Assembly: GCA_965204745.1 (NCBI GenBank)
Contig: OZ242010.1
Location: forward strand, 4,512,001 to 4,576,000
Direction of reading: 5' to 3'
DNA from: Candidatus Latescibacterota bacterium
GTDB lineage: Bacteria; Latescibacterota; UBA2968
Length of the DNA stretch: 64,000 bases
Below the pieces are notes generated by a model that saw only the letters and a program-made list of their open reading frames with translations, did no database searches and was not told where the DNA came from. The first letter of the stretch is position 1; every line of letters begins with the position of its first letter. The position numbers were made by a program, and so were the translations under genes. Of this stretch, positions 1 to 64,000 are shown one piece after another.

Positions 1-20
1 CAACAGCAAAAAAAAGTAAG

Positions 21-335
21 CGAGCGGGGTACAACTGCCCTAGCAGTTCAAAAATGCCGCTCTCAAACGCCGAGGGGCTTGCACAGCGCAAAGCGCTTTT
101 GTAACAGAACGATATACGCCAGCCTGCAAGGTGGGTTGCAAGATGGGCGTTGGTTGCGAGACGGCCTTGCGCGCTGTGCGTGATGGCTTGATCGGAGGGT
201 GTTTTGCGATGGCACTTGTTGGGATGCCTGCTTTGAACTGCGGAACGTCAGGGCTTGATTTTCTCGATAAACCGCTCGTGCCTTTGAACGGGCTATCGCC
301 TTTTGTGCCTTTTGTGCCTTTTGTGGCTAAAATCC
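21..335. repeat. Dispersed intergenic repeat family A copies (gagcggggtacaactg...gttcaaa motif and ttttgtgcc triplet)
   Basis: Motif at about 21-55 and its reverse complement at about 272-335; the same modules recur at about 29.4k, 33.8k, 45.95k and 63.0-63.2k. Confidence 0.7.
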
Positions 336-374
336 CATCTTTCCTCTCGCCCTTCAATTGATCGGGTTGACGAT

Positions 375-1574
375 ATGATGAAAAAACGATTTCTATTGAT
401 TTTCGCGCTCGCCGCATTGCTCGGCGGGTGCAGTACCGAGAAGCGCAATCCAGCGGGCGGGGCCTTGGTTGGGCGCGATGCAGGGGATGCGGTCGCAGTG
501 TCCGATATTCCGCTGCGGCCCGCGTTGTCCCGATCCTTTCAGATGCGATTTTTCCCCATTCGCATGGGGGAACGAGAGGAATTGCTGGTCGGGCAGATGA
601 ATGGGTTTTTGTTGCGGAGCCTGTTGCGTTTCACCGTGCCTATCGGCACATGGGCTGAAAATGCGGGCGGCACAGCAACGGAGTTGACGCTCGATTCCCT
701 GCGTGTCAACTTGGGCATTCGGGCCTCGCGCCTGGTCGAAAATGCGTCTCTTGCCGCGCTGATACCCGATTCGCCGTGGGAAGAACTCCAAACTTTTGTC
801 GATACGCTCTCCCTGACCGAGACCGAGGTGCTGGCGACGCCCATTGCCGGCGCGGTAACGCAGGTGCTCGAAAACCGCGTGCAGATCGCGTTGCCGGTGT
901 CGGTCTTGGAGGATGCGCGACGGGCAGAACCCAATCTGCCGACTGTGGAACTCCTATTGCAACCCGAGGGCGCGGCGGAGTTTTTGCTCGATCTCTTTGC
1001 ACGCGAAGCCACGTCCGCTGATTCGGCCCATCCCACCTTGGAAGTGGTGTATCGGGTGGGCGAGGTGTCCGAGCGCGAGGTGGTTCAAGTCGATGCGGAT
1101 ACCTATTGGAATGCGCGGGTCGATGGCGGGCCGCCGGAGGATTTGCTGATTCTCTCCGAAGGCTTGTTTTACGGTAGCATCCTGCATTTTGACCTGCCCG
1201 CGGAGATTCCCCCGGGCGCGACCATCAATTCGGCCAAATTGCGGTTTGCGATGGATCTGGATCGCTCCTATTTTTCGTCTTTGCCCTTTGGCATCTATCG
1301 CCTGACGTTTTCAGAAGGCGCGCGCGACACCGCGTTCACAGCGTATCATACGGACATAGAAGCCGAACCGACAACCGCGACTTATACCTTCAACCAAACC
1401 CTGATTCAGGAGTGGGTATCGGGCGTGCGGGAGAATCAGGGCTTGGCATTGTCGCCGCTCGATTTTACCACGTCGATATTGGGGGTGCCCATAACTTCGC
1501 CCCCGCTCATCAGGTGGCTCGTTTTGAAAGACGTGCGTTTGGACCTCATCTACTCCACACCTCCGGAATTGTAA
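375..1574 (+). CDS. Hypothetical lipoprotein
   Basis: MMKKRFLLIFALAALLGGC signal peptide with lipobox; C-terminal 'IPPGATINSAKL...EWVSG..NQGL' resembles a DNRLRE-type domain; ATG at 375 preferred over 303. Confidence 0.75.
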   Translation: MMKKRFLLIFALAALLGGCSTEKRNPAGGALVGRDAGDAVAVSDIPLRPALSRSFQMRFFPIRMGEREELLVGQMNGFLLRSLLRFTVPIGTWAENAGGTATELTLDSLRVNLGIRASRLVENASLAALIPDSPWEELQTFVDTLSLTETEVLATPIAGAVTQVLENRVQIALPVSVLEDARRAEPNLPTVELLLQPEGAAEFLLDLFAREATSADSAHPTLEVVYRVGEVSEREVVQVDADTYWNARVDGGPPEDLLILSEGLFYGSILHFDLPAEIPPGATINSAKLRFAMDLDRSYFSSLPFGIYRLTFSEGARDTAFTAYHTDIEAEPTTATYTFNQTLIQEWVSGVRENQGLALSPLDFTTSILGVPITSPPLIRWLVLKDVRLDLIYSTPPEL

Positions 1575-1575
1575 T

Positions 1576-2739
1576 ATGATGCGAATCTTGCTCGCTTTGG
1601 GTCTCGCGCTCGCGCTGGTGTTGCCGGCGCAGGCGAAGACGATTTTTTCTTTTTCTGGCATTGGCGATCCGGTCAGGCGCGTGGATGCGCGGTCGCGCAG
1701 TATGGGCGGCGCGGGCCGCTCGCTCGCCGATGGCCTCAATTTTTCCTCGCACAACCCCGCGCTGTTGGCGTCTTTTTTGAGGGCCGCGGCGAGTGTGCAA
1801 TTTGGGGTGCAACACCGGTTTTTGACCGGGGACCGCGCTGTCAATGACGGCGATGTGGGGGCGTTTCAAGTCGTGCTGCCGATGGGGCGCGGGCCGGTTT
1901 TGGGCATTGGCCTCGAGCCGCTTACCGATATGGATTTCGGCGCGGTTACAGATCGCGGCACGGGTGATTTGGCGTATCGGTTGGAGGTGGAAGCGACCGG
2001 GGGCATCCAAGCGATTTCCTTCGGGCTTGGGCATCGGTTCGGGCGCAAGTTTTTGGTGGGCGGGCGCGTCAATTGGGTGGCGATGGGCACGTTGAACGAG
2101 TCTTGGTTGAAGAATTTTGACCGCGATGATGTGTTTTTTTCCCGGGACGAAATCACGCGCACGCACCGCGGATGGTCGCCATCACTTGGCGTCATCGCCA
2201 TGCCCACGCCGCGCTGGAGCCTGGGCGCGACTGTCGATATCGGAGGCACTATCAGACAGCGTCAGATCCAAAAAAATCGCTTTGTGGATCAAAACCTAGC
2301 CCGCGAGGTCACGACCGAGAGCGACGTGGAACTGCCCCGGGAATTTGGCGCGGGCATCACCTATTTTGCGGGCTATCGCTGGCTGGCATCGGTCGATGTG
2401 TCGCGGGGGTTGTGGGCCGCGACTGGTAGCGGGCGGTTCGATACTTGGGATATCAGCGCGGGGATGTTGTGGCGCGCGGGAAGCCCGGACCCGCTGGTGC
2501 GGAGCCGCCGCTTTGAACTCTGCGCGGGCGTGCATTACCGATCCCTGTATTTTCCGACGACATCCGGCGAGCAGATCGGCGAATGGGGGGCCAGCTTTGG
2601 CTTTGCATTGCCGTTTGTAAAAAACAGCGGGCGGTTTCGCTATACGGTCGAGGTGGGAAGGCGCGGCAACCACGCCGCGCACGGCGCGTCAGAGCGGTTT
2701 ATCCAGCAGGTTTTTTCCGTGGTCGGTTTTGCAAAATAA
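1576..2739 (+). CDS. Outer-membrane beta-barrel protein (FadL/OmpP1-like)
   Basis: Signal peptide, 'ARSRSMGGAG...NPA' motif, amphipathic strands, near-terminal Phe. Confidence 0.7.
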   Translation: MMRILLALGLALALVLPAQAKTIFSFSGIGDPVRRVDARSRSMGGAGRSLADGLNFSSHNPALLASFLRAAASVQFGVQHRFLTGDRAVNDGDVGAFQVVLPMGRGPVLGIGLEPLTDMDFGAVTDRGTGDLAYRLEVEATGGIQAISFGLGHRFGRKFLVGGRVNWVAMGTLNESWLKNFDRDDVFFSRDEITRTHRGWSPSLGVIAMPTPRWSLGATVDIGGTIRQRQIQKNRFVDQNLAREVTTESDVELPREFGAGITYFAGYRWLASVDVSRGLWAATGSGRFDTWDISAGMLWRAGSPDPLVRSRRFELCAGVHYRSLYFPTTSGEQIGEWGASFGFALPFVKNSGRFRYTVEVGRRGNHAAHGASERFIQQVFSVVGFAK

Positions 2740-2754
2740 CAACGGCGGGACAAT

Positions 2755-3915
2755 TCAAACGGCTTGTGTCCGGGGCGTGCGCGCCCGGAGGCGGCCGTTT
2801 TTTATTTTTTGAATGACCGGGTCGGTCAGCAGGTAGAGGAAGGACAGGCCAACCCCCGTGCATAAGAAGTACAGGGGGACTGCTGCGGGAGCAATGGATT
2901 CGAGGCAGACCATCGCGAGGAGGCCCTGCGGCAGGAGCGGCAACCAGGCGCGCACGGATTGCGCGGCGAAGCGGCGCGACAGCAGACCCCCTGCAATTTT
3001 GCCCAAAACCATCGCCGCAATCAGCGCGAAAAAGTGGGGGGGAACAGGGGGGATGGGCCACGCAAAACCGCTGACATAGTGCGCCAGAGCAAAGCCGATG
3101 AGGACTTCGGCTTTGGGCAGACGCGCGCGCGGCCTCAAGCCGCGTTTGGTTCGGCAGGACAAGGCGAGGCCCGCGGTCCAAGCCAAAAACAGGGGCGGAA
3201 CGCCCAGATGCCACGAGGCCAAGGCGATCGGGAACGCGAGGCCGAGCCAACTCGTAAATTGCCCGGTGGGCGTGCGGATCTGCCGCAGCCAGTGGTGGGA
3301 CAATTCAATGCCGACAAGCCCGATCAGAACGGCCAAGGCGATGTCTGCCGCGCGGTCTGGCGAAACGCGATTGTTCCAGATCGCATCCCCCAGATCGACG
3401 AGCGAGAACAAAAACAGCCCCATGGTCGCGACGAGCAACGACAGGGGCCAGGTGTCTCGCAAGGTGTGTTCGGCGCGTTCCAAAAATACCGGGGCAGAAA
3501 TGCCGGACAAGATGGCGAGTTGTACTGCGGAGAGCCAGGGCAGGTCAAAGAAGATGAGCGCGAGAAACGCGGTCAGCACGGGCGCGAGATACAGGCAGAG
3601 ACCGCCCGCGAGCAAGCGCGGATTGGCAAACAGGGGGCGGGAGATCGGCGTGCCCAAGTAAAGGCCGACCCATGCCAGGGCCACATCGGCAAAGGGCTGC
3701 AAATTTTGATGGTTTTCAGGGGTTATGATGGGCGCGTAACCCAGTGCGAGGCCCGCGGCGATCACGCCCATCACGCTGGGCAATTTGGCGCGGTTGCCCA
3801 AGCGTGCGCCCACCATCGCGGCCGTCATCAAAAAGCCCACGAGCGCCATGAGCGGCGGCGAGGGGAGCAGCCAAATTGCGATGCCAATACCGAGTGTGAT
3901 GCACAGCAGACGCAT
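2755..3915 (-). CDS. Divergent cation:proton antiporter-like membrane protein
   Basis: Multiple TM helices, 'KLPSVMG.I.AG..LG' and 'LLPQG' motifs of CPA-type exchangers. Confidence 0.55.
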   Translation of the reverse strand: MRLLCITLGIGIAIWLLPSPPLMALVGFLMTAAMVGARLGNRAKLPSVMGVIAAGLALGYAPIITPENHQNLQPFADVALAWVGLYLGTPISRPLFANPRLLAGGLCLYLAPVLTAFLALIFFDLPWLSAVQLAILSGISAPVFLERAEHTLRDTWPLSLLVATMGLFLFSLVDLGDAIWNNRVSPDRAADIALAVLIGLVGIELSHHWLRQIRTPTGQFTSWLGLAFPIALASWHLGVPPLFLAWTAGLALSCRTKRGLRPRARLPKAEVLIGFALAHYVSGFAWPIPPVPPHFFALIAAMVLGKIAGGLLSRRFAAQSVRAWLPLLPQGLLAMVCLESIAPAAVPLYFLCTGVGLSFLYLLTDPVIQKIKNGRLRARTPRTQAV

Positions 3916-3925
3916 GGGAATCGCC

Positions 3926-5143
3926 TTATGCGTGGGATTGCGGTGAATTTGTGGGCGGAACCAGGACGAGTTGGCTGAGGAACGCGGCCATCACCAGGCC
4001 CGTCATGAACGCATTGTGCTGAAATTCGAGGAGGTACACGGCTTGCGCGGCCAACGCCACGGCCAGGGTACCTTGGGGATGCCAACTGATGGCGAATAAG
4101 TCGCGCCCAGTGCGCGGGATTTCCCAGAGGTTTTGCGAGAACGCGAACCCAATGGTGCGGCCCATGCCGCGCACGAGCAACATGGTGAACGCGAGCGGCA
4201 AAAGCGGGGACCAGGCGAAAAATGGCCCGTTGACAAATTCCCCGATGAGCGTGCCGAGCAGCGCGAAAAAGATCGGCTCTATCACGTCATTCGCGCGCGC
4301 GGTAAATTCCGCGACCTCGCGCTTGGCCACGGTGGCGTTGATCAGCCACGCCCCCGCGAGAAAGCCCACGCCGAGCGCGGGCAGGCCCGGGGCTTGGGAC
4401 AAGCCAAACAGGGCGATCGCGATGCCCATCACCAGGCTCATGGCGCGGGACCCGGTGCGGTGGCTGCGAAACGAAAAATCGAGCGCGACGCCCCCTGCGA
4501 CCCCCAAGCCGAGCATGAGCAACGCCATCCCCATCGGGCCTATGAAGGTCTGGTTGCCAAACGAAAAGATGGGTTGCGCTGCGGTCAGGGGAAACGCGAC
4601 GCACAATATGACCATCGCGGCGATGTTGCTAAGGGGAAGGTCTTGGCCCGAAATCCGGTGGGGAAGGCCGCGGTTGGGCCACTGAAAAAAAGGCGCGGGC
4701 AAGCGCGTGGCAAGGGCAAAGCTGGCGAGCAGGACGGCGGCGATGGGCAAATTTTGCACCAAGCCCAAGTCGCGGTACAGGGTCTCGTCGCTGGCCAGGA
4801 CCGCGAGAATCGCAAACCCGCCCGTGGCGAGCGCGCCGGCCACTTGCGCGTAGATCCCCGAAAGCCCGGCATTTCGCAGGTGTTGGAGGTTCGCCGACAG
4901 CCCGGTTTGCAGGCCGACCCACAGGAGAATCGCGCCGATGCAATTCGACCGCACCAGGTCAAACGGTTGGAACAGTGCGTCGGCTTTGGGGAAAAACAGC
5001 CCGACGAGAACCCCCACGATCAGGTAATGCAACCTGCCCAGTCGCAAGCTGTCTAGCAAGGGATAGGGCGGGGTTCGCCGAAAGAGTTCGCGTCCAAAAA
5101 AAAATGTGCCAAAACCCGCGATTAAGCTCAAAATAAAAGCCAT
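3926..5143 (-). CDS. Cation:proton antiporter-like membrane protein
   Basis: About 12 TM segments, 'EPIFFALLG', 'RGMGR', 'PQGTLAVALA' motifs. Confidence 0.6.
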   Translation of the reverse strand: MAFILSLIAGFGTFFFGRELFRRTPPYPLLDSLRLGRLHYLIVGVLVGLFFPKADALFQPFDLVRSNCIGAILLWVGLQTGLSANLQHLRNAGLSGIYAQVAGALATGGFAILAVLASDETLYRDLGLVQNLPIAAVLLASFALATRLPAPFFQWPNRGLPHRISGQDLPLSNIAAMVILCVAFPLTAAQPIFSFGNQTFIGPMGMALLMLGLGVAGGVALDFSFRSHRTGSRAMSLVMGIAIALFGLSQAPGLPALGVGFLAGAWLINATVAKREVAEFTARANDVIEPIFFALLGTLIGEFVNGPFFAWSPLLPLAFTMLLVRGMGRTIGFAFSQNLWEIPRTGRDLFAISWHPQGTLAVALAAQAVYLLEFQHNAFMTGLVMAAFLSQLVLVPPTNSPQSHA

Positions 5144-5431
5144 GAAACACCTGCTCGTTGGGAGAAATGGCGGCGTCTTGAGTGCGGTGGATTATACTTT
5201 TTTCCGCGCACAGAGTCAAGGCAGAAGTGCCCGCCCCCCGCCCTTGACAGTCCGGAACATAAGGCTTATATTCGCGGGTGGTTAAGACGCGACCGGGCAG
5301 ACGGGAAAGGCGAAAAGCACCCCCAAACAAACCCATCAGAACGCGGATGAGAGGCATGTCCTACGCGGTTAAAGCGTTCCAACGCAGGCCCCGTGCTCGC
5401 CTGCTTCAGCATAACGAGAGGTGGCGTTCCC

Positions 5432-5863
5432 ATGCAGGTGTTGACGCACAGCGCGCCGAGTTTGTACGAGCATCTCGACGCATTTGCCGATGTGGTCGAA
5501 TCGGCCATTCGGATCGCGGGCGTTTCAGAAGACGAGCGCGGCGACTTGATGGTCGCGGTCATGGAGGCGTTGAACAACGCGATTGACCACGGCAATGGCG
5601 AAGATGCGTCTCGGCAAGTGCATCTCAAGATCGATGTCCAACCCGCGTCCCTCACGGTTTGGGTGCGAGACGAGGGGCGGGGCTTCGATCCGGGTGCGAC
5701 GCGAGATCCGTGTGCGCCGGAAAATTTGATGCGCGATTCCGGGCGCGGGCTTTTGATGATGCGCGCCTTTATGGACGAAGTGGATCTCAGGCCCTCGCAA
5801 ACGGGCACGTTGGTGAAGATGGTCAAGTATTTTCCCGCTGAATCATCCCCATCCCACAGTTGA
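5432..5863 (+). CDS. Anti-sigma factor / RsbW-like ATP-binding protein (HATPase_c)
   Basis: EALNNAIDHG, DEGRGF and SGRGL boxes. Confidence 0.85.
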   Translation: MQVLTHSAPSLYEHLDAFADVVESAIRIAGVSEDERGDLMVAVMEALNNAIDHGNGEDASRQVHLKIDVQPASLTVWVRDEGRGFDPGATRDPCAPENLMRDSGRGLLMMRAFMDEVDLRPSQTGTLVKMVKYFPAESSPSHS

Positions 5864-5873
5864 GGAGGATGCC

Positions 5874-6176
5874 ATGCAAACGGTCATTTCAGGACATCAC
5901 TACCAAGTTTCGGACGCGACTCGCGGCCATATCAAAGCGGCGGTGGCGCGGTTCGAGCGGTTTTACAATCCGGTGCTGGATTGCCACGTCACCATCACCA
6001 AAGAAGAGCATGCCTTTCGCGTGGATATGATCGTCAATGTCCATAAGCACACCCTCAAAGCGTCGGACGAGGGCATCAAACTCTATCCCGCCATCGATGC
6101 GGCCGGCAAGAAGATGGTGCGTCAGTTGAAGAAGTTGCACGACCGCCGCAGAAAACCGCGTCCCGCCGCGGTTTAA
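5874..6176 (+). CDS. hpf: Ribosome hibernation promoting factor (HPF/RaiA)
   Basis: 'ISGHH', 'LYPAID...KMVRQLKK' pattern; GAGGAG RBS; sits upstream of hprK. Confidence 0.9.
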   Translation: MQTVISGHHYQVSDATRGHIKAAVARFERFYNPVLDCHVTITKEEHAFRVDMIVNVHKHTLKASDEGIKLYPAIDAAGKKMVRQLKKLHDRRRKPRPAAV

Positions 6177-6199
6177 GGGCTTAAAGTGAGGCATACGCC

Positions 6200-7168
6200 A
6201 TGCCACAAATTTCGGTTGGCAAGCTGGTCAAAGAGTACGGCGACCAACTCGCGCTGACCCTCGTCGCAGGGCAAGGCGGGGTCGGCAATACGCTCTCGAC
6301 GAGCGATGTGCATCGGCCCGGTCTCGCACTCGCGGGCTTTCTCGGGCTTTTTACGTTTGACCGGGTTCAGGTGATGGGCAACACGGAGATGCTGTATTTG
6401 GCGAGTCTCGAGCAGGATGAGCAGCGCAAAACCCTCGAAACCATTTTTCAGTTTGAAATTCCCTGCGTGGTGATCACAGACGACAACGAGGTGATGCCCG
6501 AGATGATCGCCTTGTCCAATGCCCGCGATATTCCCCTGTTGACCACGCCGTTTGCCACCACCAAGTTCGCCCACCTCTTGTCTTATTATCTCGACGATGT
6601 GTTTGCCCCGCGCACGGCCATTCACGGTTCCCTGGTCGACGTGTACGGTATTGGGCTGTTGTTCGTCGGCGAGAGTGGGATTGGCAAAAGCGAGATCTCC
6701 GTGGATTTGGTCGAGCGCGGTCACCGCTTGGTCGCCGACGATGTGGTGATCGTGTCGCGCAAGGTGCAGGGCCTGATCGTGGGCAGCAGCGGCGATACCC
6801 TGCGCGATCACATGGAAATCCGCGGCTTGGGCATTTTGAATGTCCGCAACATGTTTGGGGTGCGCGCGGTTCGCATGCAAAAGCGCGTGGAGGTGGTCGT
6901 CAAGCTCATCAAATGGGATGACTCCGCGGCGTATGACCGCATCGGCCTCGACGAGGACTGGGTGTCGATTCTCGACGTCGAGGTGCCGCAGGTGACCGTG
7001 CCGATCTATCCGGGAAAAAATATCACGGTGATCGCCGAAACGATAGCCCTGAATTACCAACTCAAAATTCAGGGCTACCACACGGCACAAGAATTTAACC
7101 GCCGCTTGTTGGCGCGCATAAAAAACAAGCTGCGAGATGATATGCAGGTGCGCGCGGATATCGAGTGA
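6200..7168 (+). CDS. hprK: HPr(Ser) kinase/phosphorylase
   Basis: RPGLALAG, GESGIGKSE, HRLVADD and EIRGLGI motifs. Confidence 0.97.
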   Translation: MPQISVGKLVKEYGDQLALTLVAGQGGVGNTLSTSDVHRPGLALAGFLGLFTFDRVQVMGNTEMLYLASLEQDEQRKTLETIFQFEIPCVVITDDNEVMPEMIALSNARDIPLLTTPFATTKFAHLLSYYLDDVFAPRTAIHGSLVDVYGIGLLFVGESGIGKSEISVDLVERGHRLVADDVVIVSRKVQGLIVGSSGDTLRDHMEIRGLGILNVRNMFGVRAVRMQKRVEVVVKLIKWDDSAAYDRIGLDEDWVSILDVEVPQVTVPIYPGKNITVIAETIALNYQLKIQGYHTAQEFNRRLLARIKNKLRDDMQVRADIE

Positions 7169-7208
7169 TTAGGTCGTGTTGACATTTTATTTTTTACGTG
7201 AGGAATCC

Positions 7209-8144
7209 ATGAAGTTGAAATGTTTTGTCTTCGGCGCATTGTTGATTGGCGCGATTGGATGTGGGGAGCAACGGGATGCGCGGGAAAGCGACGCCCAACG
7301 CGCCCTGGCTTCTGCGCGGGATTTGGAAGAGGAATTGGCGGATTTGCCGCAGGCCATTGCGCGGTATGGCGAGATCGCGGCGCAATTCCCAAGTACGCAA
7401 GCAGCGCGCGTAGCGCAGTCGCGTCGGGCCATGCTCGAACAGGCACAGACGCGCTTGGCGGACAGAGATAGCATTTCCCAAGACAGCACGCAGGTCTTTT
7501 ACGAGGCGGTGGTCGAAATCGCGCCCGATTATTTTGCCGCGCTGAAAAAACTCGGCACGAATTACAGCAACCAACTGTACTTGAGCACGCTCTTGGCAGT
7601 GAGAATGGAGATGGAATCGACAAAAGATCACAGCTTGTCGATCTGGGCGAAACAGGACAGCATGTGGTCGCGCTATGATTTTCGGCCCATCCCGTCGAAC
7701 CGCGAATGGCAGGATCAGTTGTGCAAGGACGCGCTGAATGTCACGGAAATGCTGATCGCCCAAGCGTTCCGGGATTACGACCATGCGTTGGCGGTGATCA
7801 ACCGGGGCTTGGCGTATGCCTCGGGCAAAGACGTGATTTCACGCGCCAAAGTGTACGCGGCGTATTGCGTATTTTGGCAGGGCAAACCATCGGATCTCCA
7901 ACGGGGCATCGCGCTGGCAAACGAGGCCCTGAGCTACGAATTTTTGTCGGATAATGCTCGCGCCCGCGCCTATCACGTCATCGGCTTGTGCCATAGGTAT
8001 ATCTATGAAAATTCAAAGGATGTAGCGGATCTCGACAAGGCGATCAAAGCCCTCAACGAGGCCGTGAATATCGACGAGAAGATGGACGAGGCGCGGAAGT
8101 TGCTCAAAGAATCGCGCCAACAACGCGCAAAGATGGCGTCATAG
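7209..8144 (+). CDS. TPR-like lipoprotein
   Basis: Lipobox AIGC, helical TPR-like repeats, GAGG RBS. Confidence 0.7.
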   Translation: MKLKCFVFGALLIGAIGCGEQRDARESDAQRALASARDLEEELADLPQAIARYGEIAAQFPSTQAARVAQSRRAMLEQAQTRLADRDSISQDSTQVFYEAVVEIAPDYFAALKKLGTNYSNQLYLSTLLAVRMEMESTKDHSLSIWAKQDSMWSRYDFRPIPSNREWQDQLCKDALNVTEMLIAQAFRDYDHALAVINRGLAYASGKDVISRAKVYAAYCVFWQGKPSDLQRGIALANEALSYEFLSDNARARAYHVIGLCHRYIYENSKDVADLDKAIKALNEAVNIDEKMDEARKLLKESRQQRAKMAS

Positions 8145-8189
8145 AAGTGGTCAGTGGTCAATGCGAATAAAGCGTTGCATCCATTTATT

Positions 8190-8390
8190 GGGACCTACCC
8201 CCCTGGCCCCCCTTCCTCACAGGAAGGGGGGAATGGCGAGAGGTTGTGCGAGGGGTTTGGGTTTCCATGGCGTGATCTATTTGCTCAAAGCCATCAGAAC
8301 AGCCAGGGAGACAAACCTTCAAAAAACCATGCGCTCCCCCTTTCCTTGTAGGAAAGGGGGCCGGGGGGATAGGTCCTACGAGGAAGGGGA
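8190..8390. repeat. Dispersed palindromic repeat family B (gggacctaccccc...aggaagggg / cccctttcct..aggaaagggg..gataggtcc)
   Basis: Same modules at about 33.5-33.7k, 48.0-48.25k, 59.05-59.4k and 61.26-61.37k. Confidence 0.8.
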
Positions 8391-8561
8391 AGAACATCTA
8401 TCGTTTGTTTTAGGACGAGTTCTAAAAGGCGATTCGGTAATGGATGACTCGTCCATGTCTTTGGGCGATTGGTCTCGGCTTGCTTCCTGCTCGCTTTCTA
8501 CTCTTAATTCGCATTGTCAGTTGTCAGTCCACTTTGCACGCTACACTTACCTCGCGTTTTT

Positions 8562-9878
8562 ATGAAAAAAATCGTTTGCAAATTTGGCGGGTCATCGGTT
8601 GCCGATGCCGAGCAGATCGAGAAGGTGGTGTCGATAGTGCAGAGCGACGACCGGCGGCGGTTTGTCGTTCCGTCCGCGCCCGGCAAGCGGTCCGATGGCG
8701 ATACAAAAATTACCGATTTGCTCTATTTGTGCCACGAACTCGCGCGGCAAAACATCGACTTTTCCGAGGCGTTTGACAAAATCCGCACGCGATTTTTAGA
8801 CCTCGCAACCGCGCTCGGGTTGTCGCTCGATATGGATGGCTTGCTCGATGAAATCGGCCGCCTGATCAAAGAAGGCGCGGGCCGCGATTGCGTGGCCTCT
8901 CGCGGCGAATATCTGAGTGGGCGCGTTTTGGCCGAGGTCTTGGGTGCCGCGTTTGTCGATCCCGCAGAGGTGATTCTCTTCCGCTCGGATGGGCGTTTTG
9001 ACAGCGATGCGTCTCATGCCCGGTTGCGGGCGCGATTGGCCGAGGATCGCCGCTACGTGATTCCCGGGTTTTACGGCGCAGATGCCGAGGGCGAGATCGC
9101 GACATTTTCGCGCGGCGGGTCGGATATTACCGGCGCGATTGTGGCCCGTGCAGTGGGCGCGTCGGTGTACGAAAACTGGACCGATGTCTCTGGGTTGCTC
9201 ATGGCGGACCCGCGCATGGTGAGCGATCCCTTGCCCGTCGAGGAAATTACCTACCGCGAGATGCGCGAATTGGCCTATATGGGCGCCGATGTTTTTCACG
9301 ACGAAGCCATGTTTCCGGTGCGCTCGGCTGAAATCCCGGTTCACATCCTCAATACCAATCGCCCCGATGACGCGGGCACGCGAATCGTACCGCGCCGAGC
9401 GCGCGCAGATCGCATGATCGCCGGCGTGGCGGGCAGGCCCAATTTTAGCATGCTCTTTATCGAAAAAGCCATGATGAATCAGACGAGGGGATTTGGGCAA
9501 CGGGTTTTAGAGGTGGTCGCGCGGCACGGGATCAGCTACGACCACACGCCTTCAGGCATCGATACGATGTCGGTCATTATCCAAGATGAACAGTTGGCGC
9601 ACAAAGGCGAGCTCCTCGTGGAAGACATTCAGCGCATCCTCGAACCGGACCGCGTTGAACTCATTCGCGGCCTCGCGCTGATCGCCACGGTCGGCGAGGG
9701 CATGGCGCATCGGGTGGGCATTGCAGCGCGGTTGTTTTCCGCACTGGCCGATGCCGGGGTCAATGTGCGGGTGATCGATCAAGGGGCTTCGGAAATCAAT
9801 ATTATCGTGGGCGTCAAAGAGGCCGATCTCGACCGCGCCCTCGTCGCCATTTACCGAGCGTTTGTCACGCAAAAATGA
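8562..9878 (+). CDS. lysC: Aspartate kinase
   Basis: KFGGSS, VPSAPG, FSRGGSD and WTDVSG motifs; C-terminal ACT domains. Confidence 0.93.
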   Translation: MKKIVCKFGGSSVADAEQIEKVVSIVQSDDRRRFVVPSAPGKRSDGDTKITDLLYLCHELARQNIDFSEAFDKIRTRFLDLATALGLSLDMDGLLDEIGRLIKEGAGRDCVASRGEYLSGRVLAEVLGAAFVDPAEVILFRSDGRFDSDASHARLRARLAEDRRYVIPGFYGADAEGEIATFSRGGSDITGAIVARAVGASVYENWTDVSGLLMADPRMVSDPLPVEEITYREMRELAYMGADVFHDEAMFPVRSAEIPVHILNTNRPDDAGTRIVPRRARADRMIAGVAGRPNFSMLFIEKAMMNQTRGFGQRVLEVVARHGISYDHTPSGIDTMSVIIQDEQLAHKGELLVEDIQRILEPDRVELIRGLALIATVGEGMAHRVGIAARLFSALADAGVNVRVIDQGASEINIIVGVKEADLDRALVAIYRAFVTQK

Positions 9879-10930
9879 GGAATGCCATGAAAATTCTCGT
9901 CACGGGATCACACGGCAGGGTGGGGGGCAATCTGGTCAAACGCCTGCTCGATCAAGGCCACGACATCCGCGGCTTTGTCTATCCCGGCGATGCGAGTCGG
10001 GCGGGCAAGTGGAAAGGGGTGGATGAGGTGGAGGTCGTCGAGGGCGACCTGCGCGATTTCGAGGTCGTGTCGCGCGCGGTTGAAGGCGTGGATGCCGTGT
10101 ACCATCTGGCCGCGGCCTTTGCAAGCCCACACAGCAATATCGACTATTTGCAGATCAACGGGCTGGGCACGCTGCATCTGCTCGAAGCCGTGCGCGAGAA
10201 AGTGCCCCAGTTGCAGCGTTTTGTGTACGCGTGTACAGAAGCCATCTACTGGAAGGTCGAGGAAGCGGGGCGCCTGTTCGAGAAGCCGATTTCCGAGGCG
10301 ATGGTCAGCCGAACCCATGCGATGCCGTATTTTTTGACCAAGTGGATCGGCGAAGAATTGGTGATGAATTACAGCGTGCAATACGGCCTGCCGTGCGTGG
10401 TCTGTCGGTTTGCGACCATTTTTGAACCGAGTGAATTTTTGACCGAAGACGGCGTTCCCAAATTTTGCGCCCTCAGACCGGCGCTCGACCGGTTGCGCCG
10501 CGCGAAAAATCCGACTCAACGCGCCCAATGCGCGGCCCTCGAAAAAGCATGGGCAGAGGGTGCGCGGGTGTTGATCAGCCGTTGCCCCGATGGCAGGAGT
10601 TTTAAGCAGGAGTGGGCCGATGTGCGCGATATTGCCCTCGGCCTGGCTTTGGCATTGGAACACGACCGAGCAATAGGCGAAGCGTTCACCCTTGGCGGCT
10701 TGCTCGTCGTGTGGGAAGACGATGTCCCCCAAATTGCCCAACGCCTAAGCGTGGGCTATGCAGAAGCGACCATGCCCGCGCCGAATTTTTTTGAATTTGA
10801 TCGGACCAAGGCCCAAACGCTGCTCGGCTATCGCGCCGAGCACGACTTGTGGAGCACGCTAAATACGGCGTTGGCGATGCGAGCGGGCAAAGAGACAGAT
10901 GTCGTTCCCACGGGGGTCAGGTACGGGTGA
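9875..10930 (+). CDS. NAD-dependent epimerase/dehydratase
   Basis: TGSHGRVG Rossmann motif, HLAA, YxxxK (YFLTK). Confidence 0.88.
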   Translation: MRNAMKILVTGSHGRVGGNLVKRLLDQGHDIRGFVYPGDASRAGKWKGVDEVEVVEGDLRDFEVVSRAVEGVDAVYHLAAAFASPHSNIDYLQINGLGTLHLLEAVREKVPQLQRFVYACTEAIYWKVEEAGRLFEKPISEAMVSRTHAMPYFLTKWIGEELVMNYSVQYGLPCVVCRFATIFEPSEFLTEDGVPKFCALRPALDRLRRAKNPTQRAQCAALEKAWAEGARVLISRCPDGRSFKQEWADVRDIALGLALALEHDRAIGEAFTLGGLLVVWEDDVPQIAQRLSVGYAEATMPAPNFFEFDRTKAQTLLGYRAEHDLWSTLNTALAMRAGKETDVVPTGVRYG

Positions 10931-11012
10931 GACCGCCAAATGAAAGGAATTTCTATGAGAGGAACTTCGCACATCCCCTTTCACAATGAGGTTTATCTTC
11001 GAGGAGAATTTT

Positions 11013-14000
11013 ATGAGACGCTGGAGTGAATGCAGTTCGATTCTGTTTTTTGCGGCCTTGCTCTTTGCCGCGCAACCGTTGCCTGTTCGGGCGCAATCGA
11101 CCGGGCATATCGCGGGCACAGTGGTCGATGCCGCGAGTGGCGAGAAGTTGGAATTTGTGCAATTTTACATCCAAGCGCTGAATGTGGGCGCGATGTCAGA
11201 CGAGGAAGGCCGGTTTCACATCCAAAATGTGCCGCCCGGCACGCACGAACTCAAGGCGGATTTGATCGGCTATACGGGCATCACACAGACCGTGACCGTA
11301 ACCGCCGAGCAAACGACGACGGTCGCGTTGCAGATGGCGCCTTCCGCGCTCTTTCTCGACGAAGTGGTGGTGACCGGCACGGCATTTAAGGAATCGCCCA
11401 TCAGTTTGACCTATGCGGTCGCCGTGGTGGGCCGCGACAAAATGAAGGAACAAGGGTCGCCGCAAGCCACCGATTTCTTCAAGAACATCAGTGCGAGCCA
11501 CGGCGTGATCGGCGAGCGGAACAGTTGGTACAATTCCAACCAAGCCGCCACCGTGGCGGAGAGCGTGGCCAATGTCAACCTGCGCGGTTTGGGGGCATCT
11601 CGGACGCTGGTGCTGATCAATGGTCTGCGTCAGGTGTATGTGCCGGCGCGCTTGATCGGCGGGCGCTTTGTCGATGTCAATGCCATTCCCTCTATCGCCA
11701 TCGACCGCATCGAGGTGCTCAAAGAAGGCGCCTCGGCCATCTACGGCTCGGATGCCGTGGCCGGCGTCGCCAATTTCCTGACCCGCGCGGACTTCAATGG
11801 TTTTGAAATTTCGGGCGCGTATGACCACATTGCCAATGCAGGCGATGCGAACATCGGCGCGATATGGGGTGGAAAACTCGGCAATTCCCAGGCCGTTATT
11901 TCTGCGGAATGGTTGGGCCGCCAAGAATTGGCAACCCGAGACCGCGACTACCTGCTGGTGCCTTGGCACGGGGCCGGTCAGCGCATGGGGTGGTCGAGCC
12001 TGGGCAACCCCGGCACCTTCGCTGTTGGAGCACCCGAACCCTGGACTGCCACCATCCACGCGCCGCGCTGTAAGGAGTTCGGAGGTCACAAGGAATCGTG
12101 GACCTGCCGCTTCCGCTATCAGCCCTGGGACAACCTCATCGAAGGCACGCGCCATACCCGCGCGTTTGCCGAGATCAACGGTTCGCTGGACAATGGCACC
12201 GATTACCACATCGAAGGGTTGTGGGCACAGGCCGAGATTCCCAACTGGTACACGACGCCTTCCTACCCGCCCTTTCCCATTACGGACACGCGCATCATGG
12301 AGGTCGCGCCCAACCACCCGGGCCGGGTGGCTTTTTGCCGCGAGGACTACAGCCATCTTGAGGAAGTTGAAGGTGAACACGACTACGCCGAGGAATGCGC
12401 CGGCGACGAGAATTGGTATTTCAACGGGCGGCCGTTCGGAAATTCGGGACCCGAACGCCTCTTGAGCCGCAATTCCAACACCTGGCGCGTGGCCGCTTCT
12501 GCGGATGGCGACTTCAAGGCGACCCATTTCAACTTGGGCCTCTCCTATTCCCGGTCTTCGGGCTACCTGAGCAATCCGGGCGTGTACACCGAACGCATGT
12601 TCCTCGCCTTCCGCGGCTTTGGCGGCCCGGACTGCGGCGTGGGCGTGATCGCGGACCGCGAGAACGACGCAAAGATGCGGCTCGGCGCGCTCAATGGCGC
12701 AGCCCCGGGCGTGGGCAACTGCATGTATTACAACCCGTTCAGCAACGCCATCGAGTATTCGCAACAACCCGGCGCAGATTTCGAGACCGAGCGGAATCCA
12801 TCGTACCGCGCCGACCTCGCCAACAGTGAGGCATTGCGGCAATGGCTCAACGAGGAAGTCGGTTTGTCCAGCACCGCGGATATGCTGGTTGCCGATGCGA
12901 CATTGACGGGGACATTGAGCGAAAATGTCTGGGTCAACGCGAGTTATGCCGCGGGGTATCAATTCCGCAGGCTCAATGCCACCGGCGACCCCGACGATGT
13001 GGCCGATGTCACCAAAAACCCCTGCCCGGTCGTGGGCGATACGAATTGCTCGGAGGAAGACAAGTTCGGCCCCTATCTCTTCACGAACGTGTATCGGCCC
13101 TATTCCGCAAATCAGACCGTACACCGCTTCTTCGGAGAAATTCCCCTGAGCTTGGGCGAGCGGTTCGACGTGCAACTAGCTGGGAACTACGAGTTCCACA
13201 ATTTTGCGAGCAGTTTCGATCCCAAATTCGGCTGGCGTGTGCAACTCTCGCAATCCGAGACCCACTCTTTGTTTTTGCGCGGCTCGGTGCAAACGACGTT
13301 TCGCACGCCCTCGCTGGACGATGTCAATGAAACCACGCTGACCACACTTGAATGGATCAACCAAACGGGTGCCTATCAAGCGGTGGATCGCTTCGGCAGC
13401 CCGGATCTCAAACCCGAACAGGCGTTCACCTACAACGCGGGTCTCTCTCTGGCCACCGAGGCGGGCTTTGACGCGACATTGGATTATTGGAGCTACGATT
13501 TTAGCGATGTGATCGGCGCCATGCCCTACGGTAAGATCGTGGACCTCTATGAGGCCGAAGACACAAAGGACGCTGTGAGGCAATTCATCGTCTGCCCGGA
13601 CGGCGTGGGCACCGGTACCTGCGATGCTGATGCACTCGAGCGGGTGCGAATCGATCTCGTCAATTGGCCGGGGGTCAAGACCTCGGGTTTGGATGTCCAC
13701 TTAGGCGTTCGGATACCGACAGGACCGGGGCACTTGGCGACGAGTTTGGACGCCACCTATACGTTCAACTACCGCACCAAGGCCCTCATGCTACGCGATA
13801 GCGACTTGGAGCTCCAAGGGGCGACAGACGCTGCCGGCTACCTGAATTTCGGCAACCCCATCGCGACCTCCATTCCCAAGTTGAAGGGCCAAGCATCGGC
13901 GGGCTACCACTGGAAAAACTACAGCCTCGTGAGTTACCTAAACTACATTTCGTCTTACGAGGATCGCGGATCAAAGGCGAGGGACGACAACCCAGTCATT

Positions 14001-14213
14001 CGGGACTTATTCAGCACCATCGACCCGTTCATCACTTGGGATGTGAGTTTTCTGTGGACCTTGTCCAAGAAATTCAACCTCGCACTCTCGGGGGTGAATT
14101 TGCTCGCCAAGAGGCCGCCAATGGCGAATGTCGAGCAAGCCTACGATGGCTTCACGCACACCCCCAAAGGCCGAAAATTGAAATTGGCGGTTACATATCA
14201 ACTCGCCGACTAA
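11013..14213 (+). CDS. TonB-dependent receptor with N-terminal carboxypeptidase-regulatory-like domain
   Basis: Signal peptide, EVVVTG, NLRGLG..RTLVLING and RIEVLKEGASAIYGSDAVAGV plug motifs. Confidence 0.93.
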   Translation: MRRWSECSSILFFAALLFAAQPLPVRAQSTGHIAGTVVDAASGEKLEFVQFYIQALNVGAMSDEEGRFHIQNVPPGTHELKADLIGYTGITQTVTVTAEQTTTVALQMAPSALFLDEVVVTGTAFKESPISLTYAVAVVGRDKMKEQGSPQATDFFKNISASHGVIGERNSWYNSNQAATVAESVANVNLRGLGASRTLVLINGLRQVYVPARLIGGRFVDVNAIPSIAIDRIEVLKEGASAIYGSDAVAGVANFLTRADFNGFEISGAYDHIANAGDANIGAIWGGKLGNSQAVISAEWLGRQELATRDRDYLLVPWHGAGQRMGWSSLGNPGTFAVGAPEPWTATIHAPRCKEFGGHKESWTCRFRYQPWDNLIEGTRHTRAFAEINGSLDNGTDYHIEGLWAQAEIPNWYTTPSYPPFPITDTRIMEVAPNHPGRVAFCREDYSHLEEVEGEHDYAEECAGDENWYFNGRPFGNSGPERLLSRNSNTWRVAASADGDFKATHFNLGLSYSRSSGYLSNPGVYTERMFLAFRGFGGPDCGVGVIADRENDAKMRLGALNGAAPGVGNCMYYNPFSNAIEYSQQPGADFETERNPSYRADLANSEALRQWLNEEVGLSSTADMLVADATLTGTLSENVWVNASYAAGYQFRRLNATGDPDDVADVTKNPCPVVGDTNCSEEDKFGPYLFTNVYRPYSANQTVHRFFGEIPLSLGERFDVQLAGNYEFHNFASSFDPKFGWRVQLSQSETHSLFLRGSVQTTFRTPSLDDVNETTLTTLEWINQTGAYQAVDRFGSPDLKPEQAFTYNAGLSLATEAGFDATLDYWSYDFSDVIGAMPYGKIVDLYEAEDTKDAVRQFIVCPDGVGTGTCDADALERVRIDLVNWPGVKTSGLDVHLGVRIPTGPGHLATSLDATYTFNYRTKALMLRDSDLELQGATDAAGYLNFGNPIATSIPKLKGQASAGYHWKNYSLVSYLNYISSYEDRGSKARDDNPVIRDLFSTIDPFITWDVSFLWTLSKKFNLALSGVNLLAKRPPMANVEQAYDGFTHTPKGRKLKLAVTYQLAD

Positions 14214-14234
14214 AGTTTTGCGAGCGAAAAAAAA

Positions 14235-14270
14235 ACAAAAGGCATCCGGCGATGGCCGGATGCCTTTTGT
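14235..14270. terminator. Intrinsic terminator, probably bidirectional
   Basis: Perfect 16-bp stem acaaaaggcatccggc/gccggatgccttttgt with 4-nt loop after the receptor gene. Confidence 0.85.
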
Positions 14271-14305
14271 ATCTTTGGGTTCAGCAAGTTGCCTTTCTTA
14301 GGAGA

Positions 14306-15385
14306 TAGGACTTACGCCAGGGTCATTGGTATCGCCGGTGTTTTGAGTTGTTGTCTCAAATAATCCTCCCATAAGCCATGTTTGACTTGATAGATGGTTT
14401 GTCCAGTCTGATAGGCGACTTGGGTCAGTCGTCCCCAAACGAGAAAGGCACACGCGATGTGGTTTCGCACAATGCGTGCCAATCGGCATTGACACTTTTC
14501 AAGCCCCGTTACCTGTTTTGCTTCCCGGTGAACTTGCTCAATCTTCCAACGCAAGTGGCACACCGCTTGTGCCACTGACGGGTCGGTTTGAGTCAAGTCG
14601 TTGGTTACGATATACGCCGTGCGTCTCGTCGCAGACGCGACCCGGAATACGTTCACCTTGTGGTTTTTAGGGAACCCTCTGAGTTTCATGCGTTTTCCTG
14701 TGGCCTGTTCGCGTTTTGTCCAAGTTAAGGCATCGACCCGTTGATAGGGGTTTTCACCTGACGAATCGTCCACGAGGCGATTCTTTTTGATAGGACAGTA
14801 ATAGGTCTTTTGCAAGTGCTCAATGTGAAGCATGACCGCTTTGGTGGCATACCAAGTATCCATCACCACTCGCTCAAAAGGCAGTTTTTTGTGATAGACC
14901 AAGAGTGACAACATCTCTTTGACGTGGTCTAACTTGGTTTTTCCATCCCCTTGCGGATCGTAAATGCGATAGTCAATCAGCCAAAACCGATCTTGAATCG
15001 GATTGACATACACACACGTCACCACACCGATCCCCGAGATGACCCCCTTCGCATTGCCACTGTATTGCCGACGCACGAGAGCCATCTTTTTGGCATAGCG
15101 CTTATCTAAGACCGTGTCATCAAAGAGAATTACGCCCTTTGCGGTCGACGTGAGGTGGGGTTTGACGTTTTTCCAGATCACACGCGGCGAGACGCGATCC
15201 CCACCCAGATAGCGGTTGAGCATATCATGCGTGAACCGGTCGCTGTGATCTGCGAAATGAGTCAGGGTATAATTGAGCGGACTGCTAAGCAGATACTGGC
15301 AGTAATCCAAGCGCGTTGGTTTCGCCATACAGACCTCCAAAGTGAGGATGGGGGTTCGATCCTGTTCTTTTTTGCGTAAGTCCTA
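14306..15385 (-). mobile_element. Complete IS701-family insertion sequence (1080 bp)
   Basis: 12-bp terminal inverted repeats taggacttacgc/gcgtaagtccta; 6-bp direct repeat aggaga at 14300-14305 and 15386-15391. Confidence 0.92.
14312..15328 (-). CDS. IS701-family DDE transposase
   Basis: FDDTVLDK, MDTWY and RWKIEQVHREAKQ catalytic motifs; GGAGG RBS before ATG at 15328. Confidence 0.93.
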   Translation of the reverse strand: MAKPTRLDYCQYLLSSPLNYTLTHFADHSDRFTHDMLNRYLGGDRVSPRVIWKNVKPHLTSTAKGVILFDDTVLDKRYAKKMALVRRQYSGNAKGVISGIGVVTCVYVNPIQDRFWLIDYRIYDPQGDGKTKLDHVKEMLSLLVYHKKLPFERVVMDTWYATKAVMLHIEHLQKTYYCPIKKNRLVDDSSGENPYQRVDALTWTKREQATGKRMKLRGFPKNHKVNVFRVASATRRTAYIVTNDLTQTDPSVAQAVCHLRWKIEQVHREAKQVTGLEKCQCRLARIVRNHIACAFLVWGRLTQVAYQTGQTIYQVKHGLWEDYLRQQLKTPAIPMTLA

Positions 15386-15396
15386 AGGAGAGTTCA

Positions 15397-16686
15397 ATGC
15401 GTTATCAAACACCGATTACCGATGCTCAGATCGAAGCCAATTTTCAGCATGCTGTCGAGCAATACGCGACCTTTGGCGTGGATGTTGAACGGGCCGTTGA
15501 CCGCGCGCTCGAAGTGCCGATCTCACTCCATTGTTGGCAGGCCGATGACGTGGCTGGTTTTGAAGTCAAGGATCGACCTGTCGAAGGCGGGGGCATTATG
15601 GCCACGGGCAATTACCTCGGGCGCGCGCGCAATGGCGATGAGTTGCGCCGCGATCTCAAGACCGTGATCGACCTGTTGCCCGGCCCGCACCGCGCAAACA
15701 TCCACGCGTCGTATTGCGAGACCGGAGGCCGAGTCATCGACCGCGATGCCCTTGAACCCGAGCACTTTGCAAGTTGGATCGACTGGGCAAAAACGCACGG
15801 CATTGGCATCGACTTCAACCCCACCTATTTTGCACATCCCAAAGCCAACGACGGCTTCACCTTGAGCCATGCGGACCGGGGCATCCGCGATTTCTGGATC
15901 CAGCACGGCATCGCGAGCCGCCGCATCTCTGAGGCCATTGGCAAGGCGTTGGGCGATGAGGTGGTCAACAACCACTGGATCCCGGATGGCGCGAAGGATC
16001 ACCCCGCGGATCGGTGGACCCCGCGCGAGCGTCTCGTGGAAGCCTTAGACGCGATTTTCGACGCCCGCTTGGGCATTGGCCCGGCGTGCATTGACGCGGT
16101 CGAAGGCAAACTCTTTGGCTTGGGCATGGAAGATTACACTGTGGGATCCAATGATTTTTACGCCAACTACGCCCTTAGCCGGGGCGTGCTCCTCTGCTTG
16201 GACATGGGCCATTTCCACCCCACGGAATCTATCGCTGACAAGCTCTCTGCCCATTTTGCCTTCCACGAAAAATTGCTCATCCACACCAGCCGCCCCATCC
16301 GCTGGGACTCGGATCATGTGGTGCTCTTCAGCGACGACGTCCGCAATGTGTTTCTCGAACTCGCCCGGCACGACGCCATCGACCGCATGTATCTCGCGCT
16401 CGATTTCTTCGACGCCAGCATCAACCGCATCGCCGCGTACGTCATCGGCACACGCGCCACGCGCAAAGCCCTCCTCTACGGGCTTGTCGATCCCACGGCC
16501 CGCCTGCGCCAACTCGAAGCCGAAGGCAAAAACGCGCAAAAACTCGCGCTCATGGAAGCCATGAAAACCATGCCCTTCTCCGCGGTGTGGGACATGTGTT
16601 GCCTCAAAGCCAACGTGCCTATCGGCGCGGCGTGGCTCAACGCTGTGGAAGCCTACGAGCGCGAGGTGTTGGCGCGAAGGGATTGA
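15397..16686 (+). CDS. rhaA: L-rhamnose isomerase
   Basis: SLHCWQADDV, ATGNY.GRAR, DMGHFHPTE, RPIRWDSDHVV and LDFFDASINR motifs. Confidence 0.96.
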   Translation: MRYQTPITDAQIEANFQHAVEQYATFGVDVERAVDRALEVPISLHCWQADDVAGFEVKDRPVEGGGIMATGNYLGRARNGDELRRDLKTVIDLLPGPHRANIHASYCETGGRVIDRDALEPEHFASWIDWAKTHGIGIDFNPTYFAHPKANDGFTLSHADRGIRDFWIQHGIASRRISEAIGKALGDEVVNNHWIPDGAKDHPADRWTPRERLVEALDAIFDARLGIGPACIDAVEGKLFGLGMEDYTVGSNDFYANYALSRGVLLCLDMGHFHPTESIADKLSAHFAFHEKLLIHTSRPIRWDSDHVVLFSDDVRNVFLELARHDAIDRMYLALDFFDASINRIAAYVIGTRATRKALLYGLVDPTARLRQLEAEGKNAQKLALMEAMKTMPFSAVWDMCCLKANVPIGAAWLNAVEAYEREVLARRD

Positions 16687-16713
16687 GAGGGAAGGAACGC
16701 AGGGAGAGGCACT

Positions 16714-17445
16714 TCACGACAGCATCAATTTCAGCCCAATGCACAATGCTAAGACCAACACGCTGCGGTTGAACCACAGGGGCGACAAGCGGTGGTTCAA
16801 GAACAAGCCGGCCGCCGCACCCAAGCACAACACCGGCAACATCCACACATCCATCATCAAACTCTGCGGGTTGATCATGCCCAAAAAAACATAAGGTATC
16901 ATTTTTAACACGTTCAACACGATGCCAAAAACCCAAGCCGTGCCCACAAACGTGCGCCCGGTGAGGCCCTGCGGCAACAAGTACAACATCAAAATCACCC
17001 CGCCTGCGGAGAGCAAGGTGGAGACCGCGCCCAACGTAATGCCGACGCCAAACCGCATCCACGGCCCGGTGGGTTTGACATTGCCCAATACGCGATCTCT
17101 GAACGCTTGTAGCATTGCAAAAACACACGCCATCGCGCCCAGAACGCGCCGAAACCAGACCTCGGGCACGAGGTCCAAAATGCCCGCGCCTATCGCAATC
17201 CCAAGCACCATGCCGGGCAGGAGTGCCCTGACGTGCTCGCCGACCCAGTGCCCCCAGTAGTAGCGCGCGCTGATCGCATCTGTCGCCAATGACAAGGGCA
17301 AAATCAGCCCCAATGCGGCCTTCGCCGGAATCGCCAATGCGAGCACGGGCGCGGCCACCACCCCAATGCCCCCGCCAAATCCCGCGCGCATCACGCCGAT
17401 CAAAAACCCACCCGCGCCCAATACGACCAAATCAATTGTTTCCAA
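16714..17445 (-). CDS. Sulfite exporter TauE/SafE family protein
   Basis: GFGGG.G...AP motif and about 8 TM segments. Confidence 0.85.
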   Translation of the reverse strand: METIDLVVLGAGGFLIGVMRAGFGGGIGVVAAPVLALAIPAKAALGLILPLSLATDAISARYYWGHWVGEHVRALLPGMVLGIAIGAGILDLVPEVWFRRVLGAMACVFAMLQAFRDRVLGNVKPTGPWMRFGVGITLGAVSTLLSAGGVILMLYLLPQGLTGRTFVGTAWVFGIVLNVLKMIPYVFLGMINPQSLMMDVWMLPVLCLGAAAGLFLNHRLSPLWFNRSVLVLALCIGLKLMLS

Positions 17446-17526
17446 AAAATCACCTGTGAAAATCAGCGATCAACTTTCCAGCCCGCCGGCCCTCGCGTTA
17501 AGCGCGTTAAGGCGGATGGATTCGCT

Positions 17527-18984
17527 TTACTGAACAAATCCCAACGCGCGGTGGATAAAGCGGGGATCGATCACGACAGCGGGCTTGGTGTTGGACGTTG
17601 GGGCGATTGTTTTTCCAAAAGCAGCGGCGAACGCGAGAAAGTCCGAAAAGCCGACCATCCCATCGGCGTCAAAGTCGAATCGCGGATCAAAATCCGGGTC
17701 GGAACTACTCAGTCCAAAGTGCGCGGCGAACGCGAGAAAGTCGTAGAAATCGATGGTGCGATTGTCATCAAAATCGAAGGCTATGAGGCCGGATCGAACC
17801 TTTTCAACGTAGGCGAATAACCCAGCGAGATCCCGAGGAGATTCCGCGATCAAGACATCGGTGCCGCGCTGGTCAATCTTGAAGTCCTCAGTCCCGCGCC
17901 ATTTGATTGCGAGCACGTCTCGGTACGCGGTCGTGAACTCTGTCGCATCCTGTTCCGTATCCCAAGTCGTGAACAAGACGAGCGCGAAGGTGTTCTGTTG
18001 CCGACGTTTGAAAACCGCATACTGATCGCCATGCCAACCCGCGGCCGCGGCATGCGCTGTTTCGATATCAAAGGCGTTGAAGATGATTCTGAAGCCGAGT
18101 TCGCCCAGCGTATTCCTGTCCAGTTCATCCCAATCGCCTGCAAAAGGCTCACGCGCCAAAGCGGGAAGGGCGATCTCCTCGGGCAATTCCCATGCGATGT
18201 ATTTGTCTGGGTGCAGGATGTGTTCCGATGATGCTGGCAGATTGATATAGGCGCGATTCACCGCGGCCCAGCCTCCGTGTCGCTTCAGGGCAAAGACAAA
18301 AGCCCGGCCGCGCACGTAGGGTGTATGCCACTGCTCAAACAAAAAGCCGGGGCCACCTTCGGACGGCATCACGTTGAGGGCATCGTTTATGACCCGCTGT
18401 AGTATGGAATCTGGCACCACTAGGCCAGCGCGTGCGTTCTCCACGAGGAGTTCGACCAGCGTTGCCCCGCCTTCAACCAGAGCCTGCCGAGCGATCAATT
18501 GATCGGCGTTCTTCGCGCCTGTGAGCAGGCGGTCAAGTCCAAAGTGCATATCCTGGAGCGCGTGTACGAGTTCATGCGCCATGATCGACGCGAGGTCCGC
18601 TTCCTCTGGGGGATATTCCCTCATTGGGATGTTGATAGAGCGGTCTGCTGGCTCGTAATAGGGAGGAAGGGGGCCCTCCGAGGCCCCTGTTATTATCTCA
18701 CTGTTGAGCGGGGTTTCACCGCGATAAAGTCCGATAGTGCGGATGATCTGATCGTAGTTTTCAAGATACGCCTGCGGATAAAACTCAGAGGCGTCGAAGG
18801 TGTCGAGATCCGCGGCTGAATAATAATGCACCGTGAACGGCCGGATAAAGTCGAGTGATCGCACCGCCGAGACCTCTGGTTTAATCTTCGCACTCAGCGA
18901 GTCCAAGTCCGGAAGATTTTGCGACAGCGCGACAGAGGGGATCGCGAGGATCGCCCATGCAATGCAACAACATTTTTTCACCAT
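17527..18984 (-). CDS. Secreted zincin-like protein with C-terminal EF-hand/dockerin-like domain (paralog 2)
   Basis: Signal peptide, AHELVHALQD, ALVEG, DFDDNRTIDFYDF and DFDADGMVGFSDF. Confidence 0.8.
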   Translation of the reverse strand: MVKKCCCIAWAILAIPSVALSQNLPDLDSLSAKIKPEVSAVRSLDFIRPFTVHYYSAADLDTFDASEFYPQAYLENYDQIIRTIGLYRGETPLNSEIITGASEGPLPPYYEPADRSINIPMREYPPEEADLASIMAHELVHALQDMHFGLDRLLTGAKNADQLIARQALVEGGATLVELLVENARAGLVVPDSILQRVINDALNVMPSEGGPGFLFEQWHTPYVRGRAFVFALKRHGGWAAVNRAYINLPASSEHILHPDKYIAWELPEEIALPALAREPFAGDWDELDRNTLGELGFRIIFNAFDIETAHAAAAGWHGDQYAVFKRRQQNTFALVLFTTWDTEQDATEFTTAYRDVLAIKWRGTEDFKIDQRGTDVLIAESPRDLAGLFAYVEKVRSGLIAFDFDDNRTIDFYDFLAFAAHFGLSSSDPDFDPRFDFDADGMVGFSDFLAFAAAFGKTIAPTSNTKPAVVIDPRFIHRALGFVQ

Positions 18985-19031
18985 TTTGAACTCCTTTTTG
19001 AAAGTCAGCGGTCAGTCTGCCTGCCCTCGCT

Positions 19032-20564
19032 TTACCGGACAAATCCCAACGCACGGTGGATAAAGCGGGGATCGATCACGACAGCGGGCTTGGTGTTGGG
19101 CGTTGGGGCGATTGTTTTTCCAAAAGCAGCGGCGAACTTGAGAAAGTCCGAAAAGCCGACCATCCCATCGTCGTCAAAGTCGAATCGCGGATCAAAATCC
19201 GGGTCGGAACTACTCAGTCCAAAGTGCGCGGCGAACGCGAGAAAGTCGTAGAAATCGATGGTGCGATCGCCATCAAAATCGAAGTCTGCGAGGGCCAAGG
19301 TGGGCGTGGATCGAACCTTTTTGACGTAGGCGAATAGCCCATCGAGATCCCGAGGCGATTCCGCGATCAAGACATCGGTGCCGCGCTGATCAATTCTGAA
19401 GTCCGTGGTCCCACGCCGTTTGATTGCGAGCACGTCTCGGTACGCGGTCGTGAACTCTGTCGCGTCCTGTTCCGTATCCCAAGTCGTGAACAAGACGAGC
19501 GCGGGGGTGTTCTCCTGCCGATGTTTGAAAACCGCATACTGATCGCCATGCCAACCCGCGGCCGCGGCGTGCGCGGTTTCGACATTCAAATCAAAGGCGT
19601 TGAAGATGATTCTGAAGCCAAGTTCGCCCAGCGTATCCATGTCTAACAATTCCCAATCGCCTGCAAAGTGCTCACGCGCCAAATCGGGAAGGGCGATCTC
19701 CTCGGGCGATTCCCCCGCGATGTATTTGTCTGGGTGCAGGATGTGCTCCGATGACGCTGGCAGACGGGTATAGGCGCGATTCACCGCATTCCAACCGCCA
19801 TATCTCTTCAGGGCAAAGACAAAGGCCAGCCCTCGGTAGTAGGGGGCGAGCAGAGAAAAATAAAAAAAGTCGGGCGTCTCGTCGATCTCTTTGACGATCT
19901 GTGGATCGGACTCTTCGTCCTTGGCTCGTCGCTTAAATTCGTCAACACTGATGTTGGCAACTATGTCTATGGTTTCCTGGAGCTCAGTATCTGGTACTGT
20001 TCGCCCCGTGGCAGCGAACAACCAAAGGGTTTCGACCAGCGTTGCCTCGCCTTCGACCAGAGCCTGCCGAGCGATCAGTTGATCGCTGTGCGTGGCGTCG
20101 CTGAGCAAGCGGCCGAGTCCAAAGTGCATATCCTGGAGCGCGTGTACGAGTTCATGGGCCATGATCAATTCGAGGTCCCCTGGGGGATATGTTCTGATTG
20201 GGATGTTGACAGAGCGGGTTTCGGGATCGTAATAGGCGGCGACCGCGGTCTGAGTGGCCCCTGTGATCGTCTCAATGCTGATCGGCACGCCGCCGTGATG
20301 AAGCCCGATGGCGCGGATGATCAGATCGTAGTTTTGACGATAGTTTTGCGGCAACATATTCGCGCTGGCATCTATGAAGGCACTGATCTCCGCGTTTGTC
20401 TGATAGCGCACTTCGAACGGACGGATAAACCGGAGGGAGCGAATTTGCGCGATCTGCGGCGCGATTCTTTCGCGCAACGCGATCAAATCCGGGCGGTTTT
20501 GCGACCACGCGACCACGGGAATCGCGAGGATCGCCAATGCAATGCAACAACATTTTTTTACCAT
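19032..20564 (-). CDS. Secreted zincin-like protein with C-terminal EF-hand/dockerin-like domain (paralog 1)
   Basis: Same motifs; start MVKKCC at 20564 with AAGGAG RBS. Confidence 0.8.
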   Translation of the reverse strand: MVKKCCCIALAILAIPVVAWSQNRPDLIALRERIAPQIAQIRSLRFIRPFEVRYQTNAEISAFIDASANMLPQNYRQNYDLIIRAIGLHHGGVPISIETITGATQTAVAAYYDPETRSVNIPIRTYPPGDLELIMAHELVHALQDMHFGLGRLLSDATHSDQLIARQALVEGEATLVETLWLFAATGRTVPDTELQETIDIVANISVDEFKRRAKDEESDPQIVKEIDETPDFFYFSLLAPYYRGLAFVFALKRYGGWNAVNRAYTRLPASSEHILHPDKYIAGESPEEIALPDLAREHFAGDWELLDMDTLGELGFRIIFNAFDLNVETAHAAAAGWHGDQYAVFKHRQENTPALVLFTTWDTEQDATEFTTAYRDVLAIKRRGTTDFRIDQRGTDVLIAESPRDLDGLFAYVKKVRSTPTLALADFDFDGDRTIDFYDFLAFAAHFGLSSSDPDFDPRFDFDDDGMVGFSDFLKFAAAFGKTIAPTPNTKPAVVIDPRFIHRALGFVR

Positions 20565-20720
20565 TTTGAACTCCTTTTTGAAAGTAGTCAGTCCCAACCC
20601 CCTACCCCACCCCGCCGCGTGCGTGCCCTTCCTCTCCACCTCTCCACCCGTGCGTCCCCATCCCCGCTCGCCTCTCGCCTTTCGCCTCTTGCCTCTCACC
20701 TCTCGCCTCTCACCTCTTAC

Positions 20721-21701
20721 CTATCGAAGCCATTTGTCCAAATCCGGCGTCAATACCGAGTTGATATCCGGATCGTTCATATTGTCTTTGGTCACGAGGG
20801 CAACGCCGGTGTCAATGCGTTTTTCAACGGGTTGATGCGCGAGATGTGCGGCCAGGGTCTTGACGCCGAGGTAGCCCATTTTGAAGGGGTTTTGCAAGAC
20901 TAGGGCGTGGATCTGGTCGTTTTGCAGGGCTTCCACGAGTTTTTCCGAACTGTCGAACCCAATGAAAATCACGCTACCGGCCAGGCCCGCGTCTTGCAGG
21001 GCGCGCAGCATGCCAAAGGTCGTGGATTCGTTGGGGCAGAAGATGCCTTGCACCGCGAGGTTGCCCGATGCGTCTTTGAAGGGCGCGAGCAGGTTTTCGC
21101 TGGCGCGATACGCGCTTTCTGTGGTGGCGCCGCCGTGCTGATTCGACGAGGCGATTTCAATGCCCGCGCACTCGCCTATCGCGTCCAAAAATCCCCGTTC
21201 GCGTTTTGCAGTGCTGGCCGATCCTTCCTGATAGCGCAGCATGATCACCTTGCCCGATTGGTTCAAGCGTTGGGCCATGTGCGCGCCTGCCATGCGCCCG
21301 CCCCGATAATTGTCCGTGGCGACAAAGGAGACGAAGTCCGCGCTTTGCAGGCCCGAGTCGATGATGACGACGGGGATGCCGTTGCGGACCGCATTGGCAA
21401 CGGGCACGCGGAGGGCCGTATCATCCAAGGGCGCGAGCACAATGCCGGAAACGCCGCGTGCGATGAAGGTCTCGACCAGCGCGATTTGATCTTCGCGGTT
21501 GTCTTCTTTGAGCGGGCCTTTCCAGATGATTTCGAGGTCCAACTCGCGTCGTGCTTTGACCGCGCCCGCGTGGATCGATTTCCAAAACTCGTGGGTCGTG
21601 CCTTTGGGAATCACGGCAATGGTCGTCTTGGACGGCCGCGGCGGTTCGCCTCCACACGCGATCAGCGCGAACGCCATGATCAACAAGTGCAAGCGGTTCA
21701 T
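20721..21701 (-). CDS. Sugar ABC transporter substrate-binding lipoprotein (RbsB-like)
   Basis: Lipobox LIAC, PKGTTHEFW, ATDNY.GG and QNPFKMG motifs. Confidence 0.9.
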   Translation of the reverse strand: MNRLHLLIMAFALIACGGEPPRPSKTTIAVIPKGTTHEFWKSIHAGAVKARRELDLEIIWKGPLKEDNREDQIALVETFIARGVSGIVLAPLDDTALRVPVANAVRNGIPVVIIDSGLQSADFVSFVATDNYRGGRMAGAHMAQRLNQSGKVIMLRYQEGSASTAKRERGFLDAIGECAGIEIASSNQHGGATTESAYRASENLLAPFKDASGNLAVQGIFCPNESTTFGMLRALQDAGLAGSVIFIGFDSSEKLVEALQNDQIHALVLQNPFKMGYLGVKTLAAHLAHQPVEKRIDTGVALVTKDNMNDPDINSVLTPDLDKWLR

Positions 21702-22540
21702 GGTTTTCCCCCCTTTCCGATGTCGTTATCGGTCGTCAGTCCCTGCCGGGCAATCCCTGCATCTGCCCACTTTTTGCCGGCGATAAGCCCGCCATCCACC
21801 ACCAAGGCGTGGCCGTTGACAAACGAGGCGTGGTCGCTGGCGAGATACAGAGCCGCCTGTGCCACATCTTCGGGTTGACCCGCGCGCTGAATGGGCTGTT
21901 CGCCGGCGAGTTTTTTGGTCATGGACGCATAAGCGCGGTCCGCGTCTTCGGGTGCGAGGCCCAATGCCGGGGCAAATATCGGGGTGGCAATGCCGCCTGG
22001 GCAGATGCAGTTGACGCGCACATTGTGCGGCCCCAGTTCCACAGCAGTCGTCTTGGTCAGGTGGATGACCGCGGCCTTGCACGCGCTGTACACATGCGGC
22101 CCATAACCCGTGCGAAGGCCCGCGACAGACCCGGTGTTGATGATGCTACCCGATAGCTGCTTTTTCATGATCGGCGCCGCGTGTTTGATGCCCATGAACA
22201 CGCCGCGCAGGAGAACCGCGACAGTGTCGTCAAACCCCTGCATGGATGTTTTTTCAACACCTCCGGCCACGCCGCCGTATCCCGCGTTGTTAAACAGGCA
22301 ATCCAGTCGTCCAAAGTGCGCGATGGCGCGGTCGATCATCGCCTTGATCTCGGGTTCGCGGCTGACGTCGGTGCGCTGAAAAATGGCGGCTGAACCGAGT
22401 TCGCGCACGAGGGCTTGCCCGTCCTGAATATCCGCAATGACCACGCGCGCGCCTTCCCGCACAAAGAGGCGAGCCGTCGCCCGCCCAATCCCACTCGCCC
22501 CACCCGTGATAACCGCAACTTTTTGGTCGAGTAATCCCAT
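21698..22540 (-). CDS. SDR family oxidoreductase
   Basis: TGGASGIG, NNAG and YSACK motifs. Confidence 0.93.
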   Translation of the reverse strand: MGLLDQKVAVITGGASGIGRATARLFVREGARVVIADIQDGQALVRELGSAAIFQRTDVSREPEIKAMIDRAIAHFGRLDCLFNNAGYGGVAGGVEKTSMQGFDDTVAVLLRGVFMGIKHAAPIMKKQLSGSIINTGSVAGLRTGYGPHVYSACKAAVIHLTKTTAVELGPHNVRVNCICPGGIATPIFAPALGLAPEDADRAYASMTKKLAGEQPIQRAGQPEDVAQAALYLASDHASFVNGHALVVDGGLIAGKKWADAGIARQGLTTDNDIGKGGKP

Positions 22541-22578
22541 CGTTCGCTTTCTGGCGTAAGATTTTGGCGTATGTCCTG

Positions 22579-22603
22579 ATACTAATTTTATATATATTAG
22601 TAT
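22579..22603. promoter_or_regulatory. Palindromic operator-like site between divergent SDR and Fic genes
   Basis: atactaat-N9-attagtat perfect inverted repeat in an AT-rich gap. Confidence 0.5.
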
Positions 22604-22612
22604 GAAATCAGT

Positions 22613-23947
22613 ATGAACCCATCAATACGGGCGGCGACCATGAAAAAGCCTCAAACACCACCGGCTTTCGATGATCTCATGCGCGAATTGCGAGTTGAAC
22701 GCTTTCCGCATGTGATTTCCAAAGTGAGACCATCCGATTACTTGCATTGGGATCAGTTGCGCCATCGGACGCCGCCCGCGGGGTTGACGCATCGCGAGTG
22801 GTGGTTGGGCATGAAGTTGTGGCGCAGGGGATCGTGGCGCGATATCCCACTGATCGACTGTTCGGGAAAGCCCTTTCGCTTTTTGATTACCGATCCCATG
22901 CTCGCGTCTTTGCATCAAATTGATTTGGGAATGCGCGGTTTTGCCGGTCTGTCCGACCAGCTCGTCGAGAACCGCAATCGCTACGCTGTGGATTTGCGGG
23001 TTGAAGAGGCCATTACGTCTAGCCAACTCGAAGGCGCCGCAACCACGCGGCGGGTCGCTCGAGAAATGCTCCGTGCTGGGCGCGCTCCGCAAAATCGCAG
23101 TGAGCAGATGATTTTGAACAATTATCGCGCGATGCAGGCTATCGCAGAGTTGAAAGATCGCGCCTTAACGCAAAGCCTCATTTTCGACCTGCACCGAATG
23201 GTGATGGAAGATATACTGGACGCCGCTTCGGGGTCGGGGCGTTTTCGGAATGCCGACGAATCGATTTATGTTACCGATCAGACCACGGGCGATGTTTTGC
23301 ACCACCCGCCGCCCGCCGCAGAACTCCCCGAACGCCTGCATGCGATGTGCGATTTTGCCAATGGCAAAACGCCAGATGGGTTTATTCATCCAGTGCTTCG
23401 GGCGATTATGCTGCATTTCTGGTTGGGATACGATCATCCGTTTGTCGATGGCAATGGCCGCACAGCACGCGCACTTTTTTACTGGTCGATGTTGCACAAT
23501 GGGTACTCCCTGTTTGAATTTTTGTCCATTTCCCAAATTCTTCGCAAAGCCCCCGCGAGCTATGGCCGATCCTTTTTGTACACCGAAACCGATGACAATG
23601 ATTTGACCTATTTTATTTTTTTTCAACTGCGCGTTATTGAACGAGCGGTGCAGGCCCTGCGCGAATATATTGAACGCAAAATGCGACAGTTCGACGCCAT
23701 CGATCAGATGCTGAAATTCCCCGCGTTCAATCATCGCCAACGCGCACTTTTAAGCCACGCGCTCCGCCATCCGCGCCATCGCTATACGATCCAGGGTCAT
23801 CGGAACAGCCACGATGTGGTGTACCAAACCGCACGCACGGATTTGCTAGCCCTTCAAAGGTGGGGGTTGCTCGATGCCGCGAAAGTGGGCAAGCGATGGA
23901 TCTTTACGCCAGTTGAAAATTTGTCGCAAAAATTGCGCGGCTTGTGA
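22613..23947 (+). CDS. Fic family protein (class II-like, C-terminal HTH)
   Basis: HPFVDGNGRTAR Fic motif; SSQLEG inhibitory motif; start may be the next ATG at 22640. Confidence 0.92.
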   Translation: MNPSIRAATMKKPQTPPAFDDLMRELRVERFPHVISKVRPSDYLHWDQLRHRTPPAGLTHREWWLGMKLWRRGSWRDIPLIDCSGKPFRFLITDPMLASLHQIDLGMRGFAGLSDQLVENRNRYAVDLRVEEAITSSQLEGAATTRRVAREMLRAGRAPQNRSEQMILNNYRAMQAIAELKDRALTQSLIFDLHRMVMEDILDAASGSGRFRNADESIYVTDQTTGDVLHHPPPAAELPERLHAMCDFANGKTPDGFIHPVLRAIMLHFWLGYDHPFVDGNGRTARALFYWSMLHNGYSLFEFLSISQILRKAPASYGRSFLYTETDDNDLTYFIFFQLRVIERAVQALREYIERKMRQFDAIDQMLKFPAFNHRQRALLSHALRHPRHRYTIQGHRNSHDVVYQTARTDLLALQRWGLLDAAKVGKRWIFTPVENLSQKLRGL

Positions 23948-23961
23948 TGGGCCTGAACGCC

Positions 23962-25659
23962 TTATTCTTTTATGGTCAGCATCACGCGGCGCACGTCCAT
24001 GACTTGGATGCCGGGGATGTCGAGGGCGCGCAAAGTCAGTGTGCCACGCCCCGCGGTCAGGTGGATCGTCCCGAGGGACAGGGGCGCGAAATCCTTGACA
24101 TAGGACTCGCCCTGGCGCGGGCAGCGATCGTCGTCTGCGCCCACGAGCGGGGGATCGTGCGCGTCATGGACTCGGCCTTGCACGGTGGCGGTATTCGCGC
24201 CGTGAAACGCCAACGCCACAGTCGCGCCCACATCTTCTGCCGGGCACGTATAGTAAATCGCCGCGTCATAATCGCCGGTTGTGCCGACTTCGATCTCCCA
24301 CGTCATCCGATCTCCCACTTGGGTCCAATGCGTGAAATACGAGCAGTTCGGCGCGCCTGCACTGCGTGCGATGCTACCGACCGAGACCCCATCTCTTGCG
24401 GGCAAGCGCGTGGATTTCCAATGGCCCACGGCAAAGGGGCGGTCGTCGGTGACGGGCAACACTTCGGCGCGAAATTTTGCCACGGCATCGGACAACGCCG
24501 CATGCACCTCCGGATGGTCTTGCGACACGTCCGTCGTCTGCCCGCCATCTGCGACCATATCGTACAACTTGCCCGCCACATCCAACCGAAACCGCTGGTT
24601 GCGCGCACTGAGTTGCGCCCGCTGATGAGACAGAATAATCCTGTCGGGCCACGCCACCTCCTCGCCCATGAGCAGGGGCTTCAAACTGCGCCCATCCAGC
24701 GGCTTTTCACTCGCCAAATCAATGCCCGCCAAATCCGCAAAGGTCGGCAACAAATCAATCGCGCCCGCGATTTCCTCAACCACCACGCCCGCCTCGATCT
24801 GCCCCGTCCAGCGCATCAACCCGGCCACGCGCACGCCGCCTTCATCTGCCGATCCCTTCGTGCCCTTCATCCCGCCATTCCACCGCGCGCCATTGGGGCC
24901 ATTGTCCCCGAAGTAAAACACTATCGTATCTTCCGCAATGCCCAAGTCGTCCAACTCGCCCAACAATCGCCCCACGTTCCAGTCGATGTTTTCGCACAGG
25001 GCGAGCGCGGCCCGAGTGCGGTCGATATCCTCTTGTTCCGGACGGGTCGCGCGCATCGCTATCGGCTTGTCGCGGAACGGGTCGTAAAATCGGTCTGGCA
25101 CTTGAAAGGGCGTATGCGGGATGTTGTAGGGGATATAGCAGAAAAACGGCCGATCCCGCGCCACATTCTCCGCCATAAAGTCCATCGCGCGATCCGTGCA
25201 TTCGTCCGGCAAATAGCCCTTGCCGCGCGTCAAGTCGCCATTGTGCTCGAGTTCCGAGTCGAAATAGTGCCCCCAGTGCCCAGAGCAAAATCCAAAAAAC
25301 TCGTCGAACCCCCGCGCATTGGGGTGGTAGGGATGTTGCGTGCCATTGTGCCATTTGCCAAAGGCCCCGGTGGCGTAGCCCGCGGCCCGAAACACCTCGG
25401 CGATAGTTTGCTCGTCGAGGTTCAAGCGCTCGGCCCCTGTGCTCACGCCATGCACGCCGCCGCGCAGGTGATAGCGTCCGGTCAAAAATTCTGCCCGCGT
25501 GGGCGCGCACACCGGGCACACGTAAAACCGGTCGAACAGCGCGCCGTCTCGCGCCAGCGAATCCACATTGGGCGTATTGAGATTCGCATTGCCGTGCACG
25601 CTCAAATCGCCCCATCCCTGATCGTCTGTCAAAATCACGAGAATATTGGGTTTGGTCAT
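23962..25659 (-). CDS. Arylsulfatase
   Basis: [22 protein letters not shown] and DNGP motifs; GGAGG RBS before 25659. Confidence 0.92.
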
Positions 25660-27050
25660 GGTGCCTCCTTTTTGATCGCATCGTACTCTGGATTCACACA
25701 CTTCTCGCCCCAGCGTTTTAGCACGCAACGCAAGCCGATTTCGGATTCCGGGGATTGGCCCTTGTCGTGGGTTTGTGCGATCCATCGGGTCAAAATATCG
25801 CGGTGCTGTTGCAATGCGCCCGCATGGGTGGGATCAGCCGCGAGATTGTTCACCTCGTCGGGATCCGCATCGCAATCGTAAAACTCTTCTGCCGGGCGTT
25901 CCGTTGCCCAAAGAAACGCCTGCTCCGGCGCGAGTTCGCCCCGTGCGTACATCCCGCGTAGCAGTTCCATGTAATCCGATCCATCGCGGTATTGCGCCTG
26001 CATCAAGGGCCTATCGGTCATAAAATTCCGCACGTAGCGATACCGCTGCGACCGCACCGCGCGCATGCGATCAATGGTGAAATCGCAGCGATCCCTCGCC
26101 GCGATCACGTAGTCCCGCGGGACGAACTCCTCGCCGAACACATCTCGACCCTCCATGGACTCGGGCACCCCAAGCCCGGCGAGCGCGAGCGACGTGGCGC
26201 CGATGTCGATGCCGCTGACGAGATCTGACCGCACTGTGCCGGGTTGTACGACCGCGGCGTTGCCGGCCCAAGAAATCATCAGCGGGATTTTATGACCGCC
26301 TTCGTAAATGAACTGCTTGTGCCGGGGCAGGCGCATGCCGTGGTCGCTGAACAGGAAAATGATCGTATTCTCGCGCAGGCCATCTTCCGCCAAGCGGGAC
26401 AAAATCCAGCCCACCTGTTCGTCCGTGTGCAAAATGCAATCGTAGTGCAGGGCGATTTCCCTGCGGATGATCTCGTGATCAGGATAAAACGACGGCACGC
26501 GCACAGCCGCGGGATCGACTCGGTGGCGCTTGAGCAAGCCGATGCTCTTGCCACCCCGAAGTTGAATCTGTCCAAAAAACGGCTGACCGGGGGCGCGTGC
26601 GGACCACTCGGTTCCGTTTTTCGCGCCTTTGAAATCATTGGCGCCGTTGTGATGGTCGAACAAAACATCCGACTCATACACAAAATTGTAGTGCGTCTTG
26701 CCCTCGTTGAACGTGTAATACCCCGCGTCTCGAAAGTATTCCGGGATCGTCTTCACCCCATCGGGCAAGTGGATGGCGTCGTACTCATCGCCCATGTCCA
26801 ACCCGCGAAAATGGGGTTGCGAACTGAGGTGATTGTGCGCGCCAATGGTCGTCTGATACATCCCCGTAATGGTTGCCGACCGCGATGGCGAACACACGCC
26901 AGACGTTTGATACGCCCGATCAAATCGCACGCCCGAGGCCGCGAGCGCGTCTATATTCGGCGTCTGCACGGTTTGGTCGCCGTAGCAACTCATCCACGGG
27001 TTCATATCCTCGAGAAACAGCCAAAGGACATTGGGATGGGTGTTTGACAT
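25656..27050 (-). CDS. Sulfatase
   Basis: CSPSRS formylglycine motif, SDHG; AAAGGAG RBS. Confidence 0.92.
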
Positions 27051-27064
27051 AGTTGCTCCTTTCA

Positions 27065-27153
27065 AAGTCGAGATTGACCAAGCACAAGTACGCGGTGATC
27101 AGGAACACACCCGCGGCGGCTATGGTGTAAAATTTGTTGTTGGAAGTGTTCAT
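27065..27153 (-). pseudogene. Possible truncated N-terminus of a membrane protein (MNTSNNKFYTIAAAGVFLITAYLCLVNLD)
   Basis: AAGGA RBS plus ATG and one TM helix that runs directly into the sulfatase RBS. Confidence 0.35.
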
Positions 27154-27200
27154 GTTATCCTTGTTTATCCCGGCTTATAGCCGCCGGGACATGCCCGTGT

Positions 27201-29320
27201 TCATCGGTGGTTGCTCGTTTTGACCTCAAAACTCTCACTCCAAAAATGTGTATATTCTCCATGGTGGTAATGGTACTGCCCGGTACGGATTTTTGCAATG
27301 TCGTAGTCCGGCAGGCGGCGTATCGCCATACAGGCTTCTCTTTCAAGAACGTCGAGTTGAAAGTCCAGATTGTCATAGCCGTATAGTTGGCGGTCAGCGC
27401 GCAGGTCGAACAACGCAACCGGGAATACGTGCAAAAAAAACGGCTTGTCAATCATTTTTTTGCACGGAGACTGCACATAGACGAGTTCGTCGTTGAAAAA
27501 ATAAACGTCATAAACCGAGCGGATGACGGGATCCCTGCCTCGGAGCATTGCCTCAATTAGGGGTCTGAAATCGTCCCGAGAGCGCAAGCCGAGGTCCGCG
27601 AAACGCGCTTGTGCCCACTGCGGATCCGCTTTGAAGGGCATCCACAGGTTAGGGCCAACTGGGACAGCATAGGGGGCATAGCTGAGGGCACCTGCCGCGC
27701 TGTTTGCGGCCGGGTAGATCTCGATGTTGACGCCCTGTTGTTCGAGATATCCCGATGGTGGCTCTCGGTCATGTGCGAGCAGGCGTTCGCTATTAGGGAG
27801 CGTCACGGGATTGCGTGCTATGGTCTTGTCATTCAAGCCGTGCCAGTCAATGAATTTCACATCGGGAAGGTAATAGGGCCAGATGCCTGCCCCCCTTGTG
27901 GTCATCACCGCATCATCGGGAATGACCCCGCGCTTCATATTTCGATAGGGTTGATACTGCCGAAGACGCTTGTTGGCAGATTCGAGGTGATTATGAAATC
28001 TCATACAGACCCATTGCCTAACGAGCTTTGTTCGTAGGTCGTTGGAGATTGTAGATAGCATCGCCATCCCGGGCGCGGCCAATAGCCTGCCCGAGTTCTC
28101 CTCATTGAGCGTCACTGATATGATTGGATTCCTGATGCCATCGACCATGAGAGCAAGTTGCATAGCACTGGCATAGAATAACATGGGGAGAAAGATAACG
28201 ATTGTGAAAATTATGTATAACCTTTTTTTTAGGGGGGGGGGGGGGGGCCATGATTGTAGTGACGCGAACTGGCATACCTCCGGACAATGGCGGACGACCA
28301 CAGGCCGAGATGAACGAGGCCCTCCGCCGCTGGCACCGCCAACAGGGGCCAATAGAAATCCAACGGGCGATACTCAAAATGATCCCCGCCAATCTGGGCG
28401 AGGTACGCCATGTGAGAAATGATGCAAAGCAACGGCAGGGTGTAGGTCAGGCTATGGCGTACTCGCCACCCTCTGATCAAAGACAGTACTACCAACGGCA
28501 ATAGCAGATACAGCCCGGTCTCCAACGCCGCCATCCACAGATAGCGCAGGCCCATGTCGTACCACGGGCGCACATGCTTGGCGTAGTACGTATTGGGCAA
28601 CCACTCGCCATAGTACGCATAGCGAAACAGAAAATGCGCCCCCACTATCGCGACGAAAGGCACGACCAAATACGCCAATTCACGCCAATCCACTCGCAAC
28701 CGTTTGTTTTTGACCACGCGCTCAATGGCGAAATAGCCAAAACAGCAAGCCGCGATTAAAGGGCCCTCGGGCCGCGTCAAGGCAGCAGCGGATAAGAACA
28801 ACGATGTCCCCAACAAACCCCGGAGGCTATCTCCGTACAGGCTCAGACACACTATGGACGAGACGACGAAGAGCGTGAACTGCCGCGTCTCCAATCCACC
28901 ACCTGATGTCCATGTTGCAAAAGTCACACTGCTGCACACCAACCCCAACGCCATCCACGCCACCAATCCCCGATAGCGCAGTTCGGGCAAGCGAGACACC
29001 CACCACAGCATCGCGGCGAGTGTGCCCACCGTGCAGGCCACCGACAGCCACGGTGCCACATGCTCGGGACGCAGGCCGAACATGCCCCATATCGCCGCCA
29101 ATTCCAGCACCCACAGGAAGTTGGAGTAGCCCTCAACGCGCTCGCCGGGATTGAACACCAAGCCGTGCCCTTCTAGCAGGTTGCGGGCATAGCGGAAGCT
29201 GATAAACGCATCGTCCGTCAGAAACCATGTGACATAGGTCAGACAGCCGAGCAATATCAGCCACGGCAGGCAAGCGATGGCGAGGCCAAATCGGGATGTC
29301 GGGCTAGAACGCATTCTCAT
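27201..29320 (-). pseudogene. GT-C fold membrane glycosyltransferase split by frameshift at a C16 tract (putatively phase-variable)
   Basis: DDAFISFRYARN..G.GL...GERVEG and RPEG motifs; ORFs 28229-29320 and 27201-28352 join if the tract at 28232-28247 is C14 or C17. Confidence 0.8.
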
Positions 29321-29374
29321 GATCTCTCAATAGGTGTTGGGATGTTCACAAGGGCAGCACCCAAAAAGGTGAGC

Positions 29375-29525
29375 GGTGAGAGGCAAGACGGGAGAAGACC
29401 TACACTCACTGCTCGCCTTTGAACGGGCTGTCGCCAGTTGTACCCCGCTCGTGGCTAATTCCTCTCACCTCTCCCGTCTCACCTCTTACCGAAGGGGGTT
29501 GGGCCGGGTGGCCTGACCACTGACT
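29375..29525. repeat. Composite intergenic repeat (family A plus heptamer modules)
   Basis: ggtgagaggcaagacgggagaagac.tacactcactgctcgcctttgaa is shared with 33432-33480 and, inverted, with 63186-63224. Confidence 0.75.
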
Positions 29526-30633
29526 ACTGCCTCAAACATTTCCCCTCCCGAATCGCGCCTTCAAACCGCGCCCAGGTCGAATCGGAGACTATCGGTCTGG
29601 GTGCCACTGTCAGCGAGTCCGTGTAGGGCGCGAGGGAACGGATGCGGTCTTTTGTCAAGGGGTGGCTGGAAATATAGGCCAAGCCGTCTGGCACATCGCC
29701 CGTGACTGCGAGGATGATTTCAAAGACCTCGACCATGCCCGCGGGGTCGATCTCGGCATCCAAAATCATTTTCATCCCCTGGATATCCGCGGCGGCTTCG
29801 TGCCGTCTGGAAAACCGTAGGGCGCCGACCATCGCGGCATTGTCGAGCACGTAGTCCAACCCGCCGGCCTCGCTCGAGATGGCGGCGACGAGGGCGCGTG
29901 TCGCGATTGCCCGGAAAACGGCCCGGGTGCCGTGTCGTTGTGCGACGTGCTGAATTTCGTGGGCGATGATGCCGGCGAGTTGTTCCGGGGATTTTATCTG
30001 CTTGAGAAATCTGGTCGTTATGGCGATATAACCCCCGGGCAACGCGTACGCATTGAGATGGTCGTCATCCACCACATAGACGCGAAAGGTGTAGGGCAGG
30101 TCGGCGCGCGCGGTTAGGCGGGCGACGACCTCATCCACCACCTCGGCATAGACCGCGTCGCCACACCGGTCCGCTTCGGGCGCGATGTACGCCACAACGG
30201 ATCGGCCGAGCGCGTTTTCCCATGCGACGGGCGCGATGCGCGCCATGCCATCCACCAACACGGGCAACCCATACCCGTAAGTCAGCCATATCACGAGGAC
30301 GATGCATGCGATGCACAGCCCGACGAGCGGGGGGCGATACTTGCGAACCGCGGGATCGTGACAGCCGGACGCGGGATAGCGGGCGCGAATCGCCCGTAAA
30401 ATCCCCACATCTTCGATAGCGAGGGCCTGCCCAAAAACGTCGTTCTTTTCCAATCGCACCCATTCCCCGGTGTAAAAACCCTCGGTCTGGCGAAAACTTC
30501 CATAAGCCCATTGTTCGGGAGGGCGGTCAGCAAAGATCACCTCGAGGCCATCGGCCCCAACCCGCACTTGCACCGGAGCGAGATCGGCGGTTTGTCCATC
30601 GCAAAACTGCGCGTGCCAAGTATCGCGTGCCAT
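29524..30633 (-). CDS. M48 family metallopeptidase
   Basis: NAYALPGG, AHEIQH, FSR..E..AD and SSHP motifs. Confidence 0.9.
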   Translation of the reverse strand: MARDTWHAQFCDGQTADLAPVQVRVGADGLEVIFADRPPEQWAYGSFRQTEGFYTGEWVRLEKNDVFGQALAIEDVGILRAIRARYPASGCHDPAVRKYRPPLVGLCIACIVLVIWLTYGYGLPVLVDGMARIAPVAWENALGRSVVAYIAPEADRCGDAVYAEVVDEVVARLTARADLPYTFRVYVVDDDHLNAYALPGGYIAITTRFLKQIKSPEQLAGIIAHEIQHVAQRHGTRAVFRAIATRALVAAISSEAGGLDYVLDNAAMVGALRFSRRHEAAADIQGMKMILDAEIDPAGMVEVFEIILAVTGDVPDGLAYISSHPLTKDRIRSLAPYTDSLTVAPRPIVSDSTWARFEGAIREGKCLRQ

Positions 30634-30634
30634 T

Positions 30635-33154
30635 CTAAAACTCAAATTCAAAATTGAGATAATCGCTCATGCCCTCGCCTGTCGCGCCTGCGTCTGAAAA
30701 ATCCTGCGCCACCCGGGAAAAATCCGGTTGCCCGGCCAAGGCGAGATGGGCGCACCAAAACCTGCTGTTGCGAACCGCGACCCAGGGCCATGCCAATCCC
30801 AATGAGAGGACGAGCAAAATGAAATTGCCCACCTTCAACGACAGGAGGCGACTCGCACCGACTGTCGAGAGAAACGGGATGCCTTCCAATGTGGTGTGCG
30901 CCCAGTAGTAGCGCGTCTTTCGCGCCGAGTACCACACCCAGCACAAAAACAGGGTAAAAGGCGAGAGCAACATGCACATCGCGAAAGGCCCGAACAGGTC
31001 GCGCCCACGCCCGGAAAAATCGAACCGCCCCGTGCCAAAGCGCGTGTCTTGGGTCATGAATCGGCGCATTTTGGTTTCAAAATAGGGATAGTAAAACCCC
31101 AAGGTGAACAGGGTTTTCAGCAGCCCGACATGGTAGATTTTGAAAAATTTTTTCACATCGCCCCGGAAGGACAACCGAATGCCCCGCCAAGACGTGCGGC
31201 TGAGCCGGAACCGCCACGATCCCACAAGCGCCATGGGCAAGAACAGAAAAAGGAGAAGCCCGTAAAACGCGATGAGGGTGATCCACTCGTGCGTCGTATT
31301 TTCCCAAAAAAACGAAGGCACCTCTGACAGCACGGTGATGGTGACGATCAACAAAACGGCCTTGATCCAGCCCACGCAGAGTTCGCCGCCAGTGGTGGTG
31401 TTTGAAAACCGGCTGTCGTGCAATGCGGTTTGGCTGTGCATATAACGCCGAATTTTCGCCCTGCCCCAAAAGTAATATACCCCAAAGGTGAGGAGCGTGA
31501 GCAGGGTGTTGACCACAAAAACCCCAAACAAGCTGCGTCCCTTTCCGTGAAAGCGCAGGCGCAGGGCATTGGGAAAGTCCTCTCGTGCGAGCGCGTTGGG
31601 CGATTGCGAAGCAACCGCTTGAATGAAGAGATGGAACGCGCCGACGAGCACCGCGATGATGAGAAACGAAGCGAGCATTGCAAAAATGAGTTTTTGCAGC
31701 ACCGCATCGACAAACCACATGGGGCGAATATCCACGCCTTTGACGACCTCGCCGGGCCTGACGACGAGGTCGCGGCCTCCGCCCCAGGCATCGGGCACTT
31801 GAATCCTGTAGTCGCCGGGCGAGACTTTCATCTCGTAAAACCCTCGGGCATCGGTCGCGGCGCTCGCTTTGACATGGCTATCGGGGGTTGTCGCAGATAC
31901 GGCAATTGACGGCATCGCCTTCCCCGCCCGATTTTCAACATGTCCGGAAATGCGCGCCCATTGCGTCGTGTCCGGTTCAAACGCGGTCAGGGCCCGATCC
32001 GGTATCTGCAACAACAACTTGTCGTTTGGCAGTTCGGCAATTTTCCAAACCCAACTGCCGGGCAAGCCATCGCTTTTCGTCAGCGCGATCCACGCTTGCC
32101 CGTCAAAACGAATCAGACCGCCTTGATCGGGATCGGCGATATCGCGGTGGTGCGTGCCAAACCAAAACGCGCCATCTCGCGCCCCCAACGCGGCCCGCAC
32201 TGCGTTGACGGGCATGCCCGCCCGTTTGTCGATCACGCGCCATTTGCCGCCATCAAAAACGGAAATGTTATGGCGATTGCCGTGCGTACACCACACGTCG
32301 CCATTTTTGCCCACGGCGATTCGATACACCTTTTCGTTGCTCAACCCGTCTGTGCGGTTGTAATTGTGCCATCGATTGCCTCGATATCGGCTCGCGCTTT
32401 TGAGGGTCGCGGCCCATACATGACCTTCCCGATCGACGGCCAAGTCGTAAATCCTATCGTGCATAAGTCCGGCTTTGGTCGTGTGGTGATACCAGCGTCT
32501 ATCCGCGTACTCAAAGATGCCGTAGCCCGAATAATGACTGCGTTGAAAGAGCGGTTCAGCGCGCATCCAAAATCGCCCTTTGCCATCGACGACCCCCGGC
32601 GGGCGCACGATCAAATCCCACTTCATTTTGGTCTTGGTCGTCTCCCATGTCGCGCCGTCGTAGCGCGATGCAACGAGCGAATCCCGGGCGTGTCCGAAAA
32701 ACCACATCGCCCCGGCCGCATCTCGCACGATCACGCGCACCTGATGGTCGAAGGTCATCTGCGATAGCTGATTCTGTTTCAGCACAAAGACCTCCCGTTG
32801 CCGCGCCCACCACAAGTTGCCTTCGCGGTCAATATAAGGCCATTCCCCGGCATCCAAAAATGACGTGCCCGTAATCGAGCTCCAGCGACCGGCAACAGTC
32901 GTATCCCCAGGCACGAGCTCAAATGGCACGCTCGCAACCGTGTTCCAGCCACCGGAAGTCGTATCCAGAACCTGTGCGCGCGCTTCATCTCGCCCTTCTC
33001 GAGCGATCAGACCAGACAACGCGGATGTCACCTCCTCGTGGAGATTGTTCGCACGCCCGGCAGTGACCGTATCCACAGGCACACCCTCGTTTTCCCGCGC
33101 AAGACAAGTGGATGTGAAGGTCAACAGAAGAATGAAGGAAAGTCGGTATGGCAT
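30635..33154 (-). CDS. YjgN/DUF898 membrane protein fused to an N-terminal beta-propeller and carboxypeptidase-regulatory-like domain
   Basis: GL.....I.....G..W propeller repeats; C-terminal 'VNTLLTLLTFGVYYFW...RRY' DUF898 pattern; start uncertain. Confidence 0.8.
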   Translation of the reverse strand: MPYRLSFILLLTFTSTCLARENEGVPVDTVTAGRANNLHEEVTSALSGLIAREGRDEARAQVLDTTSGGWNTVASVPFELVPGDTTVAGRWSSITGTSFLDAGEWPYIDREGNLWWARQREVFVLKQNQLSQMTFDHQVRVIVRDAAGAMWFFGHARDSLVASRYDGATWETTKTKMKWDLIVRPPGVVDGKGRFWMRAEPLFQRSHYSGYGIFEYADRRWYHHTTKAGLMHDRIYDLAVDREGHVWAATLKSASRYRGNRWHNYNRTDGLSNEKVYRIAVGKNGDVWCTHGNRHNISVFDGGKWRVIDKRAGMPVNAVRAALGARDGAFWFGTHHRDIADPDQGGLIRFDGQAWIALTKSDGLPGSWVWKIAELPNDKLLLQIPDRALTAFEPDTTQWARISGHVENRAGKAMPSIAVSATTPDSHVKASAATDARGFYEMKVSPGDYRIQVPDAWGGGRDLVVRPGEVVKGVDIRPMWFVDAVLQKLIFAMLASFLIIAVLVGAFHLFIQAVASQSPNALAREDFPNALRLRFHGKGRSLFGVFVVNTLLTLLTFGVYYFWGRAKIRRYMHSQTALHDSRFSNTTTGGELCVGWIKAVLLIVTITVLSEVPSFFWENTTHEWITLIAFYGLLLFLFLPMALVGSWRFRLSRTSWRGIRLSFRGDVKKFFKIYHVGLLKTLFTLGFYYPYFETKMRRFMTQDTRFGTGRFDFSGRGRDLFGPFAMCMLLSPFTLFLCWVWYSARKTRYYWAHTTLEGIPFLSTVGASRLLSLKVGNFILLVLSLGLAWPWVAVRNSRFWCAHLALAGQPDFSRVAQDFSDAGATGEGMSDYLNFEFEF

Positions 33155-33219
33155 GGGAAAGTCACTGGATTCTACCCCTGCTTTAAGCTGCGTCAGATCA
33201 GGTGCTGACATACTTTTAT

Positions 33220-33845
33220 TTTTAGGACCACTGACCGCTCGGTGGTCAGGTTGGGCGGGACTGACAACTGACAACTGACAACTTGGGGTGACCGGACTTC
33301 TTACCTCTTGCGTCTTCCCTCTCCCCTCTTACTTCTCACCTTTTAGGACCACTGACCGCTCGGTGGTCAGGTTCCCGTCTCACCTCTTACCGAAGGGGGT
33401 TGGGCGGGGACTGACAACTGACAACTGACAAAGGTGAGAGGCAAGACGGGAGAAGACTTACACTCACTGCTCGCCTTTGAATTAGGTTGTGTTGACATTT
33501 CATTTTTTTGTTGCGCGAGGGGACCTATCCCCCGGCCCCGTTATTCGCTTCGCTCATTGTAGGCTACGCCTGTGCCTGCGAGGAAAGGGGAGTAAAGTGT
33601 CTTTGATGGCTTCTCGCTCTGGTTGCTCTGATGGCGTTGACCGAGGGCATAAAGCGATTAAAAATCCCTCATCAATCCCCTCGCAAAACCGCTCACAGTT
33701 CCCCCCTTCCTCAAAGGAAGGGGGGCCAGGGGGGTAGGTCCCGATACAGAACCTAGCTATCGCCAGTTGTACCCCGCTCGTGTTTTGTGCCTTTGAACTG
33801 GCTGTCGCCAGTTGTACCCCGCTCGTGCCTTTTGTGGCTAATTCC
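33220..33845. repeat. Composite intergenic repeat cluster (duplicated 33-mer, heptamers, families A and B)
   Basis: ttttaggaccactgaccgctcggtggtcaggtt at 33221 and 33341; ctgacaa runs; family B at about 33510-33742; family A at about 33757-33845. Confidence 0.8.
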
Positions 33846-33853
33846 ATCTTGTC

Positions 33854-35059
33854 TTACGGTCGCATGGGCGATCCATCTGGCGCGCGGGTTTGCGTCCATT
33901 GGATGATCTCGTCTTGGGGCGGGTATTTCGCGGCGAGGGCTTCGTCGATGTCGATGCCCAGGCCGGGCGCGTCATTGGGATACATGTAGCCTTTTCGCAC
34001 TTCGGGCAGGCCGGGGAACATGTCGTACACCAACTCGTCGAAGCGGCACCATTCCTGAATCCCAAAATTGGGCGCCCACAGGTCGAGGTGCAAATTGGCG
34101 GCGTGACCCACTGGGGATGTGTCGCCCGGGCCGTGCCACGCGGTTCGCACGTTGTACATATTGGCAAAGGCCGCGACATTGCGCGCAGGGGTGATGCCGC
34201 CCATCTGGCTGACGTGCATGCGAATAAAGTCGATGAGGCGGTCTTGGATGAGGGGCATCCATTCGTGCGGGTGGTTGAAGAGTTCGCCCATGGCCAAGGG
34301 CGTGGCGCATTGGGCGCGCATGTGGTGAAAATACGCATTGTCTTCTGGCGCGAGGGCATCTTCGAGAAAGAAGAGTTTGAACGGCTCTACGTCCTTGGCG
34401 AATTGGATGGCGTCTATGGGGCGCAACCGCTCGTGGATGTCGTGGAGCAATTCGATTTCCGGGCCGATTTCCGCGCGCACATATTCGATCATGTCGCACA
34501 TGCGCCGGCAGTATTCTCGCGGATGGTAATACGCCCCGTCCGGCGCGCCATCGGGTTTTTGGATGGTCTGCGACTGCCCGCCGTACCCGCCCATTTGCAC
34601 GCGGATGTGCCGATAACCCTGTTCCATGTGGTAACGCACGCTCTCGACCACTTCGCGTTTGTCGCGGCCATTGGCGTGTGAGTAGGTGTCTGCGGCTTCT
34701 CGACACTTGCCGCCGAGGAGTTGGTACACGGGCATGCCCGCGCGTTTGCCCATGATGTCCCACAGGGCCTGATCCACGCCCGAGATGGCGTTGTTGAGCA
34801 CCGGGCCATTGCGCCAGTACCCGTTGACCATGCTCATTTGCCAAATTTCTTCAATGCGATTCGCGTCGCGCCCGATGAGAAAGGGCTTGAGGTGTTTTTC
34901 AATGGCTGTCTGTACCGCGTGAAATCTCTGTGTGAAGGTCGCACATCCCAACCCGTAAAGCCCGTTTTCCGAGGTGGTGATTTTGACGATGACGAGGCGC
35001 GATCCCGCGGGTTGCGTCACGATGGTTTTGACGTCTTTGATCGTTACCATTTCCGACAT
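33854..35059 (-). CDS. Enolase-superfamily sugar-acid dehydratase (RspA/ManD-like)
   Basis: YWRNGPVLNNAISGVDQALWDI, LLHDIHER, FLED, AMGE and AWHGP motifs. Confidence 0.9.
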   Translation of the reverse strand: MSEMVTIKDVKTIVTQPAGSRLVIVKITTSENGLYGLGCATFTQRFHAVQTAIEKHLKPFLIGRDANRIEEIWQMSMVNGYWRNGPVLNNAISGVDQALWDIMGKRAGMPVYQLLGGKCREAADTYSHANGRDKREVVESVRYHMEQGYRHIRVQMGGYGGQSQTIQKPDGAPDGAYYHPREYCRRMCDMIEYVRAEIGPEIELLHDIHERLRPIDAIQFAKDVEPFKLFFLEDALAPEDNAYFHHMRAQCATPLAMGELFNHPHEWMPLIQDRLIDFIRMHVSQMGGITPARNVAAFANMYNVRTAWHGPGDTSPVGHAANLHLDLWAPNFGIQEWCRFDELVYDMFPGLPEVRKGYMYPNDAPGLGIDIDEALAAKYPPQDEIIQWTQTRAPDGSPMRP

Positions 35060-35083
35060 GCTTATCCTCCTTGAGAGACACAA

Positions 35084-35311
35084 CTACGTGGCTGCAAACC
35101 CTCCGACTTCAACCGATACGGCATCGAAACGCGCGTCGCCGGGTTGGTAGGACAGCAATTCCATACCGATGGGTTGCCCGCTCGTTTCATCTTTGATGAT
35201 GATGCCATCGCCAATTTCCGTACACAGTTGGTTCTTGCGCGGAGCCTGCCAGTAAATCGTCAGCAACTCGGCCTCGGCCTCATAGAATACCTTGACTTGT
35301 GCCATAGACAT
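35084..35311 (-). CDS. DUF2283-like small protein
   Basis: 'VFYE.E..LL.I......GDGIIIKDE.SG.PIGMELL' pattern. Confidence 0.7.
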   Translation of the reverse strand: MSMAQVKVFYEAEAELLTIYWQAPRKNQLCTEIGDGIIIKDETSGQPIGMELLSYQPGDARFDAVSVEVGGFAAT

Positions 35312-35325
35312 ACCGCCCTTCTTTG

Positions 35326-36366
35326 CTATAACCCCTCGGGCAACGCGAGGGCGAATCGGCGTGCGGCTTCGCGGAGTTTTTCCGCCGTGCCCTTCGGAAT
35401 GGGAATGCCATCGACAGCGCGCTGGGCCAGAGTGAGATTTTCCGGTTCGCCTGGCATGAGAATGTCGTCGAAGCCATCGGCTTTGGGCAATGCCTTGAGT
35501 TCATCGACCAGATTATCCACGAGGTTTTTGTACTCGTCGAGGTCGATGAAAAACGAAATGTCGATGGCGGCGACAATGCCGTTTTGCGCTCTGGGATTTT
35601 TGCCCCCGCGCAACACGGGCGCGAGCAGGGGATTGCCGGCCATCAGGCTGGACAAACACTGAAAAATCAGCGCGAGCCCCGATCCCTTAGGCCCGCCTGC
35701 CGGGCGCAGGATGACGCCTTTGCGTGCATCGGTGGTCGGGTTGCCTTGGGCATCGAGTGCCCAGTCCGCGCCGAGGGACACGCCCTTGTCCCGGGCGAGA
35801 TCGAGTTTGCCCCCGGCCGCGACGCTGGTCGCCATATCGAGGCTGATGGGGTCGCGCTCGTTTGCGGGAATCGCGATGGCGATGGGGCTGTTGTGCAGGC
35901 CCGCGGCTTTCGCGCCAAACGGGGCCATGTTGGGCGGGCTACAAACAATGGCAATCCCGGCAAAGCCCTCGTGCGCGGCCATCAAGGCGTAATAGGCCAT
36001 CGCGCCTTGGTGCGTGACATTGCTGAGCAACACCCACCCAATGCCCACATTTTTCGCCATGTCAATGGCTTTGTGCATCGCGGGCACAGTGGCGACCGGG
36101 CCGAGCGCGCGGTCGCACGCGATATGGGCAACCGCAGGCGATTCTTTGATCGTGCGGATATTGGGCCGCGCATTCATCGCGCCGGATTCGATGTTGTCGA
36201 GATACGAGAGCACGCGCAAAACCCCGTGCGAATCCACGCCGCGCAAATTTGCCCACACGAGCACTTCCGCTTCCATCGCGGCATCTTCGGGCGGCATGCC
36301 CGCGCGTTCAAAGACGGACTGGATAAAGGGTTCGAGATGTTCTGCGCGTATGCGAATGTCTGGCAT
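35326..36366 (-). CDS. Ldh_2 family oxidoreductase (malate/L-lactate/sulfolactate dehydrogenase-like)
   Basis: RGVDSHG, DMATS, GGPKGSGL and MPGE motifs. Confidence 0.9.
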   Translation of the reverse strand: MPDIRIRAEHLEPFIQSVFERAGMPPEDAAMEAEVLVWANLRGVDSHGVLRVLSYLDNIESGAMNARPNIRTIKESPAVAHIACDRALGPVATVPAMHKAIDMAKNVGIGWVLLSNVTHQGAMAYYALMAAHEGFAGIAIVCSPPNMAPFGAKAAGLHNSPIAIAIPANERDPISLDMATSVAAGGKLDLARDKGVSLGADWALDAQGNPTTDARKGVILRPAGGPKGSGLALIFQCLSSLMAGNPLLAPVLRGGKNPRAQNGIVAAIDISFFIDLDEYKNLVDNLVDELKALPKADGFDDILMPGEPENLTLAQRAVDGIPIPKGTAEKLREAARRFALALPEGL

Positions 36367-36774
36367 GGGAGTCCTTTCAAAAAGCAACCACAGGCATGTT
36401 CCGGCGGGTGCAAGCCGGGATGAACGCGGAGCGCAGGTAGGCCCACTGGATTAAAGCATTCCAGCACAAGCCCTGTGCCCACCCGTCGAGAAATCTTGAC
36501 TTTGCGATTTTTACGCGCTATGGTAACGCCGCACAAAGTTAGGTCGGCATTTTGGGGGCGTCAAGGGAATTGTGAGCGATCAGCGTTTAGCGTTCAGCCC
36601 CAAAGGCGGTTGACCACTGCCCACTTGGGGCATGAGGCCGGGGTCACACACACGGCGGGGTGAGGACGGGATGGGCACGCACGGGCGGCGAGGTGGCGAG
36701 GTGAGGCCGCACGGGCGGTTGGGCGATGCCCTTGTGCTCGCCCAAAGGCGAAAGCAATCACAGGAGATTTTATC

Positions 36775-37770
36775 ATGAGAATTGGGATTATGGGCATGCA
36801 CTACGGGCATATCGGGGGGATGTTTCACTCGGCCATCAACGCGCCAAATGGCGAGGTTGTCGGCCTCGTGGAAGCAGATGACGCGCTGTACCAAAAATAC
36901 ACCGCACAGCAGGCCATCCCGCGCTTTGCCACGCTCGAGGATATGCTCGAACAGGCAAGACCCGACCTGGTGATCGAGGGCTTGGCGCATGACGAAAAAA
37001 CGCCCGTCATCGAAATGTGCGCCGCAGCGGGCGTCCACATGTTGCTCGACAAACCGCTTTGCCGCACGCGGGACGAATGGCATCGGATCAAAACCGCGGT
37101 GACAAACACCAAGCTCTCTACGTTTTTCACCTCGCGCAGTTACTCCGCCTTTATCGCCCTGCGGCAGGCCATTCAAAACGGCGATTTGGGCGACCTCGTA
37201 AGCCTGATTACCACGCACCCGCACAAACTCGGCGCGAATCCCCCATCGCTCTACTTCGATGCGGACAAATACGTGGGCACCTTCCACGACTTGGCCGGTC
37301 ACGGCGTGGATCAAGTGCGCTGGCTCACCGGGGCAGAATACACGGGCGTTCACGCGCTCGGCACGCTCAAAAAACACATCGGAACGGGCCTCGTGTTCGA
37401 CCACGTCCAAGCGTCGTTCCAACTCGACAATGGCGCGCTCGCCACGGCCACAGCCGATTGGCTCACGCCGAGAGATGCGCGGTCTTTTGGGGATACGCGC
37501 TTTATCATCATGGGCACGGAAGGCTCGGCGCACTTGCGCGCTTACGCCGACGACCATCTGCTCATCGCGTCCAACAAATCGGGTATGTACATGCCAGAAC
37601 TCCCGCCCTCCACGCAGCACGTTTTTGTCGAGAACATGATCGACGCCCTCGCACGCGGCGAAGAGAACTTCATCTCTACCCACGACACCCTCGCGGTTGC
37701 CAATGCCTGCATCACAGCCGAAGAATCCGCGCGGCAAGGAGGGAGGTTTTTGGAGATTAGGGAGGAGTAG
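36775..37770 (+). CDS. Gfo/Idh/MocA family oxidoreductase
   Basis: N-terminal Rossmann fold, DKP and D.AGH..D motifs; AGGAG RBS. Confidence 0.88.
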   Translation: MRIGIMGMHYGHIGGMFHSAINAPNGEVVGLVEADDALYQKYTAQQAIPRFATLEDMLEQARPDLVIEGLAHDEKTPVIEMCAAAGVHMLLDKPLCRTRDEWHRIKTAVTNTKLSTFFTSRSYSAFIALRQAIQNGDLGDLVSLITTHPHKLGANPPSLYFDADKYVGTFHDLAGHGVDQVRWLTGAEYTGVHALGTLKKHIGTGLVFDHVQASFQLDNGALATATADWLTPRDARSFGDTRFIIMGTEGSAHLRAYADDHLLIASNKSGMYMPELPPSTQHVFVENMIDALARGEENFISTHDTLAVANACITAEESARQGGRFLEIREE

Positions 37771-37906
37771 TCCGAATCGCGGATTGTCGCGGAGCGCGGA
37801 TTAAAATCCGTCCATCTGCGCCGCTCCCAAGCGGTCAGTCTCCGCCCTTCCACCCGGCCCGGCGGTGAGGCGTGAGACGCAAGAGGTGAGACGTGAGATG
37901 TAAGAT

Positions 37907-37932
37907 GTAGGGGCGATGCCCCGTGCTCGCCC
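37907..37932 (+). repeat. GTAG-type REP-like palindrome
   Basis: gtaggggcgatgccccgtgctcgccc; copies at 63098-63122 and about 36720-36743. Confidence 0.6.
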
Positions 37933-37967
37933 AAAGAGACAAGAGGGGAGACCGCTCAATCTCTGAC

Positions 37968-38007
37968 AAAATAGCCCTACCGGAACGCATCCGGCAGGGC
38001 TGTTTTT
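37968..38007. terminator. Bidirectional intrinsic terminator between convergent genes
   Basis: aaaatagccctaccgga...tccggcagggctgtttt stem with A and T tails. Confidence 0.75.
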
Positions 38008-38268
38008 TTATTTTCCGTAATGATACCGACAGGCAATAATGGTCAAAGCGTCTTGCGATACAGCATAAACCAAGCGGTGTTCTGCGTTAATACGCCTCGA
38101 CCAATAGCCCGACAATTCACCTTTTAAGGGTTCTAACTTGCCTATCCCTCGAAATGGGTCTCGCTGTGTTGCTTTGATCAGATCATTCACCTGTTTGTGC
38201 AATTTTTGATCGCGTTGCTGAAACCAGAGATAGTCTCGCCATGCGGTTTCCGTGAATACCAATTTCAC
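38008..38268 (-). CDS. yoeB: Txe/YoeB family toxin
   Basis: AW.DYLW.Q, GIGK.EPLK..LSGYWSRRI..EHRLVY and CRYHY motifs. Confidence 0.95.
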   Translation of the reverse strand: MKLVFTETAWRDYLWFQQRDQKLHKQVNDLIKATQRDPFRGIGKLEPLKGELSGYWSRRINAEHRLVYAVSQDALTIIACRYHYGK

Positions 38269-38519
38269 GCTTCTAATAACTCCCGTTCTGAAAATTTTCC
38301 TTTCTCTGCCTCGGCGATAGATCGGCGCAAGTGGGCCGCATTGGCGGGGTTTGAAAGCAGGTACAGGGTTTCCTGCCAGGAATTAAATTCTTCCAGCGAG
38401 AGGATGACCGCTTTTTGACTTCCCTCGCCGCAGATAATCGTGGGGTCGGCATCTGTTGCGACGCGCTCGATGATGCGATCCAAATCGCGCTTGGCTTCGT
38501 TTATCGTAATGGCATTCAT
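38265..38519 (-). CDS. yefM: Phd/YefM family antitoxin
   Basis: AVILSLEEFNSWQETLYLLSNPANAAHL; overlaps the toxin start. Confidence 0.93.
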   Translation of the reverse strand: MNAITINEAKRDLDRIIERVATDADPTIICGEGSQKAVILSLEEFNSWQETLYLLSNPANAAHLRRSIAEAEKGKFSERELLEA

Positions 38520-38554
38520 AGATAACCGCCTTGAGTTTGGGCTTGGGACAGTTC

Positions 38555-38929
38555 TCATTTCGGGATAACAGCATCCAAGTATTTTGAATACCATGAAAGT
38601 ATGGCGACTAAAACGCTGATAATCGTCGTCGCAATCAACCCGTAAAACCATCGCCTATCGGTTTTGAGTTCCGTCTCCACGCGGTTAATGTCGCTTTTCA
38701 AGTTGCTTTCCACGCGGTTGATATTGCTTTCCACGCGGTCAAAGCCCGCGTCTATGCGGTTTAACAACTGCTCAAAACGGGTGATGGATTGACTTTCCAC
38801 GCGGTCGATATCCTTCTCATTCTGTTCGGTTTTGGTCTCAACCGCAACCACGCTTTTTTGCGTGTCATCTAAACGGCGGTCTTGCTCGGATACGTCCTTT
38901 TTAAGCCTCGCCACCTTCTCGGAATCCAT
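38555..38929 (-). CDS. Hypothetical coiled-coil protein with C-terminal TM helix
   Basis: AAAGGAG RBS before MDSEKV; repeated (D/N)RVE(S/T) heptads; hydrophobic tail. Confidence 0.7.
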   Translation of the reverse strand: MDSEKVARLKKDVSEQDRRLDDTQKSVVAVETKTEQNEKDIDRVESQSITRFEQLLNRIDAGFDRVESNINRVESNLKSDINRVETELKTDRRWFYGLIATTIISVLVAILSWYSKYLDAVIPK

Positions 38930-39327
38930 CGTAACAACTCCTTTCTCATCGCGTTTGAACATGCGTTGCCCGCTTGATGGGCTGTAAAAAAGTACACAAA
39001 ACGGGGATGCGTGGCAAGTGGGATTTGCCACGCATTTCGCATATCTCGCTGCATTGCAAACGCGCCTCGATGAAATCGACACTGCGATTTTTCATACCTT
39101 CTTCAAAATCTCTCCTCTAGTGGGATAGGCGAATCGGCGCATCGATCAACGGAACGGGGTATAGGCCAGTTCATCAACGAATCAACCGTAGGGCCAGACC
39201 CTGTCCTCGTATCTAGCACAGAGACCGATAGCGAAACGCCGAGGGCTGATTTCAGGGATCGATCAGGCCATTGGTTTTCCTTTCGCGTCTTTCGCAGTCG
39301 CCCCACTGCCCGCTGACCGACATAAAA

Positions 39328-39486
39328 AAATTTCCGCAGGCGCGAAAAATCTTCTGCTCAACCACTACTGGCCGGGCGATATCCGCGAGTTGCAAAACAC
39401 GCTCAGGCGTGCGATGGTGTGGGCAGATGGCGAAATCCCGACCCGAGAAGCCATTGAAGAAGCCATTTTGCCCGGATTTGGAACCG
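39328..39486 (+). pseudogene. Duplicated fragment of the sigma54 activator gene 3' half
   Basis: Near-identical to 47517-47676 with a few substitutions. Confidence 0.9.
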
Positions 39487-39525
39487 AACAAAAAATGTTA
39501 AAAAAAATCAACCATCAGATCGAAT

Positions 39526-39541
39526 TGGCACGCAACATGCT
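39526..39541 (+). promoter_or_regulatory. Sigma54 (-24/-12) promoter
   Basis: TGGCACGCAACATGCT has exact GG-N10-GC spacing; a bEBP gene lies in the same island. Confidence 0.65.
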
Positions 39542-39691
39542 TAAGTAACGGGCAGGACAGCGGCGGGGATGTTCGGAAGGGCGCGAGGCCAATGTCGAAT
39601 TTTCTGACTTGGCGTGAATCGAACAGGACAGGTAGCCACCTGGGAAAAGTGCAAAGGACTGGAAGCCATCAGTGGAAAGGAGGTGAGTGCC

Positions 39692-39787
39692 GTGGTTAAA
39701 ATTCTGCCGTTTTTGTTCCAGTTGGCTATCGTCATCATAGACAGTTGGCCGGTCATCATAGACAACTGGCCGTCCAAAAAGAGGTAA
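39692..39787 (+). CDS. 31-aa hydrophobic peptide, type I toxin-like (MVKILPFLFQLAIVIIDSWPVIIDNWPSKKR)
   Basis: AAAGGAGGTGA RBS, GTG start, TAA stop, hydrophobic N-terminus, basic tail, downstream hairpins. Confidence 0.65.
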   Translation: MVKILPFLFQLAIVIIDSWPVIIDNWPSKKR

Positions 39788-39907
39788 CATTTTGGGCGGA
39801 GACAGCATCAGGGGGCGAGAGTTCTGCCTCGTCCCCTGAAAAATGGCTCGATAACCTACCAAGCCGCCAGTGGTCAGCTATCCGCAGTCAGCGGTCCCAA
39901 AAATTTC

Positions 39908-39937
39908 TTGACAACCCTGTACATTATTTGGTAGTGT
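39908..39937 (+). promoter_or_regulatory. Sigma70-like promoter of ATPase module 1
   Basis: TTGACA-N18-TAGTGT; conserved in the duplicate at 42769-42798. Confidence 0.55.
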
Positions 39938-40028
39938 GTTTTCATCTTGACCCGTTCCAACCGAGTCAGTATCAAACGCGAGCGTTCATCCCGATCCGAA
40001 CTTTTTAATTTTTTGAGAGGAATCGATC

Positions 40029-41714
40029 ATGCCCATTACCTCGATCACCATTGAAAACTTCAAGGGCATTGGCGAGAAAGCCGTGACCATTCCCATTCGC
40101 CCCATCACCTTGCTGTTCGGCAAAAACAGCTCGGGCAAATCCACTGTGTTGCAGGCCCTGCGCTATTTTTCCGCAGTTATGATGAACCAATGGCCCAATT
40201 TAGGCCGCATAAAAATGAGTGGCGGTTTGAATACAGACTTGAACGATTTTCATTCCCTGGTGCATCGCCATGAGTTGGACCGGAAAATTCGCATTCGTGT
40301 CCATACACAAATTTATCCTTTGCCTTTGAAGCAATGGTATGAAGTGGTAACGGGATGGGTAAAAGGAGACGGAGGATACCATGACTGCGAGTCAATCTCA
40401 CTGGGACATATCTTAGAAACAGGCGAAGAAATATGTTTGAGTTTTCGAAAAAAAAAAGAAAAATTCGCCGATGCAGTGATTGGCTCGAATGGCGAAAAAC
40501 TGATTTTTTGTAAAAAACTAAAAATTGAGGATGAGGATATCGTAGGACAAATATATGTGAATACGACTGATCTTTCTAATCAGGCTAAGAAGCTCATAGA
40601 TTTTCAGCATGATCTATTCCATAAACTATTCCATGAATCTCTTAACCCGAAAGAATTAAAAATAAAAAAATTAACTGATAAAGTTTTTGGCCAAGGACTC
40701 GCTGGACTTGGATCAAATATGCGCCATTTAGGTCCATTCCGAGAAGTGCCTCCTCGCGAGTATGAGATACCCCAAACACCCGACGAATCGCAATGGCAAA
40801 CAGGATTGGGCGCCTGGGATGCCCTCGCACGAGACCCCAAATTGGTCGAAAAAACAAACCACTATCTGAAAGAGGTTTTGAAACTTGGATATACCATCAA
40901 GCAACCGGAACCCGGTCAACACTTTCAACTTCACGATGAAAACAATGAGATAGACGTCGGCCTATCAGATGTCGGTGTTGGCATTGCCCAGGTCATTCCC
41001 GTTGTGGTGGGGGCATTAGATGATAGCCCGAACACTTTTGCGGTTGAACAGCCAGAACTCCATGTTCATCCCGCTGTGCAAGTGGCTTTGGGCGATGTGT
41101 TCATTGACAGCGTAAAACATCGCGAGCAGGCTCGCGAGCAGGCTATTGCAGAGTTCTCGCAGAAGATAGAAAATGCTCTTGAGATCAAAGAACGCATTGA
41201 AAATCTTGAAGAGTCCAAAAGACCTAAGTTTTTTGAGTTGAAAAAAGAAAAACTCAAGATCGATGAATACAATGAGACTTTAGAGTTCATTGAGTTCATG
41301 GAGTCGATACAGGAAAATGGAGAAGGACAAGCTGAATGCGGCGTTCAAGCCGGTTTTGAGTTTATTGAGTTGATACAAGAAAACCCTAAAATCATTGAAA
41401 ACCCTAAGTTTTTAGAGTTCTTTAATGCGATACAAAAAAGCAATTACACCATACTTATTGAAACTCATTCTGAACACTTGTTGTTGCGATTGTTGCGACG
41501 TGTGCGCGAGACAATGCGGCGGCGACGCAGGGCAGAGACAGCGGAATCAGAACAGCCGTGCTACGAATTGACACCTGATGATCTATCAGTGATCTATGTC
41601 CGGCCAACACCGACAGGGATTAAGTTCACCCCTATCAATGTAACGGAAGATGGCGACTTTGATGCACCTTGGCCCGAAGGCTTTTTTGAAGAACGCGATT
41701 CGGAGTGGTATTGA
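40029..41714 (+). CDS. ABC/AAA_21-type ATPase with DUF3696-like tail (copy 1)
   Basis: IENFKGI, GKNSSGKS Walker A, DVGVG signature, VEQPELHVHP, ETHSEH and WPEGFF. Confidence 0.88.
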   Translation: MPITSITIENFKGIGEKAVTIPIRPITLLFGKNSSGKSTVLQALRYFSAVMMNQWPNLGRIKMSGGLNTDLNDFHSLVHRHELDRKIRIRVHTQIYPLPLKQWYEVVTGWVKGDGGYHDCESISLGHILETGEEICLSFRKKKEKFADAVIGSNGEKLIFCKKLKIEDEDIVGQIYVNTTDLSNQAKKLIDFQHDLFHKLFHESLNPKELKIKKLTDKVFGQGLAGLGSNMRHLGPFREVPPREYEIPQTPDESQWQTGLGAWDALARDPKLVEKTNHYLKEVLKLGYTIKQPEPGQHFQLHDENNEIDVGLSDVGVGIAQVIPVVVGALDDSPNTFAVEQPELHVHPAVQVALGDVFIDSVKHREQAREQAIAEFSQKIENALEIKERIENLEESKRPKFFELKKEKLKIDEYNETLEFIEFMESIQENGEGQAECGVQAGFEFIELIQENPKIIENPKFLEFFNAIQKSNYTILIETHSEHLLLRLLRRVRETMRRRRRAETAESEQPCYELTPDDLSVIYVRPTPTGIKFTPINVTEDGDFDAPWPEGFFEERDSEWY

Positions 41715-41716
41715 TT

Positions 41717-42688
41717 ATGCTGAAAATTTTTGCTATTGATCCCAAAATCTGTGGAAATCTGGATTGGTTTAAATACTGTACAGAGCACTGCCGGCCATCA
41801 CAAGGGCGCGTGATGGTCGATTTGCCGTACGGTCAGTGGTACCGAAATGCGGAACAGATCATTGACCAACTCGCTCAAGACCGTCAACTCCCTCCCATAA
41901 AAGAACGCGGCTTAAAAGCACGTCTGAAGATGGTGAAAGACCAACTGGTAGATAGACCAAGATCTGGTTGGACGAATTGGTATGATGATGATTTCTCACG
42001 GTTTTCTTGGCTTATCGAAACGAGGAAAGAGCACCAGCGAGAGCCGTTTTCCCTTGTCGTCAGTCCTGACTGCGATGGTGTTGATGATGTTAGGCAAGAG
42101 TATCATCCCGATGAACTCGATAGAACTGTACGCGATTGGAATACGCCCAGTGGCGTTTCAATTACGCGCAGTCCTGGAGAATTTGTAACTGCCATTCTGC
42201 CAATGCTTCGCCTTGCTACGACTATTCACTTTTTAGATCGGTATTTTAGCGTAGATACTAACAGTTCTTATACCCAAAATTACAAACGTATTATCGAGGA
42301 GTTAGCCTCGTATTGTGATTCATTTCCATCCCTGACAATCCATTGTTGCCCGGACGCTATGCCTGACCAAACTTACTTTGAAAATGAACTGCACGAGCAC
42401 TACGCCCCCTCAATACCAAAAGGAAAGTCTGTGGCGGTTTTCTTGTGGCAGACAAATGGAAACCCAAAAAGAGGTACTCATCCTTTTCACAATCGCTTTG
42501 TGTTATCTAATCATTGCGGCGTCAGTGTGGGATATGGCACAGATAGTGCAAAGCAAAAGACTCAGGCACCAGACCTCCTCCAGATTATCGACCATGAAAT
42601 ATATCTGAACTTGTGGAATCAAATTCGGGACGAGACATTTCCCATGCTCGATATTGAACGCGAGTTTGAGATTACGGGGATCGCGTGA
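41717..42688 (+). CDS. Hypothetical protein with PLD-like/MIT_C-like C-terminal domain (partner 1)
   Basis: FLDRYF...FHNRFVLS...GVSVGYGTD; starts 2 nt after the ATPase stop. Confidence 0.7.
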   Translation: MLKIFAIDPKICGNLDWFKYCTEHCRPSQGRVMVDLPYGQWYRNAEQIIDQLAQDRQLPPIKERGLKARLKMVKDQLVDRPRSGWTNWYDDDFSRFSWLIETRKEHQREPFSLVVSPDCDGVDDVRQEYHPDELDRTVRDWNTPSGVSITRSPGEFVTAILPMLRLATTIHFLDRYFSVDTNSSYTQNYKRIIEELASYCDSFPSLTIHCCPDAMPDQTYFENELHEHYAPSIPKGKSVAVFLWQTNGNPKRGTHPFHNRFVLSNHCGVSVGYGTDSAKQKTQAPDLLQIIDHEIYLNLWNQIRDETFPMLDIEREFEITGIA

Positions 42689-42889
42689 CTAGCGGTGTAT
42701 CCTGCGTACCATAAAATTGAAACTTACAGCAGATCGCAATAGACAACTGGTCGTGTCCCAAAAATTTCTTGACAACCCTGTACATTATTTTTTAGTGTGT
42801 TTTCATCTTGACCCGTTCCAACCGAGTCAGTATCAAACGCAAGCGTTCATCCCGATCCGAACTTTTTAATTTTTTGAGAGGAATCGATC

Positions 42890-44536
42890 ATGCCCATTAC
42901 CTCAATCACCATTGAAAACTTCAAGGGCATTGGCGAGAAAGCCGTGACCATTCCCATTCGCCCCATCACCTTGCTGTTCGGCAAAAACAGCGCGGGCAAA
43001 TCCACTGTGTTGCAGGCCCTGCGCTATTTTTCCGCAGTTATGAACCAATGGCCCAATTTAGGCCGCATAGAAATGAGTGGCGGTTTGAATACAGACTTTT
43101 TTCATTCCCTGGTGCATCGCCATGAGTTGGACCGGAAAATTCGCATTCGTGTCCATACACAAATTTATCCTTTGCCTTTGAAGCAATGGTATGAAGTGGT
43201 AACGGGATGGGTAAAAGGAGACGGAGGATACCATGACTGCGAGTCAATCTCACTGGGACATATCTTAGAAACAGGCGAAGAAATATGTTTGAGTTTTCGG
43301 AAAAAAAAAGAAAAATTCGCCGATGCAGTGATTGGCTCGAAGGGCGAAAAACTGATTTTTTGGAAAAAACTAAAAATTGGGGATGAGGATATCGTAGGAC
43401 AAATATATGTGAATACGACTGATCTTTCTAATCAGGCTAAGAAGCTCATAGATTTTCAGCATGATCTATTCCATAAACTATTCCATGAATCTCTTAACCC
43501 GAAAGAATTAAAAATAAAAAAATTAACTGATAAAGTTTTTGGCCAAGGACTCGCTGGACTTGGATCAAATATGCGCCATTTAGGTCCATTCCGAGAAGTG
43601 CCTCCTCGCGAGTATGAGATACCCCAAACACCCGATGAATCGCACTGGCAAAAAGGATTGGGCGCCTGGGATACCCTCGCACGAGACCCCAAATTGGTCG
43701 AAAAAACAAACCACTATCTGAAAGAGGTTTTGCAACTTGGATATACCATCAAACAACCAGAACCCGGTCAACACTTTCAACTTCACGATGAAAACAATGA
43801 GATAGACGTCGGCCTATCAGATGTCGGTGTTGGCATTGCCCAGGTCATTCCCGTTGTGGTGGGGGCATTAGATGATAGCCCGAACACTTTTGCGGTTGAA
43901 CAGCCAGAACTCCATGTTCATCCCGCTGTGCAAGTGGCTTTGGGTGACTTGTTCATTGACAGCGTAAAGCATCGCGAGCAGGCTATTGCAGAGTTCTTGC
44001 AGAAGATAGAAATTGATCTTGAGATCAAAGAACGCATTGAAAATCTTGAAGAGTCCAAAAGACCTAAGTTTTTTGAGTTGGAAAAAGAAAAACTCAAGAT
44101 CGATGAATTCAATAAATTCATTGAGACTTTAGAGTTCATTGAATTCATAGAGTCGATACAAGAAAACGGAGAAGGACAAACTGAATGCGGCGTTCAAGCC
44201 GGTTTTGAGTTTATTGAGTTGATACAAGAAAACCCTAAAATCATTGAAAACCCTAAGTTTTTAGAGTTCTTTAATGCGATAAAAAAAAGCAATCGCACCA
44301 TGCTCATTGAAACGCATTCTGAACACTTGTTGTTGCGATTGTTGCGACGTGTGCGCGAGACAACAGAGGGAGAGCAGACAGAGCACCCATTGACGCCCGA
44401 TGATTTGTCAGTGATCTATGTTCGATCAACGCCAGAAGGAGTTGAGTTCATCCCAATCAGCGTGACGGAAGATGGCGATTTTGAGGTCCTTTGGCCCGAA
44501 GGCTTCTTCGACGAGCGCGTGGAGGAGCTTTTCTAA
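42890..44536 (+). CDS. ABC/AAA_21-type ATPase with DUF3696-like tail (copy 2)
   Basis: Same motifs as copy 1; near-identical DNA up to RRVRET. Confidence 0.88.
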   Translation: MPITSITIENFKGIGEKAVTIPIRPITLLFGKNSAGKSTVLQALRYFSAVMNQWPNLGRIEMSGGLNTDFFHSLVHRHELDRKIRIRVHTQIYPLPLKQWYEVVTGWVKGDGGYHDCESISLGHILETGEEICLSFRKKKEKFADAVIGSKGEKLIFWKKLKIGDEDIVGQIYVNTTDLSNQAKKLIDFQHDLFHKLFHESLNPKELKIKKLTDKVFGQGLAGLGSNMRHLGPFREVPPREYEIPQTPDESHWQKGLGAWDTLARDPKLVEKTNHYLKEVLQLGYTIKQPEPGQHFQLHDENNEIDVGLSDVGVGIAQVIPVVVGALDDSPNTFAVEQPELHVHPAVQVALGDLFIDSVKHREQAIAEFLQKIEIDLEIKERIENLEESKRPKFFELEKEKLKIDEFNKFIETLEFIEFIESIQENGEGQTECGVQAGFEFIELIQENPKIIENPKFLEFFNAIKKSNRTMLIETHSEHLLLRLLRRVRETTEGEQTEHPLTPDDLSVIYVRSTPEGVEFIPISVTEDGDFEVLWPEGFFDERVEELF

Positions 44537-44538
44537 CG

Positions 44539-45489
44539 ATGATACATGAATATGCCTTAGAACCCGAACTCGTCGCAAGTTGGCACAACCGTTCAGACTC
44601 CAGATTCTTCATCGAACACTTCGGTTTTAATCAGACTGGCGACGCAACAGGCCGCGTGGTGGCTCAATATCCCAAGAAGTGGGAAAAACGAGTTTGGGAT
44701 GCGTTCTCTGCAAACTCTGGACAATCTACAAGATCCTTTGAGACCCGAAGACGTATTGAGACATTGTTGCGCGAGTTAAAGAAAACTCTTATCCGCCGCC
44801 CTAATATCAGTTGGGACGATCAACGCACTTGGCTCGAAAATGCCGAACAGGAGAATACGCGCCATCCATTTCATGCAATCTTGGCCTGCGACAATCCTCG
44901 CAACAAACCCAATGTCGTGCGTGGAGACGACGTACTAGATGATACTCCTCCTCTCTGGCGCGTGCGTCCTGCAATCCCAGTAGAGAGGCAGGCGATGAAG
45001 ATGGCAAATCACCTTGAACCAATGTTGCGCTGTGCAACGAAAATTTTTTTTGTCGATCCATATTTTCGTGCGTTAGAACCGAGATTCCAAAATCCTTTAC
45101 GAGAATTTCTACGCATCATTTGTGATGGCAGTCGCCCTGTTACGCTTGAATACCACACGGCCTGTTACGACAATGCACCGGCTTGGGATCATTTTCAACA
45201 GGAATGCCAAGATGCGCTTCCGGATATCATCCCCCGAGGTTTCGAACTCACCGTCCGCCGTTGGGAGGAACGGCCTCGCGGCGAGCGGCTTCACAACCGC
45301 TATATTCTCACTGACGTCGGCGGCGTACAGTTCCCACATGGACTCGACGAAGGCACTGGTACAGACGATATTTCCCGGCTAAGCAGAGAAATTTATCGGA
45401 AACGGTGTAATGATTACGGTCATTCCGGTTTCAATCCTGCATTTGATCTGGAGGGAGACATCGTCATCACAGGTAGATCTAGACCTTGA
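44539..45489 (+). CDS. Hypothetical protein with PLD-like/MIT_C-like C-terminal domain (partner 2)
   Basis: FVDPYF...LHNRYILTD.GGVQFPHGLD; GGAGGAG RBS; ATG 2 nt after the ATPase stop. Confidence 0.72.
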   Translation: MIHEYALEPELVASWHNRSDSRFFIEHFGFNQTGDATGRVVAQYPKKWEKRVWDAFSANSGQSTRSFETRRRIETLLRELKKTLIRRPNISWDDQRTWLENAEQENTRHPFHAILACDNPRNKPNVVRGDDVLDDTPPLWRVRPAIPVERQAMKMANHLEPMLRCATKIFFVDPYFRALEPRFQNPLREFLRIICDGSRPVTLEYHTACYDNAPAWDHFQQECQDALPDIIPRGFELTVRRWEERPRGERLHNRYILTDVGGVQFPHGLDEGTGTDDISRLSREIYRKRCNDYGHSGFNPAFDLEGDIVITGRSRP

Positions 45490-45534
45490 TCGTCACATAC
45501 GTATGATCAACAGCGTATCATAGGAGGAATTGCA

Positions 45535-45846
45535 ATGGGCATCTTTCGCAGAGGGCGGCCTAGCCGACAGGCCCCACCCAATAAACCTGGTCTCTATCGG
45601 TTCAGAAACCGAAAGACTGGCGAGATCGATTATATCGGCGAGACCGCGAATTTGGCGCGCAGGATCTTTGAGCATTTTCGGTCATCCAAACCCGTATCCC
45701 CAAAAACCCACCACGCCGAATGGCAGAGGGCGGATGGTCGAAGCACATCTAAAACCCGCCGAGCGCATGAGCGCGCTAAAATCAACCAGCACAAGCCGAG
45801 ACAGAACAAGCGCGATGGGGGTGGTGGGCGAAGGGCAAGGCGGTGA
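45535..45846 (+). CDS. Small GIY-YIG nuclease
   Basis: PGLYRF...YIGET.NL.RR..EH...E...I...KP..N; AGGAGG RBS. Confidence 0.85.
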   Translation: MGIFRRGRPSRQAPPNKPGLYRFRNRKTGEIDYIGETANLARRIFEHFRSSKPVSPKTHHAEWQRADGRSTSKTRRAHERAKINQHKPRQNKRDGGGGRRARR

Positions 45847-45954
45847 TCGGTGCGTGTCATCAACCAAAAATAAGACTTGTCACGAACAGCGCTCGGGCAA
45901 GTCTTATTTTGTTATACTTCTATTTCTCCTCATTTTTCAACTACGCGGAGCGGG

Positions 45955-46182
45955 GTACAACTGCGATAGCAGTTCATCGTCGGGCTTGCCTCTCACCTCT
46001 TGCCTCTCCCGTCTTGCCTTGTACAACTGCGATAGCGGTTCATCGTCGGGCTTGCCTCTCACCTCTTGCCTCTCCCGTCTTGCCTCGTACAACTGCGATA
46101 GCGGTTCATCGTCGGGCTTGCCTCTCACCTCTTGCCTCTCCCGTCTTGCCTCGTACAACTGCGATAGCGGTTCATCGTCGGG
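45955..46182. repeat. 66-bp tandem repeat, about 3.5 copies
   Basis: Units start at 45955, 46021, 46087 and 46153 and are nearly identical. Confidence 0.93.
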
Positions 46183-46338
46183 ACAAGCCCCCGTGCCTGT
46201 CCGAAGCAGTGACGGGTCGAGGTGTGCCAGTATAGGCCAACAAAATTCGTATCACCATTCACTTCAAAAGGCAAAAGCAACCACGGCTGAACGCGGATGA
46301 AACCCGATTTTGCTAACCGCTAACCACTGAAAGCACCC

Positions 46339-47872
46339 ATGAAACGAATTTTGATATGCTGGATCGGAAATACGGACTTGGACGCCGCAAAAGGAGATAA
46401 AGATGTTGGGGCCGGGCCCATTGCACAGGCATTGGAAGCGCGTGCGTTTGACGAGGTCTGTTTGATTACCGATTATCCAAAGGCCCGCGTTATGCCTTAT
46501 CTCGACTGGTTGCAAAACCGAACCGAGACCCCGCAGCGTTTGTTTTGCGAGAAACTCTCAGGCCCGACTCAATTCGGCGAGATTTACGAAGCGGCTGTGC
46601 GCGTTTGCACGGCGGCTTTGGATCGACAATCCGTTCCAATAGAACTCGCCTTTCACCTCAGCCCCGGCACCCCGGCAATGGCCGCTGTGTGGATCATTTT
46701 GGCGAAAACGCGCTTTCCCGCAGAGTTGATCGAGTCCTCAAGGGCGCATGGCGTTCAAACGGCCGCTGTGCCCTTTGATATTTCCGCAGAATTTCTGCCC
46801 GACCTCCTGCGTGAGTTAGACGCGCAACTGCGGTCGTCAAGCGAAGAACGCCCCACTAAATCCGCGAGTTTTGAAGACGTGCAGTACAGAAGTGCGGTCA
46901 TGGCGCGGTTGGTCGAAAGGGCGCGGCGCGTTGCTATGCGAAATATCCCGGTGTTGCTCGAAGGCGAATCCGGCACGGGCAAAGAACTGTTTGCCCGCGC
47001 GATTCACAAACACAGCCCGCGCAAAGACGCGCCATTTGTCCCTGTGAACTGCGGCGCGATTCCAGCCAACTTGGTGGAATCCGAACTGTTTGGACACGAG
47101 AAAGGCGCGTTCACCGGTGCCCAATCCCGGCGCAAAGGCCACTTTGAAGCAGCAAATAATGGGACGCTCTTTTTGGATGAAATTGGCGAGTTGCCCAAAG
47201 ATATGCAGGTGAGATTGTTGCGCGTGTTATATGCAGGTGAGATTGTTGCGCGTGTTAGAAGAAGGCGAGGTCGTCCGGGTTGGGTCATCCAAACCCATCT
47301 CGGTGGATGTACGCATCATTGCGGCGACGAATCGCAATCTCATTGCGGAAGTCGGCGCGGGGCGATTTCGAGAAGACCTGTTCTATCGGCTCGTGGTGGC
47401 CTATCTCGAATTGCCCCCTTTGCGCGACCGCACCGGGGATTTGGGGTTGTTGATCGACCACGCACTCGCGCTGATCAACCGGGAAAGCGAAAGCCAGCCC
47501 GGGTACAAACACAAACAAATTTCCGCAGGCGCGAAAAATCTTCTGCTCAACCACCACTGGCCGGGCAATATCCGCGAGTTGCAAAACACGCTCAGGCGTG
47601 CGATGGTGTGGGCAGATGGCGAAATCCTGACCCGAGAAGCCATTGAAGAAGCCCTTTTGCCCGAGTTTGGAAACCGCGGAGAAGGCATCCTGAACCGCCC
47701 CTTGGACGCGGGATTTAGCCTGCGCGATCTGATTGACGAAGTCGCAAAACACTATTTGTACCGCGCATTGAAGGAATCAAACACCAAAAAGGAAGCCGCC
47801 GAACTCGTGGGCTTGCCCAGCCCACAGACGTTCACCAACTGGGCAAAAAAGCACGGCGTGAAAGTAACATAA
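46339..47872 (+). pseudogene. RtcR-like (CARF-type N-terminus) sigma54-dependent activator, frameshifted by a 28-bp tandem duplication
   Basis: WIGNTD...[10 protein letters not shown]-domain, [29 protein letters not shown] and HTH; duplication at 47201-47228/47229-47256. Confidence 0.88.
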
Positions 47873-47994
47873 AAAGACTAGGTTCTGTTGACATTTAGGA
47901 GCAAAGCAACTGGCTTGAGCGGCTTATCGAGAAAATCAAGCCCTATCGCAGAATATGCTCTCGATTTGAGAAATTCGGACAGTCGCTCCTTGTC

Positions 47995-48258
47995 GGGACC
48001 TACCCCCCTGGCCCCCGTTACTCGCTTCGCTTCGTTGTAGGCTACGCCTGTGCCTGTGAGGAAGGGGGGAACTGTGAGCGGTTTTGCGAGGGGATTGATG
48101 AGGGATTTTTAATCGCTTTAGGTCCTCGCGCACCGCCATAAGAGCCACCAGAGCGAGAAGCCATCAAAGGAACTTTTCTCCCCTTTCCTCGTAGGAAAGG
48201 GGCCGGGGGATAGGTCCCCTCGCGCAACGCCATCAGAGCAACCTAAGCCATCAAAGGG
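47995..48258. repeat. Dispersed repeat family B copy
   Basis: Matches the 59055-59405 and 33510-33742 modules. Confidence 0.85.
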
Positions 48259-48467
48259 CCAAACGCCTTAAATGAGCAAGAAGCAACACAGTTGCTACAC
48301 ACCTAAAAAAACGACCATCAGATCGAATTGGCACGCGAGCATGTAGGTGCGGTTCATCAAAAAATTAGGACTTGTCGCGAACAAAGGGTTGCGAGTGTTC
48401 GGGCAAGTCTTATTTTGTTGCTATTCCGCGCTTGTTTTGCCGATTGCTAACTGCTTGGATGGCCGCG

Positions 48468-50411
48468 ATGGCTGAAACACTGACCACAACATCTAGCGCA
48501 ACGCGCGAGGGGGTGACGCGCCGGGCCGTGGTGGTCGGGCTGGCGGTGGTGGTGTGGATCGCGTTTTGGAACACGCACGCCGAGTACCTCGCCCATACAT
48601 CGCGCATGAACATCAGCCATTTTCCGATGGTGCTCTTGTGTACGTATGTGATAGTCGTGTTGCTGAATCACGCATTGCGATGGATAAATCCCGGCTGCGC
48701 GCTTCGTCAAACCGAGTTGCTGGTGGTCTTGGGCATGGGCCTGTTGGCCGCGGCCATTCCCGCTTACGGTTTGACGAGCTTTTTTTTGGGCATGATTTCC
48801 GTGCCGCATTACTTGGCGACGCCTGAAAACCAATGGTCCGAGTTCGTCCACCCGCATTTGCCCGACTGGTTGGTGCCGAGCAATGAGGGCCGCGCCATGC
48901 AATGGCTCTACGAGGGCCTGCCCGCGGGGCAATCCATTCCTTGGAACGTGTGGGTCGTGCCCCTGTTTTGGTGGTTGAGCGTCATCGCGGCCATCGCGCT
49001 GGCCTCTATCGCGCTGGCGAGCATGTTGCGAAAACAATGGGCCGAACACGAGCGCGTGGCCTATCCGGTGCTCGGCCCGCCGGTCGCGCTAGCTGCGGAC
49101 GCGCCCAAAGGCGAGGGCATCTTGCACAATCGGCTGTTCTGGATCGGGTGCGGCCTGATTTTCTTTGTCAAGGCGTGGAATATCCTGTCCTATTTCAACC
49201 CCGGCATCCCCATTATTTGGCTCGGGCAACAGTGGTTCTACTTTGCGCGGTTTTATCCGCCCCAGCACACGGGCGTGAATTTTTTCACCATTGGCTTTGC
49301 GTATTTTGCCAATGTGGATGTGCTGTTTTCCATCTTGATCTTTCACCTGTTGTACCTCAATGAGATCGCGTTTTTTCGGCGCATTGGCTTTACCCTGTCC
49401 GCCAAAACGGGCCCAGGCGACGCGGTGGCGGGTCTGCAAAGCGCGGGGGCGTTTATCGCGCTGGTCTTCTGGACGTTTTGGACCGCGCGCCTGCACTTGA
49501 AAGAGGTGTTCCGCAAGGCACTGCGGGGCGATGAGGGGGTGGATGATTCGGGCGAGTTGATGTCGCATCGCGCGGCGGTTTTGTCCCTTGGCATCAGCGC
49601 GGTCTTCCTGATGTTGTGGTTGCGGACCATGGGCTTGGAATGGAAATTCGTGGGCCTGTTGACCGCGGGCTTGTTCATCGCGTACGTGGGCCTCGCCCGG
49701 GTGATTGCCGAAACCGGCGTGGTGTATATGAGCATGCCGATCAACGAGGCGGGCTTTGCGGGTTTGTTTTTTCACCCGGCGGATTATTCGGCAAATGCGC
49801 GCACGTCGATCACCCTGTTTTCCGCGCTGCGCTGCCAGAGCAAAGCGATGTTTATGGTGCCGCTGGTTCACATCGCCAAGTTGGGCGAGATGATCGCGCA
49901 GGAAAAGGGGCGGTTGTTGCCCATCGCGATCCTCACCTTGGTCGTGGGCATCGGCGGCACAGTGGTGTTGACGCTGTTTTTGAGCTATACGCACGGCGCG
50001 TACAATTTTAACGATTTTCCCTTTACGCGCTATCCACCCCGCGTGTATGACGCCTTGGTCAAAGCGATCAAGGAAGTGCCCGAATACAAACCCGAACGCT
50101 ACGTGTTCCTCGGCGCGGGCGTGTTCCTGTTCAGCGCGATCAGCTTTTTGCGCTATCGCTTTACGTGGTGGCCCCTGCATCAGATCGGGATGATCGTGCC
50201 GGTGGGGCACGCGATGCACTCGACCATGTCCATTTTCATCGCTTGGAGCGCGAAAGCCATTATCCTCCGCATCGGCGGCGCATCCCTGTACCAGCGCAGC
50301 CAACCCTTTTTCGTGGGCATGCTGGTAGGCTATGGCCTCGCCGTGTTCGTCTCGTATTTGGTGGATCAAATCTGGTTCCCTGGCCGCGGCCACCACATGC
50401 ATTCGTGGTAG
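48468..50411 (+). CDS. DUF6785/DUF6784-like polytopic membrane protein (putative transporter)
   Basis: Many TM segments; RKQW.E.ER..YP, R..AETG and WWPLH.IG motifs; start uncertain. Confidence 0.75.
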   Translation: MAETLTTTSSATREGVTRRAVVVGLAVVVWIAFWNTHAEYLAHTSRMNISHFPMVLLCTYVIVVLLNHALRWINPGCALRQTELLVVLGMGLLAAAIPAYGLTSFFLGMISVPHYLATPENQWSEFVHPHLPDWLVPSNEGRAMQWLYEGLPAGQSIPWNVWVVPLFWWLSVIAAIALASIALASMLRKQWAEHERVAYPVLGPPVALAADAPKGEGILHNRLFWIGCGLIFFVKAWNILSYFNPGIPIIWLGQQWFYFARFYPPQHTGVNFFTIGFAYFANVDVLFSILIFHLLYLNEIAFFRRIGFTLSAKTGPGDAVAGLQSAGAFIALVFWTFWTARLHLKEVFRKALRGDEGVDDSGELMSHRAAVLSLGISAVFLMLWLRTMGLEWKFVGLLTAGLFIAYVGLARVIAETGVVYMSMPINEAGFAGLFFHPADYSANARTSITLFSALRCQSKAMFMVPLVHIAKLGEMIAQEKGRLLPIAILTLVVGIGGTVVLTLFLSYTHGAYNFNDFPFTRYPPRVYDALVKAIKEVPEYKPERYVFLGAGVFLFSAISFLRYRFTWWPLHQIGMIVPVGHAMHSTMSIFIAWSAKAIILRIGGASLYQRSQPFFVGMLVGYGLAVFVSYLVDQIWFPGRGHHMHSW

Positions 50412-50486
50412 AATAAATTTCTTTTTGTCAACCCATCCTCTATTCATGAGATGGACACCTAATCCCCCAACGCAAAGAAGATTTTT

Positions 50487-53400
50487 ATGCGTAACCGGAT
50501 TTTATCAACGGGCTTGTTGATGACCGCTCTGATCGTGCTGATCTTTCTGAGCTATCGGGCCGTTGCTGAACCCGATGCCCAAGGTGGCGCGACCACAGGG
50601 GAAATTTCCCCGATTGCTGAACCGCACGCGAAAATGCCCGATGTACGCAAAGCACGGCGGTTGCTCGAACGCATCGCCGAAGCCACGCACAGATCGGATG
50701 ACATTACACAGCGCACGAAAGTTGCCGCTGGCGCCAATGCCAATACGCGGCTGTCGCTCGACCTGATCGCCAATGGCGGATCGGGCAATCGGCGAAATGA
50801 TGGCGTCACATCGGGCACCGTGTCTGGGCGAGGCACCAAAATTGCCATTGAGATTTTCGCAACCGGCGTCACCACCCCTTTGATCGGCATGCAACTTCGG
50901 TTTGACTTTGATTCGTCCCTCGTCACCTTTGTCAAAGCCGAGAACAGCGCGTTTGCCTTGAACCTGCCATCACCACCGACGGGCACAGACTTCGCGGCGA
51001 CGTCACCGGTCACATTGCCATCGTCTAATTTTCTGGCACGGGCAGAGTTCACCACAGCGTCCGATGTCACGGATAGGGAATTTTCCATTGGCATTGCGTC
51101 GGTGGTGCTTTCTGAAAGCCAGTCCTCGAGCGACAGGCTCATCACGAGAAACCGGATCTCGTTTAACGTTCCCACTACTCTCACGCCCGATTTTGATGGC
51201 GATGGGATGGTAGGCTTTTCCGACTTCTTGGCGTTTGCAGGGCGATATGGCACGCGGCGCGGGGATGGCAGATACCAAGCCAAGTACGATTTGAACCGCG
51301 ATGGCGCAATAGACTTTTCTGATTTTCTGAGTTTTGCCGGCAGTTATGGCAAGCCGCCCCCTAACAGTGGCGGTAGCAGTCCCGACGGTGAGCAACGGGG
51401 CGGTACGCCCAAGATGTACTGGGTGGACACGGGGAAGATTCAGCGTGCCAACCTCGATGGCTCGAATGTCGAAGACCTCATCACCACAGGATTGAGTGCG
51501 CCAGATGGCATCGCGCTGGATGTGGAACGCGGAAAGATGTACTGGACGGACTGGATCGCGGATAAGATTCAGCGTGCCAACCTCGATGGCTCAAATGTTG
51601 AAGACCTCATCACCACAGGATCGTATGGGCTAAGGGGCATCGCGCTGGATGTGGAGCGCGGAAAGATGTACTGGACGGACTGGTACACGGCTAAGATTCA
51701 GCGTGCCAACCTCAATGGCTCGAATGTCGAAGACCTCATCACCACAGGATTGAAGTCGCTAGATGGCATCGCGCTGGATGTGGAACGCGGAAAGATGTAC
51801 TGGACGGACTATGGCACGAATAAGATTCAGCGTGCCAACCTCGATGGCTCGAATGTCGAAGACCTCATCACCACAGGATTGAGGCTGCCACGGGGCATCG
51901 CGCTGGATGTGGAACGCGGAAAGATGTACTGGACGGACTATAGCACGAATAAGATTCAGCGTGTGCCAACCTCAATGGCTCAAATGTTGAAGACCTCATC
52001 ACCACAGGATTGAGGTATCCAGGTGGCATCGCGCTGGATGTGGAGCGCGGAAAGATGTATTGGACGGACTGGGGGGCACGGCTTAAGATTCAGCGTGCCA
52101 ACCTCGATGGCTCGAATGTCGAAGACCTCATCACCACAGGATTGAGGCTGCCACGGGGCATCGCACTGGATACCTCGGGGGCCGGTAGCAACGGCGGCGG
52201 TGGCAGTAGTCCCGATCTGATCGTTGAATCGCCTTCGGTCAGCGATAGCACCTTGACGCCTGGGCAATCCTTCACCTTGCAAGCCACAGTTCGCAATCGC
52301 GGCACGGGACAATCAGCCTCGACGACCTTGCGCTATTATCAATCGTCCAACGCGACGATCGCCACGAGCGATACAGAAGTGGGCACGGATTCGGTCAGCG
52401 GTCTTTCGGCTTCGGGCACGGGTTCGGGATTGATCCGTCTAACTGCTCCGTCGAGTGCTGGCACGTATTACTACGGCGCGTGCGTGGCAAGCGTCAGCGG
52501 CGAGAGCAACACCGACAACAACTGCTCGGATGGCGTGCGCGTCACGGTGAGTAGCGGCGGTGGCGGTGGCGGTACGCCCAAGATGTACTGGGTGGACCAG
52601 GAGGCGGCTAAGATTCAGCGTGCCAACTTGGATGGCTCCCAGGTTGAAGACCTCATCACCACAGGATTGGGTACGCCATCTGGCATCGCGCTGGATGTGG
52701 GACGCGGAAAGATGTACTGGACAGACTGGGACACGGATAAGATTCAGCGTGCTAGCTTGGATGGCTCCAATGTCGAAGACCTCATCACCACGGGATTGTG
52801 GCAGCCACTTGGCATCGCGCTGGATGTGGGACGCGGAAAGATGTACTGGACAGACCAGGGCACGGCTAAGATTCAGCGTGCCAACTTGGATGGCTCCAAT
52901 GTCGAAGACCTCATCACCACAGGATTGAGGCGACCAGTTGGCATCACGCTGGATGTGAGACGCGGAAAGATGTACTGGACGGACTGGGACACGGAGAAAA
53001 TTCAGCGTGCCAACTTGGATGGCTCCCAGGTTGAAGACCTCATCACCACAGGATTGAGTTACCCACGGGGCATCGTGCTGGATGTGGGACGCGGAAAGAT
53101 GTACTGGACGGACTATGGCACGGAGAAGATTCAGCGTGCCAACTTGGATGGCTCCAATGTCGAAGACCTCATCACCACAGGATTGAGTTATCCACTTGGC
53201 ATCGCGTTGGATGTGGGACGCGAAAAGATGTACTGGACGGACTGGGACACGGAGAAGATTCAGCGTGCCAACTTGGATGGTTCCAATGCCGAAGACCTCA
53301 TCACCACAGGATTGAGGGAGCCAAATGGCATCGCGCTGGATACCTTGGGGGCCGGTAGTATCAGTCGTCCCGATCTGATCGTTGAATCGCCTTCTGTCAG

Positions 53401-56137
53401 CGACAGCACGCTGACGCCTGGGCAATCCTTTACCTTGCGCGCCACGGTTCGCAATCGCGGCACGGGGCAATCAGCCTCGACGATCTTGCGCTATTATCAA
53501 TCGTCCAAATCGACGATCGCCACGAGCGATACAGAAGTGGGCACGGATTCGGTCAGCGGTCTTTCGGCTTCGGGCACGGGTTCGGAATCGGTCAGTCTAA
53601 CTGCGCCGTCGAGTGCCGGCACGTATTACTACGGCGCGTGCGTGGCAAGCGTCAGCGGCGAGAGCAACACCGATAACAACTGCTCGGATGGCGTGCGCGT
53701 TACGGTGAGTAGCGGCGGTGGCGATGGTGGCGATGGCGATGGCGGTGGCGGTGGCGGTGGCGGCGAGGTTGGTACGCCGAAGATGTACTGGAGAGACACT
53801 GGCACGGCCAAGATTCAGCGTGCCAACTTGGATGGCTCTCAGGTCAAAGACCTCATCACCACAGGATTGAGGGAGCCACTTGGCATCGCGCTGGATGTGG
53901 GACGCGGAAAGATGTACTGGACGGACTATGGCACGGATAAGATTCAGTGTGCCAACCTCGATGGCTCCCAGGTTGAAGACCTCATCACCACAGGATTGAC
54001 TACGCCAGTTGGCATCGTGCTGGATGTGGAACGCGGAAAGATGTACTGGACGGACACTGGCACGGATAAGATTCAGCGTGCCAACTTGGATGGCTCCAAT
54101 GTCGAAGACCTCGTCACCACAGGATTGACTACGCCAGAAGGCATCGCGCTGGATGTGGAACGCGGAAAGATGTACTGGACGGACTGGGGCACGACTAAGA
54201 TTCAGCGCGCCAACTTGGATGGCTCTCAGGTCGAAGACCTCATCACCACAGGATTGACTACGCCAGTTGGCATCGCGCTGGATGTGGAACGCGGAAAGAT
54301 GTACTGGACGGACACTGGCACGGCCAAGATTCAGCGTGCCAACTTGGATGGCTCCAATGTCGAAGACCTCATCACCACAGGATTGAGTAGGCCAAATGGC
54401 ATCGCGCTGGATGTGGGCCGCGGAAAGGTGTACTGGACGGACATTGGCACGGCTAAGATTCAGCGTGCCAACTTGGATGGCTCTCAGGTCGAAGACCTCA
54501 TCACCACAGGATTGAGGACGCCAGGTGGCATCGCGCTGGATACCTCGGGGGCCGGTAGTATCAGTCGTCCCGATCTGATCGTTGAATCGCCTTCGGTCAG
54601 CGACAACACGCTAACGCCTGGGCAATCCTTTACCCTGAAAGCCACAGTTCGCAACCGGGGCACGGGGCAATCAGCCTTGACGACCTTGCGCTATTATCAA
54701 TCGTCCGACGCGACGATCTCCACGAGCGATACAGAAGTGGGCACAGCTTCGGTCAGCGGTCTTTCGGCTTCGGGCATGGGTTCGGAATCGATCAGTCTGA
54801 CTGCGCCGTCGAGTGCTGGCACGTATTACTACGGCGCGTGCGTGGCAAGCGTCAGCGGCGAGAGCAACACCGACAACAACTGCTCGGATGGCGTGCGCGT
54901 CACGGTCGAGGTCAAGGATGACCACAGCAATACCCGATCTGACGCGACCAGCCTGTCTTTGGGTAGCTCACGCTCTGGGCAGATAGACACCGGCGGCGAT
55001 GTCGATTACTTCAGAGTGCAAGTCAGCCGTTCTGGCACCTTGACGGTTTATACGACAGGATACACCGATACTTATGGTACGTTGCAAAACCGTTTCGGCT
55101 CCTCTTTGGAAACCGATGACGATGGAGGAAGTGGTAATAATTTCAGTATCGAACGTTCCGTGAGTGCGGGGACCTACTACATCGCAGTACGAGGATATGA
55201 CTCGTCAGCGACTGGAAGTTATGCCGTTCACGCAAATCACGAAGAGGCAGAGGTCTCCGGCACCGCAGGGACCTTCCACATTGATCTCGTCTTCCCCAAC
55301 GACAGCGACTTCACGGCCTCACAGAAAGCATTGTTCCAGCAGGCCGCCACGCACTGGATGTCGATCATCACAGAAGACCTTCCGGATATCGACTTTTCGA
55401 CCAATCCGGTCTACTACTATGACGTGTTGTTGGGCCTGATTCACGTCGACGACGCTGTAGATGATTTGCGGATATACGTGCGTAGCGTCTATATTGACGG
55501 GTTGAGTAATACGCTGGGGCAAGCGGGGCCATTACATATACGGCACAGTTCTAACCTGCCGAGCCTCGGCATCCTACTCCTCGATGCGGCTGACCTAAAG
55601 CGCATGGAAGAGGACGGATTCTTGTACTCGGTGATTCTTCACGAGATGGGGCATGTGCTGGGAATCGGTACCCTCTGGAGCGAACACGGCTGGCTTCAGA
55701 ATCCATCTTCCAACAACCCGGGGGCAGACACGCACTTTACCGGGCCGCGGACGATTCAGGCGTTCGACAATGCGGAAGGTTGGGACTACACAGGGGCTAA
55801 GGTACCGGTAGAGAATGAGCGCGATAAAGGCCAAGACGGGCATTGGCGGGAGCGCGTGTTGGACCATGAACTCATGACGGGATGGACAGAGAGGGGCATG
55901 CCCGAAGCCCTGAGCGCGATCACGATCCAATCTTTAGCCGACCTCGGCTATCGAGTTGACATCAGTCGGGCCGACGCATACAGCTTGCCCGACCCAACCC
56001 AGGTGAGTGCGAAAACCGCCGAGGGACATGGCCTCAGTTTCGAGAACTGCATCCGAAGCGGGCCGATCTACGTCGTAGATGAGCAGGGGCGCGTCCTCCG
56101 CATTATCGAAAATGAGGCGCACCCCGCCAAAGAATAA
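50487..56137 (+). pseudogene. Large secreted mosaic protein (EF-hand/dockerin, three YWTD propellers alternating with CARDB-like domains, PPC, leishmanolysin-like peptidase) split by a 2-bp insertion
   Basis: 18 YWTD-type 43-aa repeats; PDLIVESP CARDB-like domains; HEMGHVLGIG...GHW.E..LDHELMT; extra GT at 51961-51962. Confidence 0.85.
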
Positions 56138-56184
56138 ACAGCGGGACTTGGGGAAGGGAACGCCCAGTAGGGATGTTGGGCGGA

Positions 56185-56246
56185 CTGACCACTAACCACT
56201 AACCACTGACCACTGACAACTGACAACTGACAACTGACAACTGACC
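56185..56246. repeat. Heptamer microsatellite (ctgacaa/ctgacca/ctaacca)
   Basis: About 9 tandem 7-mers directly before the thiG ATG; similar runs at 33.26k, 33.41k and 63.35k. Confidence 0.85.
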
Positions 56247-57023
56247 ATGACAAACGACTTCACAATCGCAGGCGTGACCTACCGATCTCGACTGTTGATC
56301 GGCAGCGCGCGCTATCCCAACATGCAAGTGATGCTGAAGGCCATCGAGGCCAGCGGGGCAGAGATCGTCACCGTGGGGATACGGCGGATCGACATGCATG
56401 ACGCATCCGGCGAGGGCGTGCTCAATTTGCTCGACAGATCGCGCTACGCCATTTTGCCCAATACAGCCGGGTGTTTCACGGCGCGAGACGCGGTGTTGAC
56501 CGCAAAATTGGCACGCGAAGCACTCGAAACCGATTGGGTCAAATTGGAGGTGATCGGGGATGAGCGCACCTTGTTTCCGGACGTGACCGGGTTGCTCCAC
56601 GCTGCCGAAACACTGGTGAACGACGGGTTCACCGTGTTGCCCTATTGCAATGACGATCCCATTACCTGCAAGAAATTGGAGGACTTGGGATGCGCTGCGG
56701 TGATGCCCCTCGGCGCGCCCATTGGTTCGGGCATGGGGATTCGCAATCCCTACAACATTCAAATCATTTTGGATTCGGTGCGCGTGCCGGTGATCGTGGA
56801 TGCGGGCGTGGGCACGGCGTCCGACGCTGCGTTGGCAATGGAATTGGGATGCGATGGCGTGTTGCTGAATACCGCAGTCGCGGGGGCGCGGCATCCGGTA
56901 AAGATGGCCCGAGCGATGAAAAACGGGGTTCAGGCCGGGCGATGGGCGTTTGAGGCCGGGCGGATTCCCCGCAAGTTGTACGCCACGGCTTCCACGACAA
57001 TGGAAGGACGGGTGGTCTTGTGA
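56247..57023 (+). CDS. thiG: Thiazole synthase
   Basis: [25 protein letters not shown] and DAGVG.ASDA motifs. Confidence 0.97.
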
Positions 57024-57649
57024 CGCCCCTCTATCTGATTGCGGATCGGGCGACGTGCGGGGATCGTCCGCTGTTGGATGTGCTCGCGCGGGCATTGGAC
57101 GCGGGCGTGCGATTGGTGCAGGTGCGAGAAAAGGCCCTGCACCGCGATGCGTTGAACGCACTGGCTACCCGCGCGTTGTCTCTCACTGCGCGTTATGACG
57201 CGATGCTCTTGATCAACTCCGCAACCGATGTCGCGCTGAAGCTCGGCGTGCAAGGCGTGCATTTGCCGAGCGATGTATCGCCGCGAGGGACCCGCGATTG
57301 GGCCATAGCCCGCGGCGCACGGGATTTTTTGATCGGCTATTCCGCGCATACGCTCGCGGAATTGGATCGCGCAGAGGGCGCGGATTTTGTGACGTACAGC
57401 CCCATTTTCACACCGGGGTCCAAGCCCGGTTACGATGGCGCGAAAGTGGGCCTTGTCGGACTCGCGCAAGCCGTAACGCATTCTCCCATGCCCGTGTACG
57501 CCCTCGGCGGGATAACCCCCGGTCGCACCTCCAAATGCAGGGCGACGGGATGCGCGGGCGTCGCGGCGATGTCGGGCATTTTGGCGGCAACAGATCCGGG
57601 CAGAGCCGTGCGCGAATATTTAGCAGCGTGGGAAGAGTTTGAACCATGA
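57020..57649 (+). CDS. Thiamine phosphate synthase / TenI-like protein
   Basis: QVREK, GVHL, SAH and ALGGI; LINS replaces the IND of canonical ThiE, which fits TenI. Confidence 0.85.
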
Positions 57650-58443
57650 AACAAGCACTGACTATCGCGGGATCAGACTCTGGCGGGGGCGCGGGCATTC
57701 AGGCGGATTTGAAAGCCTTTCACGCGCACGGCGTATTTGGCCTGTCGGCGATAACATCGGTCACAGCGCAAAATACCCAAGCCGTGTGCGCGGCCTATGA
57801 GTTGCCCGAACAGATCATCCGCGCTCAGATCGCCGCCGTGTTCGACGATTTTGAGATCGCCGCGGTCAAGACCGGGATGCTGTCCTCCTGCGCGATTGTC
57901 GAGGCCGTGGGCGATGCGTTGGCAACGCGCAACCGGCAACCGCTCGTGGTCGATCCGGTGATGGTTTCCACCAGTGGATTTCCATTGCTCAACGCCGATG
58001 CCATCCAAGGCATTGTCCATCACCTATTGCCCCTCGCAACTGTTGTGACGCCCAACCGGCATGAAGCGGAAGTGTTGGCCCACCAAAAAATCGACACGCG
58101 AACAGCCGCGGGCATTGCCGCGCGAAAAATCGCCGATTTGGGCGCGCGTGCCGTGCTGGTCAAAGGCGGGCATTTGCAGGGCGCGGCTGTGGATGTGCTG
58201 TGGGATGGCGATAGCGAGACGCTTTTTGAATGCGAACGCCTAACCACCGCGAACACGCACGGAACCGGATGCACCTTAGCCTCGGCAATCGCCGCCAATT
58301 TGGCCCTGGGATGCGGGTTGCGCGATGCCATCGCCAAAGCAAAAACGTACCTTACCGAAGCCATCCGGCACGGCCCGAACATCGGCAAAGGCAATGGCCC
58401 GACCGATCATTTTTATTTTTTTCGACAAGTGATTCTGCGATGA
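57646..58443 (+). CDS. thiD: Hydroxymethylpyrimidine/phosphomethylpyrimidine kinase
   Basis: IAGSDSGGGAGIQADLK, VKTGML, DPVM and THGTGC motifs. Confidence 0.97.
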   Translation: MKQALTIAGSDSGGGAGIQADLKAFHAHGVFGLSAITSVTAQNTQAVCAAYELPEQIIRAQIAAVFDDFEIAAVKTGMLSSCAIVEAVGDALATRNRQPLVVDPVMVSTSGFPLLNADAIQGIVHHLLPLATVVTPNRHEAEVLAHQKIDTRTAAGIAARKIADLGARAVLVKGGHLQGAAVDVLWDGDSETLFECERLTTANTHGTGCTLASAIAANLALGCGLRDAIAKAKTYLTEAIRHGPNIGKGNGPTDHFYFFRQVILR

Positions 58444-59087
58444 AGAAAATTGGCAAACTCCATGTGATAACCGATATCGTCTGTCAAGATCGCTTCTCAC
58501 ACGAGGCGTTGGCGCGACTGGCCGTTGCAGGCGGGGCCGATGCGATTCAGTTTCGGCAAAAAGCGGGCGCGACGCGCGAGTTGATCCAGACCGCGATTGC
58601 CGTGAAACAAGCGTGTGGCGACGTGCCCTTAATCGTGAATGATCGGGTCGATGTGGCGATAGCCGCAGGCGCGGATGGCGTGCATTTGGGGCAGGAGGAT
58701 TTCCCCATTGACCGGGCGCGCGCCCTGCTCGGGGAAAGCGCGCTGATCGGCGGCACCGCAAAAACGCGCTCGCAAGCGCGTCAGTGCATGGCACAAGGCG
58801 CGGATTACATCGGCTTTGGCCCGATTTACACCACTGATTCAAAAGCCGATGCCGGAAGCGCGAAGGGGCTGGATGCCTTGCGCGAGTTGGTCGCTGGGAT
58901 CGACATTCCGATTGTCGCTATCGGGGGCATCGGCCTAGAAAATGTCGTTGACGTGATGGACACTGGCGCGCACGGCATCGCGGTGATCTCAGCGGTGTGC
59001 TGTCAGGCCGACCCCGCGGAGGCGACAAGGAAGTTGCGGAACGCTACATTATCGGTACCCCCCGTTACTCGCTACGCTTCGTTGTAG
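58440..59087 (+). CDS. thiE: Thiamine phosphate synthase
   Basis: QFRQK, VNDRVD, GVHLGQED and AIGGI; ATGA overlap with thiD. Confidence 0.93.
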   Translation: MKKIGKLHVITDIVCQDRFSHEALARLAVAGGADAIQFRQKAGATRELIQTAIAVKQACGDVPLIVNDRVDVAIAAGADGVHLGQEDFPIDRARALLGESALIGGTAKTRSQARQCMAQGADYIGFGPIYTTDSKADAGSAKGLDALRELVAGIDIPIVAIGGIGLENVVDVMDTGAHGIAVISAVCCQADPAEATRKLRNATLSVPPVTRYASL

Positions 59088-59405
59088 GCTACGCCTGTGC
59101 CTAAGAGGAAGGGGGAAACTGTGAGAGGTTTTGCGAGGGGACCTACCCCCTAGCCCCGTTACTCGCTACGCTTCGTTGTAGGCTACGCCTGTGCCTAAGA
59201 GGAAGGGGAAATGGCGAGCGGTTTTGCGCGGGGATGGTGTGAGGGATTTTTAATCGCTTTATGCCCTCGCGCAACGCCATCAGAGCAACCAGAGCGAGAA
59301 GCCATCAAAGGAGCTTTACTCCCCTTTCCTCGTAGGAAAGGGGCCGGGGGATAGGTCCCCTCGCGCAACGCCATCAGAGCAACTAGAACTAGAAGCCATC
59401 AAAGG
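59055..59405. repeat. Dispersed repeat family B copy with internal duplication
   Basis: ccccgttactcgctacgcttcgttgtaggctacgcctgtgcctaagaggaagggg occurs twice; cgcgcaacgccatcagagcaac occurs twice. Confidence 0.88.
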
Positions 59406-59457
59406 AAATCGCCTCGTTTTATTTTTTTGATTAGAACAACTCGAGATCAAATGGGTA

Positions 59458-60363
59458 CTATGTGGTTGCACCCGTGCGGGCTTGGATGTCTGACATGTCT
59501 TCGACGACTGTGAGCAGGCCCGAATGGTCGAGTTCGCCCCGGCCTTTGACCATTGCCGTTTTGAACAATTCAAAAACCTCGCTGGTGACGGGCAAGGGCA
59601 CGCCGAAGTCGTTGCTCGTTTTTTGGATGATGTTGAGGTCTTTGTAGTGCAGGCGGATGCGAAAGCCCGGGTCAAAGTCGCCGTTGACCATGCGTTCGCC
59701 CCGGTTTTCGAGGACGCCGCAACGCGCGAGTCCGCCGCTGAGGACTTGCACGATTTTGAGCGGATCAACGCCCGCTTTCGCGCCCATTGTGAGGGCTTCA
59801 GAGACGCCGGCAATGGTGATGGCGACGAGGATTTGGTTGCACGCTTTCACGGTTTGCCCGGCGCCGAGGGGGCCGCACAAGACCGCGCTTTGGCCCATGA
59901 TGTCAAAGAGCGGTTTGACGGTGTTGAACGTGTCTTCGTCGCCGCCGACCATGATGGAGAGGGTGGCGTTTTGCGCGCCGATGTCGCCGCCGCTGACGGG
60001 GGCATCCAGACATTTGACGCCTTTTTCTGCGAGCACATTCCCCACATGCGCGGCAGTGCTGGGCGCGATGGTGCTCATATCGACGAAGATCATGCCTTCG
60101 TGCGCGCCTTCGACAATACCGCCCGCGCCCAAGGCGACGCTTTCCACGTCGGGCGAATCGGGCAACATGGTGATGGCGATGTCACTTTGTTCGGCCACGG
60201 CTTTGCCAGAGCAGGCGGCCATGGCCCCTTTGCCGACGAGTTCGTCAACCGCGTCTCGGCTGCGATTGTGAACGATGAGGTCATACCCGGCGGCGAGTAA
60301 ATGCCCGGCCATGGGCTTGCCCATGATTCCGAGGCCGATAAATCCAACTTTTGGTTGCGACAT
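59458..60363 (-). CDS. 2-hydroxy-3-oxopropionate reductase (GarR/GlxR-like)
   Basis: GFIGLGIMG.PMA, DAPVSGG, KACNQ and PGFRI.LH.KDL motifs. Confidence 0.9.
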   Translation of the reverse strand: MSQPKVGFIGLGIMGKPMAGHLLAAGYDLIVHNRSRDAVDELVGKGAMAACSGKAVAEQSDIAITMLPDSPDVESVALGAGGIVEGAHEGMIFVDMSTIAPSTAAHVGNVLAEKGVKCLDAPVSGGDIGAQNATLSIMVGGDEDTFNTVKPLFDIMGQSAVLCGPLGAGQTVKACNQILVAITIAGVSEALTMGAKAGVDPLKIVQVLSGGLARCGVLENRGERMVNGDFDPGFRIRLHYKDLNIIQKTSNDFGVPLPVTSEVFELFKTAMVKGRGELDHSGLLTVVEDMSDIQARTGATT

Positions 60364-60391
60364 GTGATACTCCTTTCCTTTTTTGTGTGCG

Positions 60392-61219
60392 CTAAACGAA
60401 TAAGGGCTGATCGGATTGTGGGACGATGCCCGCTTTTTCGGCGCGTGCGAACAAGTCCGCGATGGCGGCCTCGCCATCTGTGCCGTAGTCCAGCGTGTAG
60501 TGGTTGACGTAGAGGTCGATGTGTCGTTGCATCACGGCTTCGTCCATTTCCTGCGCGTGCTGGCGGATGTAATTTTTGACCGCATCCGGATTGGCGTGTG
60601 CGTATTCCACGCTGGCGCGCAAGGAGCGGTCGATGTGCTGAATGTTCTCGCGTCCGAGATCGCGGCGGGCGAGGATGCCGCCGAGGGGAATGGGATGCCC
60701 GGTGCTCGCTTCCCACCACTCGCCCAAGTCGATGACTTTGTGCAAGCCGTACTCCGGGTACGTGAATCGGGATTCGTGGATGATCACGCCAGCGTCAACA
60801 TCGCCTTGTTGCGCGGCGTCCATGATTTCGTGAAAGGGCATGACGGCGAGGTCGGTCAACGCGGGATTGAAGAGGCGCAATAAGAGCGCGGCTGTGGTGA
60901 GCCGGCCGGGAATGGCGATGCGCTTGCCCAAGAGATCGTCGGGATCGAGCGCGTCAGGGGCGACGACGAGCGGGCCACACCCTCGGCCCAACGCGCCCCC
61001 GGAATGCAGCAGGCAATACCGGTCGCGCATCAAAGCGAGGGCGTGGAATGAGATTTTGGTCATGTCCAACTGCCCGGCCATTGCCAGGCGATTCAGGGTT
61101 TCGATATCTTCGAGCACCTCGCGGCATGCTGGCGCGCCGTCAATTTTGCCGTGAACCAGCCCGTAGAAAATGTACGTGTCATTGGGACACGGGGAATAGC
61201 CGAGAGAGATATGGGACAT
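60392..61219 (-). CDS. mqnD: 1,4-dihydroxy-6-naphthoate synthase
   Basis: SPCPNDT, GGALGRGCGP, IIHE.RFTY and HI.LYVN motifs. Confidence 0.95.
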   Translation of the reverse strand: MSHISLGYSPCPNDTYIFYGLVHGKIDGAPACREVLEDIETLNRLAMAGQLDMTKISFHALALMRDRYCLLHSGGALGRGCGPLVVAPDALDPDDLLGKRIAIPGRLTTAALLLRLFNPALTDLAVMPFHEIMDAAQQGDVDAGVIIHESRFTYPEYGLHKVIDLGEWWEASTGHPIPLGGILARRDLGRENIQHIDRSLRASVEYAHANPDAVKNYIRQHAQEMDEAVMQRHIDLYVNHYTLDYGTDGEAAIADLFARAEKAGIVPQSDQPLFV

Positions 61220-61259
61220 GGCGAACCTCACGAAAAGCGGTTTTCATTTTTTTTGGCTC

Positions 61260-61370
61260 TCGTTACTCGCTACGCTTCGTTGTAGGCTACGCCTGTGCCT
61301 ACGAGGAAGATACAAGGGGGGAAGAACGTCTCCCCTCCCCGTTTCGGGGAGGGGCCGGGGGAGGGGTTCT
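61260..61370. repeat. Family B / REP-like palindrome overlapping the mqnB 3' end
   Basis: cgttactcgctacgcttcgttgtaggctacgcctgtgcct plus cccctccccgtttcggggagggg. Confidence 0.8.
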
Positions 61371-62135
61371 GTTTGATTTTAAGACAGCTTCTGAGATGGA
61401 CGGTATAAGTTTTCGCACGGCGGTTTGGGCGCGGTGGACCGCTCGGGGGATTTCCCACGCGGCTTTGTCGCGATCTTCCACGCGGTTGCTGATGGCGCGC
61501 AGTTCGAGGAAGGGGACCGCGTAGAGGGTGCAGAGATGCGCGGCGGCCACGCCTTCCATGGTTTCGCAAATCGCGTTGAAACGCGCTGCCAACGCATCGC
61601 CGATGTCGCGGCGGCCCGTGCATTGTTGCACGGTGACAAATGGCCCTCGCGCCACGGGTTCGCCCGATTGCTCGAGGATGCGTTCGGCTTTGGCGACGAG
61701 TGTGGAATCGAGGGGATACGCATTGTAATAGTCGCGGTCTGTCGAGAGAATGGGAATGCCGATTTCCTCTGCGGGACGCCAACCCGCGGGCGTGAGAACG
61801 CCCAGTTCGCCGTAATTTTCCTGGGTGGCGAGCGCGAGGTCGCCCGGGCCGAGGTTAGATGCGAGGTAAGCACCGCCAATGCCGATTTGCAGAACGAGGG
61901 CGGGATTGAGGCGTTCCAGCGCGGCGGTGAGGGCCTGCGCGGTGTTGACCATCCCAACGCCGGTTTCGACGAGGACCACGGGTACATTACAGAGCATGCC
62001 GCAAAAATGGGGGCGATGTCCCACCTGCTTTATGGTCAGGCCCTCGCGCAAATTTTGTTGCTCATAAGCCGTGGCGGTGAGGATGAGCAGGGGATCACGC
62101 GCCTCGCCAAGTCGTGTCGATGCTCGTGTACCCAT
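61299..62135 (-). CDS. mqnB: Futalosine hydrolase
   Basis: TGVGMVN, GIGGAY, ETMEG and RAISNRVEDR; adjacent to mqnD; start uncertain. Confidence 0.9.
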   Translation of the reverse strand: MGTRASTRLGEARDPLLILTATAYEQQNLREGLTIKQVGHRPHFCGMLCNVPVVLVETGVGMVNTAQALTAALERLNPALVLQIGIGGAYLASNLGPGDLALATQENYGELGVLTPAGWRPAEEIGIPILSTDRDYYNAYPLDSTLVAKAERILEQSGEPVARGPFVTVQQCTGRRDIGDALAARFNAICETMEGVAAAHLCTLYAVPFLELRAISNRVEDRDKAAWEIPRAVHRAQTAVRKLIPSISEAVLKSNRTPPPAPPRNGEGRRSSPLVSSS

Positions 62136-62967
62136 CGGTGTATCTCTTCAGGTGATCGGGCAGGTGATCCAAAAACCACTTGCCCGATTGCGGGATTTCC
62201 CAGGGAATGTCGATTTTGTGATTGCGATCTCGAAACCCAATCGCACACGAGAGTCGCGTCTCGTCCAACCGGTTGGGAAACGCGCCGTGATACGTGCGAT
62301 GGGCAAAGACGATCATGTCGCCCCCGTTGGTGAACAGGGGCACCAACCCCGGAATATCAAACCCGGCGTATTGGTGTTCAGGCTCGCCTTCGGGATAAAA
62401 CGAGCGTCTGTCCGCGGTCAAGTTGAATCCTGCGGGACCTTCCCAATTCTCGACATGGGAATTTTCGATCACGCACAAGCCGCCGTGAACCGGGCGCGAG
62501 CCGGTCAGATAAAACCACTTGCCCGACGGCCACAGCCCGCGGTTCAACACGTCGCCCGTACTCGCGATTTTGTCGGAAAACCCACACCAATCCGTATGCC
62601 AGCGCACGGGTTGAGACCCGGACATGCGGATGATCGCGGCGGAGCGGTGGATGGTCAATTCGTCCGTGCCGATCAAATACCGGTGGATGTCCATAAACGG
62701 TTCGTAGTCCAAAAGTTCCCACGCGCCTGGGCCGGATTCGATCCACGCATGGCGCGTGCGGCTCTCGCCATCTGTCAACATGCCTTCGGGATCCGTGCCG
62801 TCATACACGGCTCGTTTCAGGCTTTCGACGATCTCGTCGGGCAACACATCCTTGACAATCGCAAACCCGTGCGCGTCGAGGCAGTCGGACATGGCGTCGA
62901 GTTCATCGGTCGCAAACTCGTAGCAATAGCCCAAGTCGGGTTTTTCGATGTGCGAGTAGTCTGTCAT
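62095..62967 (-). CDS. Phytanoyl-CoA dioxygenase (PhyH) family protein
   Basis: GFAIVKDVL, WHTD, GDMIVF...YHG...N....R 2OG-Fe(II) motifs; GGAGG RBS. Confidence 0.85.
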   Translation of the reverse strand: MTDYSHIEKPDLGYCYEFATDELDAMSDCLDAHGFAIVKDVLPDEIVESLKRAVYDGTDPEGMLTDGESRTRHAWIESGPGAWELLDYEPFMDIHRYLIGTDELTIHRSAAIIRMSGSQPVRWHTDWCGFSDKIASTGDVLNRGLWPSGKWFYLTGSRPVHGGLCVIENSHVENWEGPAGFNLTADRRSFYPEGEPEHQYAGFDIPGLVPLFTNGGDMIVFAHRTYHGAFPNRLDETRLSCAIGFRDRNHKIDIPWEIPQSGKWFLDHLPDHLKRYTDGYTSIDTTWRGA

Positions 62968-62999
62968 GATTTCCTCCAAAGAAAAAAAGAGAGATGGGG

Positions 63000-63225
63000 A
63001 GCCACAAAAGGCACAAAAGGCACAAAAGGGGTACAATTGGCGATAGCCCGTTCAAAGGCACGAGCGGGGTACAACTGGCGACAGCCAGTTCAAAGGCGTA
63101 GGGGCGATGCCCGTGCTCGCCCGAAGATACAAGATGGGAGTTTAGCCACAAAAGGCACGAGCGGGGTACAACTGGCGACAGCCAGTTCAAAGGCGAGCAG
63201 TGAGTGTAGGTCTTCTCCCGTCTTG
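63000..63225. repeat. Family A repeat cluster
   Basis: Repeated cacaaaagg and gagcggggtacaactggcgacagccagttcaaaggc units. Confidence 0.85.
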
Positions 63226-63450
63226 TATCTTATACCAATTTGATTTTATATTAGCCGCCTCCTGCCTCACATCAGAAATAAATAAGCGTTCCGTAGGGAT
63301 CATTGCTGGTCTAAAACGTTTGGCCTTACAGCCTTGGGGTGGAAGGGTGGGGACTGACTACTGACTACTGACCACTGACCACTGCCTCTTGCCTCTCCCG
63401 TCTTGCCTCTCACCTCTCACCTTTTTCCGTGCTCCCCCGTCAGAGTCGTC

Positions 63451-64000
63451 TTATTCAAACGCCGAGGTGCGGATTTTGTATTGCACGGGGCCGTCGATTG
63501 AGCGGAGCGGGAAGAAGCAATGGGCGATGCCCGTTTTTGTCATGCGAAAACCGGGGTCGTCTGCGAGTGCGATTTTGTCGGCATCTATGCGTTGAACGCG
63601 TAAGCCACGGGTCGTGCCATCGCCGAATGTCACTATGGCGATGGTGCCGGCGATGGCGTCGATCTCAGGTGCGTCCGTTACGACGAGGGCATGGTACGGC
63701 GCACCGTCTTGGATTCGCAACACATCTGTGACCTGCCCTTCGTGCGTTCCGCCGCCGGTTAATTGCGTGGTTTGCCATTGCAGTTTTTGCCCGCCCCACA
63801 AGCCCATCGTTTGCACTGTGCCGTCTCGTTCTCGCACAAACCCGACTTCGCCCTGTAAGGTGAGGTCGCCAGCGCGAAAGGGTTTCTCGCCGGGGTGCAA
63901 GACGATGTGATCCGTGACGCCTCGGTGGCGGATGGCGAGGTAGATGCCGTGCGTGCCGATGTTTGTTGCGTTGACAGAGTCGATAAATGCCCGGTCTCGA
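63451..64000 (-). CDS. C-terminal part of a large protein (possibly heparinase II/III-like), truncated by the window edge
   Basis: Open frame continues toward the window end; beta-rich sequence; family call is weak. Confidence 0.55.
   Translation of the reverse strand, partial: RDRAFIDSVNATNIGTHGIYLAIRHRGVTDHIVLHPGEKPFRAGDLTLQGEVGFVRERDGTVQTMGLWGGQKLQWQTTQLTGGGTHEGQVTDVLRIQDGAPYHALVVTDAPEIDAIAGTIAIVTFGDGTTRGLRVQRIDADKIALADDPGFRMTKTGIAHCFFPLRSIDGPVQYKIRTSAFE

Follow-up and report, generated by a model that had tools for sequence, protein, structure and literature searches.

Two ATPase genes with nearly identical cores lie in tandem in the genome of Candidatus Latescibacterota bacterium, each continuing into a tail and a partner gene of its own, and this arrangement raises the questions of what the two modules do and how they came to share a core. 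The window analyzed here is a 64,000-nt stretch of that genome, itself one 5.48-Mb contig, and its features are listed in Table 1.

Table 1. Features of the two modules and their surroundings, in window coordinates
Feature	Position	Strand	Description
Sigma-54 activator remnant	39309..39545	+	79 codons; internal piece of the AAA+ lid region
Sigma-54-type promoter-like motif	39526..39540	+	GG-N10-GC; 1 mismatch to TGGCAC-N5-TTGC
Small conserved ORF	39693..39788	+	31 codons, hydrophobic, ends ...IDNWPSKKR; GGAGGTGA ribosome-binding site upstream
GC-rich hairpin	39809..39838	+	Conserved; between small ORF and ATPase leader
Leader copy A	39894..40028	+	135 nt; 3 mismatches to copy B
ATPase A	40029-41714	+	561 aa
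ATPase A conserved core	40029..41514	+	NsnB-like ABC ATPase (predicted); within the near-identical tract
ATPase A tail	41515..41714	+	DUF3696-like, A type, ends ...RDSEWY
Partner A	41717-42688	+	323 aa
Leader copy B	42755..42889	+	Second copy of the 135-nt leader
ATPase B	42890-44536	+	548 aa
ATPase B core, then tail	core to about 44363	+	B-type DUF3696 tail, ends ...RVEELF
Partner B	44539-45489	+	316 aa
GIY-YIG-domain ORF	45535..45846	+	103 aa; Pfam GIY-YIG 6.6e-6
RtcR-like sigma-54 activator gene, broken	46339..47872	+	Sigma54_activat on two pieces

In a repeat search and a global nucleotide alignment, 39894-41514 and 42755-44363 proved about 98% identical, in keeping with the initial annotation. 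Along the alignment, identity jumps from ~35% to 98% near 39894/42755 and drops near 41514/44363. Over 1465 aligned nt, the two coding cores have 34 mismatches, of which 13 are synonymous and 21 non-synonymous, and they are further separated by four in-frame indels of 3, 6, 12, and 9 nt. Past the core, nucleotide identity is 72-73% for the ATPase tails; for the partner genes it ranges from 25 to 63% in segments of 60 columns, most of them at 38-47%. For the proteins, 504/564 identities were counted between the ATPases (96% in the core and 65% in the tail) and 85/334 (25%; E 3e-21) between the partners, whose profiles can be aligned over their full length (hhalign 99.9%, E 4.4e-35). The divergent tail and partner of each copy, with the partner ATG 2 nt past the ATPase stop, were thus upheld, and the motifs that had been listed as common to both partners were found in both sequences. 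Leader copy A contains conserved -35/-10-like boxes, TTGACC (39947-39952) and TATCAA (39970-39975), as well as a ribosome-binding site; a consensus promoter scan, itself not above chance, did not list these boxes.

To place the tandem among its relatives, the modules were compared with those of other genomes by type. In genomes of the same genus, as many as three modules form an array, ordered activator-C-A-B, activator-C-A, and similar, and an A-then-B order occurs in L029, G083 (=L030), and G085 (=L037). Between A and B cores, identity is 61-62% in L029, L030, and L037 versus 96% in the window. Partner A is 81-83% identical to its G082 counterpart and partner B 77% to that of L022, the closest relative, which has a B module only; tail A is 88% identical to the G082 A tail versus 65% to tail B, and tail B is 96% identical to that of L022. 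Partner and tail trees track module type with no more than the minimal 3 label changes; on the core tree 10 are required, and clades by type are rejected for the cores in AU tests (p 8.6e-12, 2.3e-6, and 3.7e-34). Moreover, the G082_A and L022_B cores cluster with the window cores irrespective of type, suggesting that cores have repeatedly been reshuffled in this lineage. Since partners and tails follow type while cores do not, the near-identity of the tandem most likely reflects a recent gene conversion that halted at the core/tail border. These trees and AU tests agree with the earlier proposal that one ATPase core is reused with exchangeable cassettes of tail plus effector. The accompanying idea, that tail and partner were swapped after a duplication, probably has the direction wrong, as A and B modules adjoin elsewhere with far less similar cores; homogenization of the cores within an old array is more likely.

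That idea nevertheless deserves weighing. It would start from a lone B-type module like that of L022, recently duplicated, with one copy then gaining a foreign A-type tail and partner by recombination at the conserved HSEH...RRVRET, so that no old A-B array was homogenized. The layout of L022, closest by partner B, is activator-intergenic-ATPase-partner B only, its upstream region is collinear with the region 5′ of ATPase A, and the window cores are 57-58% identical to B-type versus 51% to A-type cores (L029, L030, and L037), all of which would fit. The recurrent A-then-B order, the similar divergence of partners A and B from their nearest relatives, as vertical descent predicts, and the grouping of the G082_A and L022_B cores with those of the window nevertheless make this origin rather unlikely. 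Far less credible is an assembly or polishing error, the misassembly of which the initial annotation had warned. Assemblers can collapse or duplicate 1.6 kb repeats, and the record, a single-contig genome, appears to be metagenome-derived. However, Logan contigs from 4 runs in 4 studies, not all of them independent since the run that matches best may come from the source sample itself, carry both repeat ends, ending ~30 nt inside them (39923 and 42784), and both unique junctions: the core is joined to tail A in X1 record 4 and X13 record 28 and to tail B in X1 record 7. In addition, both frames stay open in spite of the substitutions and indels between the copies, and the A-B order was seen again in other genomes. 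We therefore regard an artefact as exceedingly improbable and retain conversion within an old A-B array as the most likely origin.

What the modules encode was then inspected, starting with the ATPases. Judged by sequence, both are predicted NsnB-like ABC ATPases with a DUF3696 tail. ATPase A matched Pfam AAA_15 (3.1e-16) and AAA_21 (2.2e-14), its Walker A reading GKNSSGKST, and ATPase B matched AAA_15 (3.5e-16). The DUF3696 match of tail A (E 5.9e-4, 20.5 bits) falls under the 22-bit cut-off and that of tail B (8.5e-5, 23.1 bits) lies over it. In PADLOC, the best match of the pair was the ATPase model PDC-M55A (2.5e-42 for A and 2.2e-44 for B), and NsnB was also matched (8.4e-36 and 3.5e-36). 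From end to end, tail included, the family profile aligned with one of the genome's canonical NsnB proteins (hhalign 99.8%, E 1.3e-29), and Walker A, R235, GxG, EQPE, and H476 are invariant in the family.

Structure models of the partners (AF2 pLDDT 90.4 for A and 92.2 for B) show a PIN-like N-domain (about 1-140 in partner A) followed by a PLD/MIT_C-like C-domain (about 142-320). The motif residues are D174 and H258-N-R260 in partner A and D173 and H252-N-R254, in an HxR(x)4D motif, in partner B; D173, H252, and R254 (partner B numbering) are invariant in both A and B types, and the C-type partner of relatives has H-D-R. VIA-align matched partner A to PLD structures at Z 8-9.9 and partner B to SauUSI at 10.6, MITD1 at 9.8, and the further PLD-family nucleases Nuc (8.9), NucT (8.9), Zucchini (8.4), and BfiI (7.6); the numerous PIN matches (Z 5-6.3 for A and 5.3-7.3 for B) fall in a range, Z 5-7, where according to the tool a match may stem from a common arrangement. 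Foldseek also returned PLD and MITD1 matches for partner B, and the ESM Atlas neighbors of the partners carry MIT_C. The single-motif PLD/MIT_C-like C-terminal domain that the initial annotation had suspected in both partners thus held up in the models, and the Pfam MIT_C model matched neither of them at E up to 1. Links to NsnC at the sequence level are faint: partner B matched the PADLOC model weakly (E 0.017), as did 11 of 39 B-family members, 14 of which matched BrxL, while the model found neither partner A nor any of 33 A-family members, and no similarity was detected between the partners and the two canonical NsnC proteins of the same genome. These models indicate that the partners are probably nucleases. 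Their PLD motif has R where K is canonical and N where the H-D-R of MIT_C has D. MITD1 uses its MIT_C domain to bind membranes, and with these motif changes catalysis by the partners is not assured.

Gene neighborhoods were surveyed in 80 related loci. The ATPase gene lies directly 5′ of the partner in 78 of them, DUF262 (NsnA) was matched by 0 of 110 upstream ORFs, with none ahead of the pair here or in the 80 loci, and the partner was found in no phage record. Type I restriction-modification (R-M) operons (HsdM/HsdS) enclose the module in 25/80 loci, and other neighbors include OLD-like, AbiTii, TIR, BrxA/B, GmrSD, KAP, Schlafen, and Cap2-like genes; by contrast, the 22/80 loci headed by an RtcR-like sigma-54 activator are flanked by housekeeping genes instead of defence islands, with PhyH, SHMT, and BNR/sortilin in conserved positions in Binatia and Latescibacterota. 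A sigma-54 motif at ≤1 mismatch occurs in 13/22 activator loci versus 1/25 R-M loci. In the window, the activator is a pseudogene: Sigma54_activat matched its two pieces (5.8e-51 and 1.8e-19), and the frame is shifted inside the AAA+ domain by a perfect 28-nt tandem duplication (47201-47257). Pfam RtcR matched 8/21 members of its N-domain family, the window's copy not among them. The upstream copy is a remnant (AAA_lid_14 E 9.2e-12; a blastn match to the L022 activator), 93% identical in DNA to 47497-47672 (repeat family D6). The sigma-54-like 15-mer is the same in L022, with a close variant in L019 and L030, and in relatives the motif is conserved just 3′ of the activator gene; as such motifs occur at chance level over the whole window (86 found versus 84 expected), its case rests on conservation and position. 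The small ORF, with a 21-nt in-frame tandem duplication at 39731-39772 (TRF), is intact in the window, L022, and L019 and has an in-frame stop in L030 (alignment, frames read manually). Both arms of the hairpin vary among four genomes (alignment read by eye), and Rfam gave no match for it. DNA matching the GIY-YIG ORF lies 3′ of the B-type partner in L022 and within arrays in L019 and L030 (blastn).

A module switched by an RtcR-like protein could alternatively be a stress or RNA/DNA-damage operon for nucleic-acid turnover or repair. The known regulon of RtcR is RNA repair, and the activator loci, many with sigma-54 promoters, and their housekeeping flanks would be in keeping with such a role. 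We nonetheless consider it improbable, given the type I R-M operons and other defence-type neighbors, the homology of the module to NsnB/NsnC of Menshen, the multi-copy arrays, the low-GC island composition, the rapid cassette turnover, and the RtcR-like regulators that already head defence superoperons (PMC11090510). Still somewhat less probable is a non-nuclease effector, whose MIT_C-like domain would act on membranes, phospholipids, or a small phosphodiester molecule and kill or signal by another route. MITD1 is among the nearest small-domain matches, phospholipid enzymes (PLD and phosphatidylserine synthase) were matched too, and the motif is HxR, not HxK. However, PLD-family nucleases match equally well, the PIN-like N-domain is of a nucleic-acid type, we noticed neither transmembrane nor lipid-targeting features in the partner sequences, and PB-PLD1 is interpreted as a nuclease class in PMC12065111.

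Thus, it is fairly probable that the modules are two-gene, NsnA-less relatives of NsnB-NsnC whose effector would be held by the tail, forming an old A-B array with a recent conversion. From the folds, homology, gene contexts, and tree conflicts described above, we infer how binding, trigger, nuclease activity, and defence may be connected. The NsnB-like ATPase would oligomerize, its C-terminal DUF3696 tail holding the effector through the PIN-like N-domain. A trigger would change the nucleotide state of the ATPase and free or activate the effector, whose HxR(x)4(D/N) PLD/MIT_C-like domain, probably paired with a second copy, would cut nucleic acid and so stop phage growth. The DNA-sensing NsnA is absent, and modules of relatives lie instead behind an RtcR-like (CARF) activator with a sigma-54 promoter or within type I R-M operons; in this genome, any expression would start from the conserved leader, as the window's activator is broken. 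The ~1.6 kb conversion would have copied leader and ATPase core between the modules of the array and ended at the conserved HSEHLLLRLLRRVRET stretch, so that each module kept its own tail and effector. The tandem would then exemplify the mixing and matching of immune modules, with a fresh copy of the ATPase body beside tails and partners of their own.

Among known systems, PDC-M55, an untested two-gene "phage defence candidate" of PADLOC-DB v2 for which no description was found in the literature, gave the best PADLOC match of both ATPases, and its B model (315 positions) has the size of the partners; yet PDC-M55B was unmatched by both partners and by 72 scanned family members at E up to 1. PARIS (AriA/AriB), Septu (PtuA/PtuB), and Gabija (GajA) likewise have an OLD/AAA_15-kind ABC ATPase controlling a held nuclease, and the ATPase N-termini match the AriA, GajA, and PtuA models (PADLOC). 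The initial view of an ABC ATPase and probable nuclease pair in their style is supported. Their effectors have other folds (Toprim and HNH) without a DUF3696-inPIN pairing; the resemblance is one of working principle, not membership. PMC12065111 draws the same parallel for Menshen. MIT_C domains (MITD1 and BrxL C-termini) resemble the partner C-domains (Z 9.8 and 8.2, rmsd 3.2-3.6 Å, ~130 residues) and share the single H-x-R motif, but the partners have N for D in the A/B-type motif and fuse the domain to a PIN-like one, paired with an ATPase. According to Bell et al. (eLife 2024, PMC11090510), RtcR-like regulators head type II/III-A CoCoNuT superoperons, with a CARF-AAA+-HTH sigma-54 activator 5′ of same-direction defence genes as in our relatives; here the cargo is one to three NsnB/NsnC-like modules instead of McrBC-type CoCoNuTs, and the window's activator is broken and lies 3′ of the modules.

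The closest likeness is to Menshen, so the system is not as undescribed as initially proposed: the ATPase is NsnB-like, and the partners appear to share the "inPIN + PB-PLD1" architecture of NsnC as published in 2025 (Li et al., Nucleic Acids Res, PMC12065111), a match of models to the published description. Both have an AAA_15-type ABC ATPase with a DUF3696 tail, proposed in that paper to hold the NsnC N-domain, and the same ATPase oddities (R for the Q-loop Q, a GxG signature, and an altered Walker B). Common to both are also a ~300-aa effector with a PIN-like N-domain and MIT_C-like single-motif PLD C-domain, an acidic residue after beta-2, and an H-x-R motif, encoded immediately 3′ of the ATPase, and frequent type I R-M association. 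They differ in that an NsnA (ParB-DUF262) gene adjoins the pair neither here nor in the 80 related loci, that the NsnB model scores E-36 here versus E-101 to E-105 for the genome's two canonical NsnB, that the ATPases here are about 170 aa longer, and that A and B types have H-N-R, not H-D-R. Since the survey set of that paper was seeded on NsnA, pairs without it could not appear there. The features that remain new are the NsnA-less form, arrays with as many as three modules in tandem, the association with an RtcR-like sigma-54 activator, and the recombination border between core and tail.

Repeat finding and global nucleotide alignment delimited a sharply bounded, near-identical tract in the two tandem ATPase-partner modules, A and B, spanning 39894-41514 in the former and 42755-44363 in the latter. 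The two copies of the 135-nt leader differ at 3 positions, and the coding cores, i.e., the ATPase bodies, at 34 of 1465 aligned nt (13 synonymous and 21 nonsynonymous mismatches), with four further in-frame indels of 3, 6, 12, and 9 nt. Past the RRVRET codons, nucleotide identity drops to 72-73% in the tail, the DUF3696-like C-terminal end, and mostly to 38-47% in the partner genes, each of which starts 2 nt past the ATPase stop. At the protein level, the cores are 96% and the tails 65% identical, and the two ATPases differ almost only in the tail; the partners share 25% identity (E 3e-21), and their homology extends from end to end (hhalign 99.9%, E 4.4e-35). The near-identical tandem with divergent tails and partners that the initial annotation had described was thus borne out by these comparisons. 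The modules lie in a low-GC patch (~38-46 kb; 40-53% GC versus 56-63% in the flanks), at the left edge of which a YoeB toxin (Pfam, 1.9e-37) and Phd/YefM antitoxin (4.7e-21) pair adjoins an XhlA-like small membrane protein.

Features of the module locus and of the canonical Menshen operons in the same genome
Feature	Position	Strand	Remark
YoeB toxin and Phd/YefM antitoxin	38008-38519	-	low-GC patch, left edge
XhlA-like small membrane protein	38555-39082		
Activator remnant	39309-39545		79 codons; only activator piece upstream of ATPase A
Sigma-54-type motif	39526-39540		conserved in the four-locus alignment
Small conserved ORF	39693-39788		25-31 hydrophobic residues; strong ribosome-binding site
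21-nt tandem duplication	39731-39772		in small ORF
ATPase A	40029-41714		561 aa
12-nt tandem duplication	41120-41144		in ATPase A
Partner A	41717-42688		323 aa
ATPase B	42890-44536		548 aa
Partner B	44539-45489		316 aa
66-nt tandem repeat	45955-46182		3.5 copies, 98% identity
Full-length activator	46339-47872		downstream of modules; frameshifted
28-nt tandem duplication	47201-47257		perfect; in activator
Canonical Menshen operon (L098)	G000:C1:4471671-4474994		NsnA, NsnB, NsnC by PADLOC
Canonical Menshen operon (L099)	G000:C1:255191-258247		NsnA, NsnB, NsnC by PADLOC

A misassembly was the alternative that the initial annotation had named for this tandem. The window genome is one 5.48-Mb contig, and the stretch is present in 15 public sequencing runs from 7 studies. 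Contigs were compared for four runs from four studies, which are not all independent since the best-covering run may be the source sample. The junction of core and tail A is bridged by record 4 of run X1 and record 28 of run X13, and that of core and tail B by record 7 of X1. Contigs break off ~30 nt in from the ends of the repeat (39923 and 42784), which is the pattern of unitigs at a true repeat, and repeat-internal contigs in runs X1 and X10 have ~2-fold the depth of the unique parts, although depth here is not copy number. Gaps between contigs in some runs (e.g., 42968-43783 in X10) were taken as evidence of nothing. The single-contig genome, together with the recovery of both unique junctions in public contigs, indicated that the near-identical tandem is genuine and not an assembly error.

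Modules of related genomes fall into A, B, and a third type, C, named by their partners. Homologues of partner A occur in 8 of the 21 genomes of the genus, and in five regions that were compared the modules are arranged as activator-C-A-B (G083), activator-C-A (G081 and G086), activator-C-A(broken)-B (G085), or C ... A (G082). Identity between A and B in three loci with both types (L029, L030, and L037) is 61-62% for the cores and 57-67% for the tails, versus 96% for the cores of the window. The window tails are closest to tails of the same type in other genomes, with 88% identity to G082 for A and 96% for B to L022, a single B module behind an activator and the closest relative by partner B. 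Maximum-likelihood trees were then inspected for groups set beforehand by partner HMM type; they come from a quick search, relatives from a single genus are among their rows, and a long branch, L020, was flagged. Each type forms one clade in the partner tree (support 100), and the tail tree requires 3 label changes, which is the minimum (support 99 for C and 88 for A, with B unresolved). The core tree requires 10 changes; from its branches with good support alone, the minimum is 4 for A, 6 for B, and 4 for C. AU tests rejected clades by type for the cores (p 8.6e-12, 3.7e-34, and 2.3e-6). Among the C modules, there are some whose partners and tails are nearly identical although their cores share only 48% identity (e.g., G083 versus G086). 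All this is explained most simply by recombination that recurred at the conserved HSEHLLLRLLRRVRET stretch, and on that reading the window carries a fresh conversion tract over leader and core. The tail and its effector are inherited as if they were a single cassette; the window offers one recent instance of this, and the trees repeated ones. As natural genetic evidence, the core/tail border speaks for the predicted DUF3696-inPIN interface. Two loci from different genomes, L111 (in G086) and L019, have C-module ATPase cores that are 98% identical, yet the module that follows belongs to type A in one of them and to type B in the other, a cassette polymorphism between close relatives.

Both ATPases match Pfam AAA_15 and AAA_21 and carry a DUF3696 tail, above cut-off in B and just below it in A. 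Their best PADLOC match is PDC-M55A (E 2.5e-42 for A and 2.2e-44 for B), followed by NsnB of the Menshen (NsnA-NsnB-NsnC) anti-phage system (8.4e-36 and 3.5e-36) and then HEC-03B, AriA, and GajA; the canonical NsnB proteins of this genome score far higher on NsnB (3e-101 and 4.2e-105). A profile of 40 ATPase family sequences aligned with canonical NsnB from the same genome end to end, WPEGFF tail included (hhalign 99.8%, E 1.3e-29). As Menshen NsnB is defined, the ATPases are ABC ATPases (AAA_15/OLD-ABC) with a C-terminal DUF3696 tail. Walker A, R235, the GxG signature, EQPE, and H476 are invariant in the family, and these residues fit the peculiarities of NsnB set out for Menshen in the available text of PMC12065111. 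ATPases A and B also have a helical, E/K/F/I-rich insertion of ~100 residues (~361-470) between the Walker B region and the H-loop, which is absent from most family members outside Latescibacterota; three of the four core indels fall in or beside it.

The partners match no Pfam family (E up to 1; MIT_C, PF16565, included) and no NCBIfam family, and PDB sequence searches with both partner profiles gave chance-level matches only, as did the N-domain profile of the activator. Partners A and B belong to large unannotated families of 75 and 502 clusters at 90% identity, and a joint profile collected 2,860 representatives (clusters at 50% identity) at E up to 0.001, 1,005 of which reach 1e-30. Confident AlphaFold2 models (pLDDT 92.2 for B and 90.4 for A) were searched against structural representatives, and two domains were found in each. 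Residues ~142-315 of partner B matched the PLD family (SauUSI nuclease domain, Z 10.6; MITD1, 9.8; Nuc, 8.9; NucT, 8.9; Zucchini, 8.4), and Foldseek grouped this protein with phospholipase D and MITD1; the C-domain of partner A matched TrmB (Z 9.9), NucT (8.6), and MITD1 (2ymb; 8.2). Residues 1-140 of both models matched many PIN domains at Z 5.0-7.3, a range that is only moderately informative; of the acidic PIN positions there, the alignments show conservation at position 8 and at E105 but not at the rest. D173, H252, and R254 are invariant across the A and B types. Each protein has one copy of the motif, HxR(x)4D in partner B and HxR(x)4N in partner A, as compared with HxK(x)4D of the PLD HKD motif, and the K-to-R change is that of MIT_C-like domains. 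The A and B types carry H-N-R, and the C partner, which is homologous to both (98.4%, E 5.4e-15), carries a true H-D-R. These data upheld the single-motif PLD/MIT_C-like fold proposed in the initial annotation (Z 8-10.6), and what links the partners to MIT_C is the fold (2ymb, Z 9.8 for B and 8.2 for A) together with ESM Atlas neighbors, some clusters of which carry MIT_C.

As Menshen NsnC is defined, the partners have a C-terminal effector domain of the PB-PLD1 class, a class marked by an acidic residue after beta-2 plus H-D-R, and their architecture is probably the "inactive PIN + PB-PLD1" of NsnC in the portions available of Li et al. 2025 (PMC12065111), where PB-PLD1 is also linked to MIT_C and to BrxL C termini. 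Matches to the NsnC model PDLC03880 are weak (E 0.017 for partner B; 11 of 39 B-family members, best 0.0021), and 14 of the 39 match the BrxL model; none of 33 A-family members matches either. Scanned against 168 genomes of the phylum, PDLC03880 gave no match, nor did it in the controls. By hhalign, the two canonical NsnC proteins of this genome showed no similarity to the B family or to the window partners.

No NsnA (ParB-DUF262 plus ParBDB) ORF lies upstream of the pairs within the window. All seven DUF262 matches of the genome lie beyond the window, and two of them head complete canonical Menshen operons (PADLOC: NsnA, 1e-111 and 1e-141; NsnB, 3e-101 and 4e-105; NsnC, 3e-118 and 1e-24). The search was extended to 80 related loci with B-family partners from species-representative genomes, mostly of Latescibacterota, Binatia, and deltaproteobacterial groups; this set is biased to B-type partners and two peptide patterns, because the B-family alignment was used to find it. 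DUF262 is absent from all 110 upstream ORFs (≥200 aa), and of 120 ORFs on the downstream side two carry GmrSD_N, one in L048, which is a full GmrSD, and one in L072; neither occupies the NsnA position. The ATPase is directly upstream of the partner in 78 of the 80 loci, one of the remaining two being a 1.2-kb contig, and 6 loci have two or three modules. Homologues of the partners were absent from 50,697 phage records, which says nothing about defense, and were found on four plasmids, annotated as "hypothetical protein" beside "AAA family ATPase". One such pair, on a Deinococcus plasmid (L113, 4022-6897), adjoins a DUF2357 protein and a second AAA ATPase that together resemble a McrBC-type pair.

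A sigma-54 activator lies upstream of the modules in 22 of the 80 loci, and HsdM and/or HsdS in 25; other neighbors include OLD-like, AbiTii, TIR, BrxA/B, KAP, Schlafen, and Cap2-like genes, with housekeeping genes as flanks in the sigma-54-linked loci. The activator N-domains form one alignable family, with Pfam RtcR matches in 8 of 21 (best 9.2e-8) and Csm6 CARF in 6 of 21; that of the window activator matches neither, and its AAA+ domain matches Sigma54_activat (5.8e-51), HTH_8 being found in relatives only. A sigma-54 promoter motif (≤1 mismatch) precedes the ATPase in 13 of 22 activator loci versus 1 of 25 restriction-modification loci. Directly 3' of the partner, L044 (7719-11108) and L082 (2558-6013) have ORFs of 1130 and 1152 aa, which match no Pfam family at E up to 1e-8.

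Relative to L022, with the order activator, intergenic region, ATPase, partner B, and GIY-YIG ORF, the window is rearranged. Its full-length activator is broken by a tandem duplication and only a remnant remains upstream; therefore, sigma-54 control has probably been lost in this genome. Perfect or near-perfect tandem duplications recur here: those in the small ORF and in ATPase A are in frame, and the 28-nt one breaks the activator. Furthermore, a 66-nt tandem repeat separates the GIY-YIG ORF from the activator gene; each unit contains an inner 14-nt repeat and a short palindrome, and the repeat has no Rfam match. An alignment of the window with L022, L019, and L030 retains the sigma-54-type motif, a pattern that across the whole window occurs at chance (86 found versus 84 expected). 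Between this motif and the ATPase leader, the four loci share a small ORF followed by a conserved hairpin with changes on both arms; the ORF could encode a small membrane peptide, or could serve as a leader peptide or attenuator. The duplicated leader has conserved TTGACC-17-TATCAA boxes, which a generic sigma-70 and terminator scan omits, its counts being not above shuffles (12 versus 8.6 and 14 versus 8.5), and Rfam gave no match in 38000-48500.

As to mechanism, an ATPase oligomer might hold the effector through contacts between tail and PIN-like domain, and a trigger that alters the nucleotide state would then free or activate the PLD-like domain. Nuc and other single-motif PLD nucleases function as dimers, and PARIS AriB is reported to act by release followed by dimerization; by analogy, release and then dimerization of the effector would be an attractive route. 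NsnA has been treated as an obligatory sensor of Menshen in the published analysis. Since NsnA-less NsnB/NsnC-like pairs form a large family, the partner profile collecting 2,860 clusters, we reasoned that the ATPase-effector pair stands on its own and can be coupled to other inputs, i.e., a CARF/sigma-54 activator or type I restriction-modification. A tentative and, taken as a whole, rather doubtful extension is that NsnB/NsnC-type modules form a Menshen-independent immune layer without NsnA, in which one RtcR-like CARF/sigma-54 activator, perhaps responsive to RNA damage, switches on up to three modules, with interchangeable cores repeatedly overwritten by recombination and each DUF3696 tail fixed to its own inPIN-PLD effector. 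If this were true, the tail would act as the adaptor that sets specificity on a plug-and-play ATPase scaffold, and the conversion in the window would have been captured just after it happened.

The system cannot be called undescribed, as the initial annotation had it: the components and the idea of a tail-inPIN contact are already in the available text of PMC12065111, in which two NsnB DUF3696 tails are predicted to sandwich the NsnC N-domain. That text makes no mention of "without NsnA", "two-gene", "standalone", "recombination", "gene conversion", or "tandem". In the literature on Menshen/NsnB, DUF3696, and RtcR/sigma-54, as far as its text was available, there is no description of a large NsnA-less two-gene family (the supplements of PMC12065111 could hold such rows), of tandem arrays behind an RtcR-like activator, or of a core/tail recombination border; within the literature covered, these three are new here. 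The candidate PDC-M55 of PADLOC requires A and B components, and only PDC-M55A is matched by the window ATPases; it may be a related two-gene candidate, although its B model (PDLC04708) matches neither partner nor anything else in the genome at E up to 0.01. In Menshen, the NsnA gene is directly upstream of NsnB, whereas the window modules are without NsnA. CoCoNuTs, in the portions available of PMC11090510, set a precedent for RtcR-like regulators heading defense superoperons, and the RtcR-like link described here would be a second case, beside them, of sigma-54/CARF control of defense genes.
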